NCBI GenBank assembly: GCA_965235115.1
Contig: OZ249444.1
Coordinates: forward strand, 18,228,001-18,292,000
From: Laetmonice hystrix
Taxonomy: Eukaryota
DNA length: 64,000 nt
Reading direction: 5' to 3'
The notes below the pieces were generated by a model, which saw only the letters and a program-made list of their open reading frames with translations, searched no databases and was not told where the DNA came from. This document shows positions 1 to 64,000 of the stretch, piece after piece. Position 1 is the stretch's first letter. Every line of letters starts with the position of its first letter. A program made the position numbers and the translations under genes.

Positions 1-432
1 TGCAAGATTACACATACATTTATCAGAAATTGCTTCGGGGTGGGGACTCATAACATAGGAAATAAGGTCAATGTTTTACAATAATTCGCATCGGGAATAC
101 TTTCTTGGAATAGTTTTAGACTCTCTCTCTACATTTTGAGTGTCCTCAAATTGTATTAATAAAGATAAAAGGACGAATAAAGGAGAAATATTTTCACAAT
201 AAACACTTTAGATATTTCCCTCCATTCTTTTCAATTATCTTTTTTGAGCGACACAGACGCTACGGCACGCTATTAGGTAGACGCGGTGCCCTGACGGTCA
301 CTTGGGTGCACCGCTAATGACACAAATCACCATGATGACAGGGTGGGGCCAAGAATGGTGTAGTGGGTAAACAGGAACATTACCAGACCCAATCCAACAG
401 GCCATTACTGCCACCTTCTCGGCTACACCATA

Positions 433-921
433 GCCACAGTCCTTGGCTGACCACCGCCACAGTCCTCGCCTGACCACCGCCACAGTCCTCGCCTGACCCC
501 CGCCACAGTCCTCGCCTGACCCCCGCCACAGTCCTCGCCTGACCCCCGCCACAGTCCTCGCCTGACCCCCGCCACAGCCGGGCTGGCCACCGCCAGAGTC
601 CTTGGCTGACCCCCGCCACAGTCCTCGCCTGACCCCCGCCACAGTCCTCGCCTGACCCCCGGCACAGTCCTTGACTGACCACCGTCACAGTCCATGGCTG
701 ACCACCGCCACAGTCCTCGGCTGACCACCGCCACAGTCCTCGGCTGACCACCGCCACAGTCCATGGCTGACCACCGCCACAGTCCTTGCCTGACCACCGC
801 CACAGTCCTCGGCTGACCACCGCCACAGTCCTCGCCTGACCACCGCCACAGTCCTCGGCTGACCACCGCCACAGTCCTCGGCTGACCACCGCCACAGTCC
901 TCGGCTGACCCCTGCCACAGT
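433..921. repeat. 23-bp minisatellite, about 21 copies
   Basis: Unit ccgccacagtcctcg(c/g)ctgacc(a/c). gccacagt recurs at 433 and 456 (period 23). It explains the repetitive minus-strand ORFs at 298-1022. Confidence 0.97.
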
Positions 922-1373
922 CGGGCTGCCCGTTTAGACCCTCTGGTTGACCACGGTTGCCGTTTCTCGGCGCCCCCTTCCACCCCACCCTTGTAATCCC
1001 GTCCTTGGCGTACAATTGTCACCTTCCGTATCTGCTCTAGATCTACCCGCTACTTTCCCATGTTTCTACAAATATATAAATTTGAGATTTTTGGCTCTGT
1101 TCAGGATCAAGTTTATAAACTTCATTTTGTGATACCATTTGAAAGCCTCTGTCCTCGACATACAACATGCACCCGCCCAATTAAATTAAACCACACTAGC
1201 ATTGGCTTGTCTTCAATGGGTCCCGACAGTAAAACAGTATATTTTCTTTATACATTCGCCTTTCTGTTTCTTTTCCTGTTGGGCCTCTACAGGGTTCTGG
1301 GGTCCAGGGTGAGGGGGGTGAGAGAGGTGTTGGGGTGAGGGGTCGCCTAGTTGATGCTCCCCTTTTTTTGCAG

Positions 1374-1451
1374 CAGATCAGGCAGCGCCACATTGCGGCT
1401 AACGTGATTACCTGAATGGTCGCTGCCTGTCCTCGCCATGACAACGGCCGG
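1374..1451 (+). other. Candidate spliced exon, non-coding or 5'UTR-like
   Basis: Strong acceptor ctcccctttttttgcag (NAGNAG cagcag) and donor CGG|gtaaga. All three frames contain stops; there are two ATGs near the 3' end. Confidence 0.4.
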
Positions 1452-1770
1452 GTAAGACGTCGGGGGGGGGGGGGGCGTGGCGGGGTGGTTTTAACCCTGG
1501 AGGATTGGATTACTGGAGGAGCACAACAACATAGTAATCTCCACACGCTCCCAGGATCCAGGGGGCGCCACGCAAACACTTTGAGTAGCATATTAGAAGA
1601 AAAAGTGGGATTTTACTTTTAGCGGACTATGTGATAATACAGTATTGTTTGCCATCAGTCCTGCACCACTTAAACAGAACTGTGGTTCAAAAAATAATCC
1701 ATTTACATTAGGATGTGCAGAAGAAAAAAATCTTTATTCTGCATTACTGTATTTTTCTTGAGAAACTTAC

Positions 1771-1797
1771 CTCTGCTACATCCGGCCATAACCACCA
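1771..1797 (-). other. Candidate 27-nt microexon
   Basis: Minus strand reads gttgtattcacag|TGGTGGTTATGGCCGGATGTAGCAGAG|gtaagt. It is frame-preserving (WWLWPDVAE in phase 0; VVMAGCSR in phase 1). Confidence 0.35.
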
Positions 1798-2330
1798 CTG
1801 TGAATACAACCCATGAGAATATAATACTTCCTTCAAGATATTTTGAGATATCTCACATGAAAATTCCATGAACATTTTGGTGACGTGTATTGAGAATTAT
1901 TTATTAACCGTATTTGAAAAAAGGTCATGGCTCTCATCAAGCTCTCTACAAAATCCACAGAAGTGCGGTAACTGCACGATTCCCACAATCGCTCACATCC
2001 TAGCAATGGACAGACCGTGTCATGCACACAAGCACCTTGATTCTTTCACATAAATACAAGCTTCTCATTGTTTGAGAATGCAGACGGAATCCTTAAAGGC
2101 ACACACCCACAGAGACCGATAATTCAATGAAGGTCTGGTTTTTGTGGAGGGGCTCAGTGTCTTTGCGCCGACCGGTTCCCGGTGCGGGCCCTGGGACCGA
2201 CGAGCGTTACTGCAGTCACCCAGTCGTCTTGAAGCCAATGGTGACTCACTCCTGCCAGATACAATCCTTACAACGTATAACTGGATTAACCAGATTAAGC
2301 AGCTTATCTCATTCTCCCTTTGATCCACAG

Positions 2331-2398
2331 GGTCAGTGAGGACGCATTAAGCTGGTCAAGCAGGGTATCCTCTGAGATCTGAGGGGGCCGTTTCCACG
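2331..2398 (+). other. Candidate spliced exon
   Basis: Acceptor tctcattctccctttgatccacag and donor CACG|gtaaca. All frames contain stops. Confidence 0.3.
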
Positions 2399-3671
2399 GT
2401 AACATTCCTGGGGAGCAGAGGTCTATGTTTTTAGGCCACGCCACTTATTGGTTAATGACACATTCCCCCGGACAACATGCCGCTTCTTGTGATTGTCCTC
2501 CCCTCATCCTTCCCAATCTTACGTCGTTTGTCATTAGCAGATCTAAACTGGTATTTTCTGCAATTTTTCAATCTTCTAAAGCAGCCAAAAGATCTTCTAA
2601 ATAAAAGACTGCGTATAGTTTTCTTATTCTAAGTGCGAAGAGATAAGTGCTAGATTCACACATGAGTCAAACGAACCGCTAATGTCTGGAAATAGCGACA
2701 GCCCAGTGAGCGTGTTGAGTGTACTGGAGCTGATTTGTCCGGCACCCCGTAAATCAAAGTTTTAGATCTCGGGCCCATCATGTGATCGTTTGCCTGTTTG
2801 TCATTAGCAAGATAAATACGGTATCAAGATAAATGAAGATTTATCTTAATTGAGTTTAATATTATTGTCAAATTAGAATTTAATTGTTTAAATATTCAAA
2901 GCTGTAATGATCTGTATCTAGGATTGTAATCGTTATTTGGACTTTCTGCACTCCGTGGGTTTCTTAACTCAAATGAACGTCTTAGAACTGTTTATTTTTC
3001 CACACTTGCGCCACCTGTCGATGGTTAGACATACTCGGACATTCATTTCGCGCCCTTGGCACCTGTCAATCACGTTGATGAAGTGAACCTTTCCCCGCCG
3101 CCACTGCCCCTCTCTCCAAGGTTCTCTGTGTCGTCTGGCCGGACAGAATGACGGAGAAAAGTTACCTGCCAGTGAGAAATGCGGCCAGGTCGGAACAGGT
3201 CCGCCTCCCGCCCGACCAGTGCCGAGCGTGTCTGGCCCTCGGACATGGCGACCGCCAACCTTCATAAGTCACCACTAACAGTGTTTTAGGGCCACATGCC
3301 AGGATCTACGGCCCAGCTGGACATTCTATTCAGCGCTGCCAAACTGTTTTCTTTACTTCCAGTTCTAGTATGGTGGCCTCACTTCTTTTTTGTAGAGATC
3401 TGTAAAATTTGTGTTTCTATAAAGACTTCCATATGGAATCTTAGTCAGGGGTAAAAAAGAAACACATAATGGATCTTCTGTTTATTGCTACTTTCCCAGT
3501 GCGATGACTGATGTTTGTCGTGTATTTTGCTGTATTTTATGGGTATTCCTGCCCTCCAGCAAATAAACTTTTCAGTTGCGTATGACTCAACCCACTCAAA
3601 CTGCTTTCATCCTGTCAAAGTCCTTGTTTTCTTAAGGCTGAGTTTTTTAAGAGCACATTAGTTTTAAAATA

Positions 3672-4335
3672 AGCCCTGTGTCCTGAGCCAGCCCCCACCT
3701 CGTCCTTCCACCATGTTTGAGTAGATCACTGGTTTCCACCATTGACTGGGTGGGCCGGACCCATGACCGATCCCGTACCCATAGCCCTGTGTCCTGAGCT
3801 AGCCCCACCTCGTCCTTCCACCATGTTTGAGGAGATCACTGGTTTCCACCATTGACTGGGTGGGCCGGACCCATGACCCATCCTGTACCCATAGCCCTGT
3901 GTCCTGAGCTAGCCCCCACCTCGTCCTTTCACCCTGTTTGAGTAGATCACTGGTTTCCACCATTGACTGGGTGGGCCGGACCCATGACCCATCCTGTACC
4001 CATAGCCCTGTGTCCTGAGCCAGCCCCCACCTCGTCCTTCCACCATGTTTGAGGAGATCACTGGTTTCCACCATTGACTGGGTGGGCCGGACCCATGACC
4101 CATCCTGTACCCATAGCCCTGTGTCCTGAGCTAGCCCCCACCTCGCCCTTCCACCATGTTTGAGTAGATCACTGGTTTCCACCATTGACTGGGTGGGCCG
4201 GACCCATGACCCATCCTGTACCCATAGCCCTGTGTCCTGAGCTAGCCCCCACCTCGCCCTTCCACCATGTTTGAGTAGATCACTGGTTTCCACCATTGAC
4301 TGGGTGGGCCGGACCCATGACCCATCCTGTACCCA
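3672..4335. repeat. 111-bp tandem repeat, 6 copies
   Basis: agccctgtgtcctgagc starts at 3672, 3783, 3893, 4004, 4115 and 4226, and the copies are nearly identical. It explains ORF 3799-4296. Confidence 0.97.
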
Positions 4336-4339
4336 TTAG

Positions 4340-4524
4340 TTAACACTGAGTGTCCACTACGCGTCCCTCACACAGACACCACCACTTAGCCTGCTCAGCA
4401 CCCTGTCTGGTATAATTACCCGCACGATACCAGCCTATATCCCGGGTCTGCGGACCCAGCCGGTGTCCGACCTTTGAGGGTTCACCAGGGTAAACCGGCT
4501 GTGTGGCTGCGACTTGTACTGGTT
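4340..4524 (-). CDS. Candidate terminal coding exon of an unidentified protein
   Basis: Acceptor ttatcattcctacag, then an open frame PVQVAATQPVYPGEPSKVGHRLGPQTRDIGWYRAGNYTRQGAEQAKWWCLCEGRVVDTQC to TAA at 4340-4342. I recognise no family. Confidence 0.2.
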
Positions 4525-6579
4525 CTGTAGGAATGATAACTGGGGCTGTCTACTCCTGGGAGTGGGTCTGTCACACCCCCTCTCCTTCCCTCCCTCCGGG
4601 GGGGGGGGGGGTAGGCATGGGGTGGGGTGTGTGAGAGGCCTAATGGACCTGTTAAACCATCGCCAGGGAGGCGTGAGGGATCTCACCTCTGCCTGTCAAA
4701 TCATTTCTCCAAGTTGTCATTTATAGAAACATTTTGGTGCGCCTGAAGTATCTCGATTTTATGAAGAAAATTCCATATTGATCACAATAAAACTTTCCAA
4801 AATGTTTTGATTAGGCCTATAGGAAACTAATGGGATCCTATGAACTATGAAATCCTGACATTTTATTTGCATAATCATGTGATTGGTTTCCATTTTATAT
4901 ATAGTCCTCATTGTAACACATTAAAGAGGTAGGGCAAGTCAATTGCTCTCGTCTAAGACCAACTTGACCCCCTTCCATCACATAGCTTTAAGATCGATCC
5001 TGAATCCATTTTAAATCTGTGTTGAACCAGATCTTATCACACTTTTCGAAAGCTTGGCATGCCACTAAGTCTACTACAAATTGGGCGGGCTGGAAGAGAT
5101 TGGTGGGGCGTCTGGGGCCCTACCCGGGGGGTCCAGGAGGGGAAGATTAGTCGACATAATACGGAAAGAGATACCGGGTGCCTGAGAAAACACCAGTCGG
5201 CATGCCTGGCGCCCTCTACCAGCAGGTAGACGAATCACTCCACCCTCACAGCCAGGATTCCAGCCGGGGCACTGATGGAGATGACCTTTCATCTTTGACC
5301 TCTGTGGGTCATGCACTGGATGGAGCGGGGTGTTACCTCTGACAGCTGAGCCCGTACTGAGGAAGGTAGAGGCTGAGAGTTGGTGACATGGTAAGTAGTG
5401 GATAAATCGTATCGGGGTTGACTTGAAGCTCAAAACACGTCACCATTCAGGTGTTACGGCGGTCAACCAGTCTCAAGGTCAAATAAGATATCTCTTCTAT
5501 TATATCAACTTGGTCCTCTCCTTTAAATAAAAAATAAATAAAGAATGTGGGTAACTTAATACTGACTAGTTAATTCACTCGACAGAAATATGTTATTAAC
5601 TATTTTTACACTTCTAATATAATTCAGTGTGTGAAACATAACAATTTTGGTTCGCCAGAGATATGTTGTCCAACACTATCCAATATATCGCTGTAAATCT
5701 GCTGTCGTATATAATATTGTAAAGGAGGTCTACAATAACTGCTCGATGTTTGCAGACAATACCTCTACATTTGTACTGATATGGCTAATGATTAAATTCT
5801 TAATTTTGTAGGCGCAGTCGCAGTTGAGCACGGTATAGCATCTTAAACTGTGACAAGATACTGCGAGTTGGAATGGAATCTGACACAAATGGATTCATTA
5901 AGCTGAATCATATATTCCAGACACGTCCAATCTCTGAAATATTACTGATCACTCTAGCATTGCCGTCATCAACGCAACACAGGCAAATTGAAACAAAATC
6001 AAATTGTTTCAACGCCAGGGTTTTCATTTTTAATTTCCCTTCTTCTCATTACGGAGTAAATGATTGCCATTCCAACCACATAACAGAACCTCGATTTCAA
6101 TTTCAAGTGTGAAATTCTATTAAGTATGCACTTTTTAAAATCCTTATTTGTCTGTTTGCACTTCCATAATGGACACTGGGAGCAAACTCTTAATTACTTC
6201 TGCACTATTCTCTGTCAATATCACAAGAATTTATCAGTCATGTCTTTTGCTCCCCTCAAATGTCATATTGATATTGCTTGAGACATAAATTTGATTATTA
6301 ATCTTCCTCAGCTAATCACCTCGCTAAAAAATCCCGATCTTTTTTAAAAATCCAATATCATTATGAGATTGCAAAGAGTTCCTCGTCGACTGAGGAAATA
6401 GCACCACAACCACCACGACGGGCCATGGCAGAAATCTTTGTCAAATTCTGCGCGATATAATGAAATATTTGTCTAGTTGTTCCCGTGAGGGGGTTGGCTT
6501 GCTGACACCATGACAGAAGCTGCCAGAACACACGAAGCCTCCCTGATGAAACCGTCAAGCTGACCCCGATAACACTCAC

Positions 6580-6609
6580 CCTAGGGGGTCCTGGTCGGTT
6601 AATGTACCG
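6580..6609 (-). other. Candidate 30-nt exon
   Basis: catatctcag|CGGTACATTAACCGACCAGGACCCCCTAGG|gtgagt. The donor is strong and the acceptor modest. Phase 0 reads RYINRPGPPR. Confidence 0.25.
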
Positions 6610-8844
6610 CTGAGATATGACCAACTCCTACAGCACCCGGACCACATCTATTTGCATTTTATCAAGTTGCAAACACGGGTATTTATACTGCATTATTGGA
6701 CCTGCTGATGTTTGCTAAAACACATTGGAATATTTTGATTGATTTGGAAAGAACATATAATTGAAGCAATTTGCAGCTGGCATACAGCGACATATCCACT
6801 TTCCAAACGTTCCCCTCTGACAAAAGAGTAACCTCTGGCCATGAGAAAAAGCCATTTGGAAGATGTCAAAGACCCTTCTTTAAGTTGTGCCTAACATAAT
6901 ACGATACAACATGGTATATATTAATAGAGTTATAGTCCCCCCTACCATTTGGCCATTAGTTCAAGTTGGTTAATCTGCCGTTATAAACGATGTCCTCTCC
7001 GAGAAAGAGCCTGAGTCGAGTACGAATAGGTGACAATAACGTTTAGTCAGGTGTCAGCTGCATGGAAGTCTAGAAGACATGGCAAAATCTGACATTGGCT
7101 CCCGACCCCAACAGAATATAAATCCTTATCAAAGCTTAATAATGCACACCGCAGGCCATTGCCAACCTGCCATCATAATTCATAACATGCAAATTGACAG
7201 CACCAGCCTGCGCGACCTTTGACCTCGCACCCTTGACTTCACAGCCAGAGGGCCTCATCACCTCTGACACCATCCTGATGACAGTGTATTTAAAAAGGTT
7301 TTCGACAGATACAATAGTACAATTTTCAGGGTCACAGGTCAACAGGAATCACTTCAAAAAAAGATCAATGATAAGGACATGGAGAGAATAACCACTGAGC
7401 AATGAAAATTTACACAAAATAGGGTAATCTTGAAATGAGACCTCATGGACTGGAATTATTCATTCAGCGAATAACTTCTGATTAGAACCCACTTGACATT
7501 TCACACGTCAAGGTCCCACAACATGAATTTATCTCCCACGGAAACATTTACAGAAACTCTGCCATGAACAATTTACTCTAACACTGGTAAATCTCTATCA
7601 GTTACATATATATTGCACACATTCCAAGTGAATAACATGACGACGTATGCAATGTTCTGCAATAAAAACCCTATGGACTCGGAATCTTTTTCTTCTGCAA
7701 CTGAGAATCTCCGTTCTCCTCTGTGTCGCCACTGTTTTTAATGTGTCTTTTACTGTAAACCTCCCTCTCTGCCAGTAATTGTAAGTTGAGCTGTACACCT
7801 AGGAACTCTTCATGTAATTAATACGGCCAAACTCGCAGCCACTGATGACACGTATCTGACAGGTTGAGCAGACATGTTCCTGAACACACCCACCGTCCCC
7901 ATCCGTCGTGTTCCGACCGATATTTTTACCACTAAAAATCGCAATCTCTACCACTGACCACCAGGGGCCCCTTGTCCGTAAACAGCAGCACGCTGGCCAA
8001 CACTGCGCGCCAATTTCTACAATCCTGCTGGGACCTTTGTTGCGATACACTGCTGACAGCGGACATTTCCCATGATCCTCCAGGAACGAGTTTCTTGTCA
8101 CAGACCGTCACTCTGACATCAGTTTATCGGTGAAGGTCATCGAACTCACAATTTTCATCGATTTCCACCACGGTGAAACGACTTTATTTCTCAAGCACCA
8201 ATATTTGGTGGTTTAAATTACTGACACAAAGGCACCCTTTTCAGATTGATTTTTCTAGGTATTTATCTAAATTTTGTTTCCCTGATAGAGTAAAGAGCCC
8301 TTAAAACTGCTACATAAATTCAAATTACTTCATGATATAATATTCCTGATGTGAAATCATGTTGTGATATTGAGAATAACGATTCCATGGACCATAAAGT
8401 ATGACAAGATTCCCCATAGAATATGGTATGAACTATACTTTATAGATGACCATAGTACGTGGCACCCCAAACGTAACAAGAAACATATGTTAAAGATAGA
8501 ACACGGGTGATTACATCACGCAGTGTGGGATGAAAATACAGACAGACTTGTATTTCTCCCTGAACGTAGCTCCACACAAATAATGCAAGCATCACATTAT
8601 ATTTTTGTCAACCGAGAACCCCATGTTGAAAGATTGTGAAGATATATTATTAAGATGCATGAACCCGGGTACCATGAACTCATTAATAGAACCCACTTTA
8701 ATTAATTATGCATATAATACACGACTTGAAAGACGGACCTTTGACATCCAAAAAGGTGATCATCAACATTAAAATGTAGCAAAATGATCATAACTTGGGA
8801 GTTTCTGCATCTCCCTGATCTAGGTTTTCAATATTATGTTACCT

Positions 8845-9240
8845 TTGCGCCCGCCCCCTCCCCATCCCCGCCAATATTCGGCTCATCAGGGATGGGCTGG
8901 CAGACTGGCGGCAGTGGGTAATGACGACTGCCTCCCCGACCAGTGGTCACGGGCTTGTCGTGATCGTATTACACTGATTAGTGACCGGCTGACCGCTACG
9001 CTCCGCCCGGTTAGACACACGCCTCCCCCCTCCCCCCCGGGACGAATAACCATGAATTACGTCTCCCCCGGCCCCACACTTTCACCAGCCGCCCTACAAT
9101 CTCGCCCCAAAAGTGGTCGTATATCCACGGCCCCGCCGTCCGTCGTTACCTTGCCTTACAAATGAGCCCTCTTCCACACCCTTCCTGTTTCCGTGCTCAC
9201 ATTGGACCAATTCTGGCCGTCTGTTAGTGAGGGTGAGGGA
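8845..9240. promoter_or_regulatory. GC/CpG-rich promoter-like island
   Basis: Locally high GC and CpG with several GC-box-like motifs (ccgccc, ggccccgcc), CCAAT at about 9206, and minus-strand donor-like sites near 9150-9170. Confidence 0.35.
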
Positions 9241-12200
9241 CATCATGTATTAGAGGAACCGCGATGAGTTGTTCTCAATGCCGGAATCCCAATTATACGA
9301 GTTGTGCACCACACCTCCAGCCAGCCAATTAAAGAGAAGGGAGGGTTTTCTAGGAAACAACGCCCTACATGCCTGCACGCAAGCCTTGGGAAAACGCACG
9401 TGCATGTCTTGAGGGTCCACACAGCAGAACACTGTTCTTTCCATGATAGAACGTGACATGCTGTCACATAATAATATAATTTCCCGCCATCAGCATGGCA
9501 CTGACCTCAGGCAAACGGGACTGCATGAGGTATACAGAATACTCTCTGAGATAAAAAGGTGACAAGTGATAATAGACGGACAGAAAAACAATGGACCCTA
9601 AGACAAACTAAAGTACACGCAGAGAACCAGGCTGGGACAGTGAGAAGTGGATAGAGTTCACAAAGACAGTCGTACACAACCACCCACCTAGAAAACAAAA
9701 CGCCTCTGGCATATTCATGAGGTAGATCGTAAACTTCACCACAAGTTCAATACGATTACTCCTCTCTTTCCAAACCTTCATCAGATCTGTTCACAGTGTC
9801 CTCTTGCCGACATTATCACCCCAGTAATTATGTCCTTTTATTCCCGCTGGAGTTGACTCCCAGAAACATTTTCTAACTGCTGACTATGCATGAGCAGTGC
9901 GGCAACTGGGGCCGCCGGAGGCAGCGAAAGACAGCGCGGCGCGGTGGGACAATGATGGAACCCAGCGAGGGCTATCTCGTCTCATCAGTTGTGAGATGCT
10001 CCTTCTATCTTATCATCCGAGTTTATTACTTTCTGGTCGTGAATGGAGAAAACGCCCGTCCTCGGGCTTGGCAACAGTTTGACGAGTGCTTACAGCAAAT
10101 GACAAGAAAAAGCCTTACAAAGCCTGCATGCATACATCAGGCCCACCACTGGACGAGGCGAGAGTCGACCTCAATAAGTCTACTACATTTGTGCTATAAT
10201 TGAAAAAATCTTTTTACGTCGTTAACAATGAAGCCGGGTCTCCTCACTCAATTAAAATATAAGAGAGAGGGCTTCCCCCTTGGAAACACTCCAATCTCTT
10301 ATTCTGGAAATCACCCTGAAAGAAAGAGCCATGGGTCAATTGGAAAATTGTTTTCTATCGCCAGACACCAAGCCCGCTTGTAACGTTCTCAGCGATCGTT
10401 CATTGACAAATCTTTATTCCAATACAAACACATGCAACTTCACTTCTTCCGATACGAGTCGGTAAGAAGTGTTGTCGGCGTATTTTGTGCTGCATTGTTG
10501 TCACAGTGACGGGATGTGCAACATAATTGATTTGGACGTGCCAGAAAGCCGACACATGTCATTCTATTACAGACCATGTCAACTCAATAATGCTGCTGCC
10601 ACGGGGCTACTTCGCTTTCTGCAGCGGACGCCGATGCGGCGTGACAACCGCCTCAGAGAGTGGGCTGAGATGTGAACCACTCCCATCCACCTCCACACCC
10701 TCACCTGGAGACGTGACACAGGAGGAGCAGCAGGCGGGATGGCGCCCTCCAGCTCCTCCTGTTTTTTGCCCCCCCCCCCCCTCTGACCATTGAAAGAATT
10801 CTGCCGTTGCTCCGTGCCACAAGGCTCTCTGAACTGTCAGTGGATGTGACCGCGGGCCATACAAACTCCTCCAAACATCACAAACAGTAATTTTCCACAA
10901 AGAGAACACCGAAAAGAAGGGAATGGATTGTGGGAAGTTGCTTCGCCGCAAAGCTCCAATAGAATCGTCGGATGTGAACGATGCTGAAAGAACTTATATT
11001 ACCTCCAAACACCGAGATGGTGAAACCCGATACACAAGGGTCGGTTTGCAACTTCGACCTGAACAATCGATACGACGCGGCACAAGTGGCTCCATCTATA
11101 TTAATTATAGATAATGCATTCACAAGCTGACAAGAACGCCATTAATGATGAATCTCATCGCCCCCCTTTGATGCTATCTTATCTGCTGAACCACAGATTC
11201 CTTTACAGCTGCTAATATGTTAAATACCCCCTACGCGATAACCTCTCCTTTTCTCTTTTTTTACTATGTTGAAACCCGAAGGCTACAAACACCTAGATAC
11301 CGTGGTAAGCCCAGAGCTAGGCGGGGAGTAGGTTCGGGACCTTTGGTGGCGCATGATTACAGCAGCTGCCCGAAAGGCCTCCACTTTATCGGAGAGGAAA
11401 TCTTGATGTATTTCTGGCCACCCCAGTTGAACTCTTTACGTTCAATGTAAAACAGTCTTGTTGATAAACGAGGTGGGGGCTTCGTCTTCCATGAGCGGAT
11501 TTGGTACAATCTCAATGATCTTGCCCGGGTCGCTTCCATTTGGTGTCTGATGGTATTCTGCCTATAGCAAAACAAGCCACTGTCTCTATGTCTGTACCCA
11601 AAGGGATCATTACAGGGCTTGCTACCCCGCTACACCTAAAGTAGGGATCTCAGTGGAGGTACTCTGGCTGTATCCCCTAATCTTGTGCTTCAATGTCAGA
11701 TAATCCCTGCCCCAGCTTAAACCATCTTTGTTGACCCTAGACCTGGCTTCTTACAAACATGACAAATGATTGCTCCCTTTTGGAACTGCATAAGCAATGA
11801 TCCCTCCGGTTAATCTATTCCATACGCGATAACCATTTTGCATGCTCCTCTCGAAGGATGATTGCGTAAAACAGCACCTCAAGTTTACATACACACAGCT
11901 ACTAGATCCAGATAGAGCCCATGCCCCAACCATCTGATGATGACCTCTGAAAAGATCATGCCAAAACAAACCGCAATGCCTTGAAAAAGCTAGACTATCT
12001 AGAACACACACTGCAGTCTTGAACAAAGGGAGAATTTACATTCTCCTTCTGCCTCAGGGCGGTTTTGACCACAGAGTTTTGAGAAATTGTAGAAATAAAA
12101 GAAATGTTCAGAAACAGTTGCCTTAGCGAGATAGAAGAGTGTTATCTTTGACCTACCACGTATGAAAATTAAAGAAGCTCTCGAGCCATCTTTCCTCTCG

Positions 12201-12611
12201 AGCAGACGAACGTAATTAAGTATTTATTTTGGTTATTCAAACCCAACAAGTTATTCTATGGTGAGATGTGCAAAGCTTTCAGTCCTATTCTAAAGGGCAT
12301 GTAGACGCAAGCTGAGGCCGCATTACATTTATATCAAAAGAAGCTCATACCATACATTAACAGCTCTGACATTGTTTGAACGTAGACAGAATTATACATC
12401 CTGCATTAAGTGTTTCCATGAAGTCGCTTGTTTCTCTCCCGCATTACTAAAACGTCAGTCGTTGCTTCACTAGTCCATCAATCGTTGCTCTATTGTTCCA
12501 TTCTCTCTATAATTATCCAAACAACAATGTCCGGATCATGGGCAAGCTTTTACAACTATTGCCTACGTGTAAATTTACTATGGCAGGGTTTCCTGCAGGC
12601 CCTTTTTGTGG

Positions 12612-14285
12612 GAGTTCTCTCTCCCTCCATCCTCTCCACTGTCCTCTCCCAACCCATCATTCCAGAGTTCTCTCTCCCTCCATCCCCTCCACTGTCCTCT
12701 CCCAACCCATCATTCCAGAGTTCTCTCTCCCTCCATCCCCTCCACTGTCCTCTCCCAACCCATCATTCCAGAGTTCTCTCTCCCTCCATCCCCTCCACTG
12801 TCCTCTCCCAACCCATCATTCCAGAGTTCTCTCCCCTCCATCTCCTCCACTGTCCTCTCCCAACCAATCATTCCAGAGTTCTCTCCCCTCCATCTCCTCC
12901 ACTGTCCTCTCCCAACCCATCATTCCAGAGTTCTCTCTCCCTCCATCTCCTCCACTGTCCTCTACCAACCCATCATTCCAGAGTTCTCTCTCCCTCCATC
13001 CCCTCCACTGTCCTCTACCAACCCATCATTCCAGAGTTCTCTCTCCCTCCATCCCCTCCACTGTCCTCTCCCAACCCATCATTCCAGAGTTCTCTCTCCC
13101 TCCATCCCCTCCACTGTCCTCTCCCTACCCATCATTCCGGAGTTCTCTCTCCCTCCATCTCCCCCACTCTCCTCTCCCAACCCATCATTCCAGAGTTCTC
13201 TCTCCCCTCCATCCCCTCCACTGTCCTCTCCCAACCCATCATTCCAGAGTTCTCTCTCCCTCCATCCCATCCACTGTCCTCTCCCTACCCATCATTCCAG
13301 AGTTCTCTCTCCCTCCATCCCCTCCACTGTCCTCTCCCAACCCATCATTCCAGAGTTCTCTCTCCCTCCATCCCCTCCACTGTCCTCTCCCAACCCATCA
13401 TTCCAGAGTTCTCTCTCCCTCCATCCCATCCACTGTCCTCTCCCTACCCATCATTCCAGAGTTCTCTCTCCCTCCATCCCCTCCACTGTCCTCTCCCAAC
13501 CCATCATTCCAGAGTTCTCTCTCCCTCCATCCCCTCCACTGTCCTCTCCCAACCCATCATTCCAGAGTTCTCTCTCCCTCCATCTCCTCCACTCTCCTCT
13601 ACCAACCCATCATTCCAGCGTTCTCTCTCCCTCCATCTCCTCCACTGTCCTCTACCAACCCATCATTCCAGAGTTCTCTCTCCCTCCATCTTCTCCACTG
13701 TCCTCTCCCAACCCATCATTCCAGAGTTCTCTCTCCCTCCATCTCCTCCACTGTCCTCTCCCAACCCATCATTCCAGAGTTCTCTCTCCCTCCATCTCCT
13801 CCACTCTCCTCTACCAACCCATCATTTCAGAGTTCTCTCTCCCTCCATCTCCTCCACTGTCCTCTCCCAACCCATCATTCCAGAGTTCTCTCCCCCTCCA
13901 TCCCCTCCACTGTCCTCTCCCAACCCATCATTCCAGAGTTCTCTCTCCCTCCATCCCCTCCACTGTCCCCAACCCATCATTGCAGAGCTCTCTCTCCCTC
14001 CATCCCCTCCACTGTCCCCAACCCATCATTGCAGAGCTCTCTCTCCCTCCATCCCCTCCACTGTCCTCTCCCTACCCATCATTCCAGAGTTCTCTCTCCC
14101 TCCATCCCCTCCACTGTCCTCTCCCAACCCATCATTCCAGAGTTCTCTCTCCCTCCATCCCCTCTACTGTCCTCTCCCAACCCATCATTCCAGAGTTCTC
14201 TCTCCCTCCATCCCCTCCACTGTCCTCTCCCAATCCATCATTCCAGAGTTCTCTCTCCCTCCATCCCCTCCACTGTCCTCTCCCA
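12612..14285. repeat. 53-bp pyrimidine-rich minisatellite, about 31 copies
   Basis: Unit gagttctctctccctccatcccctccactgtcctctcccaacccatcattcca. gagt recurs at 12612 and 12665. Shortened variant units occur near 13965-14065. Confidence 0.98.
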
Positions 14286-14764
14286 GTCTGCTGACGCTAC
14301 CTTCACCTGGTGACCTGTCCATGCAGGCCGATTTCCCCCTAAGGTTCTTACTTTGATAGCATTAAGCTTTCCACCCGACGCCACCCCAGGATGACCCGAT
14401 ATTTTCTGCTCTTGACATCAAAGGGTTCTCACTGAGGTGTGCATATATACCCCTCACTGTGCATCATTCCAGGTGAACATCATCATCACCATGGTAACAC
14501 GCACAGCCATGCACTCCACTAACCATCCAACCCTATTACATATGGAAACCCACTTACACAGGTTAAAGGTCAATCACACCATGTGGAAGAGAAGGTAAGT
14601 TCACAAGGCGGACTTAGCACATCCCAACAGGTGGACAGCCAGGTCCGGGTTACAAAATCCCACACACGTGAAATCCACAAGGGTGTTTAATTACTCATGC
14701 ATGTAGCGACCCCCATACGCTGGATTAATAAAGAAAATAACTTGGGCATCCACCAATCACTTTG

Positions 14765-15011
14765 AACCGATTCAAGTGGTTAGGAACGTGTGGGTCAAGG
14801 GGCCGACTGATTGTTGTTGCTGTGGAGGGCAGGCGGGTGGAAATTTCATCCGAGCCACTGCGTGCTGGAGATGAATACAAAGTGCGGCGGTTCGATCGGC
14901 CACCGCTGGCCCCGGCACGTCTCCCGTCCTGCCTCTGTCCTCCATCCGCCATGTCAAACACATTCTGGACGCATGCATTTCTATACACATATCTACACGT
15001 GCCGCCATTTT
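14765..15011 (-). promoter_or_regulatory. Candidate transcription start or first exon with AAAATGGCGG (YY1-like) motif
   Basis: The minus strand has aaaATGGCGGc at 15001-15011 and gacATGGCGG at about 14945-14954. The latter opens a low-complexity frame MADGGQRQDGRRAGASGGRSNRR... in a GC-rich island. No strong donor was found. Confidence 0.3.
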
Positions 15012-15254
15012 ACTTTACTGATGCATTTGACCTTTACAGAACTTTGATGATTCCTTTTATAATATAGGTACTGGTGAAAGTAAAGCGTCATATCCGTTTC
15101 TGCTTTTTCAATTTAACATCTGCTAAATCTTTCAACCCTATATATTTTTCGAGGTATAGCGCAATTCATATTTGTACATTCTACGATCTTTAGACAATTA
15201 CATGAGGTAATTGAAAACCGTAGGAGTGGTAAGATTAGATATAGGGTTACTTAC

Positions 15255-15335
15255 AGCCGTGCAGGCGGGGTCCACGAAACACCTCGCGAAGGTAATACTA
15301 CTCTGGGAGTCCGGGTCATGGAGCGCACCGAGTTT
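15255..15335 (-). CDS. Candidate 81-nt symmetric coding exon, unidentified protein
   Basis: tgtctgtgtttcag|AAACTC...CACGGCT|gtaagt, with near-consensus sites at both ends. Phase 0 reads KLGALHDPDSQSSITFARCFVDPACTA; the phase-2 frame is also open. Confidence 0.45.
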
Positions 15336-15340
15336 CTGAA

Positions 15341-15665
15341 ACACAGACAGACATACAGACACATGAGTTCAATGGGACACAGACAGACATACAGACACAT
15401 GAGTTCAATGAGACACAGACAGACATACAGACACATGAGTTCAATGGGACACAGACAGACATACAGACACATGAGTTCAATGAGACACAGACAGACATAC
15501 AGACACATGAGTTCAATGAGACACAGACAGACATACAGACACATGAGTTCAATGAGACACAGACAGACATACAGACACATGAGTTCAATGAGACACAGAC
15601 AGACATACAGACACATGAGTTCAATGAGACACAGACAGACATACAGACACATGAGTTCAATGAGA
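15341..15665. repeat. 36-bp minisatellite, 9 copies
   Basis: Unit acacagacagacatacagacacatgagttcaatg(a/g)g. It explains the 12-aa repeat ORFs at 15251-15793. Confidence 0.98.
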
Positions 15666-17203
15666 CCCAGTCTACCGCCCGGCCGGTCGGTCTGTCGGTC
15701 GGCCAGGAGGCGTGGTGGCATGGGGCCAGCTTGGCACCCGGCGGGGGAAGTGTACGGGGGACAGTGAGGGATCCTTGGTCGGTACTTCATCATAACAAAC
15801 AGCCAGCTTGTCTCGGGCTTGGCAGCAGACGCTATATATTTTATTGAATGTCCTGCTACTTCTAAAAGGCAATTAAGAGATAAGACCTTCTTTATTATTT
15901 CTTTTTTGGGGTGTCGGAGTCACTAACACTCGCATCGCCCGTGGAGACTGCGGAATTCTGATGGGATAGATAAAGTTCTAACGATACGATCTGATTAAAC
16001 TAATTATCATGAATATATTTTTTGAAGCGATCAAATACTACATTCCTGATAGATTTAAATATTATAGTCAATATATCTGGATGGAGAGACCGCACAGAAC
16101 ACTATATAAAAACATCCAGTTAAAGCCTTGAATGCTTTCCTGCAAATATCCGTGGGTAAACGGTATGTTAGCCCAGGTTTCCAACGATCTATGTCTGCAC
16201 CCCTGTTAAAATATTGACCCGTGCAACGTTCGCCTCCACATCTATTGGACTCATACGAAGAAAACGGTGGTTTAAATTGCGAGATACAGAGGGTGTGTGG
16301 CTGCAGTAAGCGGGTGTGCTGGGGCCACAATCCTCACCCCCAACTCAATATCCCAACCCGTCTATCACACACACATCTGTTTTCTCCCAGAATAAGGAAA
16401 TTTCATGCAGAAAAGCACCAATAAAGAAGCTTGTGTTGAGCTGGTTTTGGCCGCGTGATGGCGCTGGCAAGGGCCTGTGGCTTATCAGCGCGCCCGTATC
16501 AGGGGGTCAGCGACAAGAAGGGGCAGGTGGGGGCAAACAATGAGCAGCTTGCCATACTGCCTTCACGCTGCCTTCACACTCAGGGTGTGGAGAGAAGTCG
16601 ATATAGCCTCCCCCTTCCCACCCCCTCAACAACCAGCTTCCCATATCTTCCCATTCCATGATAAGTCTTTAGGAATGCTGCTTAAGTCTGATCTTGGCTT
16701 GGATGAAAACAGTTTCCATTTAGTAATATCTGCACCCTGCTGGCCAAACGCTGAATTTTCATCCATTTCTCGCAGTGTCTGGGAATCCGTTGTCATTATG
16801 TGCCGTCCGAGTGAGTAGTGCATGAATTGGGAATGTTGGGGCATCCTATAGAATGGGTGGGTGGTGGACTGTTAAAACGCTGCAACAGATTGGCTAGACT
16901 GCCATATATGACAGCATTACACAACCGCGGGTTTACTTAATTAAATAGTACATATGTAAAATATCAACATACATACATAATCTATGGTATTTCTTAAACC
17001 GAAAACGGGACAAATTGTTAAAGACGTAACGCCAATATTTTCCATTTCGCACCTTTCTTTAGAAACAGTTCTGATTTTGGATACCGCAGAGAAGAGAGTG
17101 CCAATAACTGGTTCTAAATACCGGTACCATAATAATGGAGTCTGCGTCTGAGGGCAGCGGTTTCTGGTGCAGTTTACACACTTGGTGCACCAGTAGATGG
17201 ACG

Positions 17204-17495
17204 CTCACCGAGTCAAAGGTTTACAGTATTAGGAACGATTCCTTTAGGTTCTTCTTATATTATGTGCATGTAATAATTACTTTCTTATACATTAATGGTG
17301 AAGCAGTATTGTATATAACAGAGCCCGGACCCAGCCAGTTTGCCCTGGTTTATACCTGGTATAGGATTCGAATGATTTGCACGTCCGTCTATCTAAAGAC
17401 TGCAGTTCTCTAACCACACGTACATTGCACTAGGAGGTCACCATCTCCTGGTGTGAGGTCCACTGAGATCCTGTTAGAACCTTTGACTCGGTGAG
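17204..17495. mobile_element. 292-bp element bounded by perfect 18-bp inverted repeats (MITE-like)
   Basis: ctcaccgagtcaaaggtt (17204-17221) is the exact reverse complement of aacctttgactcggtgag (17478-17495). The interior is non-coding and no target-site duplication is evident. Confidence 0.55.
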
Positions 17496-17989
17496 GCCGA
17501 CCAGGCAGGGTTCTATCGATCCACGCCCTTTTAGTCTTATGTCACTCCTATACCTGTCCAGGCTTCACTAGTCAAGATTTAATCTCGGTGTCGAAGGAAA
17601 AATAAAAGCTGTCCGACTCTGCCAGACTGGTCAAGGAGACAAACAGGAAGAATCGATTAGCAAGGACGTGGAGGGAGGCTGCAAGTATCCTTGGGAGGTC
17701 CTTAAGCTCAGACGGCGCTCAACGAGTGGAAAATGTGGGCAGTTAAATATTTGATATCCTTTCTGCGAGCTCTGTAATGCACAGTTCACTGGTGGCAATG
17801 ACACGGATGATATTGGCGATATGCACTGATATTAAAGCGCAATGACTCGAATCTGGTGGCACTTTGCCACGCATGGCGACTTTACAAGGAAACTCAGAGA
17901 CCAATATGGTGGACTAACATCATCGATAGTGCGCACTACCCAATCTACAGACCCATGCTGACCTGGCCAATTTTATCTAGGCGCACAGA

Positions 17990-18360
17990 TAGGCCAGTGA
18001 TAGCCAAGAAATCACATACACCGCATTAGAGGATACTTTTCATGGGTGGGGCGAAAGCCAAGGAATCGCACCAGGGCTTGCCGAGGGAGAAACCGTATCA
18101 CATGCATTTCCTGTTATGGTATAGAATTAGCTTGCTGGGATGAGACAGATATGGATAGAGAAATATGGAGATGGCCAGATCAATGGAAATGCCCGAGTAA
18201 AGCCAATCCACGCATTGTGTAATGGACACCACGCCAACACAGGAAATAAAACTGTAAAGGGGCTTACACCGAGGCAACCCGACTACTGCATTCCATTGAC
18301 CAAAAGGAGCCTTCTCATTGCATTCTGAACACTTATGGCATCGCAATACCAAAACAGGTA
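17990..18360 (+). pseudogene. Possible heavily decayed non-LTR retrotransposon RT fragment
   Basis: Reading across frameshifts gives QIW...WPDQWK/ARVKPIH, resembling the P..WK.A.V.PI.K motif at the start of non-LTR RT domains. NCKG and ILNTYGI follow. Several stops and shifts must be assumed. Confidence 0.25.
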
Positions 18361-20001
18361 ACTGACTCCCTTCGGTGACCCCAGGCAAACTTTCCATTCT
18401 CGTCCCACGAGAATTTTCATGATTTAAAAGAAAATATTTTCTCGCGCATTCAACATAAAATTTTCGAACGCTACTAATCAGTCATCATGTCAATGAATCA
18501 TGATGGTCCCTCGGCGTCTCCCTATCTCAGGAGATGCTCAGCTAATCAAATGTGCCATCGCTGCAGTTATCTGATGAGACTTGCAGGACAATTATACTCT
18601 GAATTTTAAACTCGCGAAACAATCAAATAATCCTGTGCCAACGCATCCGTATAGCCTGTACGGTATGTTTAACGTTTGACTTTAATTTACCCAAACAGAC
18701 ATAAAAAAGAAAAAAAGAGAAAAAAGATGTATAACGAAATGTCTCCGTCAGCGTTTTTACAAAGACTATACTTCTACTGCATTCGAGGCTTTTTCCCCGT
18801 TGCATACCTCTTCGAGGTAAAACGAGCAAACAAATTTCACTTCAAAAGAACTCTACCGCCCTATCCATTTTATCTAGTGTCATCAATTGTGGCGGGCCGT
18901 GGCACCTGTGTGCTGATAATGACCGTTGGCGGCTCGTCGTATATAAACACCTAAGACGTAAAAGACAGGTGGGGCTGCATCCAGAGCATCAATGACAACA
19001 TTCAATCCACTCAGGTAAATACCTGCCCCCCAACTCGGAGGCACAACTCAATTTGCCTTGCTGTCTGGCCAAACATTGCTGGTGCACTTGGCAAGCGGCG
19101 GCCACCCAATCAGTCAGGAAAGGCATCCTCGATACATGTATTGATCGAGGACAATGAAGAGGGCTGGGCCTGTCGCCTTCACTAACTATACCGGGAAACT
19201 TTTCCTTTTCTTCTCAAACAATTATTGAAAGGGTTCCTTTTTGTTTCGCTCAGTACATACTCGGGAACTGTCCAAGTTTTGGTTAGTTTAGTTTCAAACG
19301 CTTTCAGTTTTTCCACCTTTTATAACTTTACTCTTTCTGTTTAGCATGACTTATGGTTTTTTCTAGTTTACCTATAGCATCACCGGTGCATTGTATGTAT
19401 CCCTGATGACCTTGAGTGGGCTCTAAAAACGTAGACTTTCAAATAGCAAGTCTCTATGTATAGACATCAGGTTAAAAAAACAATTTTCGCCTTTTCATCA
19501 ATGAAATATCATGGAGGTTGTTTGTAAACTCAGACCGGAGCGGAGTGCACACAGCCAGGGCGAGTTATTCATACGTGCGTGACCACCACGGTCCAGTAAA
19601 CACAAATATTGATATTCACCACAGGAGGCAAGCCCCAACAATCACACACCTGGACGGTGTGAACATAATGACCACGTCCAGGTGAAAATTGCTTTGATCT
19701 GATCAATTATTATCCTGGCCAAAAAGCTGTGAATGGTGTGCATCAAGGTGCGATAACTTTCCCCGGTAAAATAACAACCCCTCTGTTTGACGATCACACT
19801 TCTTCCCCTAAAACTAAATCTATGGATTAACATTCCCCTGCTCTACTATTAAAGTTCGTCTGTATATGTTTCACAGTTTTTATAACGGCACCTGACAGGA
19901 CACATGTTGGAATGTATAGCTATACTCGCAGTCACTCGGCACCTTGATACCCAGACTTAAACTCCTTTTAACTGGTCTAGTTCTGGTATGGTAGGATTTA
20001 A

Positions 20002-20341
20002 AGGTGCTATTCGTGAACAAAAATTCAATTTTTTTATTTTTAATTTTGTTGACGTTTATGTAATCCCACCTATCATGGAAATAGATTCACAACAAAGGAA
20101 ATCAAAATTTTTCATGGATAACGGCACAAATGGGGCTCTGTCAGAAGGCCTGTGGAGACCCTGACACGCCCCACCATAGGAAATGGCTCTATCTCGGTGC
20201 GCACCGAGATAGGTTTCAAATGCTGCACACAAACTAATAGAAGGTTTATCAGGCCAATGGTATCGGTAGGAATTTTTTCTAGTACTATGTGCACAATGTA
20301 TAATAGGAGAAATGCCATTCTGTGCGAGACGAATAGCACCT
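20002..20341. mobile_element. Non-autonomous Kolobok-like DNA transposon (MITE) with TTAA target duplication
   Basis: ttaa|aggtgctattcgt (20002-20014) pairs with acgaatagcacct|ttaa (20329-20341): a perfect 13-bp TIR with TTAA on both flanks. AG...CT termini plus a TTAA TSD fit Kolobok rather than piggyBac (CC...GG termini). Confidence 0.75.
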
Positions 20342-21356
20342 TTAAAACAAATCCAATCAGACAGACACGCATGAGATAGTCTGACACTTTCTCACTGTAT
20401 CAACCTTTAATATTTACTATTGCATGTTCTTAGATAAATTCTTGCCTTTCATAAGGCGGATGGAGACCAACAGAAAGTTTTGTACGCTAATATCAGAAGA
20501 GAAAAACTGGTAAGTTAAAAATCTAAATCCCCATTCATTTCTGGTGTGGTCAAACAATTTGCTGAAAACACTTTATGATGCGAGGCCAGCAAAATATGCA
20601 TTTGACCTTTAGGAAATTACTTGTTGGGAATATATTTCAAAGGATCTATCAACGGAAACCTTACGCGATCTCTTTATCACGACACGGAACATTACATCAA
20701 ACATTTCCATCTTTACTATTCCCCTGTCTAAAAAGACAAATTAATACAAAATAACGAAAGATATTTTCTTTCTGACGCAAAACTTGCAGTCTCACACAAT
20801 TTCATCGGGTGAGACTTGAATACAGATAATTCAAACAGACCTTGCTCTAGAAATCCAAGAAAGTAAAAAGGAAATGCCTGAGTGGCTGAAACTTGAATTA
20901 AGTCTACAATTGAAACTAAGCCAGTCTTACCAACCACTCCGTTCAAGGCCTTCCCCAAGCCATTTCACATCCATCTACTATGTTACCCAGGCCGAACCCC
21001 AACCAATCAACTTTGAGAGATCCTTCACTTAACCAACTCGCTTATATCTCGCCTTAGGATCTCTTTGAATACTTGGCGACGAACAAAAACTGTTGGTAGA
21101 GCTGAACTTAAGGCGAGTCGTGGAGGCATGTCAAACGAGCATCCCTCTGGCTTGACCCGCGTGTCTTCGGCTCCGACACAACCACGCAGTGATCTACCAC
21201 GAGTATCTAAGATCAACAGAGCAAAGAAAGTCGAGAGCTTTGCACCCGGAGGCCCTCGAAACGGAGCTGGTTTGTAGGATGGCGACCAAAGATTGACAGA
21301 TTGGATGGAGAAGGAAACTGTCTACATTCCTCAGCTTGTACGATTACAGAGAACCT

Positions 21357-21370
21357 GTTACCATGACGAC
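21357..21370. promoter_or_regulatory. RFX X-box-like motif
   Basis: gttaccatgacgac resembles the X-box consensus GTTNCCATGGNAAC. Confidence 0.25.
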
Positions 21371-23340
21371 CTTTGCCAGCCGTGGTCAGCCTGATACATC
21401 TAAAGAAAGATTACTTCTTTTATGTTCTTGAAAAGGGGCACTTAAAGTAAGTCTTCCAGCAGTGGTAAGCGTTTCGTGTTTTCGACCGACCTGAAAATTT
21501 CATATAACGTTTTTATGAAAACCCAATAATAGACAGGCTGTAAATATGACAATAAAATTTACTCTTCTATTAGAAGTGCTGTCACGTGCCGTGTAAAGGT
21601 GACAGATTTAGTTGGGAGAAAGAACACTCTAAGTTCAACCTTTTTTCATGAGAAAAATACAAAATTGGCGGAAGCCATTAGTTTGTGCCAAACCTGGCAG
21701 GCCGGCGGGAAAGCATCTATAGCAGGCCAATCATTCAATATCAACATGAACTGTCCTTTCGAGCTGAATAGACTATTAACAACCCTAGCTACCCGCCGGC
21801 ACAATTCAGGGCTCCGTGAAGCTCTGCTGTCTACAAACATTATCCCCTATGGCACCTTTCACATCAGGCTGCTGCTGCATGTAGCAACAATTACCTCTCT
21901 AATCATGCCTACAACTCTTCCCCTCTTTACTCCGCTGGCCCAGTCCCGCGTGCCACTCTCTCTGCCCTTCGGCTGTCTTTTAAACTTTACCTCTATCAAG
22001 TCATTGCCGCACGCCATGTTCTCACATAAAAACTACCGCCGCATCAGAGGACAGATTAACCTGGAAGTTCGACATCGCTTTCCAAATTTGTCGTTAAATC
22101 TGGCGACAAAGGGAGCTTAGATGTATTGAGGCGTCACCGAGTGGAGCTCGATAGTGGAACAACCTGAACAGAACTCGATGGAGTGGAGCTCTCTGAACGC
22201 ATTCAATTCTTATAAAGGTTGTACGTTGACCGGGACACTGTTAACCTTCATACATCATTGCCACAGTTGTGTTCGTTTCTTTCATAACGAACCACGCAAA
22301 CACTATAACTGAATGATATAAGAAATATCTCTGCGCAAGAGAAGACTAGAAGACATAAGTTTGGATTAAAACTTTACTTTCCCGTTTCATCGACAACTTT
22401 TGCGAAGTCGGGGATGTTACAAATTACATTGCTGTTTTGATTGGCATTATTGAATAAATAACTAACTCCATTTGTTTATTTCGTTAGTACTGTCTTAGAC
22501 TGGGATTAGGATTACGTCCAATACACCCTGTTCCCTTGTTCAAAGACAGATACAGGATTTTTATTGAAGAAACTTAACGGCAAAAAGTGATCAACAATCA
22601 ACGAGATATAGCACACCATGTCTACTCATTCAAACAACCACATCCATTCAGAGCGCCTCATAAATATCGATATTGAGAAAAGATACCATCTACAAGAAAC
22701 ACGGGATGATTAAATAAAAACTGTCAGAATGTTTTCTTCATCATTGAGATTTACAAAGGAGACCCACCGAGTTATAGAACTTCACATGCGAGCACCATCA
22801 TAGGACACTAAATGAATAGCATGAGAAGTGGTCATTTTTCACCAGACGTTTCATATAGACAACTTCTATTGGACATTCTCTGGCTCCTAAATCCATCACG
22901 ATCCCTTATAAGTGTACAGCGCCAGTGGCAGTAAATGAACATATAAAAGGGCGGCAATCTCTTGAAAGATATGAATTTATGGGAGGCTTGTTGCCTGCAC
23001 CATCTGAGAAACAGAAGTGGTGTTTGAACGGTGGTTTGGTGCGTGGAGCGGCGCGGGATGGAGGTGGTGGTGTATGTGGGAGTGATACGGTTGTCATGGA
23101 GGTGGTGCTGTTCAGGCAGAGGGGGGCAGTAAGTGGAAAGAATGTGAATGGACAAGCGGCGACGGCTGCGGGTTTCCATTGAGCATATGTTCAATAAACA
23201 TGGCATGACGGACGCTAAAAATGGGCTCTGTCAGCCGGCATCATGTGAAAGTGTTGACGAGAGGCCTCGGGTGCACGTCCGACCCGCTTACCGTGAAACG
23301 TTCACAACCACCAGGAGAACACAAGGGGAAACACTGGAGT

Positions 23341-23418
23341 ACACACGGACGTACTGGAGGAGCGGACACACGGACGTACTGGAGGAGCGGACACACGGAC
23401 GTACTGGAGGAGCGGACA
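23341..23418. repeat. 25-bp tandem repeat, 3 copies
   Basis: acacacggacgtactggaggagcgg x3, preceded by a partial actggagt. Confidence 0.95.
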
Positions 23419-24321
23419 CCTTCAAGTGGACCAATGATAACAGGAGGGGAATGGGAGACTGAGAAAACAAATGGAAGATGTCCGCACTGATAGGCATCCC
23501 TTCCCCGGATCACAAGACTCTCTGCAGAGATGAAAGAGAACGAGTTGACAGGGAAGGGCGATATCGTTTAAACCTACCTCCCAAGGACAGCTATGAAAAT
23601 AATATATGACCACCCAATACATCTATGTGGACGTCTGGGCTGCCTATAGAGTGAGGTGAAATATGGCGCTGTGGATGGCAGATCGTCACGCGTACATAGC
23701 TCGGAATCTTTTACTATACACCCAATGACCCAAGGCTCAAACTGCACCATCACATCATCGAGTGTGAAACCACTGATGCTTCACTAGAATCCTAATGAGA
23801 TCGATATGAAATGATAGATCATTTCCTACATCCGATGGGATGCTGTATTACTTGAAAAACATTGAGATTCCAAAGTACAAATCATCTGTTACATTCGTGT
23901 TAAATACTGCATCTCTTCAATGACAGGCATGTATGGTGCTGAGCTACACGCATACAATATGCCATGGTAATACAGAACTCTTGAAGTTTCGATCCTTCAA
24001 TTGATTTGACCGTGGTGGAAGGTGGTAATGATGGGTGCGTGGGTGGAGCATTCAATGTGGAAACGGTTTAATCCACTACACCGTGTTACACTGATTGTAA
24101 CATGCAATGGTAATATATAGAAGTTTCCCTCTTGATTTGCTGAGGTTGTGTCAATTAGGGCACTTGTCCTGAGCTACTTAAGGTCCGGCTGATCTACATA
24201 ATAGGACAAGGTCTAGACTGGACGGTTGGCACGGTAAGACAGCCGGACTCCACTCTGTCTGTATTTACATAGGGAATCTAGTTGATGCTTGGTTCCACAA
24301 TGAAGTGGACAGTATACTTAC

Positions 24322-24360
24322 ATCTTCAGGCTCACACAATATGATCAGTCTACTGAGTAA
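24322..24360 (-). other. Candidate 39-nt exon
   Basis: ctttgttttgtgcttcacaattggtag|TTACTCAGTAGACTGATCATATTGTGTGAGCCTGAAGAT|gtaagt. Only phase 0 is open (LLSRLIILCEPED). Confidence 0.3.
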
Positions 24361-24767
24361 CTACCAATTGTGAAGCACAAAACAAAGTGAAGGCAGCGAG
24401 AAATGTTCTTATCTGAGAATAATTACTTAAGAGGAGAAATTACAAATGTGTAATCGAGTATGCAATCACCAAACTTAATATAGATATCGTCTATTATCTA
24501 TAGTCGCTACTGATAATGTGTCCGCAATAAAAACTGAGCACCGCAGCAAGTAGTCGTCTTGCCAACTAATATCGCATTTGTTATCTCCGTACTGAGTGCA
24601 GTTCACCAATGAGACTATTTAGTCTCACTCTTTGTGCATAAAACTTGATATGATAGGGAGCATTGTACATAAATTTCAGTTAACGAGTCCTGAACGTGTA
24701 AGTCAGCAGTATATAATCTCACACCCTGGAGTCTCCAAGAATCTGCTGTGTAAGACATCTGTCTGTC

Positions 24768-24786
24768 TTTCTGTCTGTCTGTCTGA
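24768..24786. repeat. (TCTG)n microsatellite, interrupted
   Basis: tctgtctgtctttctgtctgtctgtctg spans this position. Confidence 0.8.
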
Positions 24787-27700
24787 GACTGATTGCAAAA
24801 AATTTCTTGTGATTTTGAGTTTTGCGGATGTTCTCATTTTCAAAATTAGAAACAAGAATGGGTATCATCGTTTAAACCAGTAGGCGCTGGAAAATCACAA
24901 AATAAATCATCATTGATACTCCACAAATTACTGAACCCACGACAAAGATACGAACTGTGCATCCCACAAACCCATTTCTTTCTGTTGTGAACGCTGTTTT
25001 GTTACCAGACCTGACAAATGTATGTGAAGTCATGTGTTCGTGTTTGAGACCTAATAATATCTAACACATAGCAATAAGTGGATCTGTCACTTGCAAACAT
25101 CTCAGTCTTCCAAACTAACCGTTCTACAGGAATGTATTCAATCACAGACAGGCCTTGACTGCGGTTCACCACTGCCTATTTCCCCCTTTCTATCAGTTAA
25201 CAACTTAATGGCTTTTTGCTATGAGCATAGCTGACTGACAAGCACGTTCTCCATCCGGCCTCGAAGTTTCCCGTCAGACTTGATCCAAAAGAATCAGGAC
25301 GAGAGCAGTAGCGGAATAAAGCTGTGTCTGAGAAAAAAAGGTAGGAACTACATTCCAAGTCGATGCCTCTGTTCATTACCCAGATTCGGCTTGGCATCGG
25401 CAAATGGCTTCTTCATGCCCGGGATCCCGGTAGGGGGCGGTGTATTCTGTGTAACCCTGAGGAAAGGTGCCCAATCAGTATGCAGTAACAAGTGATGTTT
25501 GTGTAAAACCATCAGGTAAGTACTGGAGCGGTGATGAGAAAATCGAGAAATGTCAATGTATATACGAAAACGAAACTCATACATTTCTTGGAGCATGTCT
25601 AAACCTGGATAAAATATATACATAATACAATGTCTCCAATGTTTCCCCCGGTGAATCTCAAACCGAGAATAATTTCATTTCACCAAATCTGGTTTGATAT
25701 AAAACCATCAAGATCCCTCCACTTCTCTTCCATGAAACCTGCTCCTAAGTATCATTTCAACCGGACGTGATTCTGTCAAATGGATATATAGCGGCCGCAG
25801 GAGTTTACAAGAGAACGCCCCAGATCAGCAGTGTGGAAAACAGGATGGGGAAATAGTGCCAGATAGAGAGCCTTCCATTGTGGCTCTCATAAGTAAACTC
25901 CCTGTAATAATGGACGTAATGCATCCACAAGCCGCCTGGACTGATTCCAAATATGTGCGGCCGGGGGGAGGAGGAGGAGGAGGCTGTGGCCATCATAGTA
26001 CATCCTACTGTATCCTCACGGCACGTACACACGCAGTGACTCCTCGGTATGACCTAGTCTCCCGTCTCCCCGCCAGGTGACGGCCCACTGAAATCTGTTT
26101 ATGATTGATGACATGGCCAATGAAATTGATATCGATTGAGCACTGCTACACACTGCATAGGCTCAAACTCCGCTACGTCGGCACCAACTAATAAAGCGGC
26201 ATGCGTGGAGCAAGTGTATCTGTGGGCCGTAAGGCGGGCCTGTAAAGTTGTTAGTTGTCGGATGGTGGTAATGATATTGTAGGGGAGGCAGTCCATATGG
26301 ACTCAGCCTCTATGGAACCGGAGACTCCATGGACCAGCCTAACGTGATACACTGGCAGAAAGTTGAGATATGAGGAAAGAGTTGTAATAATTGAATATCA
26401 CCTCTCTCCGGGCAGTGATGACAAAACCAAGCTGGCCAGTAGAACTCGTGTAGTATTGTCCCCAAATATTGATGTTGAGACTCATAGTAATCTATAAATC
26501 TGCCAGCCTCCTGCTCTCAAAGACTTGTTGATGCTGTGAAGATGATGTAGAGATAGAAGATTGCTACAAACCAACACATTTGTACTTATTGATTGCAAGG
26601 TGCCAAGAATCAGAACGTTTGAAGTGTAGATCCCTGATAGTGTGTTTATAAATATATGAATAATATCTTGAAAGATAACTTATTCTATCATGAAGACCTC
26701 AATAAAGAAAATACGGTATACAATCATTTCTTCGTGCCATTCTTTTCTTTAACAACAGCATCTGAAAAAATGCCAATGGTAGCAGTAGTGGGCCCTGTGT
26801 GGTATGACTGCCTAATCAAAATGTCAGAATGATTTATCATTTTATATTACACTGATCAATCTTGTATAGAACCAGACACAATACCACACAATACAATACT
26901 GTCTTTTATTATGTTATAATAACTCCACCCCACTGACAATAGTTTACAGATTCTGTATTCGTATATCATTTCTGGCATGAAGGCAAAAACTACTAAAAGA
27001 CGGCATTCACAATATCTGCATCTGTTACCTAAAACCATCAGCTCAATATAAAGCAACGCCATAACCAGGTTTGCCTGGTGTTGGGGAGTCAAGGCCTCCC
27101 CACCTACACGACACACCACTTGACTGACTTGAGTGAGCACAGGCTTTCAGTAAATCAAACATATAATATTAGATCTGTCATTCCACTTGAACTTGATGAA
27201 TAGTGAAAACACACCACTATGCTCTCTCTCCGTTCACAACACAAGTAATTCTACAGTTTGTCGCCCCCGTTCACTGCCTCCCTACGTTTTCTGCGGAGCC
27301 TGCCGGCCGACATCCAACCGCTCTAACCTAATACGGACTGTTGGCACAACAGATTGCATCTCCCATTCCAAAGCCTATAGCTGAAATATTTGCGCTGTTC
27401 ATTTCTGTGAGCCACTGGATCTTTCTTTCATCTCCATGACCTGAGGATGTATTGTCTGACACGGCAGAGCCTTCCTCCTTTCACATCGCCCGGATCTTGT
27501 CGATAGTTCTTGACAAACACAATTCTCTCACAGCCTCTCAGCAATCCAAACACTACTTCCACATCTCACTTTTTGCGACTATTTAATTTCGACGACCTAT
27601 TTTCTTTCAAGACCTCTTCGTTTAGATCCACATTGTTCTGTCTTCCTTCCTTATATTTACTGTGTACTGCATTAGTATGTAAAGATCAGACATAAACCGT

Positions 27701-29301
27701 TTCTGTTTGATTTATCTTCTCGTATCTCCTCCCGGCTAACAATCAATAAATGGATTATACAATTACAGACCCTTGTCCTTCTAAAATTGGAGAAATATAA
27801 GGAATCCTTCTACTTTGATCTCAGCAATGCTTTTAGAAGAAAAGTACTTGAAAACTTAAAGACAACATTATTTATGAGGCACGACGAGAAAGAAGTCACA
27901 ACCTTGATGAACGACGACAAAACCAACCTCCATCAGAATTAACAGGATTACTGCTGGAAATGTGTTCCGCAGCGAGAGAGAGAAAAAATTGGCCTTTGGT
28001 GAATCCCTGCCAATTCTCAAATTTTACCCTTCTCAAGACGGCTGCGGTGCTGGGGCATTAAGTGGGGAGCCCCGATACAAAATGGCCACCACCTTTCTGG
28101 CCGGCAGAGATCTAATTATCCGTGACAACCACAAGTTTAAATTGGGCTGGGCTCGGCAAATGGCCCAGATTTCAGAGGCTGCCCCTGCTGCGACCGCGCT
28201 GGCCGTGGTGCACGGAGAAACTGATGAGAAAGTGGCCGGGGGCCAGTCCAGGTAACCAGGATAGAAAAGGCGACGAGCACTGCATCTTTAGGTTGATGCC
28301 CTGCCCCGACCGACATCTACAGGGTTCGTCCAGATTGTGTTAGGGTCGCGACCCCGCACTGCCTCAGATGCGATCAATGTTTGCTAAGTTCCTTTGACGT
28401 GGCAGACATTGTCATAACAGCTCAGACAAGTCTATTGAATTGTTAAAGTCACGATTCGATTCTGTAAATTAAATATATGTCTCCCTAACACGGCCGAATG
28501 TAAACTTGGGTGGGAATTGGATCTGGGGATTCTATTGTAAGCTCCGATACGGGCGTGGAATCTCGGTGGCACGGTGTTCCTTGGGTAGTCTCGGCCCTCG
28601 GCTCCCTGCCCAACGTGTCAGAACTTGGTCAGTCCATAACTAACAGTCCATTTCCTGCCATATCGTACCCGCGTATGTAAACTTGGATACGTTATAATAG
28701 AGATACACGAAGAGATAATTCCACGACTGCCATTGCAGGTGAAAATATCCTCGTGTACATAGAAGACCAGAGATAGTAGTTGTAAATATTTGATTAAGCA
28801 GTGCCATTAGTATCTGTCTATATCTGTGTCTGGCTGTCTGTATGTCTGTGAATCAAAGTGCGGTTATTTATCGTTGAACTGATGATCCATTCTCAACCTG
28901 GGCGATGGCCGATACCATATTCATGCTGGTTACGTGGGTCTGACTTCATTATTATCCTATCATTTTCATAATAATTAACTTTGGCTAGTTTAATCTTCAT
29001 CATGTTCTGCATTCAGAATTAGTAACGTTCTCCAACGCTTCATCAGCAGTTTATATTCATGATAATTTTGTCATATTGCACACCACCACGTGTAAGCATC
29101 ATCAAGTGATAATGTTATCTAATAATAGGTCATGATCAGCCCATAATTATAATCATTATCATCAGGTTGCACATTGTATAGATTACCGTGAACAGACAGC
29201 GTGCTGTCGGATATATTTACATCCAGTAATGACATTCGACAAATACCCTCCGTATATAACGGGAATACATGTACTAGTACGCCATATTCGTCTGACTTTA
29301 C

Positions 29302-29634
29302 GACATAGTATCTCTACAGCTAAATCTGCCGACTATATTCTGATGTTCTACGGTCCCGTCGTCAACCAATGCCTAGATTCCATGAGAGATTCCTCTCGAA
29401 GACTGTCATACAGACATAGTATCCCTACAGCTAAATCTGCCGACAATATTCTGATGCTCTACGGTCCCGTCGTCAACCAATGCCTAGATTCCGTGAGAGA
29501 TTCCTCTCGAAGACTGTCATACAGACATAGTATCCCTACAGCTAAATCTGCCGACAATATTCTGATGCTCTACGGTCCCGTCGTCAACCAATGCCTAGAT
29601 TCCATGAGAGATTCCTCTCGAAGACTGTCATACA
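29302..29634. repeat. 111-bp tandem repeat, 3 copies
   Basis: gacatagt starts at 29302, 29413 and 29524. It explains the 37-aa repeat in ORF 29229-29675. Confidence 0.97.
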
Positions 29635-30792
29635 GTCATAATGGAGTGCCAGCTTATGTTGGAAGTTTTTTTTAGTATGTTTCAGTCGTTTTCCTATCCA
29701 CAATCCATGAGTATGACATCCTGTGGGGAGGCCAAGCGTAAACACATAATCCTTGTCTGTAAAAAGGGCAACTTTGAGGAATTAACGGCTGTGAATGGAA
29801 GCGATTACGGGTGACCTTGTCTTGTCGAGGCTACACGCCGCTTCCAACATGTCATCCCCAGACGGTGCTGCGTAACGGCACTCAGTTACAGTCATCCCCG
29901 ACCGTGTGTCCCTGGCATCTCAACAGCTGGCCACGAAAACCACCGAGTGGCCACATTTCAAAGGCGACCAGGGCATCACCCCTGGGTCACACCCCTGGGT
30001 CAAGAGGTTACGGGGATTTCAGGGTGTGCCAGGAACAAAAGCTGACTGCCCCCTTACACAATGTGTCAGGCCCATTGTCCGAGGGTGTTAATTGGTAGCT
30101 GTTAATCGAGGGCCAGAGTTCAAAGGTCGTTGTTGTGAATCAGATATTGGCAAGCACTTGTTGTGGGCATCTTCCTTCATTACCGTAAGTGCTTGTAAGT
30201 GAAACATCAAACCACAACACAGTGGAGACAGCACTTAGGATGAGCAATGGGACTTAACACCGTCAGCAGCTGTTTGTGTTGCATCCATTTCTGTCATTTT
30301 AAGCATCGATTTCTAAACCTGTCAAGACCTGCACTGCATGTTCGATTCTCACGTGAATCTATGTGATCATCAACTCGAAATTAGCCTCCTCACTAAATCT
30401 TCAACTCATCAGAACTGAACAAGTTTACAGCGGAAGCTAAGGTTCTGTCTGTATTTTACATGGTTAATCTCTTAGTATTTGTTATACATGTATGTTCCAT
30501 GTTTGCATGTTACAACTAGTCTGGTTAAACTGTCTGAGGCCAGTAAAATACATATATTTAACCGAGGGTTTATTTACAGAGAATGCTCTTCAGTGTCTTT
30601 GTAAAGCTGTGACACTCGAATGCATTGAGAGAAGGGCAAGTTTTTGTCTGGTTACAAAATAAGTACTTGTCGTACGACAGGAATAAACGAGGACTTAATG
30701 TGAGTTGTGTGGACGTGTGTGTGGTCCACTGACATCTATCACACAGATCCTCACACCTAAATAACATCAACCTACCTTCCCTGACATACTCT

Positions 30793-30848
30793 GTCACACT
30801 GGGCTCGAGCTATGGCTGCACTCGGTCACACTGGGCTCGAGCTATGGC
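30793..30848. repeat. Short direct duplication (24 bp identical, period 32)
   Basis: gtcacactgggctcgagctatggc at 30793 and 30825. Confidence 0.9.
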
Positions 30849-32692
30849 CGCATGGCCAACATTCGGTTACAATGTAACAAACTTAACGAGACAGGTGTAC
30901 CACCCACCCACACCTTCATCCCATTACACAACACGGCCGTCAGAGATTTCAAGTTTTAACGACCAATCCTACTCTCAATTGTCCGTCGTAAAAGATCAGA
31001 GTCATTTTAAGAAGAAAGAAACACCCCCCGTAGTTCTGACTCTCTGATTACAAATCTCCTCGGTGGTATTATAGGTGCTATAGAGAATTTCCTACCCTTG
31101 GACAAACACCCAAGCTTTAAATGAAGAGTAAAATAACATTTCCAACTTGCTTGAATAGAATTTTCCCCGCGATTGAACGTCAACCACTTTACATCAGACA
31201 GTCCCATTTTCTTAAACAGACCCTGTGGGCGGTGTTAACGACGCCCCCCCCCCCCCCCATTACCTGTGGTACTTCAATATTAATGTTAATGTTTGTTCAG
31301 CCTCTGCGTCCCCCGCCGAGTACACTGAAGATCTGGCACGGTATACAAGTCTTGTCGAAGTGTGGCGTGAAGTTTGCGCTAACGGCTTGTCTAGACGTTT
31401 AAACGTACACCTTGCCCTAGACTATTTCTGCAGTGGTAAAGATGGTTGAGGATACAGTGTCATTTATTTAGGAGTAAGACTGCCTTAGACGCCAGGAAAC
31501 TGCAATACTTGTTCAACGTTCGCTGTGCATGAGTACGAGATTTTGTGACCTGCCGCCTGTAAAGGCGAGAACAACGTTATTATACCTAATTGTGATCAGG
31601 ATACTGACGGTGATTGGAAAACCCAACGAGACCAGACTCGTTAGAAAAACATAGTAGGATCAAGGCGTATGTTTGAGGGCAGCAATAATGTCTACAATAT
31701 GAGCAGTAATGATGCCCTACAACCTGGGTAGGAGTGTAATTATGATCTATAACCAGGGAGCAGTTGAGGCCTACAGATCGCCTATAACCAGGCCAGGCAA
31801 TAGTACAGATCGACTGTTTGAGCAGACCAAAATGGCTCCCTTCCAGAACTGTAGGGGCAATGCGTCAAGACCAGACCACCAGAACATCTAGCTTGTGACC
31901 ACATACTCACCCTCCTTTCTTATTCCCTGGACGTATAGGCCCTATATCTTCTTTAGTTCAGGTATTACATGATATTCTATGTTAAGATGTTTGTAATTGG
32001 TAAGGTGAAGCATGCTGGATGTCATTAAAAGGGGTTATCACCCCCACAACCATACATCCTGAGTGTGGTTTATATCCCGAGGCTAGAATACGGTATCGGA
32101 CCTACCTGCCCTCGGTTCAACCTAACTTAATACAGGTACGAGAAATCATTGATACTTGCTGTATAAAACCCCTGTCTTGTTGATGGGTGTGAGTTGAAGG
32201 GAGGGTTTTTATAGTCGAGGATATATGACATCATGGGGGCGTGACGTGGCGGGGTAGGGACACACGGTGGGGTGAGAGGTGAAGGATATACCCCCGGCAT
32301 GGACACACCTGATAGATAATACTGATAGATCTCAACCACCACCACAGAGACAGGAACAAGATGGACGGAGTGATAACAAAAGGTGCAGTGGGGAGTCGGT
32401 TAGCGATCTAAAGAAAGGAACTAGCATCGGATGACGTTAGTGGTTCATCTCACCCCTCCCCCGACACCCCCACCCGATCTGAGTCTGATCCAGGACCGAG
32501 GTGTGATTGACAGGTGACAGGTGGACGTCTGACGGATGGAGGCACTGCTGGGATAAAGTGGGAACGATATATGGAATAGGTCGGCACGGAGCACTGCAGA
32601 TCGGCCACATCAAATAGGGTTCACCCACTGAACCCCACCCCCTACCCTCTATAATAAACCCTTGGGTGTACACACGCTGTTATCGTTCTCAC

Positions 32693-33490
32693 CCTACACC
32701 TGCTGGTTACACCTATCTTAGGGGTGTTCCTACCAGAGCTGGCCTACACCTGCTGGTTACACCTATCTTAGGGGATTCCTGCCAGGGCTGGCCTACACCT
32801 GCTGGTTACACCTATCTTAGGGGTGTTCCTACCAGAGCTGGCCTACACCTGCTGGTTACACCTATCTTAGGGGTGTTCCTACCAGATCTGGCCTACACCT
32901 GCTGGTTACACCTATCTTAGGGGTGTTCCTACCAGAGCTGGCCTACACCTGCTGGTTACACCTATCTTAGGGGTGTTCCTACCAGAGCTGGCCTACACCT
33001 GCTGGTTACACCTATCTTAGGGGTGTTCCTACCAGAGCTGGCCTACACCTGCTGGTTACACCTATCTTAGGGGTGTTCCTACCAGAGCTGGCCTACACCT
33101 GCTGGTTACACCTATCTTAGGGGATTCCTGCCAGGGCTGGCCTACACCTGCTGGTTACACCTATCTTAGGGGTGTTCCTACCAGAGCTGGCCTACACCTG
33201 CTGGTTACACCTATCTTAGGGGTGTTCCTACCAGAGCTGGCCTACACCTGCTGGTTACACCTATCTTAGGGGTGTTCCTACCAGAGCTGGCCTACACCTG
33301 CTGGTTACACCTATCTTAAGGGTGTTCCTACCAGAGCTGGCCTACACCTGCTGGTTACACCTACCTTAGGGGTGTTCCTACCAGAGCTGGCCTACACCTG
33401 CTGGTTACACCTATCTTAGGGGTGTTCCTACCAGAGCTGGCCTACACCTGCTGGTTACACCTATCTTAGGGGGGTTCCTACCAGAGCTGG
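32693..33490. repeat. 50-bp minisatellite, 16 copies
   Basis: Unit cctacacctgctggttacacctatcttaggggtgttcctaccagagctgg. Two copies are a 49-bp variant; 14x50 + 2x49 = 798 bp, which matches the span. Confidence 0.98.
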
Positions 33491-34491
33491 GTGTTCGTTT
33501 TTACCCACATCACCTTCCATAATATTATGATGAAACAAACACCACTGACAGGTCGTGCGTATTCAGTTTGATTATACGGAAGATATTCTGACAAAAGCGT
33601 AATAAGATCATTCTACGCTGACAGTTAAACACTGTCCTTGACAAATGAAAAAAAACCCCTCCATGTTTAACTATTCATACAAATCAGAGAGCAATGATAT
33701 TTCTTTTTTTTTTTTTAGTCAAATTGCTTCTTTCTGAAGTCACATTCTGCTTAGATTTTGCGTGTATACACATCCAAGGAAGGGGAATAAATATATTCGG
33801 AAAGACAGTCCCATTTCCCTAATCGTAATCACCTTTCTATCAACTATGCCTTTGACATAATCATCATCTTCATTAATCTCTGCTTCTCAAACTGTTGAAG
33901 TCATTATCAGCCAATCATTATTCAAGATCGTCCCGGTGTTTATGAAACTCGAGCCTGCGCTTGTAACAGATTGTACTCTGTAAATTGCCCAGTCAAACGT
34001 ATCGGCCTTCATCATCTTTTGCCTTCTTTCTCCGCCGTTTCTCAGTCCAGACCCCCGACAACACCCGACAGAAAAGATCAAAATCCCACCTGGGCCGTGC
34101 AAATTGAGGCGGCTGGCGGGTAGAGATGTATGGGAATGACGCCGCCGATTGCACGCCGGTTTCCTGCCTCCTCTCACAGCGCTGGTCACCGCTCCCGACA
34201 AAAGCCTGCTTGGGGGACATTGTGTAAATATCAGCGTCGGCGCGAAGAGGGGAAAAAGCTTGAGTGTTGATTGGCATTTTCAAATTGGATAGTTGACAGA
34301 TTTATCAACCGCCACAGACAACATGGGTTGGCTGGTGGCTTTATCAAATTTACTCGATGAATTTGAATGAGCTGAGGTGAGCGGGGGTGATCATTAATAG
34401 GCCTTACCAATAATATCAACCAATGAATTACCAATGTGGGATCGCTACTGTAACTCTCCTCTACCTGCCCCTACAGGAGACCGAGGGGGAG

Positions 34492-34558
34492 GGATAGAGA
34501 TAGAGATAGAGATAGAGAGAGAGATAGGGAGGGAGACAGCAGACAGACAGACAGAGAG
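34492..34558. repeat. Compound GA / GATAGA / CAGA microsatellite
   Basis: ggatagagatagagatagagatagagagagagatagggagggagacagcagacagacagacagagag. Confidence 0.85.
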
Positions 34559-37109
34559 CAACGGCACAGCAACACAGAGAAAATTAAGCGGAAATTAGAT
34601 TCCACCTACCGCTGGGTAACTACCGACTTTACTGACAATATGTCACCAAGAGTAGTCGATAAGATATTGTTTAGATATTTCAAGACGTCACACCCCTGTA
34701 GACAAGTGAAAGATGAATGATCCAGGACTTATACATCAATGGTCAGGAGACCGCAGGCCACAGTGCCGGAGAAACGAGCACGTGGCAGGTGAGAAATGCT
34801 GTCAGAATATCAATGTGAATTGTGAAGTGGTGTCTAACATTAGAGATATTATTGATACCTAATGTGTCCTTTATTGGTCTACCACATGCGATGTGAGTCA
34901 CCGAACCTTCCATTCCGAGCAACATAATCGTTAGGAGGCTTTAGAAGTCGGCCACATGATCGGTGGTTATGGCCTCGTGCTGCACATTCAAAACATCCCC
35001 TCGCTTTCTATTAGTGCTCAACACTGCCATTCTGCTGGAGTTCTTTTTTCTTTTTTTAAAGAAATTAAGAAATGCTTCTTAAGAATAGTCATCTAGGGGC
35101 CTAAGTATAGTTGTCTTGGTTATGGAAAGGCTTGGAGACCATGTCCATTCAACCAAAGGCACGCAATAACTGAATGTTGTATGAATTAATAAGGAAACCT
35201 ATACAGAATGAAACCTAACAAGGAGCTTTGCTAAAAGTAAAATATATCTTCCTCAACAAGGCAACGACTAGGTGCGGTTTATACTATACATTGTTTGTCC
35301 TCACGTATAAACTTTTCTGGCGTAATTATAGGCGGAAGTAACCGTACTGTGATCAATAGCAAAGCATATAGTTCATGATTGTTTAACAGAACAGACAGAA
35401 ATAAATATTATCTTCAAAAGCGTTGTACACCATTAAGTACAGTAATATCTAGCATCTAAACACAACTGGCCTTTAATAATTAAACAAGCCAAACATTGTA
35501 CTTTGTCATATATATCTTTGAGTTGCTCTCAATGCCTATCCCGCCCTTGTTTACCGGGACACACTGATGTAATCACCAGTTAACGATTTAGTCGTTGACT
35601 AGTATTACTCTCAGAGTTCTAAGTCCTCCTGTCGTTTGCCCAGTATGTAAACTTCAGGACGTACAGATACCATCATCTGTACAGGTCTGAATATAGACGT
35701 ACTTCCTGCCACCAATTATCATCGAGTGTACAGGGATTTAACGGTCCCTCTTCACACCAGTACCGACACGTTTCAGTGTAAGGCAATCACCGGTCGGCTT
35801 CCTAAGCGGCACAGACAATACATAATCAATTAAGTGAAATCGTCTATATCCACCAACTCTTCCCGTCGATTCTACAAGGACTGTGCCTCTACCATCCTGA
35901 AAAGTAGGGCAGCATGATAGGCTAATTAATGTCTTGCATGTAGACACGTTTGGCATCAAAGCATGGTTTGGACACATTACACACAACATGCAATCACACA
36001 TGTCATGATATGGTCGACATGATTCCTTGTCAGGATGCTTATTAATGATGATTTACTTACAGAACAAGAGATTAAAACAATACATCTCATCTTCACAATA
36101 TATACACTGGGATAGATTCATTTTATCCTGACTAATGGCATTATCTCCATACAATCATTGATTCCTATCAAATATGTCTTTTTTTCTCATTGACTCAATC
36201 TTACAACACTATACTCTTCGCTGGAGAAGCCAGCAGCAGGGTACTTTGCAGTGTCTCGATCTAGACAGAGAAAAATAACAAGGTTGTAAATGTCCACAGG
36301 TGGATTCATACAAAGCAATTGACCCTCTTGCTGGATGCCTTAACAAACTACTTTTACACCTATCCCAGTTAAAGGTATCTCATGAAGAACACCTAAGACG
36401 GACACAGATCTCTTTTAGTGACGTCCATGTCCGGATTACATTCCCTGTCAGGACAAACCACTTAGCTACGACAATATCACACACAGACAGATGTGGCATG
36501 TCCTACAGTGCAGGCCACAAAGGCTGAAATCTGAAGCTGGTCGCAATGTCGACCCGTGATAAAACGAGTGTCATTGAGGCACTCTCAGAACCTTATTCTT
36601 GTGTCTGATTTCACAGCAACTTTTAAAACGGTCAAATTCTGACAACCAGACGCTAGGAATTTCAGGGTTTGTTTACACAACTACTCTCCAACTCTCCATT
36701 TAACTCGAACTGGTGATTTCATTGGATGTTTTCATTCTATTGATTTACTTTGAATTTAAGCCATTCAGTTTTCTTTGCAAAAATAAATAGGAATACGATA
36801 TACGACAGCAAGGTCAGAATATTGTGGTAGATATAAAAAGGCAAAGAGACAAAGAGGGACAACCTATCTGTAGGTTCTAAACAAGAACATCGTGGAAGAG
36901 GTGTCAGCACTGAGCACGACATTAACGTGCCCTGAGTCAGTGTAATTTCCGCCTCAAGACGACAACACTTCCTTTCTTTTCACCACTTTCTTTGATTCTC
37001 ACAAAATAATCTGTATACAGGCGACATTTGAAGACGTTCCATTCTGTATCATCCTTGTGACAGTAGTCCTGCCATCCGAACACAATTCCTTTTTTCGGTA
37101 CATCCTACA

Positions 37110-37345
37110 GACCGCCCTCCCCCTCTCCTGCTACACTCGCTTGGTTTTATTTGGCCTTTTTCATCCTTCTCCCTCCCTCCTTCCATCTCCTCACATGTTA
37201 CCTGACCACATCAAAGCGCACACCTGTGTGTAGGAAGAGGAGGAGGAGGCGGGAGGAGGGGGAGGAAGAGGAGGAGGGAGGGAGGGAGGAGCCTCAGCTC
37301 GCTGCCGCCAGAAAAGCCACATCCAGCTGAAGAAGATGCGAATAT
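37110..37345 (+). promoter_or_regulatory. Promoter or 5'UTR-like island with (GGA)n tract
   Basis: A CT-rich stretch, then a purine-only gaggaggag tract (about 37233-37291), then a GC-rich leader and ATGs at 37336 and 37343. Confidence 0.3.
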
Positions 37346-39160
37346 GGAAGGCTCGTCGAGGTCACGGGATATTGACGACACTAATCATAATCTGGGTCAC
37401 ATGCCTACACATGCCGCGGGCCTTTAACAACTCAATGAGTAACATAAAGATCTCTGCTCACAATAATGCTCACTCTCCAGCAGTCAATCTTTACCTGTCT
37501 ATACGCCAACCTACCGCATGCCCACATTGCTATATAATGTTGCGACACAAGCGTTATCTGACAATCTGAAGTCTATGTGACTGATAACCATCCTGATTAA
37601 TTAGTTTTGGCTATCGATTCTGAATCTGGGGAGGCTATTTACCGTACTATCATATGCTCACGTATCTTAATTGACATCGCTCAATATTAACATATGTTAT
37701 GTTTGATCTGTAGAAAAACATCAAGTCTAAACACAGCCCCATTCTAAGTTACATTTTTGTGTTTTTAGTTGTTTGAAACAGGACATATAAGGAAGCTAAG
37801 GATAGGAAATATATATAGGCCTATCCAAGTTACACAACCACTGTTGTAAAAATTATCGGTAGTATGAGTTACAAGAGGAGATATGGTCTTATTAAGCACA
37901 CAAACATGCATGATATCTGGCATCAATTCATCATTTGCCCTGAGCGTGATGTTCCCGAACAAACTGCCAATCCTACCACTCTTACTACACACAATGACAT
38001 GTCTTCACGACCATCAAACGCTGGAGTTATCAATCCAGCTTCACATCGTAAATCGATACCCTCCTCATGATTGAGCTGAATTTAATTTCCCCTTACGTTA
38101 ACAATCTCCGGAGCAAACAGAAATCCAAACTTTGTGACTGAACTCTCAACACAAATGATATAAAACTTGTCCAAAGAACATCTGCTGTATCAAGGTATCG
38201 GTTTCTCAGCTGACAGGGACAACGTTGACGTGAATTCACTGGTGTCTGTCTTCACTGTCAAGTCAGATCAACCTGCTTTTAAAGGCAAGGTATTTTGTGA
38301 TTAAGGACTTATATTACCACGCGACATAACAAATCACCGTTTTGATCAGGTGATACCATTGATTGGGGAATTTTCAAAGCTGTGATGATAATGTCAAAAT
38401 AAAATACAGAGCCTTCCAGTATATATCATACACTTGGGGAGGGGGGTCTTCAAAAAGGGGACTTGGTTAATACTCGAACTCCTATATTTGTATATTAGGT
38501 TTCTTTATCATATCTTGCATGGAAGGATCTTGATTTCTAGACTCGATCCAAAGATCGACGACCTGTCCTTTGGTATAACAATATGGTATCATCACTTGAT
38601 GAAAAAATGCCTGGATTCATGAACAGTGACATAATGCACGCAAGATGGGCTCAATGCTTGGCTGCCAATATCAGGGTAAGACCGAATAAACTCCCCAGAA
38701 AACTTCATTAACATTCCCTGTGTAACATACTGACACACTTATTTATAATTAAATATAATGCATCATTTAAACACAGTCACAACTTTCCTTCCTCAGCCTA
38801 TTATCCATTTGACTTCAATAATTACACATCAAAAGAAAGAAAAACTTCAGTATCCCTGAAAGCATGCATTGCTCGTTTTTTAAAGCAGATTCAAAGTTAC
38901 CTGAAAGGCATATCCCTTGGATTTAACAATGCGTTGAAATGTGTTAGAACTCATATCTGGGAATAAGGGAAATTTTGAAAAATGACTGTCAGAGTAACCC
39001 ATTGTCATTAGACTTATATCGTAACAATAGCATTCAAAGCAACAATTATCCTGCATACCCTACCACATTGTAAGACAGGCTGTTAATTAATTGATACACC
39101 AAGTCATGGTGCCGTAGCTTTCAGAGATCATTACAAGTGAAACCGTTACTTCATGTAGAC

Positions 39161-39254
39161 CTCACAGAATCGGATACATATTTGGATGCTGTTGACGCTC
39201 ATCCGGCCAACTCTGCATCAAAGACGAAGCCAATCAAGGGCCGGGAGGAATCAG
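39161..39254 (+). other. Candidate plus-strand exon
   Basis: acttcatgtag|ACCTCAC...GAATCAG|gttagc. Two frames are open, for example DLTESDTYLDAVDAHPANSASKTKPIKGREES. No family recognised. Confidence 0.2.
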
Positions 39255-41606
39255 GTTAGCCCTGCTTGCTGTCAAGTGGGTTGTCATGGATACCGGTCAG
39301 GATACTAGACGGGAGGGGGTTGTCAAGATGATATAGACAATATCCCGGTCCAGAGGAACAACTCTGGGATGATTGTATCTCAGTATGTGTGATTGTGTGC
39401 GGACGTATGGGTCTGACAGCAAGAGTTACACACAAAGGGAATTACGACTTTAACAGGTAACATTGGCGACAGGGACGACTACGGTACAGCGATATCTTTA
39501 CTTTGCCAGATTTAATATTTTTGTATATTATGGCTGATATAATTATGACTGACATTATATATAGTCTCCCCTCTGAGAATTTAATGAAGTACTCTATTCG
39601 ACTGCACTGAGATAGGATCTAAAATATCAAAGTGTCATACTGTAATCCTCACAAATTATTGCTTTCATGTTTCAGTAAAATTCGATACATCTGAATTTTC
39701 CTCGATCATACAATGTATTCATAAACAGAAAAGATTTGTACTTCGGTACGTTTGTTATACTTGACATAACAAAGTGCATCACTGCATATAATCTTCCAGT
39801 ATTTATGAGAAAAAAAACGATAGAAAAAATAGCGTGAAACGAAGCAAGAAGGAATGCATTTTCAGGTTAAGTGAGCCGACGATTCGTTCTATTATTCTTT
39901 GATTCCCTTAAAAAAGCCAACCTGACTGTAAAGCTGTCCATGCGAGGTTGATAATACATGGACATTCTCACCTGACTTTTGATACCATATATCACACTGA
40001 CACTATTAGTGTCAGATTACATGGCTGGCCTGTGATAGGTTGATCCCTGCCACAATAAAGTACCCCCTTGGTGTGGGGTTAAGATAGCTCATCCTTCCTA
40101 CCCCAGGGTGCCATCAAGCTCGGATGTAGCCGTAAACATGAGCTCCCGTCTCAATAGCAGCGCAGTGTCCGTAAAATCCATCCACGTAACTTGAAAACTC
40201 TCGCCCCTAAACCCTTAACACCTGCGGATCTATTTATTGGTTCTTCAAATCCTTTTAGAGACTAAAGACGCGGCAAACACACCTGCTGCAATTTTAAACT
40301 TTCAGGCTCTACATGTTTTTGGTCTTTTTCACAATCGATCTTCCCTTTACAAATAGATATTCCACTTTCAGAGCAAACATTGCAAGAAATATAATATTCT
40401 TTCACAAACATGTAGCTCAAATAAACTTAGGTTAGTCCATAAAAGTATAACACATCTTCGACATATGGGCCATATCATCTCAGTTAAAGGTATTCTATTA
40501 AGTTTACAAGGCTGTGCAATGTATATAGTTTAGCTGGAAAATGTGGCACTTCTCCGGAATCTCTACTGTAAATAGAAATGTACTACAGACTGTTCCACGA
40601 ATTCTGCATCTACTGAACACTGTATCCATGTCACGCAGTTTCTAACGGACGTTTTGCTTCAAAGAAGTTACATTATCCCCATTTCGCAAATCACATAATT
40701 CAGCAACATTTTATTTGTGTAAAGCAACTTCATCGACCGAACAAACACTTCTTAAATAATATCCTTCGACATTGCAGAAGGAAAAGGTAATGCTGCCATG
40801 TGGAAAAAAGTTTACATTCAAGAGTCCTACAATACGACGGTTGCAATCTTTACTCTGTTGCTGTAATGGGTAGAAAGCCAACAGCTATGGAAATGAAATC
40901 CCGATTGTTTAAAGAAATGATAATTGAAAAATCCAAGCCAATTAATTTTTTCTACACCACAAATGTATGTCACGTTACAGTTAGAGAAGGCATCATCACA
41001 GAGACACAGGCGTCAGTGGGATGATGCCCCAATGACAGTCAGAAAGTGGGGCAACTTACAACGCATGCTTTCAGCACAATGATGGGCGACATTCAGTATC
41101 GATATAACACTATGAAGACGTAGTATTTAATCAGATAAATTCCGTACAAACATCTCAAATGTGAACAATATTTACTTTCTTCCTATACTTGCTCCCCGCT
41201 GCTAAACTTGCTGCCCGCCTTTCCCACTGAACCCTATTGTTTTACACCTGTATTCTGATTTCTGGATATTACCTCCGTGTTGACGATTCCTTTCTGTCGG
41301 AACTAATTTTAAATGACACATTCTGGCGCAGATCCTTTAGCAACAAACATGGAAAAGACGAAGAAAGATCAATAACTTCCAAGGCCCCCTCACATTTAAC
41401 ACTGCAGTCTTGTCTTGATGGCAGCGAGCGCATGTTGCATTATGATGTCGGTATCATGTGAAAGTAGGATGTCAGCGTCAGGTTGAAACGGACGTCGCTT
41501 GAGCTGACCCGATACAGCGGGCTCGGCCCTCTGCTCGTAGTCCTCGCCTCATCACACACGTGTGGCAACATTAATCGCTGCCTTCAGCTACTTTCAAAGG
41601 ACTCAC

Positions 41607-41617
41607 TCGAGTGAAAA
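41607..41617 (-). other. Candidate 11-nt microexon
   Basis: tccctccatattcctttcggattctccctgatag|TTTTCACTCGA|gtgagt: a long pyrimidine tract and a consensus donor. It is not frame-preserving. Confidence 0.3.
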
Positions 41618-41757
41618 CTATCAGGGAGAATCCGAAAGGAATATGGAGGGACTAGGTCAAGGGCACCACTTCAAACACGGACTGGTGTTTAGAGTTAAGG
41701 GTGAGGTGCATTGTTCAAGTTGTTGCGCTCTGTGGTGGAGCATCTGGAGGTCTGTGC

Positions 41758-41811
41758 GTGACCACATGCGGACAGTGTCACAATGTGACCACATGCGGAC
41801 AGTGTCACAAT
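41758..41811. repeat. Perfect 27-bp tandem duplication
   Basis: gtgaccacatgcggacagtgtcacaat x2. Confidence 0.95.
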
Positions 41812-41975
41812 CTATCACGGTGCTCCGACCAAAGTGTACGTATTGAGAACTCCATTGGATAAACACTATTTTGAAGAAAATACCTTGATTTTAGGGATAT
41901 TGTCCGGAGCTTGAATGAATAAAATGCAGTATATGGCCTGGATGGTTGAAGTGATCTTTACAGTCTAGATGGCAC

Positions 41976-42183
41976 CTGGGTCCAGTTGTAAAAACTTAAG
42001 ATCTTGCTTTAGCTTAAGCTTAACACTTCCGACTGGCTGGTCTAAGCAGACCCAGGCCCAGGATCTGGGCCCGGTTTAAGAAAGATTAAGATCTTAAGTT
42101 AATCTCTGCTTAGGCCCTCTCATTAGCTGGTTGAAGGTGAGCAGACCAGCCAATCAAAGGTCCTATGCCGAGCTTAGCTTAAG
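41976..42183. mobile_element. Fold-back palindrome-rich element, possible MITE remnant
   Basis: Nested inverted repeats (ggctggtc/gaccagcc, ctaagcaga/tctgcttag, ggcccag/ctgggcc) plus palindromes agcttaagct and ttaagatcttaa. Confidence 0.4.
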
Positions 42184-42230
42184 ATGCTACCCTTTCTGAA
42201 ACCGAGCCCTCAGCAGCATTTTGTGCAGCA

Positions 42231-42580
42231 CGTGTGTCCAAACAGCAATCTGTACATTGCATCAAAATTTGAACTGCATTCTGTATGGCGCTTAGATCTG
42301 AGCTACATTCTGCTTCTGGATCTGAACAGCATTGCGCAATGCCTGGGTGTGAACAGCACTGAGCAGTATACTTGAATCTGAGCAACATTTTCTATAGCGC
42401 TGGATCCGAACGCCGTGAAGATGGCCTTAGATACAGACATGAGGTAAAACCACCATTACTCACTGACCATTCTGTACCTTGCCTGGATCTGAACAGCACT
42501 GTTCACTTCTTGGATCCAAACAGCTGTACCCTACCTAGAACCGAACAGAAGTCTGGCAGTGCCTGGATACGAACAGCAGT
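42231..42580. repeat. Old diverged array of about 25-30 bp units with conserved core ctggatctgaacagca
   Basis: The core or close variants start at about 42291, 42316, 42342, 42371, 42400, 42426, 42482, 42509, 42534 and 42562, with variable linkers. Confidence 0.75.
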
Positions 42581-44984
42581 CCACTTTTTTCAATACCAAA
42601 TGCCAACACGAAGAAACTTCATGATCAGCTGAGGCCGAAATTCTGCCTCGGGGATGATGCCTTATTCGTTTCTGTTTGAACTGGATGAGGTGGAATCAAG
42701 CAAAGCGGAGCAATTGATGCCCTGATGTAGAAAACGATAGATTTCTTCCCCCCTCATCACGCCTTCACACCCTCGGCTCGATTCATCCAAACAGACTTGC
42801 ACTTTACCCTCAATCATCTTTGAAAAGATTTCCTCCCTCCTGCATGGTTTGAATGCATATAGATTTTCTCATCATCTTTAATCCATCCAGTAATCCATGA
42901 CTCCCAAGCATGTGTTTATGCCGACAAAGGGTCACCTAATCCGTGGTGTTACGTTATTGGTGACAGGCAGGCCGGTCGCCGACCGTAAAGGACCCGGGCC
43001 GGCGGTTACCCCGCCCGCCTGGCCGCCCGCTCGCCAGCCTCAGGCGTGGTCTGTTCTCCAGCCCCACGTTCCCATGCCACTGTGTACAGGCCCCTAGCCC
43101 ACTCTTACGGACGTCTGTATATTACATCCAATAGTAGACATAATTACACAGAGAACCCCTGATACTCGCCTTTCATATCGCAATTCTCAATATGATACAC
43201 AACATTGTACAGCTCTCTCTCTCAGTTTTACGGACCTCAGATCTGTACGTTACGCAATTCAGAAACATAGTAATTAACCGTGTGCTTGTTCACTTCCAGC
43301 GCTCGTGCATTCAGCGAAATTCTTGAGGAGGCCTACGCATGCACTTCAAAAGAATTCATTTTGTTAGATACAACGGCCATGGAAGACAGACTTCCGTAAT
43401 TACAGACACATAATGGTTAAAACTAGCATCATTTCCAGGACTACGACAAAAGAAAAACAGAATAAAAGTTGAAATTTTCTCTTTTACTTCCATTAGTCCA
43501 AGGCTCCACTGCACGCAAACACTGTATTTTTCCAGGCTTGTATAAATTCAGAGAATAATCAGCATTTTTATGGAACTCACGTTTTGAAATACAATGTAGT
43601 TCTAAACAGATATTTAGGTACGCAAGGTTCTTTTTGGCAAATCTCACTTCAACATATCAGTGCACATAGTAGCGACATTATAACGAATGGTTCATTTAAC
43701 GCAATCTTTATTATTTTGTATAAAATATATCGTTGTTAGTGAGTTTCCCGTTATTCGTTTCCGATAACAGTGTTTACCCCAGTAACTGACTTTCTAGTAG
43801 AGTTTTAAATTTCCGACCAGAAATTCCTTACTTTGCTGGGGGAAGGGGAGGCGCAGTACTTGATTTGACGAACTTTATGGAGGAGATTGACCAAACATTG
43901 ATTCATTCGGTAAAAGGAAAACGAAAATTGCATTGCTTTCAATGGCTAAAGAATCGAGTTCGCAAAATCTTGCTAAAATATTAGTTTTGTTCTCCTCTGT
44001 CAAGGCCACCTTTAAAATGTGATTACTAATGTATGATGTATGCACCGTACAATATTTAATGCCCTGGAATATAATAGTAAAACTATAAAAGGATGGAAAT
44101 GATGGATCGTTGTTATCATTAAATGGAAATAATGGATTATTAGATATGCACTTAGCTGAAAAGGTTAAAAAAATGCTTGTGCTCAGGGTACATCAATTGT
44201 TCGCAGACAAGTATAATTACTGTGATTTTAAAACAAGTCGCCAGCACTGCTTAAGTATTTGTTGTCTATCCTGACACTGGGGGAATAAAGCACCACTGTT
44301 AAAACACACTCAGTGGTTTCATTGGTGATCAGTACCCTTATCCTTTTCGTTTCAATCATTTTAAGTTGACGTAGCATTCCTCATTTTAAATCTCAGTGAA
44401 TACCCATATCAATCTTACTGTCTCACAATATTGAAACACCCCTTCAATGTGATAACCTTTTCTCGATCAGATCTAACTGTGAGACTCAAACAACAAGAAG
44501 AGCTATGGCCTCTTCCCCCGGACACTTTTAGTACTGGTTACTGGTTAGATGGGAACATGTATACTAAATTATGTTCATCGCCATTATGTATAATATTGTC
44601 ATTTGCCCCGCACTCGCTGCACCGATACTCTTTGTTGACTTGCACATCTGCCTGTATGTGTATATATTTGTAACTGTATGTACCTACTTGGAAGATCAGG
44701 GTGTATCCCTGAAAGTGGTAATTAAAAAATAAAAAAAACAACAAAAAAAACAAGGAAGGTTGCAGTTAATGCGATCAGGGTTCGATAACTTCAAGGTGTA
44801 TCATCAGATTATTTAGCAAACTATATATGAAATATTCATCGATCAATGCAACGTTTTCAAAAATAATCTACCAAGTATCGTAATGGTTGTACTGTCATAG
44901 GGCAAAGCCATGAATCCCATTTATCCACAAGACCCGGGCACTAACCTTTGGGTGTTTTTTGACTTAGGACCAAGAGACGGAAAA

Positions 44985-45030
44985 CTTACCTGAAATAGAC
45001 AAAACAACAAGATGTTAGTAAGAATAAAAT
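44985..45030 (-). other. Candidate recursive splice site (zero-length exon / ratchet point)
   Basis: Minus strand reads attctTACTAACatcttgttgttttgtctatttcAG|GTAAGTtttcc: consensus branch point (45014-45020), U-rich tract, and CAG directly joined to a consensus donor. Confidence 0.55.
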
Positions 45031-45490
45031 ACACCAACACAGAACAACCTGATCATCCTGGATGTTCAAAAACTGGACATATCATTTCGAGATTTACATT
45101 ACATGGACAGCAACTTGAGCAATAAATAAACCAAAATCTTAAAAACAATTATTTCAAAAGGACTCGTTAAGGCCCATTTGAAGTATTGCATCACAGCATT
45201 GTCATAAGAATATACAGAATAGAGGGAAGCCAGATACGGTGCCATCTAAGCGCAGGTTTCTGGAGCTTTGATCTGGGAGATCAACTTTGAAAAAACAACA
45301 ATTTAAAAAAGGAAATCTTTAAGACGGGTTCAGCGAGTACGCTCAGCTTGGTACCAGACCTCCACTTTCTCCTTACCCCGAGCACAGCGTGTGTACAAAC
45401 AGATGGGTACCATGACGTTTTTTTTAGTAAATTGGATAATTCCTGACTTGTTAAGCTCCCGTCTACCATTGGCTTTGCTGTGCGACTCAC

Positions 45491-45526
45491 CAGATCAGAA
45501 ACATTCATTTTCTCGGACTGCTCCAG
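45491..45526 (-). other. Candidate 36-nt exon
   Basis: cagtttcctacaag|CTGGAGCAGTCCGAGAAAATGAATGTTTCTGATCTG|gtgagt. Only phase 0 is open (LEQSEKMNVSDL). Confidence 0.25.
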
Positions 45527-48291
45527 CTTGTAGGAAACTGCGCATTCTTCGACATAATAGCCCAAGTTGTGTCTGCCTTACCCGCCCGATTCGCCCCTTG
45601 GTCACCTCAATAGAGCAAGATCCCATCTTGTTACTAGCAAGAATTCCGGGCATTCCCATTTTTTGTTGTGGAAACAGTGATCTAAAGCCTTATAGATTGC
45701 TCTGGTTCATCTGCCCTGGTACTGAGTCCACGGTGATCTGTGCGATATCTACATCACAAGACGACAGACTACTGCTGATGGAGGGTGGCTAAAAATGTCT
45801 AGCAAAAAGAGGAGGGAATGGAAATATTGGGGAAGGAAGGGTTCGTAGGGATTTTATGATCTTCTCTTATCACACAGACAGCTGGATTTGTATCTCATCA
45901 GTGTATACATATACCGAGAGGTGCCACCTGTTTTGTCAGTCGGTGAAAAACTGTCTTCCTGGTATATCTTGGAAACTTCGGGTATTATGTCCAACCAGGG
46001 TGGGGATGAGCGCAGGGAGAAAGATGTCAGAACAACTTGCTTCACAAAATCCTGACAGCTAGTCTGTGTCCTAAGGGTCCATGTGAGTGTAATATTACAC
46101 TAAAATAACTGAAGCAATTTTCCTAATATTGTTGTTGAATTGTTACTTGGCCATGAGCCGACTCATTAGAATGGTCCTTGCCACTGTTGTAATCACTGTT
46201 TTCTATCTCCTACCTGAATGTTGTTTCCATCCTGAACCTGAATGACAGTATAATTGATTACAATTCCCTACTTACGAACGTTAATCAATATCTTGCACAC
46301 AGATTTAACCACAGCTTGAAGATCACATTGTCAATGCTGCAGAATTATGACACTTATCTTCAAATTACAATCGGCCAAGTATCTTTCGTGCTAACAGAAC
46401 AAGGGACCTCCCACTTTCAGATGTCTCAAGTCATTTCTTTCTTTTCAGTTTAAGCGGCTAGATAATAAAAAGAAGCGTTGTTCACCTGAAGTTATTAAGT
46501 CATATAAACATTGAAACATCGATGTGGAGACTAATAACGCAGACTTTGAACTACATTTGTTAATTGACCTTATGACCTATTTTACAGGTGCTCTTTTTGC
46601 CAACGACTTTTTATTTGAAACAAAAGGTTACCGTGTGCGAATTAATCAGGGCAATGGTCAGCACTATCATCCACTTGTCCACTGCAATATCTACTTGTGC
46701 AGGAGAATGTGCACCAGTCCGATCAAGCTATGCTTGCCCACACGCCGGGCAGTGGGGGGACTGTGGAGGGTTGATCAGGAGGGTCAGACTGTCAGATACA
46801 GGGTGGAGTATGCTTGATTACACCCTGTACGAGTATGGAGCATTCGGTACGCGTTGGGTTGGAAGGACATGGGGCCAGCGGGTCCGACCCATGCTTCCCC
46901 TCCTCCTCCTGTAGCCGGCCTCCTCCAGGTGTTGTGTGATAACACTCCAGGCAGCACCCAGCCGGCTCTCATGCCAAGTGTAGGGGGGAGACTGGGGTTT
47001 GGGGGTTAGAGGGTACGGCTGGGTGCTGGAGGGGAGATATAACCCCATCACCCCTAATGGTAAGTACGTGTTACCCAAACTGACATCAAAGTGATGTCCA
47101 CCAGTGCCGAGTAACTCCCACGGACTAGTGATCAAAACATTCACATGATCTGAAAATTTGACGGGTCATCCGTTAACAAGGATTAATGTTAAAAGATTTT
47201 CTTCACCAACAGACTGGTCCCAAAATCAAGAGATTTATGGTAATCTCTTGGTAATAACTGAGGTAAAGAGCAGACTGAAAATGCTACTCGTTTCTTGAGC
47301 TAATTTGGGTAACAATGTCTGGAATTGACGATATCCAAGAATTAACAGTCCGTTCTCGAAAAGAAAACATTGGGAGTAATGCAATTCCTGGAACATAGGC
47401 GGTGGTAATGATGAACAATGGAGCTTAGAGCGACCTCTGGTGCTACTTCGTCATATCGCGCCGAGAGAGGAACTGTAACTGAAAGGTGCACTTGACACTC
47501 TCTCCCCCCACTGTCATAAAAAGGTATAATATGTAATATAACGTCTTCCTTGGCTAATAGATAGATTGTTCGGGTTTTTTAAATTTCCAATATTACTCAG
47601 CTAGCTAATTTTTCACAGTGGCCTCCAGCCCGCGTGAACATTATAATGAAATCAAATACTTGAAAGTAATTTCAGCTATATTTCCCAGGTAGAGCACAAC
47701 TTCCCTCAATCTCATGGTGGGAGATGGAACAACTGCAGGAGGATCCTCACCATAAGTACGATTTATATTTAAAACTAGTAAAACGTATTATATATTTTAT
47801 GTTGAGCTCCATGTCAGTCCTCTGCTAATATTATTGTAACCAATACTGATACAATGCGTTGGCTCCACATCTGCTTCTGAGAAAAAAAGTCACTTGGTAA
47901 ACGATCAGCACGTTGACCTTAATTTATACGGCCACCTGTAACCTATCCTCAATCAGTACAACCTGTTTCTGATGACAAACGACGCACCAGACATACATCC
48001 AGCCAGTCTGGCTGGTGCGGTCATTGTCATAATACCAGGTCAATTTCTCTAAGTCGGCCAGTAAATGTTCAAAATACCAAGGCCTAGACTGGGAGTATCG
48101 CCTATACATACGGCCCACAGGAGCGTGGCGCTGAGCTGTGTGGTGCTGGTACATCTAGTGTACTACACCAGCCTCCCTTACAGATCCCCCGTTCCGCCTC
48201 ATCTTCTGCTATCACATCCCTGACCAGTCCCTTGCCAACTCTTATCGACGACCACTTATCAATACCCTACCCCCACCTGTTACCACCATAC

Positions 48292-48305
48292 ATTGCCATG
48301 GCAAC
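48292..48305. promoter_or_regulatory. RFX X-box-like motif
   Basis: attgccatggcaac is a 13/14 match to the palindromic GTTGCCATGGCAAC. Confidence 0.4.
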
Positions 48306-49011
48306 AAGACTAGCACTACCTGTGTACATTGGTACGGTATAACCTATAGACATATGGTATTGTTGTCGTGTACACAAGTACACATCCCAAAGATCGTCCC
48401 TTTTCCGTTCTTCCTGTATTCCGACACAAATAGAAGACTGATACATTAATCATATTGTAGTCATTCTACACTACTCTAACTCGCCTCCCTTCCTTTTATA
48501 ATGATACTGAACGCCACATGGCACTAACACTATTAACAAGTCCTACAGTTTCGCAGTGTAGTACCGTGAGTGTTTTGATGTTACACTCCCAAAACAGCTC
48601 CGGACTATGATTTACACCTTCACCACTAGAACAGATACATCCCGGCATTTCTTTATTATCCACACTCCCCAGTCTGCCTCTTCCTTCTAACTCTTGTACC
48701 ACTACAGTAAAACACATCTACTTGGTAACCGCACTTCTCCCCTTTCCTAATCTTCTTGACTGGCGGATGAAGCCCTCTAAAAACAGCCAGAATAAAAACT
48801 GAACCTAAGGAAACGCCTGGTTACCTCACTCCCTTGACAATTCTAGGAGTTAGTTCTAACATTTGTCAAACGTTAAGCAGCAATTGCTCTGTGAAGACAA
48901 CTCTAATGATATTACTTGAGCCGGTACCAAAACGTTAAGTTATATTATTAAAATGTGCTGGACTGAGAAGAGAGGAAGGTCTGAAGGTAGCATCAACAGT
49001 GTTATATTTCT

Positions 49012-49033
49012 CACACACACACACACACACACA
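49012..49033. repeat. (CA)11 microsatellite
   Basis: Pure cacaca run. Confidence 0.95.
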
Positions 49034-49460
49034 GATATATATTCGTCGCCCCTATCTGGTCCTTTTAACCCTTTCCCCCCAATGCTGACTGACAATGTAG
49101 GAATGTAAGACGACCCAATGCTCCTCCCCGTGCTGACATATCAGTGCGATATTTCACAGTCCATCAGGTTCCTCCTGGACCCTGGAGGTGGGGGCAATGG
49201 TGTGTCTGACACAGTCTGACGGCCAGTACTGGGGGCTCCCTCTCCCTGCCTAGGTTATTGTAGGGACGGTTGAGACACACCTTCCCCCAACAAACGGTCA
49301 ATCCATGGGCAGAGACTGGACGGTCAGCGCGTCCACCTAATGCACATCTTCTTAGACACAGACATTTCAGTCGGCCACTGACTGCCTCTTTTAGAAACAG
49401 GATGGCTTGGCTCTGTGATGCAGACACTCCTTGGCTGTCATTGTCTATTTGATTCCGGCC

Positions 49461-49502
49461 AAGGAGAAGGACAAGGGCAAGGACACGGACAGGGACAAGG
49501 GC
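49461..49502. repeat. Imperfect hexamer repeat (AAGGAC-like), about 7 copies
   Basis: aaggagaaggacaagggcaaggacacggacagggacaagggc. Confidence 0.8.
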
Positions 49503-50330
49503 TGTGTTGGGTGTCCTTGACTTGGGACATGGTAGGTCAGCACTGAACCTGCAGGGTCAGGAAACAGCCATCAACACTGGAGGATCGAGTGAGGTCCTCA
49601 CTTGTTCAGGAGCCCTGTCGACGGCTGCTGATGGATGCCTTAATGGATCCAGATACCGCACCTGAGTTCGGGCTTAAATGATGTTCAGATAATAAGATAA
49701 ACTCATATAATCTGAATATTTCCACATGTGGAAATGGGTTCTTACAATGAGCAGTGAATGGCTGCACGGGCTTCATTTCAAGGCTATTCTACTTTTGACC
49801 ACACTGTCATCTCTCAGGTGCTCTTATTATGATTTTATATAATAAATTTGATAGCGATTGGGAAGTTAAACGTTAAAGAACTAAAACTTGTAATATCTAG
49901 GAAAATGTCAGAAATCTCTCTATAGTTACAAAATCTTTAGCTTGGGCCTCTTCACATGACTAATCTACAATAACGCGCAGCAAGATCAGAGGAGGTTGTA
50001 AGATTGATGACAACGAACTCCTTTTTGAACCAATCCGGGCCATAAAACCTTGACTTTTTGCACGTGGCCATGAAATATGTTGTGGAGTAATGCGAATTAC
50101 CACCAGCGTCAGGCGGTGTCGGTCCGTCCAAGAGGCACCGACAAACTGTACGAGCCATGAACCTGGCCGCCAACACTCCCCATACCACCCCTAGAACCTC
50201 CAACATGATCGCCTGGAGTCAAAGGTTCGTACAGTTGGGCTCACTTCAACCCAAACTCCACGCCAACACTCCAGACATAACCCAGACCCCGCCGTGAACC
50301 ACAAGGAGAACCCGTATCACCACCAGCCCA

Positions 50331-50368
50331 CTGATTGGTTGGTCAGTTGTTGCCGGTCACGTGACCGG
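50331..50368. promoter_or_regulatory. Reverse CCAAT box next to a palindromic E-box (GTCACGTGAC)
   Basis: ctgattggtt at 50331-50340, then the 16-bp perfect palindrome ccggtcacgtgaccgg at 50353-50368, within a GC-rich island. Confidence 0.5.
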
Positions 50369-52863
50369 ATATATACCTCAGCCCAGCGGGCCACGTGGAC
50401 CACCAACTTTTCTACACCTATCCTGAATTGGCCCACCTCCAGGCACGTGTCGCCCAGATTCCGCTCATTCTGATGGCCACCTTCCCGGTCGCTGGCAACC
50501 ACTCTGTGAACTACCCGCTCAACGTCTCCTCAAACACAACACTCCATCACCCAGCCGAAGACTTCCCGTAGTCTGTGCAACAATGTCAAGTCACATCACT
50601 GACTTGAAACGCATTGCCAGTCAGGTTTTTACAGGCTTCTCCATTGGTTTTTAAACAGACCATGCATGAGATAACTGTACAAGCATTCCTCTCAACATCC
50701 TCTTAAGAACTTCTTACGCCAATAACTCATAACAGCATATCATCTTCCTATGAAAAAGTTTGTTTTACAGGTTTCGTGGTCTGTGTTGTCTTTGGCTTTG
50801 AATTAGCCGATAGTAAATAGAAGAGTTTATGGATCATTTACATAACTTCTGCCACAATAAGTCAGGTTGGTCGATTCCTTTCGTCTACCTCTGTCTGATA
50901 GTTATTTACACAGTTTCCTTCCTCCAGTGATTCTATACCTAACACTACTTGCCTCGGTAAATGCGTACACTGTGCCCACACACTGAACTTTACCGCTACC
51001 CTGCACAGGCTCCTTACTTTGTGGCCCATAACGTTTCCTTCTATCTACTCAACATACACGATTTTTCAGATTACATAAGGCTCATCTGTCCTCTGGGAAC
51101 CAGTCCTTATTTCCAGAGTATAAATTCCTTCCTGTTTTCAACTCCCATATTTTAAATATCACAGGTGATTTGGGCGGGGTGACTGTGCCTCTAGCTCTCT
51201 GGGCGCTAAGGGTCGCCATATCCACAGGTGTCGTGTCTCCGGAGAATAGCGCATTGGTGGCCACGGAGATTTTAAAACTGATCCCAGAACTGAGTGGTAC
51301 CTGTGCGCCACACCCATCTCATTTACATGAAAAAAAATGGGCGGAAGTATACTCTGAAATGTGAGCCAAGAACCTTTCTGAACCTTGTAGCAATCATCAC
51401 TTTCCTGGGGGTTCCCTCATGCTTCAGTTACTAGTATGTCGGTAAGGAAGGTACTACTGCAACATGGCATAGATCTCGGAGTTTGCTTTTCGCGTCCTTC
51501 CCATCCAGGTTTGAGTGAACTGCAGACCTTACTGCCAGTCACACGGGAGATCTGGGTGAATTCAAACTGACAATATCATCCAGGTCTGACAAAACAACCA
51601 GTGAAACTCATTAATTACATCAGAAATACTTTCAATTAATATACTAATATACTCTTTATACGGAATATCACCTTTATATATCCAGATGATAAATTTTGTT
51701 TACGGCATTTTAGAAAATAACCCCAGGATTAAGTGATGTCATATTGACAAACATATACTTTTCGGTTGTGAAACTGCAGTTTCGTGGACTCTTTTCCATT
51801 AGAGTCTGACAAGTTAAATTTTGATGCTAAACATATATGACTGTGTCACAAATTTGAGAAGAGATGAAAAATGTTACGTGAATCCATGGTTACTGAAAGA
51901 AGGTATCAGTTGAACATAATGCTTTAGAATAATCTGGGTAATAATTCAACAGATGTGATGATTCATGTTCATGGACAATTCCGGGCAATTACAACCAGGT
52001 ACCACCTTAATCTCCCAATACTAGTACCCAAACAAAAGATATTTCTGGAACTACAAACAGTTCAATTACTTGTTGATCTAATTTCAAACTGGACCAGCCG
52101 ATCATGTTTTTGATGATGCACGATCGAAATGTGTACAGTTACTTTTATTTCTCCCAGGTCAGGGCAATGTAACCTAAAACACCTTGACTAACAACTGATG
52201 AATCACCACGCAATGTCAGACAAACCAGCAATCGGGAGCCCTTTAAAACTTAATGCTCGGAGGAAACAGTTGAGAATCGATGGCAACTTCAGACATTATG
52301 GATGTGAACGTATAATTAGCCCTGAGCAACCTGAGAGCAATATGGGGGCACCATTCATTGTTGTCGCGGTGCTAGACCAGACAAGGGGCCAATTACGTGC
52401 CGATCTCGCCCTAATTTCAGAACTCGTGAAAAATCAGGCCCTTTTTGAGGGAAAACACTTAGGATCAATAATTTGAGCTGAATTTTGAATTATGCAATAA
52501 TGACGAAACAAGAACTTTCAGCAGCTCAAAGTGTACGGTAATGATCCAGCAATCCTAATGCAGTGAAAAAAGAATGTCGTTAATAACATTCAATGTACTT
52601 TAGGCATGGAAACAATAACTAATTCAATAAGACTATAAATGTTCGAACTAACAAAGGTCCTGCAGCCAACAAAATGTTAAACTCGATTGAATACTCCCAT
52701 TTTATAATCATCGTACTTAAGACGGGCTCTAATAGTGACATTAGAATTCCTTCTAATTGTATTTACTTTTAATCACAATGAACAATCTGCCAAATTAAGA
52801 ATTCAAGTTTCGTTTCTTTCCTTGATGGTATTTCAAAACTATTAATTATGGTCTGCCTAGTTT

Positions 52864-52897
52864 GTTGCCATGGCACCAAACGCATTACCATAGCAAC
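52864..52897. promoter_or_regulatory. Paired RFX X-box-like motifs
   Basis: gttgccatggcacc (52864-52877) and attaccatagcaac (52884-52897) in inverted orientation. Confidence 0.35.
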
Positions 52898-53226
52898 AAA
52901 AGCTCTAGTCCCAAGTGTCTCAATGCTATATGTGCAACTGTTTTGCCTTAAAGCTAATCTTAAGGAGCAATCGTTATTAATTTAATAGAAAAACGAAAGA
53001 AAACATCAATATCAGCAATAAACTGCTACACTGAAGATTTCTCATACATTATCTCCTACATAAATCACCTAATGGATGATTGTCACAGACCTATTACTTT
53101 AAAGCAAGAGTTGAACTGGTCATACACAATACAATGGGAGGGTGACTTTGTATTCTACCGGTTCTTAAGGCATTAAGGGGCACCGTACGTTTGACTTGGA
53201 AAGGAACAATGAATAACAAAGGTACC

Positions 53227-53672
53227 TTAACCAAAAACAGTTCTGTGGAGTTAAGAGGGTCAGATGTTAACCAAAAACAGTTCTGTGGAGTTAAGAGGGT
53301 CAGATGTAAACCAAAAACAGTTCTGTGGAGTTAAGAGGGTCAGATGTTAACCAAAAACAGTTCTGTGGAGTTAAGAGGGTCAGATGTAAACCAAAAACAG
53401 TTCTGTGGAGTTAAGAGGGTCAGATGTTAACCAATAACAGTTCTGTGGAGTTAAGAGGGTCAGATGTTAACCAAAAACAGTTCTGTGGAGTTAAGAGGGT
53501 CAGATGTTAACCAAAAACAGTTCTGTGGAGTTAAGAGGGTCAGATGTTAACCAAAAACAGTTCTGTGGAGTTAAGAGGGTCAGATGTTAACCAAAAACAG
53601 TTCTGTGGAGTTAAGAGGGTCAGATGTTAACCAAAAACAGTTCTGTGGAGTTAAGAGGGTCAGATGTTAACC
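53227..53672. repeat. 40-bp minisatellite, 11 copies
   Basis: Unit ttaaccaaaaacagttctgtggagttaagagggtcagatg. The array begins and ends with ttaacc. Confidence 0.98.
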
Positions 53673-56600
53673 GTCAGTTTAGAAACCGTATCTCCTTTGT
53701 AAATTTTAGGATCACGTGAAAGAGACAAATGTGCTCCATTAAGACTCCAAATGATTGCACTTTCTTGTTGTCTGTATCAAATCATTATCAAAGTTTGCCG
53801 TTTTCTATGTGACAGATGGTTCCACTTTCAGTGAACAATGTATTGGAAGACGAAACAAGAAACATCGCCAAATTTGCTTCAAAACCCAAACCGAGGCAGT
53901 GCAATCCGTCTTAAAGTAATGAAAACTAACGGCAGTCCCGAACTTCGTAAATACGTAACTCGGCGAATGACTTTCTTTAGCCCTGCCCGAGTTTCCAACA
54001 AGAATCCTTCAAATGAGTCGATTCACTTTCCGAGTCATGTTGCGTCAACTTTAGCGGTACTAGCTCGGTCATCATCTGGACCCTGGAGGTCCGAATGAAT
54101 CGTGATCCACTTCTAGTGATATTCCTACTTGGAATTCTGAGCCACTCGATTGATCCTGTTGACCGAAGGTGCCCCAGGATGAAGGCTACCGCAAAAAAAG
54201 GGGGTCCCTTTCAGCGGCAGGGGGGTGGCCTAATCAGAACTGTGATTGGGCGTCGTGTTTGCGGCAAACAGTCCAATTCAGACCGCAGCCACATGTAGGC
54301 CCTGATTGGATTAGATGCCTTCACCAACACATGACAAGCTCAATTTGGACGGGTGGTGCAGTCCCCCCGATATTTCATGCCGGCGAGCTGTGTCTAACGG
54401 AGTGGGGCCTTTTTAACACCTCCGACGACGTACAACATCCTTTGGTGCGATCAACCTCTCTGGCCTTCTTACAGTGGTGCTAAATTACGAGGCCTGATCC
54501 TACACAATCCACCTTAAAGCATGCGATAATCAATCAGACACCAAGTGTGCGTGTTACAATTTGTCTGTGTTAGGCTGCAATTTACAGCCATTGAGCCAAT
54601 TTCAGCTGACACCTTCCCACAAAAACCTTACGGTGAGGACTTGCGTGCTGAGGTTTCCCTCCTAATGGACGTATAGAACCTGCTTCATCGGTATGCTGGC
54701 CTTCCGGATTTGCAATTCTCGGTGTCAGTGAAGTTTCCCTCGCACAGATGCTGATTTGGTACTTTGCTCGACTTGAATTGCTCCGCTTCAGACGGAGGAG
54801 CGCAAACTTTGCTTCAATACGTACTCATTGAGGTCGTTCATGACCTCGGCCAAAAACAGCCAGCCATGCAACCAGTGAGACGGTGTCACTGCAGACAGCA
54901 GGAATCCTGCAGTCCACTGCTTCATCTGTCCACAAGTGGGTCTCACGGGTCAGCAGCCAACGGCTCCTGTTTGGGGAACACAGAACAACGCAACCATCAC
55001 AGCATACATTCCACTTGATTAATTAAAGATGTCTCCCTTCAGCCCCACTGGACCTGTTGATAAATACCGAACCCTCCCTTCGACTCTCGTCTTTGCTCTC
55101 ACTACAAGACTCAGATCCCTGGTCCAATACAAACTGTAAAAAGATCCACACATGGGGGCGACAGGCAAGGCTCCATGACAGACACACCATCTCCTTTTCT
55201 TTGATGACAACATATCGAATATCATCAAATGCAAGTGTTCTGTTTTCTCAGCTGGAAAATCCCTCCAAGGAAGGGACAAACGACAGGGAACGTTGCCTTG
55301 GGTATGTAATTGCTGCAATCAAATACTGTTATCAAGCTGAAATTTAATTTATTGCTTCAAGAGACAAACAATATAGATTTGGATGTTGGAATTTTAGTTT
55401 TCTGTCCATCCCCTGAAGGCTGCCGTCAAAATGACACTGTACGGGATTGAAATGTTCCACCGGAAAAAATACAGAGAATATGAGATTTGTTGAGTTTATT
55501 CTGCATACAACAAAACGACGACAGAATCAGGCCTGCCTGGTTTATAGCGTAATGATATGATATACTAGAAGCGGTGTAGTGTGTTTCAACCACCATGGTA
55601 GGACTACAAGATGGCATATGTTGAGACCGTCAGAGAGTGAGACTCACGCTGAGCCGGCGGTGCGGTGCCTACTACTGTACCTACCGGCAGCGTGCTGTTT
55701 CTACCGGCCGGCTGATGGTGCCCACTGAGGCATGGCGTGACGTCCTGGGTGGGCTACATCAGCAGCCCATCACCTCTCTCATCTGGAGGCCTCAACACTC
55801 TGCATCCCTTTGACATTCACTCTCCGCACCACCCTGGCACTCCACAGTCACCGCTAACCAGTTTTCCAGACATATTTGAGTCTCATTTAGGGACTAAACA
55901 TAGCAGCCTCCCCGCAACATGCACACCAGTTTCCAGGGGAACACTTAAAGGGTCATGAAATGTGGTAGGTCATGCAGTCATTTTTTATCATCAAAACAGC
56001 ACAAAAAGTTTATAATCTCTACTCTTTTTCCATGTTCTCACGAATGCCTATTCAAAGTTAGTTGCAAAAGTTTAAAAGTTTGAGTCCAATGCACTACTCG
56101 GATTATACAGTCTACATATCTGCATCAAATAATATACTTTTAATTAGGTATTACCATTTATTTCCATGAGACTTGTTTTGGATATACCTTCATATCTCAC
56201 CATACAGCACCATCTTTGTGTTAAGCTTCCGTCGATTTCACCCATCTAGCTTTCTAAACCAGGGCCTCTCTCAATCTAAACTGACAATCTTTGTAACTTT
56301 GATCAATATTCCATAGATTTCACGATTTACTTTACATTATGGATTGATCTTCTCCGTACAAGAATTGCTTATATAGGGTCTGGGCGCTGGAGAGCCTAAT
56401 GACACAAGCCACAGCCGTGCCCTATTGATCAGGTTCCTAGACCGCCAGCACGTACTTAGGTGATGGATTTTAAATTGGCAAAACGATCCCATTAACACGG
56501 TGGCACTATTACATAACCTTTATCCCCCTAGCGGCAGAGCACTGATACCAACGTCTAGCCAGCAGCCCCTGCACGGCACTGGGGACATGCGTGGTGAAAC

Positions 56601-56775
56601 CTACGGCTCAAGGTGACTTCCCAACACGCATTAACTTCTCCCACCGGCCTCCTTAATGGGCCAAGGAGGCCTGAGTCGGCAGGCGTGGTATCATGAGTTC
56701 ACGTCTAGACCGGCCAGAGAATGCAGGTATGTGTGGGCCGGACTAATGACGAGTGCTGGCCGGCGGGACAGGTAA

Positions 56776-56850
56776 TGGGCCCTGGTGGGCTGGGAGGTGG
56801 GCCGTGGTGGGGTGGGGGTCCCCTGACTGGCCCACCATCACCAGGGCCCA
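56776..56850. other. GC-rich extended hairpin
   Basis: tgggccctggtg (56776-56787) pairs with caccagggccca (56839-56850); ggtgggcc (56796-56803) pairs with ggcccacc (56829-56836). Confidence 0.6.
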
Positions 56851-57200
56851 CGCACGATCCACCCCTAGGATCTAGCCATTCACACACGGTGATTCCGAAC
56901 TGTCGGCACTCCACCTTAATGTGATTGAGATTTAGACCATTCATAATTATTGCCAGGGCATTATTGCTTCCAGAAAATACTACTTGCACGCAAAGCGTTC
57001 AAAATATTTCAACAATTAAACATAGAGGTATCAAATAACTATTCCACCCCCTTCAAAATAATCTAAAATAAGACTGAAATAACATCCTTTAGAAGATGAA
57101 CTCCAGACTTATTAATACAGAAGGGTATGGAAATCATGAAAGATGAGCTGGAAGTGATTTTACAACAGTTCTCCAATTTTCTACGTAACTGTTGCAGTAT

Positions 57201-57256
57201 TGTTGTCATGGTTACCCCGTGAACCCTGGATCACCAACATGATATCCATGACAACA
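57201..57256. promoter_or_regulatory. Inverted pair of X-box-like motifs / 11-bp inverted repeat
   Basis: tgttgtcatgg (57201-57211) is the reverse complement of ccatgacaaca (57246-57256). The left arm extends to gttgtcatggttac. Confidence 0.35.
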
Positions 57257-60200
57257 GAATCACGTTAGTTATCCGGGAAATGAGACTCATCTTTCTGCGT
57301 GATGCAGCTAACCGACTGAGCGCACTGAGTCACCATCATCAAAGGGGTTTTTCACACCTCCCAGTCCGAAATAGGTCCCGGCCCCTGTCTTAACAACCCT
57401 AGAAATTCCACCACGATGTACACAGACAACCTGGAGATGTCGAAATGCTATCAGGATGATTAAAATTTGACTGTGTTCCTGAGACAAATTAAAGTCTGAT
57501 GCGACCAAATTGATATACACATTGCCACAAGGTTCAAGTAGGAAAATGATAATTTTGTCATTCCGTGCAAGCTCCACAGGCTGTCGATTTAGATCTCAAA
57601 CTTGCTGAAACATTTAATAATTTAATGTGGTTTGAGAAGCAGGAGCCACAAGTACATGAACTAGTAATTCCTAAAGTCAGAGTTTACTAACTCGCGGCCT
57701 ATATGATGTGATATGATAACTGAAACTTGATACCAACCTTGTGTATCATAGTTTGAACATGACATAACGCAGGCTTAAAAAGGTAATTAATTACGAATCA
57801 TATATCTGCCACACTGGGGAATAATATAGGCTACCTCCTCCTTGTAAGCTCCCGTATCCATTGAAATATATCTTTCCATAACTATAGTTTCTTGCCAAAA
57901 TATGAAGTAAAGGACACAAAAATACCTCTTCATCCTTTGCCGGTGTAATATTTCAGAAGGTGAAATAGAAAAGAGGGTGAAGAATAAGGAGACGTAATCT
58001 CCTGGCGAACAATGACCGGGAAGAGAACGTGCATGGATGAGTGCGGTGAAGAGAAAAATAAACAACTTTCAGTCTTTCAACAGTTCCTAAGTTTTGATTT
58101 TAAAAATTCCTCTCCATGACTTCGCCTATGAGTTCGAGAATAACTTCACTAAATTGAGCGTAGTGCATACGCTGCCCTGCCATTATTAGTTTTATATTTA
58201 CGCTGGGAGGCACTGTAATTTCTATGTACAGTGGTATGTTCTATAGTGATTGACATCAGTGCTTTCACCAAATGACGTGCCATCAGTTCCATTATGTCGC
58301 GATAAAAGATAGCGACTGGCAGATCCTCCACTCTGTTGGAATGGAAGTAAGAAACAACCTGCATGCTGTTAGGTGGCCACAATTTTCTCACAGCTTAATT
58401 GACAAGAAAAATGCCATCTTCAATTACATCCGTAAATGTGTATCAATTATCGCCAACAAGCACGTTCTAAAATAATAGCAGCCTTCCATGTATGACTTAA
58501 TTGGTTTTTCTGCCCAAGAAAAGTGCCGGGAAGCTGGGCAAACCCAGGCAACAACATCAGATATAAAAGCATCCGCCGCAGTGCATCTCCATTCTCAATG
58601 TTATTCTGGAATGTAGGCTAAATGTGCGCTAAGGGCATTCCTTTTCCGCTATTAACACCAGAGAATGCCAAGTCCTAATCAATATGCATGGCGGGTGCAG
58701 ACAGCGCATCAATAGACAAATAACGCATCATATTATCCTCCCCTCTTAAAGTGCTTCAGTCACATGTTTGCATTTGGGGAAGTGATGCTATCCACTTGTA
58801 TCGATGAAACGCAACTCGGGCCAACGTGTTGCATTGTTGTACAGAGCGGGAACACTTGGGCCGTCGCGTTAAGTGCTACACCCCACGACAACCTCCTCAG
58901 ATGTTTGCAGTGACAGAGAAGGTGAATAACTAGATCTTCTCACCTAACGTAGTCTCCCGAATACCGATGGTACGCTTTGTAATTCACGCAATAGTTCTCC
59001 GACTCTGTGGGCCTTGAAATGCAACCCCAACCTTTCCTAAAGCTGAAGACAATTTTCTTCCCACTCTTCAGATAACTGATACGTTCAAGATTCAACAGCA
59101 TCGTAACACTGAACAGGTCGGAGAACACGAAATTACCGGCTCATAATACCACAGACCTTTACATTACAGTGCCACAGGCCATCACCTAGCTTTACCTCAG
59201 GATATGTAACGTATGGGGTATCCTTAATATGGCAATTACTAAAGGAATTTTCTGAATATTTTGTAATAGGTTTTATTTTGCAGAGTTCTGAACAAGATGA
59301 ACTTGCACAACTTTCATTCTGGCCTACCGGTAATTTTCAGAAGTTTCATTAGGCAAAATATATGTGACTCAGTAATAAGATTATTAGTCTGTTACGTTCA
59401 TATTTATAATGTCTTTCAAGCATTACCTATATTACAATGCACAGAAAAGGACAGTACTCTTAATATCATGATCAAAGCATACGATAACACAACGTTGTTC
59501 TACTCTCCTCCCTTACCACCTTTCATTATAGCATGTTGAAACAGCCCCAGCCATTTATAAGAACGCTATACGAAAATGTAGACCTGAACGATGATTTTTC
59601 TGTCCATTCTTACTTCCTTACATATACCAGTGCCGAGTGGGGATGTTCAAGGTACATCAGCATTAAAAGAAAATGACACCAAAGTGCAAACGTAACATGA
59701 TTACAAGACATGTGCACGCCGAGCATCATGCACAGGCGACCTTGTATGTTTGCCTGACGACAGTGTTCGTGTCAACCACTGGTAAACTAGAGAGTAACTC
59801 ATGTAATATTTGACATTGCTACATCGATTCCCTTCCCTCGCCCCAGACTTCACCACATGGGTATTCTAACACTATAATGGGCTCAGATTTGAGGTTAAAT
59901 GTAATATCCGAAATATTTGCATGGCGAGAGCTCCTTACAAAACTCGCTCCTGAGACAGACACTATTTGACTTGGTAAATGTCGACTGTAGGCCGTGGACG
60001 TAACCTCACGTCAGGCGGTTTTAAACAAGGCCCTGACAGATCTGCTAATCAGAGATTGAGCCGATTGCCTGGACCAGCACTAAATCAGGTGAGTACGTCA
60101 CGCCATGTAGAACAAACAACAATGGTTTCATTGTGCAACACGACCTCGACTCATTACCTTTAAAACAATGCCCATAATTGGTCAATTATCTAGGCTTTTG

Positions 60201-62786
60201 CATGCCATCAACATCAAAAGCTGCCTAATCACCTGTTCAGGTAAACATGTACATTGTATGTCTCTAATGATCACCAGAATTTTGTCTACGCCGTACAAAG
60301 ACGATTTTTCAGAACAAAGGAACCGTCTTTGGGGCCCATTGATGAACCTGGATTAAAGATAACAGCACAGAAAACCCATGACTTCATATCCTTCAAGCAA
60401 TATGGTCACATGAAGGAATGAAAAGTTTATAAAGATGTCGATAGCCCTTCATAGATCAGGCGTAGCCCAAGGCAGTCTGTTGGTGCACTGCGTGCAGTGC
60501 CAGTGTTTGCCTCAAACATCTTGCCACCGAGTCGCAGGTGGTTGTTTGGGTAATTGCAAACAGAAAGAGATCGAACAGGAGATAAGTCTAACGGAACTAG
60601 GAAGATTTACTGACGGTTACTGGCAGCCGCTGTAAAACAGACCTTGTCAGGGCTGTGATTGGGGTCAAATATAGGTGACCAACGTAAGCAAATATAGATA
60701 CAACGCCAACCACCAACATTCTTATCACTTCAAATATTTATATGTGAAATTAACAGAACTATGCATACTGAAGACAACAGACACATAAAAATACCGCTGT
60801 CTGTCACTAGAATGACCGTTTCAGATCAATAATTTTAGCAGTTCCACATCGTTTCTTGAAATATGTTCCACTGAAAACCGACCTGCATCTATGAAGGAAA
60901 GACCTATTCACTACCTGTACCTTACCTAACTTCGTACCTGTCTGTCAGGTCAAATCCTGCTAGTTCATCCTCAGTGATTAGCTATCGAACTTAGAACATC
61001 GCCAAACGCTGGCCATGGCCTTCTGACCTTTCGGGACATGACCTTGGAGCCTTAAAATGGATCAGATCCTCCAGAAATAAACTTTACGAGTCACGTGATT
61101 AAAGCCGAGCAATCTTATACTCATTTTTCCAGTTGCCAGTCAGAAAAACGACTTTAATGAAATCATTGCTTACTCATTGGTAAACATGGAAACACGTGTG
61201 ATACCCCCCTGATGACATCCATGGCCTACAGCATTCTTACACCCGCGTCTTCATTTGCATAAATCTCATATCCTTTTCTCCCAAGGCAAAAACAAAAGCT
61301 GATGGCGAGGAAGGCATTGAATTTCAATGAAAACTTCATGATTTTCCTTGGAGTGATTCACGTTGTATTGTGGGAGGTTGTGACAGCTGGGGTAGGTTGC
61401 TGTCATGTCAGATGACCTTTTTATCTCCACACCAGAGTGTTAGGATCGGGAGTTACGGGTTGGTGAATCGTCCGGCCTGGCAGAGATCGACTGTCATTCA
61501 TTGATAAACACATAACACTATTGTCCACTCTCACCATCATTGATCAATTCAACAATACAAGCTGGAATTAAACTTCCGACATACACGGCGCCTCCACTGC
61601 AACAACTGCATGAAGTGAGAAAAATACAACTTATCGACGTTTATCAGACGGTGGACGGCCTGACATGTTTGGGATGATGGAATGCCACAGTCTATATTCT
61701 AATTCAATGATTGAATCCATTATCCGAAACAAAAGAATGCAATAATCCATTATTGTTTTACAGACACTCCACTGAACACTAATTGTATATTCAATTCCAT
61801 CTATCAAGTGAACATAGAACAGCTTTTTCTCCACATCAACAAAAAACTTTATGATCTGTAGACTGATAACCACAGCCAGGGGCATCAGTTGAATAGATGC
61901 CTTTGGTAAGGTGCCTGATTGGTAAAAATGTCGAGGAGAAAAAAAAACACACACCCGATGCGAACTTAATACAAAGGCCTCCAAGGTGTAAATTAAGGAA
62001 TTCTGTAACTCGCTGGTACACTTCCTTGCCCAGAGCAACCACATCAATCAGAGTCTATCCAATTACATGCTTAACAGATTATGTGTCTATTCTTTATACA
62101 ATTGACGACTGATATTCAATTCTCCTACAATGTTTCTTGTATGTGATGACAGATAGCGGAATAATCGATGTCTACTTTATTCTAACAATACATTTTTAAC
62201 AGGTAAAATAATATTTCTTCCGGCTCAATATAGCCACTTCAATGCTGAGTATATATTGCCCTCGGCTGTACAATGTTTGTACTAAGTCCACTATGCCCTC
62301 TCGGTTTCAAGTCCACACCGGACTTGCACTACTAACTTTGATAACCGTATATTGCCCGTATATATCCCTATACTATGATTCAAATACTACGAAGCCTTTT
62401 GTTAAACCGGTACGATTCAAGAACAGGGATCAGTATCACGCCATCCGAATTATTGAAAGAAACTATAGAAAATCAGTGCAAACTCAGCCGCTGTAAACCC
62501 GAGTTATTGTCCGCGTGCCGTCAGCACACCTGTACGGACCAGATGACATACTTCTCATGACAAGATCAAACACGTTGTCAACAGGATCAGACCCAGCCTC
62601 CCGGAAATCACAATAGGATCAAACCAGTGCCTGGCGTCGCCGGCGGTTCGGGGAGGTCTGGTTAACAGGCCTGTGAATGGTCCATCGATAGGTCGGCAGT
62701 TGGTGGGTTCTCACCCCACCCCCACCCCGACCAGTCACCACGTGTCCCCAGGCTGCACCAACCTAATCACAACATCCTGGCCCAAA

Positions 62787-63846
62787 CTACATCTCAACCC
62801 ATACAATAACATCATGACCAATACTACAACATCTCAACCCATACAACAACATCCTGACCAATACTACAACATCTCAACCCATACAACAACATCCTGATCA
62901 ATACAACAACATCTCAACCCATACAACAACATCCTGACCAATACTACAACATCTCAACCCATACAACAACATTCTGATCAATACAACATCTCAACCCATA
63001 CAACAACATCCTGACCAATACTACAACATCTCAACCCATACAACAACATCCTGACCAATACTACAACATCTCAACCCATACAATAACATCCTGACCAATA
63101 CTACAACATCTCAACCCATACAATAACATCCTGACCAATACTACAACATCTCAACCCATACAACAACATCCTGACCAATACTACAACATCTCAACCCATA
63201 CAACAACATCCTGACCAATACTACAACATCTCAACCCATACAACAACATCCTGACCTATAGGTCTACAACATCTCAACCCATACAACAACATCCTGACCA
63301 ATACTACAACATCTCAACCCATACAACAACATCCTGACCAATACTACAACATCTCAACCCATACAACAACATCCTGACCAATACTACAACATCTCAACCC
63401 ATACAACAACATCCTGACCAATACTACAACATCTCAACCCATACAACAACATCCTGACCAATAATACAACATCTCAACCCATACAACAACATCCTGACCA
63501 ATACTACAACATCTCAACCCATACAACAACATCCTGACCAATACTACAACATCTCAACCCATACAACAACATCTGAACCCATACAATAACATCCTGACCA
63601 ATACTACAACATCTCAACCCATACAATAACATCCTGACCAACACTACAACATCTCAACCCATACAATAACATCCTGACCAATACTACAACATCTCAACCC
63701 ATACAATAACATCCTGACCAACACTACAACATATCAACCCATACAATAACATCCTGACCAATACTACAACATCTCAACCCATACAACAACATCCTGACCA
63801 ATACTACAACATCTCAACCCATACAACAACATCCTGACCAATACTA
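62787..63846. repeat. 40-bp A/C-rich minisatellite, about 26 copies
   Basis: Unit caacatctcaacccatacaacaacatcctgaccaatacta, with only one G per unit on the plus strand. Confidence 0.98.
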
Positions 63847-64000
63847 CACCATCTTGCGTATCATTCAAACCCTATAAGCAACAACAACAAAGCCTTATTC
63901 TGCTTCTTTTGCTGAAATAAGTTCACCGCTATAGCTCAATAATGACCCCTAGGCTGCAAATGACCTGCGCTGACCAATGCTTTAGGGTTTTCTATCTGGG

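What the first reader, a model, noticed from the sequence alone, without database searches (positions are those of the whole stretch)
44985..45030. Near-textbook recursive-splicing ratchet point in an apparent invertebrate giant intron
Seen: on the minus strand a perfect TACTAAC branch point, a ~24-nt U-rich tract and TTTCAG are followed with zero exonic bases by GTAAGT. It is the only site I found where all four elements are near-consensus. Established: AG|GT(A/G)AGT ratchet points drive stepwise removal of very long introns in Drosophila and some vertebrate neural genes. Inference: the window lies inside a long minus-strand intron that is spliced recursively. I am not aware of this being well described in molluscs or relatives.
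Basis: partly seen in the sequence, partly recalled or inferred. Interest (0 to 1): 0.7.

Follow-up and report, generated by a model that had tools for sequence, protein, structure and literature searches.

The report
Probable recursive splice site, unknown host
A worm genome carries a near-perfect "intron end fused to intron start" signal, paired with a second one 20 kb upstream on the same strand, so a very long transcript is probably spliced in steps as in flies; no RNA data or host gene could be found to prove it.

Summary
The motif is real. On the minus strand, TACTAAC (45020-45014), a T-rich tract and TTTCAG abut GTAAGT at 44990|44989. It is single-copy. It meets the fly ratchet-point rules I could test: TT at -5/-6, branch A at -26, long pyrimidine tract.

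Its best support lies just outside the window. A stronger CTCTTTCCAG|GTAAGT site sits 20.3 kb upstream on the same strand. The plus strand has no comparable site in 264 kb, and simulation expects about 0.01.

Genome-wide, such motifs are 2.1-2.6 times more common than a reversed-pattern control. They cluster on one strand (10 same-strand versus 1 opposite-strand neighbour pairs within 40 kb). Two lie upstream of the only ephrin-domain exon, in sense orientation.

The window sits in a 146-kb compositional domain (minus strand G>C and T>A; CpG o/e 0.68 versus 0.85 beyond). This fits a long transcribed unit.

The perfect TACTAAC is luck: that composite is not enriched genome-wide. No exon, host gene, RNA run or related genome was available, so use of the site is inferred.

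The mechanism is known. This scan had already flagged similar sites in many other introns of this genome. This is one more member, notable only for lying in a gene-poor stretch beside a SoxB pair.

The parts
45014..45020 (-). Candidate branch point TACTAAC; the branch A lies 26 nt upstream of the 3' splice junction
   Evidence: The distance falls within the -36 to -21 range of fly ratchet-point branch points (10.1101/006163). The perfect heptamer itself is not enriched genome-wide.
44993..45013 (-). T-rich pyrimidine tract (16 of 20 pyrimidines before CAG), with TT at -5/-6
   Evidence: acceptor score 7.6 bits with a generic matrix. TT at -5/-6 is found in 99.5% of fly ratchet points.
44990..44992 (-). 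CAG, the 3' splice-site end of the upstream intron segment
44984..44989 (-). GTAAGT, a consensus 5' splice site directly abutting the AG; it would be regenerated after the first splicing step
   Evidence: donor score 8.7 bits
44946..44989 (-). Possible 44-nt cryptic RS-exon that would be defined and then skipped; two of its three frames contain stops
   Evidence: This is weak evidence: a donor this good within 100 nt is expected by chance about 13% of the time.
44940..44945 (-). Weaker downstream donor AAG|GTTAGT that would close the cryptic RS-exon
   Evidence: 4.0 bits, against 8.7 for the ratchet donor
10699..10728 (-). Third-ranked, weaker composite site CTCCAG|GTGAGG, 34.3 kb downstream on the same strand; it has CT rather than TT at -6/-5
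   Evidence: score 9.6; the best plus-strand site scores 8.2

Best explanation
The site is most likely a fly-type recursive splice site (ratchet point) in a very long minus-strand transcript. That transcript would run through the whole window and start about 80-100 kb upstream of the site, near 126-146 kb on the extended window scale.

Inferred mechanism: U2AF and U2 recognise the TT-containing pyrimidine tract, the branch A at -26 and the CAG. The upstream exon, or the previous ratchet point, is joined to position 44989. That junction regenerates ...AG|GTAAGT as a strong 5' splice site, which then removes the next segment. A 44-nt cryptic exon closed by a weaker GTTAGT donor may help define the site and then be skipped.

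The site would act in series with a stronger site 20.3 kb upstream (C10:18293277, L011:1277), and perhaps with a weaker one at 10705.

Shown: the motif, its uniqueness, its partner, the genome-wide enrichment and same-strand clustering, and the compositional domain. Inferred: transcription, the host intron, and every splicing step.
For: (1) The motif is near-consensus. It meets the fly ratchet-point features reported by Duff et al.: TT at -5/-6, branch A at -26 and a prominent pyrimidine tract.

(2) In 264 kb the three best acceptor+donor composites are all on the minus strand: 65277 (15.4), 44990 (12.6) and 10705 (9.6). The best plus-strand site scores 8.2.

(3) Both minus-strand CAGGTAAGT 9-mers in 264 kb are preceded by at least 16/20 pyrimidines, a property of 1.6% of positions. 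A second-order Markov simulation gives 0.01 such sites per 264 kb against 2 observed.

(4) The 20.3-kb spacing matches fly segment sizes (mean 18 kb, median 16.4 kb). It also matches other same-strand pairs in this genome (17-35 kb).

(5) Genome-wide, Y6-N-CAG|GTAAGT has 190 matches against 74 in the control. The GTGAGT variant has 111 against 52. Neighbouring sites within 40 kb are 10 same-strand against 1 opposite; within 100 kb, 15 against 2.

(6) Two strict sites lie 42 and 66 kb upstream of the genome's only ephrin-domain exon, on its strand.

(7) Every 6-kb bin from 1 to 126 kb has C>G on the plus strand (mean skew -0.079, AT skew +0.026). The skew flips near 146 kb. CpG o/e is 0.68 up to about 146-150 kb and 0.85 beyond, as expected for a methylated, transcribed gene body in an annelid (PMC11292947).

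(8) Both sites are single-copy and share nothing but the motif.

(9) Across three haplotypes the nearest listed variants lie 3 and 9 nt upstream of TACTAAC, and none is listed inside the motif.
Against: No exon or host gene was identified on the minus strand in 264 kb. ORFs, crude exon prediction and two Pfam scans gave nothing.

No RNA data exist, so there are no junction, sawtooth or lariat reads. There is no cross-species comparison.

Genome-wide enrichment of the strict motif is only about 2-2.6-fold, and tandem arrays inflate the counts. A single strict site therefore has roughly even odds of being chance.

The direction rule for GC skew is uncalibrated in annelids. Flies show C>G on the sense strand (PMC5786239), which would conflict with my reading; only T>A is general.

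The domain could instead reflect replication or methylated repeats. The RS-exon donor is weak at this site and absent at the partner site. The haplotype table was truncated (45 rows not shown).
Confidence: 0.58

Rival explanations
1. Ordinary splice signals of an unannotated short exon. The AG at 44990 would be the acceptor of a real, perhaps alternative, 44-nt exon that stays in the mature RNA (an 'expressed RS-exon'). Alternatively, GTAAGT would be the donor of an exon that ends in a pyrimidine-rich stretch.
For: A donor AAG|GTTAGT lies 44 nt downstream, and one frame of the 44 nt is open. Flies have a minority of expressed exons with ratchet-point features (PMC8605326). At the partner site, a 90-nt 'exon' ending at its GTAAGT can be drawn from an upstream acceptor.
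Against: The downstream donor is much weaker than the abutting GTAAGT (4.0 against 8.7 bits), which predicts skipping. A donor of that quality is expected by chance within 100 nt about 13% of the time. The sequences do not look coding and hit no Pfam family.
Confidence: 0.17
2. A chance occurrence in untranscribed, gene-poor DNA beside the SoxB cluster, with no function.
For: No exon was found in 264 kb. The TACTAAC composite is at chance level genome-wide. The reversed-pattern control still gives 74 and 52 strict matches, so chance sites exist. Nothing shows the region is transcribed.
Against: Two consensus sites on one strand 20 kb apart are expected about 0.01 times per 264 kb. Same-strand pairing is a genome-wide property of these motifs. 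Both sites carry TT at -5/-6. By my count from the list, so do all eight GTAAGT sites that sit in same-strand pairs, against 42 of 92 strict sites overall. The skew and CpG-depletion domain also argue against it.
Confidence: 0.15
3. A selected U1/U2AF-binding element in a long transcript that acts without completing recursive splicing. It could, for example, be a U1 'telescripting' site that protects the long transcript from premature polyadenylation, or a decoy.
For: AATAAA plus ATTAAA number 119 on the minus strand against 165 on the plus strand over 1-126 kb. This fits selection against premature polyadenylation in a minus-strand transcript.
Against: Most of that asymmetry follows from the A/T skew itself (my estimate). 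A pure U1 site needs no pyrimidine tract, branch point or AG. The composite architecture is the one shown to act as a ratchet point in flies.
Confidence: 0.06

Closest known systems
Drosophila zero-nucleotide ratchet points (Hatton 1998; Burnette 2005; Duff et al., bioRxiv 10.1101/006163; Joseph et al., PMC8605326)
   Same: Juxtaposed (Y)n-N-CAG|GTAAGT, TT at -5/-6, a branch point about 26 nt upstream, and a long pyrimidine tract. There are several same-strand sites about 20 kb apart, and a possible weak downstream donor that would form a skipped RS-exon.
   Different: The animal is an annelid-like spiralian, not an insect. No RNA intermediates, lariats or conservation are shown. The host gene and flanking exons are unknown. 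Genome-wide enrichment measured here is about 2-2.6-fold over a reversed-pattern control. Shepard et al. report 20-fold for intron against complementary strand in fly, but the two measures are not directly comparable.
Computationally predicted RP-site enrichment in large introns of non-drosophilid invertebrates (Shepard et al. 2009, PMC2773006)
   Same: A sequence-only inference from strand-specific excess of composite sites: sea urchin 8.2x, beetle 8x, bee 4x, mosquito >10x. The site density of 0.5-2 per 100 kb is comparable to 2-3 sites in 126-146 kb here.
   Different: That study covered no spiralian and used annotated introns. Here the intron itself is inferred.
Vertebrate RS-exon recursive splicing (Sibley et al. 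2015; reviewed in PMC5126111)
   Same: A cryptic exon starting with a 5' splice-site sequence, with competition between the regenerated donor and a downstream donor, and stops in the cryptic exon.
   Different: Vertebrate sites are rare and are not enriched over the complementary strand. They depend on a clear RS-exon, and the RS-exon evidence here is weak.
Other predicted ratchet points in this same genome flagged by this scan (ephrin, Eph, dachsous, srGAP, PLC-beta, KDM3, RBMS introns)
   Same: The same motif class, same-strand series and spacing of tens of kb. All likewise lack RNA proof.
   Different: Those sit in introns of identified genes. This pair sits in a stretch with no recognisable exon, next to a SoxB gene pair.

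Membership tests
Fly-type recursive splice site (ratchet point) | 3' splice-site AG directly abutting a consensus 5' splice site (AG|GTRAGT) | tested here: met
   CAG|GTAAGT at 44992-44984 on the minus strand
Fly-type recursive splice site (ratchet point) | Prominent pyrimidine tract with TT at -5/-6 (99.5% of fly sites) | tested here: met
   16/20 pyrimidines upstream, with -4 to -6 = TTT. The partner site at C10:18293277 has 17/20 and TT.
Fly-type recursive splice site (ratchet point) | Branch point 21-36 nt upstream of the AG | tested here: inconclusive
   The A of TACTAAC lies at -26. Its use as a branch point needs lariat reads, and the heptamer is not enriched genome-wide.
Fly-type recursive splice site (ratchet point) | Lies in the sense strand of a long intron (>11 kb) of an expressed gene | tested here: inconclusive
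   No exon or gene was found. Indirect support comes from the skew and CpG-depletion domain over 1-146 kb and the same-strand partner site.
Fly-type recursive splice site (ratchet point) | Composite sites enriched on one strand and occurring in same-strand series | tested here: met
   Locally there are 2-3 sites on the minus strand and 0 on the plus strand in 264 kb. Genome-wide the counts are 190 against 74 and 111 against 52. Neighbour pairs within 40 kb are 10 same-strand against 1 opposite.
Fly-type recursive splice site (ratchet point) | Splicing intermediates: exon-to-ratchet-point junction reads, sawtooth read density, segment lariats | not testable with these tools
   No RNA run exists for this organism; only three DNA contig sets were found.
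Fly-type recursive splice site (ratchet point) | Sequence conservation above flanking intron in related species | not testable with these tools
   The genome tools hold no relatives. The closest laccase homologue's contig gave no DNA. Three haplotypes show no listed variant in the motif, but the power is low and the table was truncated.
RS-exon type recursive splicing (vertebrates; also required in flies per PMC8605326) | Cryptic exon after the site, closed by a weaker downstream donor | tested here: inconclusive
   Site 44990 has AAG|GTTAGT at +44 (4.0 bits). The partner site has none above 3.3 bits within 150 nt, and the chance rate is about 13% per 100 nt.

The most novel reading that the evidence does not exclude
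The two or three ratchet points may belong to a transcription unit of at least 126-146 kb that has no protein-coding exons and flanks a SoxB gene pair. That would be a giant long non-coding RNA, loosely comparable to the vertebrate SOX-flanking overlapping transcripts, removed in about 20-kb steps. It would be recursive splicing in a spiralian and in a non-coding host. The sharp skew and CpG-depletion boundary would mark its promoter next to an unmethylated SoxB regulatory domain.
Probability: 0.12. Interest if true: 0.55.

Novelty: new member of a known kind. Interest (0 to 1): 0.3.

Why it matters
If RNA data confirm it, this site and its many siblings in this genome would extend fly-type recursive splicing to Spiralia. 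Together with insects and the sea-urchin prediction, that would suggest stepwise removal of long introns is an old bilaterian habit rather than an insect speciality. On its own this site adds little beyond what the scan already reported for other introns here. Its practical value is as a strand and extent marker for an unannotated transcript longer than 100 kb beside a SoxB cluster. It is also a clean target for an RT-PCR test.

Tried and rejected
RNA evidence. The run search found only three DNA-like contig sets from one sample. Laying them gave haplotype differences but no expression data.

Host gene.
- ORF lists, an amino-acid-composition score (it barely recognised the known laccase, so I dropped it), a strict acceptor-ORF-donor exon scan and inspection of the strongest acceptors gave nothing convincing.
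- Two Pfam scans of 20 ORFs hit only the SoxB and laccase genes.
- Rfam found no RNA family in 214 kb.
- I guessed hosts from the vertebrate SOX neighbourhood. Glypican, HS6ST-like and MBNL-like genes are on the same chromosome but 6-9 Mb away.
- The closest laccase homologue's contig (54% identity) returned no DNA.

Rejected ideas.
- TACTAAC as a meaningful fourth element: the composite is not enriched.
- Repeat or transposon origin: both sites are single-copy and unrelated to each other.
- The donor-motif excess on the minus strand and the poly(A)-signal depletion as independent strand evidence: both largely follow from base skew.
- A roughly 20-kb periodic series through weaker sites at 83431, 105965 and 125932: the plus strand has equally many sites of that quality.

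Full report
**Observation.**
- The minus strand reads TACTAAC (45020-45014), then ATCTTGTTGTTTTGTCTATTT, then CAG with its G at 44990. GTAAGT follows immediately at 44989-44984.
- The full composite occurs once in the window, against 0.01 expected from shuffles.
- It is the best acceptor+donor composite in the window on either strand.
- The surrounding 550 bp are unique in the 627-Mb genome; only a 50-bp dispersed repeat at 44700-44750 has other copies.
- The window is G000:C10:18228001-18292000.
- Earlier notes of this scan call the animal a marine worm. The nearest homologues of a neighbouring laccase gene include the annelids Ridgeia and Lamellibrachia.

**Which part of the motif is more than chance.** The perfect TACTAAC is not.
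- Genome-wide, TACTAAC-N(8-38)-YAG|GTRAGT has 68 matches. I count these as 27 distinct loci once three tandem arrays are collapsed. The reversed-pattern control has 40.
- Only about four of those loci, this one included, also have a good pyrimidine tract.
- The informative part is the pyrimidine tract plus CAG|GTAAGT. Y6-N-CAG|GTAAGT has 190 matches against 74 in the control, and a tandem array on C12 inflates the count. The GTGAGT variant has 111 against 52.
- A lone strict site is therefore only about an even bet.

**The partner site.** I fetched 200 kb on the high-coordinate side. Coordinates above 64000 continue the window scale.
- At 65277 (C10:18293277, L011:1277) the minus strand carries CTTGTTCTTTCTCTTTCCAG|GTAAGT. 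This is stronger than the reported site and lies 20.3 kb upstream of it.
The best plus-strand site scores 8.2.
- Both minus-strand CAGGTAAGT 9-mers are preceded by at least 16/20 pyrimidines, a property of 1.6% of positions. A second-order Markov simulation gives 0.01 such sites per 264 kb.
- The two sites are single-copy and share only the motif.

**Genome-wide behaviour of the motif class.**
- I merged the two strict lists for contigs C1-C11. Neighbouring sites within 40 kb are on the same strand 10 times and on opposite strands once. Within 100 kb the counts are 15 and 2.
- Typical spacings are 17-35 kb, like the 20.3 kb here.
- The genome's only ephrin-domain exon is at C11:18268650-18268838 on the minus strand. 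Two strict sites lie 42 and 66 kb upstream of it on that strand.
- By my count from the list, 42 of 92 strict GTAAGT sites have TT at -5/-6, where about 31% is expected. All eight sites in same-strand pairs under 40 kb have TT.

**Comparison with fly ratchet points** (Duff et al., bioRxiv 10.1101/006163).
- Fly sites have TT at -5/-6 in 99.5% of cases. Their branch points lie 21-36 nt upstream and they have a prominent pyrimidine tract.
- Fly segments average 18 kb (median 16.4 kb) and sit in introns of 11-133 kb.
- Site 44990 has TTT at -4 to -6 and a candidate branch A at -26. Site 65277 also has TT. The segment between them is 20.3 kb.
- Site 10705 has CT at -6/-5 and a poorer donor, so I treat it as doubtful.
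- Flies also need a cryptic RS-exon that is then skipped (PMC8605326). Here AAG|GTTAGT lies 44 nt downstream (4.0 bits, against 8.7 for the abutting donor). A donor that good is expected by chance in about 13% of 100-nt stretches, and site 65277 has none.

**Is the window transcribed on the minus strand?** No exon could be found.
- ORF lists, a composition score, a strict exon scan and two Pfam scans recognised only two genes. One is a two-exon multicopper oxidase on the plus strand at 132.3-137 kb. The other is an intronless SoxB-type gene on the minus strand at 208.2-209.1 kb.
- A second SoxB-like gene lies 59 kb further up. Rfam found nothing.
- Two compositional signals mark one domain. 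After masking tandem repeats, every 6-kb bin from 1 to 126 kb has C>G on the plus strand (mean GC skew -0.079) and mostly A>T (+0.026). The skew flips near 146 kb to +0.02.
- CpG observed/expected is 0.68 up to about 146-150 kb and 0.85 beyond.
- In annelids, as in most invertebrates, methylation concentrates on bodies of transcribed genes (PMC11292947). The CpG-poor domain therefore fits a long transcribed unit abutting an unmethylated SoxB domain.
- T>A on the sense strand is general. G>C is the vertebrate rule, while flies show C>G (PMC5786239). The strand reading from skew is thus suggestive only, and I could not calibrate it in this genome.
- Poly(A)-signal depletion and donor-motif excess on the minus strand largely follow from the skew itself.

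**Other data.**
- No RNA run exists for this organism.
- The three DNA contig sets represent three haplotypes. The nearest listed differences are at 45023 and 45029, which lie 3 and 9 nt upstream of TACTAAC. None is listed between 44381 and 45022.
- Part of that stretch is a skipped repeat and 45 rows were not shown, so this is weak evidence.

**Verdict.**
- Most likely (about 0.58), this is a functional ratchet point. It would be one of at least two in a minus-strand transcript longer than 100 kb whose exons I could not find.
- Rivals are an ordinary or alternatively included short exon (0.17), chance (0.15) and a U1/U2AF element without completed recursion (0.06).

**Novelty.**
- The mechanism is known from flies. 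Strand-specific enrichment of such sites was already computed for insects and sea urchin (PMC2773006).
- I found no paper on annelids or molluscs.
- This scan has already reported the same architecture in many other introns of this genome. The finding is therefore a new member of a known kind and of modest interest. What sets it apart is the lack of any recognisable host gene and its position beside a SoxB pair.

Noticed in passing
L011:1271-1300 (C10:18293271-18293300), 1.3 kb beyond the window end: A second, stronger composite site CTCTTTCCAG|GTAAGT on the minus strand, 20.3 kb upstream of the reported one. It is single-copy. A 45-nt tandem repeat lies 100-285 nt upstream of it (L011:1377-1562).
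   Followed up: yes
window 1-64000 and L011-L019, boundary near L019:2000-6000 (about 146-150 kb on the extended scale): A compositional domain boundary. To the left, the plus strand has C>G (-0.079) and CpG o/e is 0.68. To the right, the skew is +0.02 and CpG o/e is 0.85. It could be a promoter or methylation boundary, or a replication-related skew jump.
   Followed up: partly
L025:4230-5102 (-) and C10:18495520-18495726 (-): Two intronless SoxB-type genes (HMG box plus SOXp) lie 59 kb apart on the same strand, forming a SoxB cluster inside the high-CpG domain. A third is at C10:28374950 (+).
   Followed up: partly
L017:8330-8815 (+) and L018:883-2949 (+): A two-exon multicopper oxidase (laccase-like) gene on the plus strand, inside or at the edge of the putative minus-strand transcription unit. 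Its best database relative is only 54% identical.
   Followed up: partly
C10:9.5-12.2 Mb and 18.4-18.5 Mb: MBNL-like, glypican, HS6ST-like and SoxB genes share chromosome C10. From memory, the same families are linked around vertebrate SOX1/2/3/21, which hints at an old linkage group.
   Followed up: no
window 12612-14285; 62789-63833; 3672-4336; 32693-33490; 53227-53672: Large, young tandem arrays with periods of 53, 40, 111, 50 and 40 bp and 95-98% identity. The 53-bp array is strongly C-rich on the plus strand and is open in three frames by composition alone.
   Followed up: no
C12:26313499-26313848 (-), C8:840744-842690 (-), C13:794407-795352 (+), C7:10218025-10218460 (+): Tandem arrays elsewhere in the genome whose unit happens to contain a ratchet-like motif. 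They inflate genome-wide motif counts and should be collapsed in any census.
   Followed up: partly
window 45136-45289: Even the reference-like run holds a second contig with 10 differences in 154 bp, so this is a locally very divergent haplotype just upstream of the site. Runs X2 and X3 differ from the reference by about 0.6-2.7% here.
   Followed up: no
L015:6752-6803 (-) (110752-110803 on the extended scale): A 52-nt candidate exon with a very strong acceptor (12 bits), an ATG in an ACAATGG context and a CAG|GTGTGT donor. It sits next to palindromic, repeat-like sequence. It could be an exon of the host transcript, but this is unsupported.
   Followed up: partly
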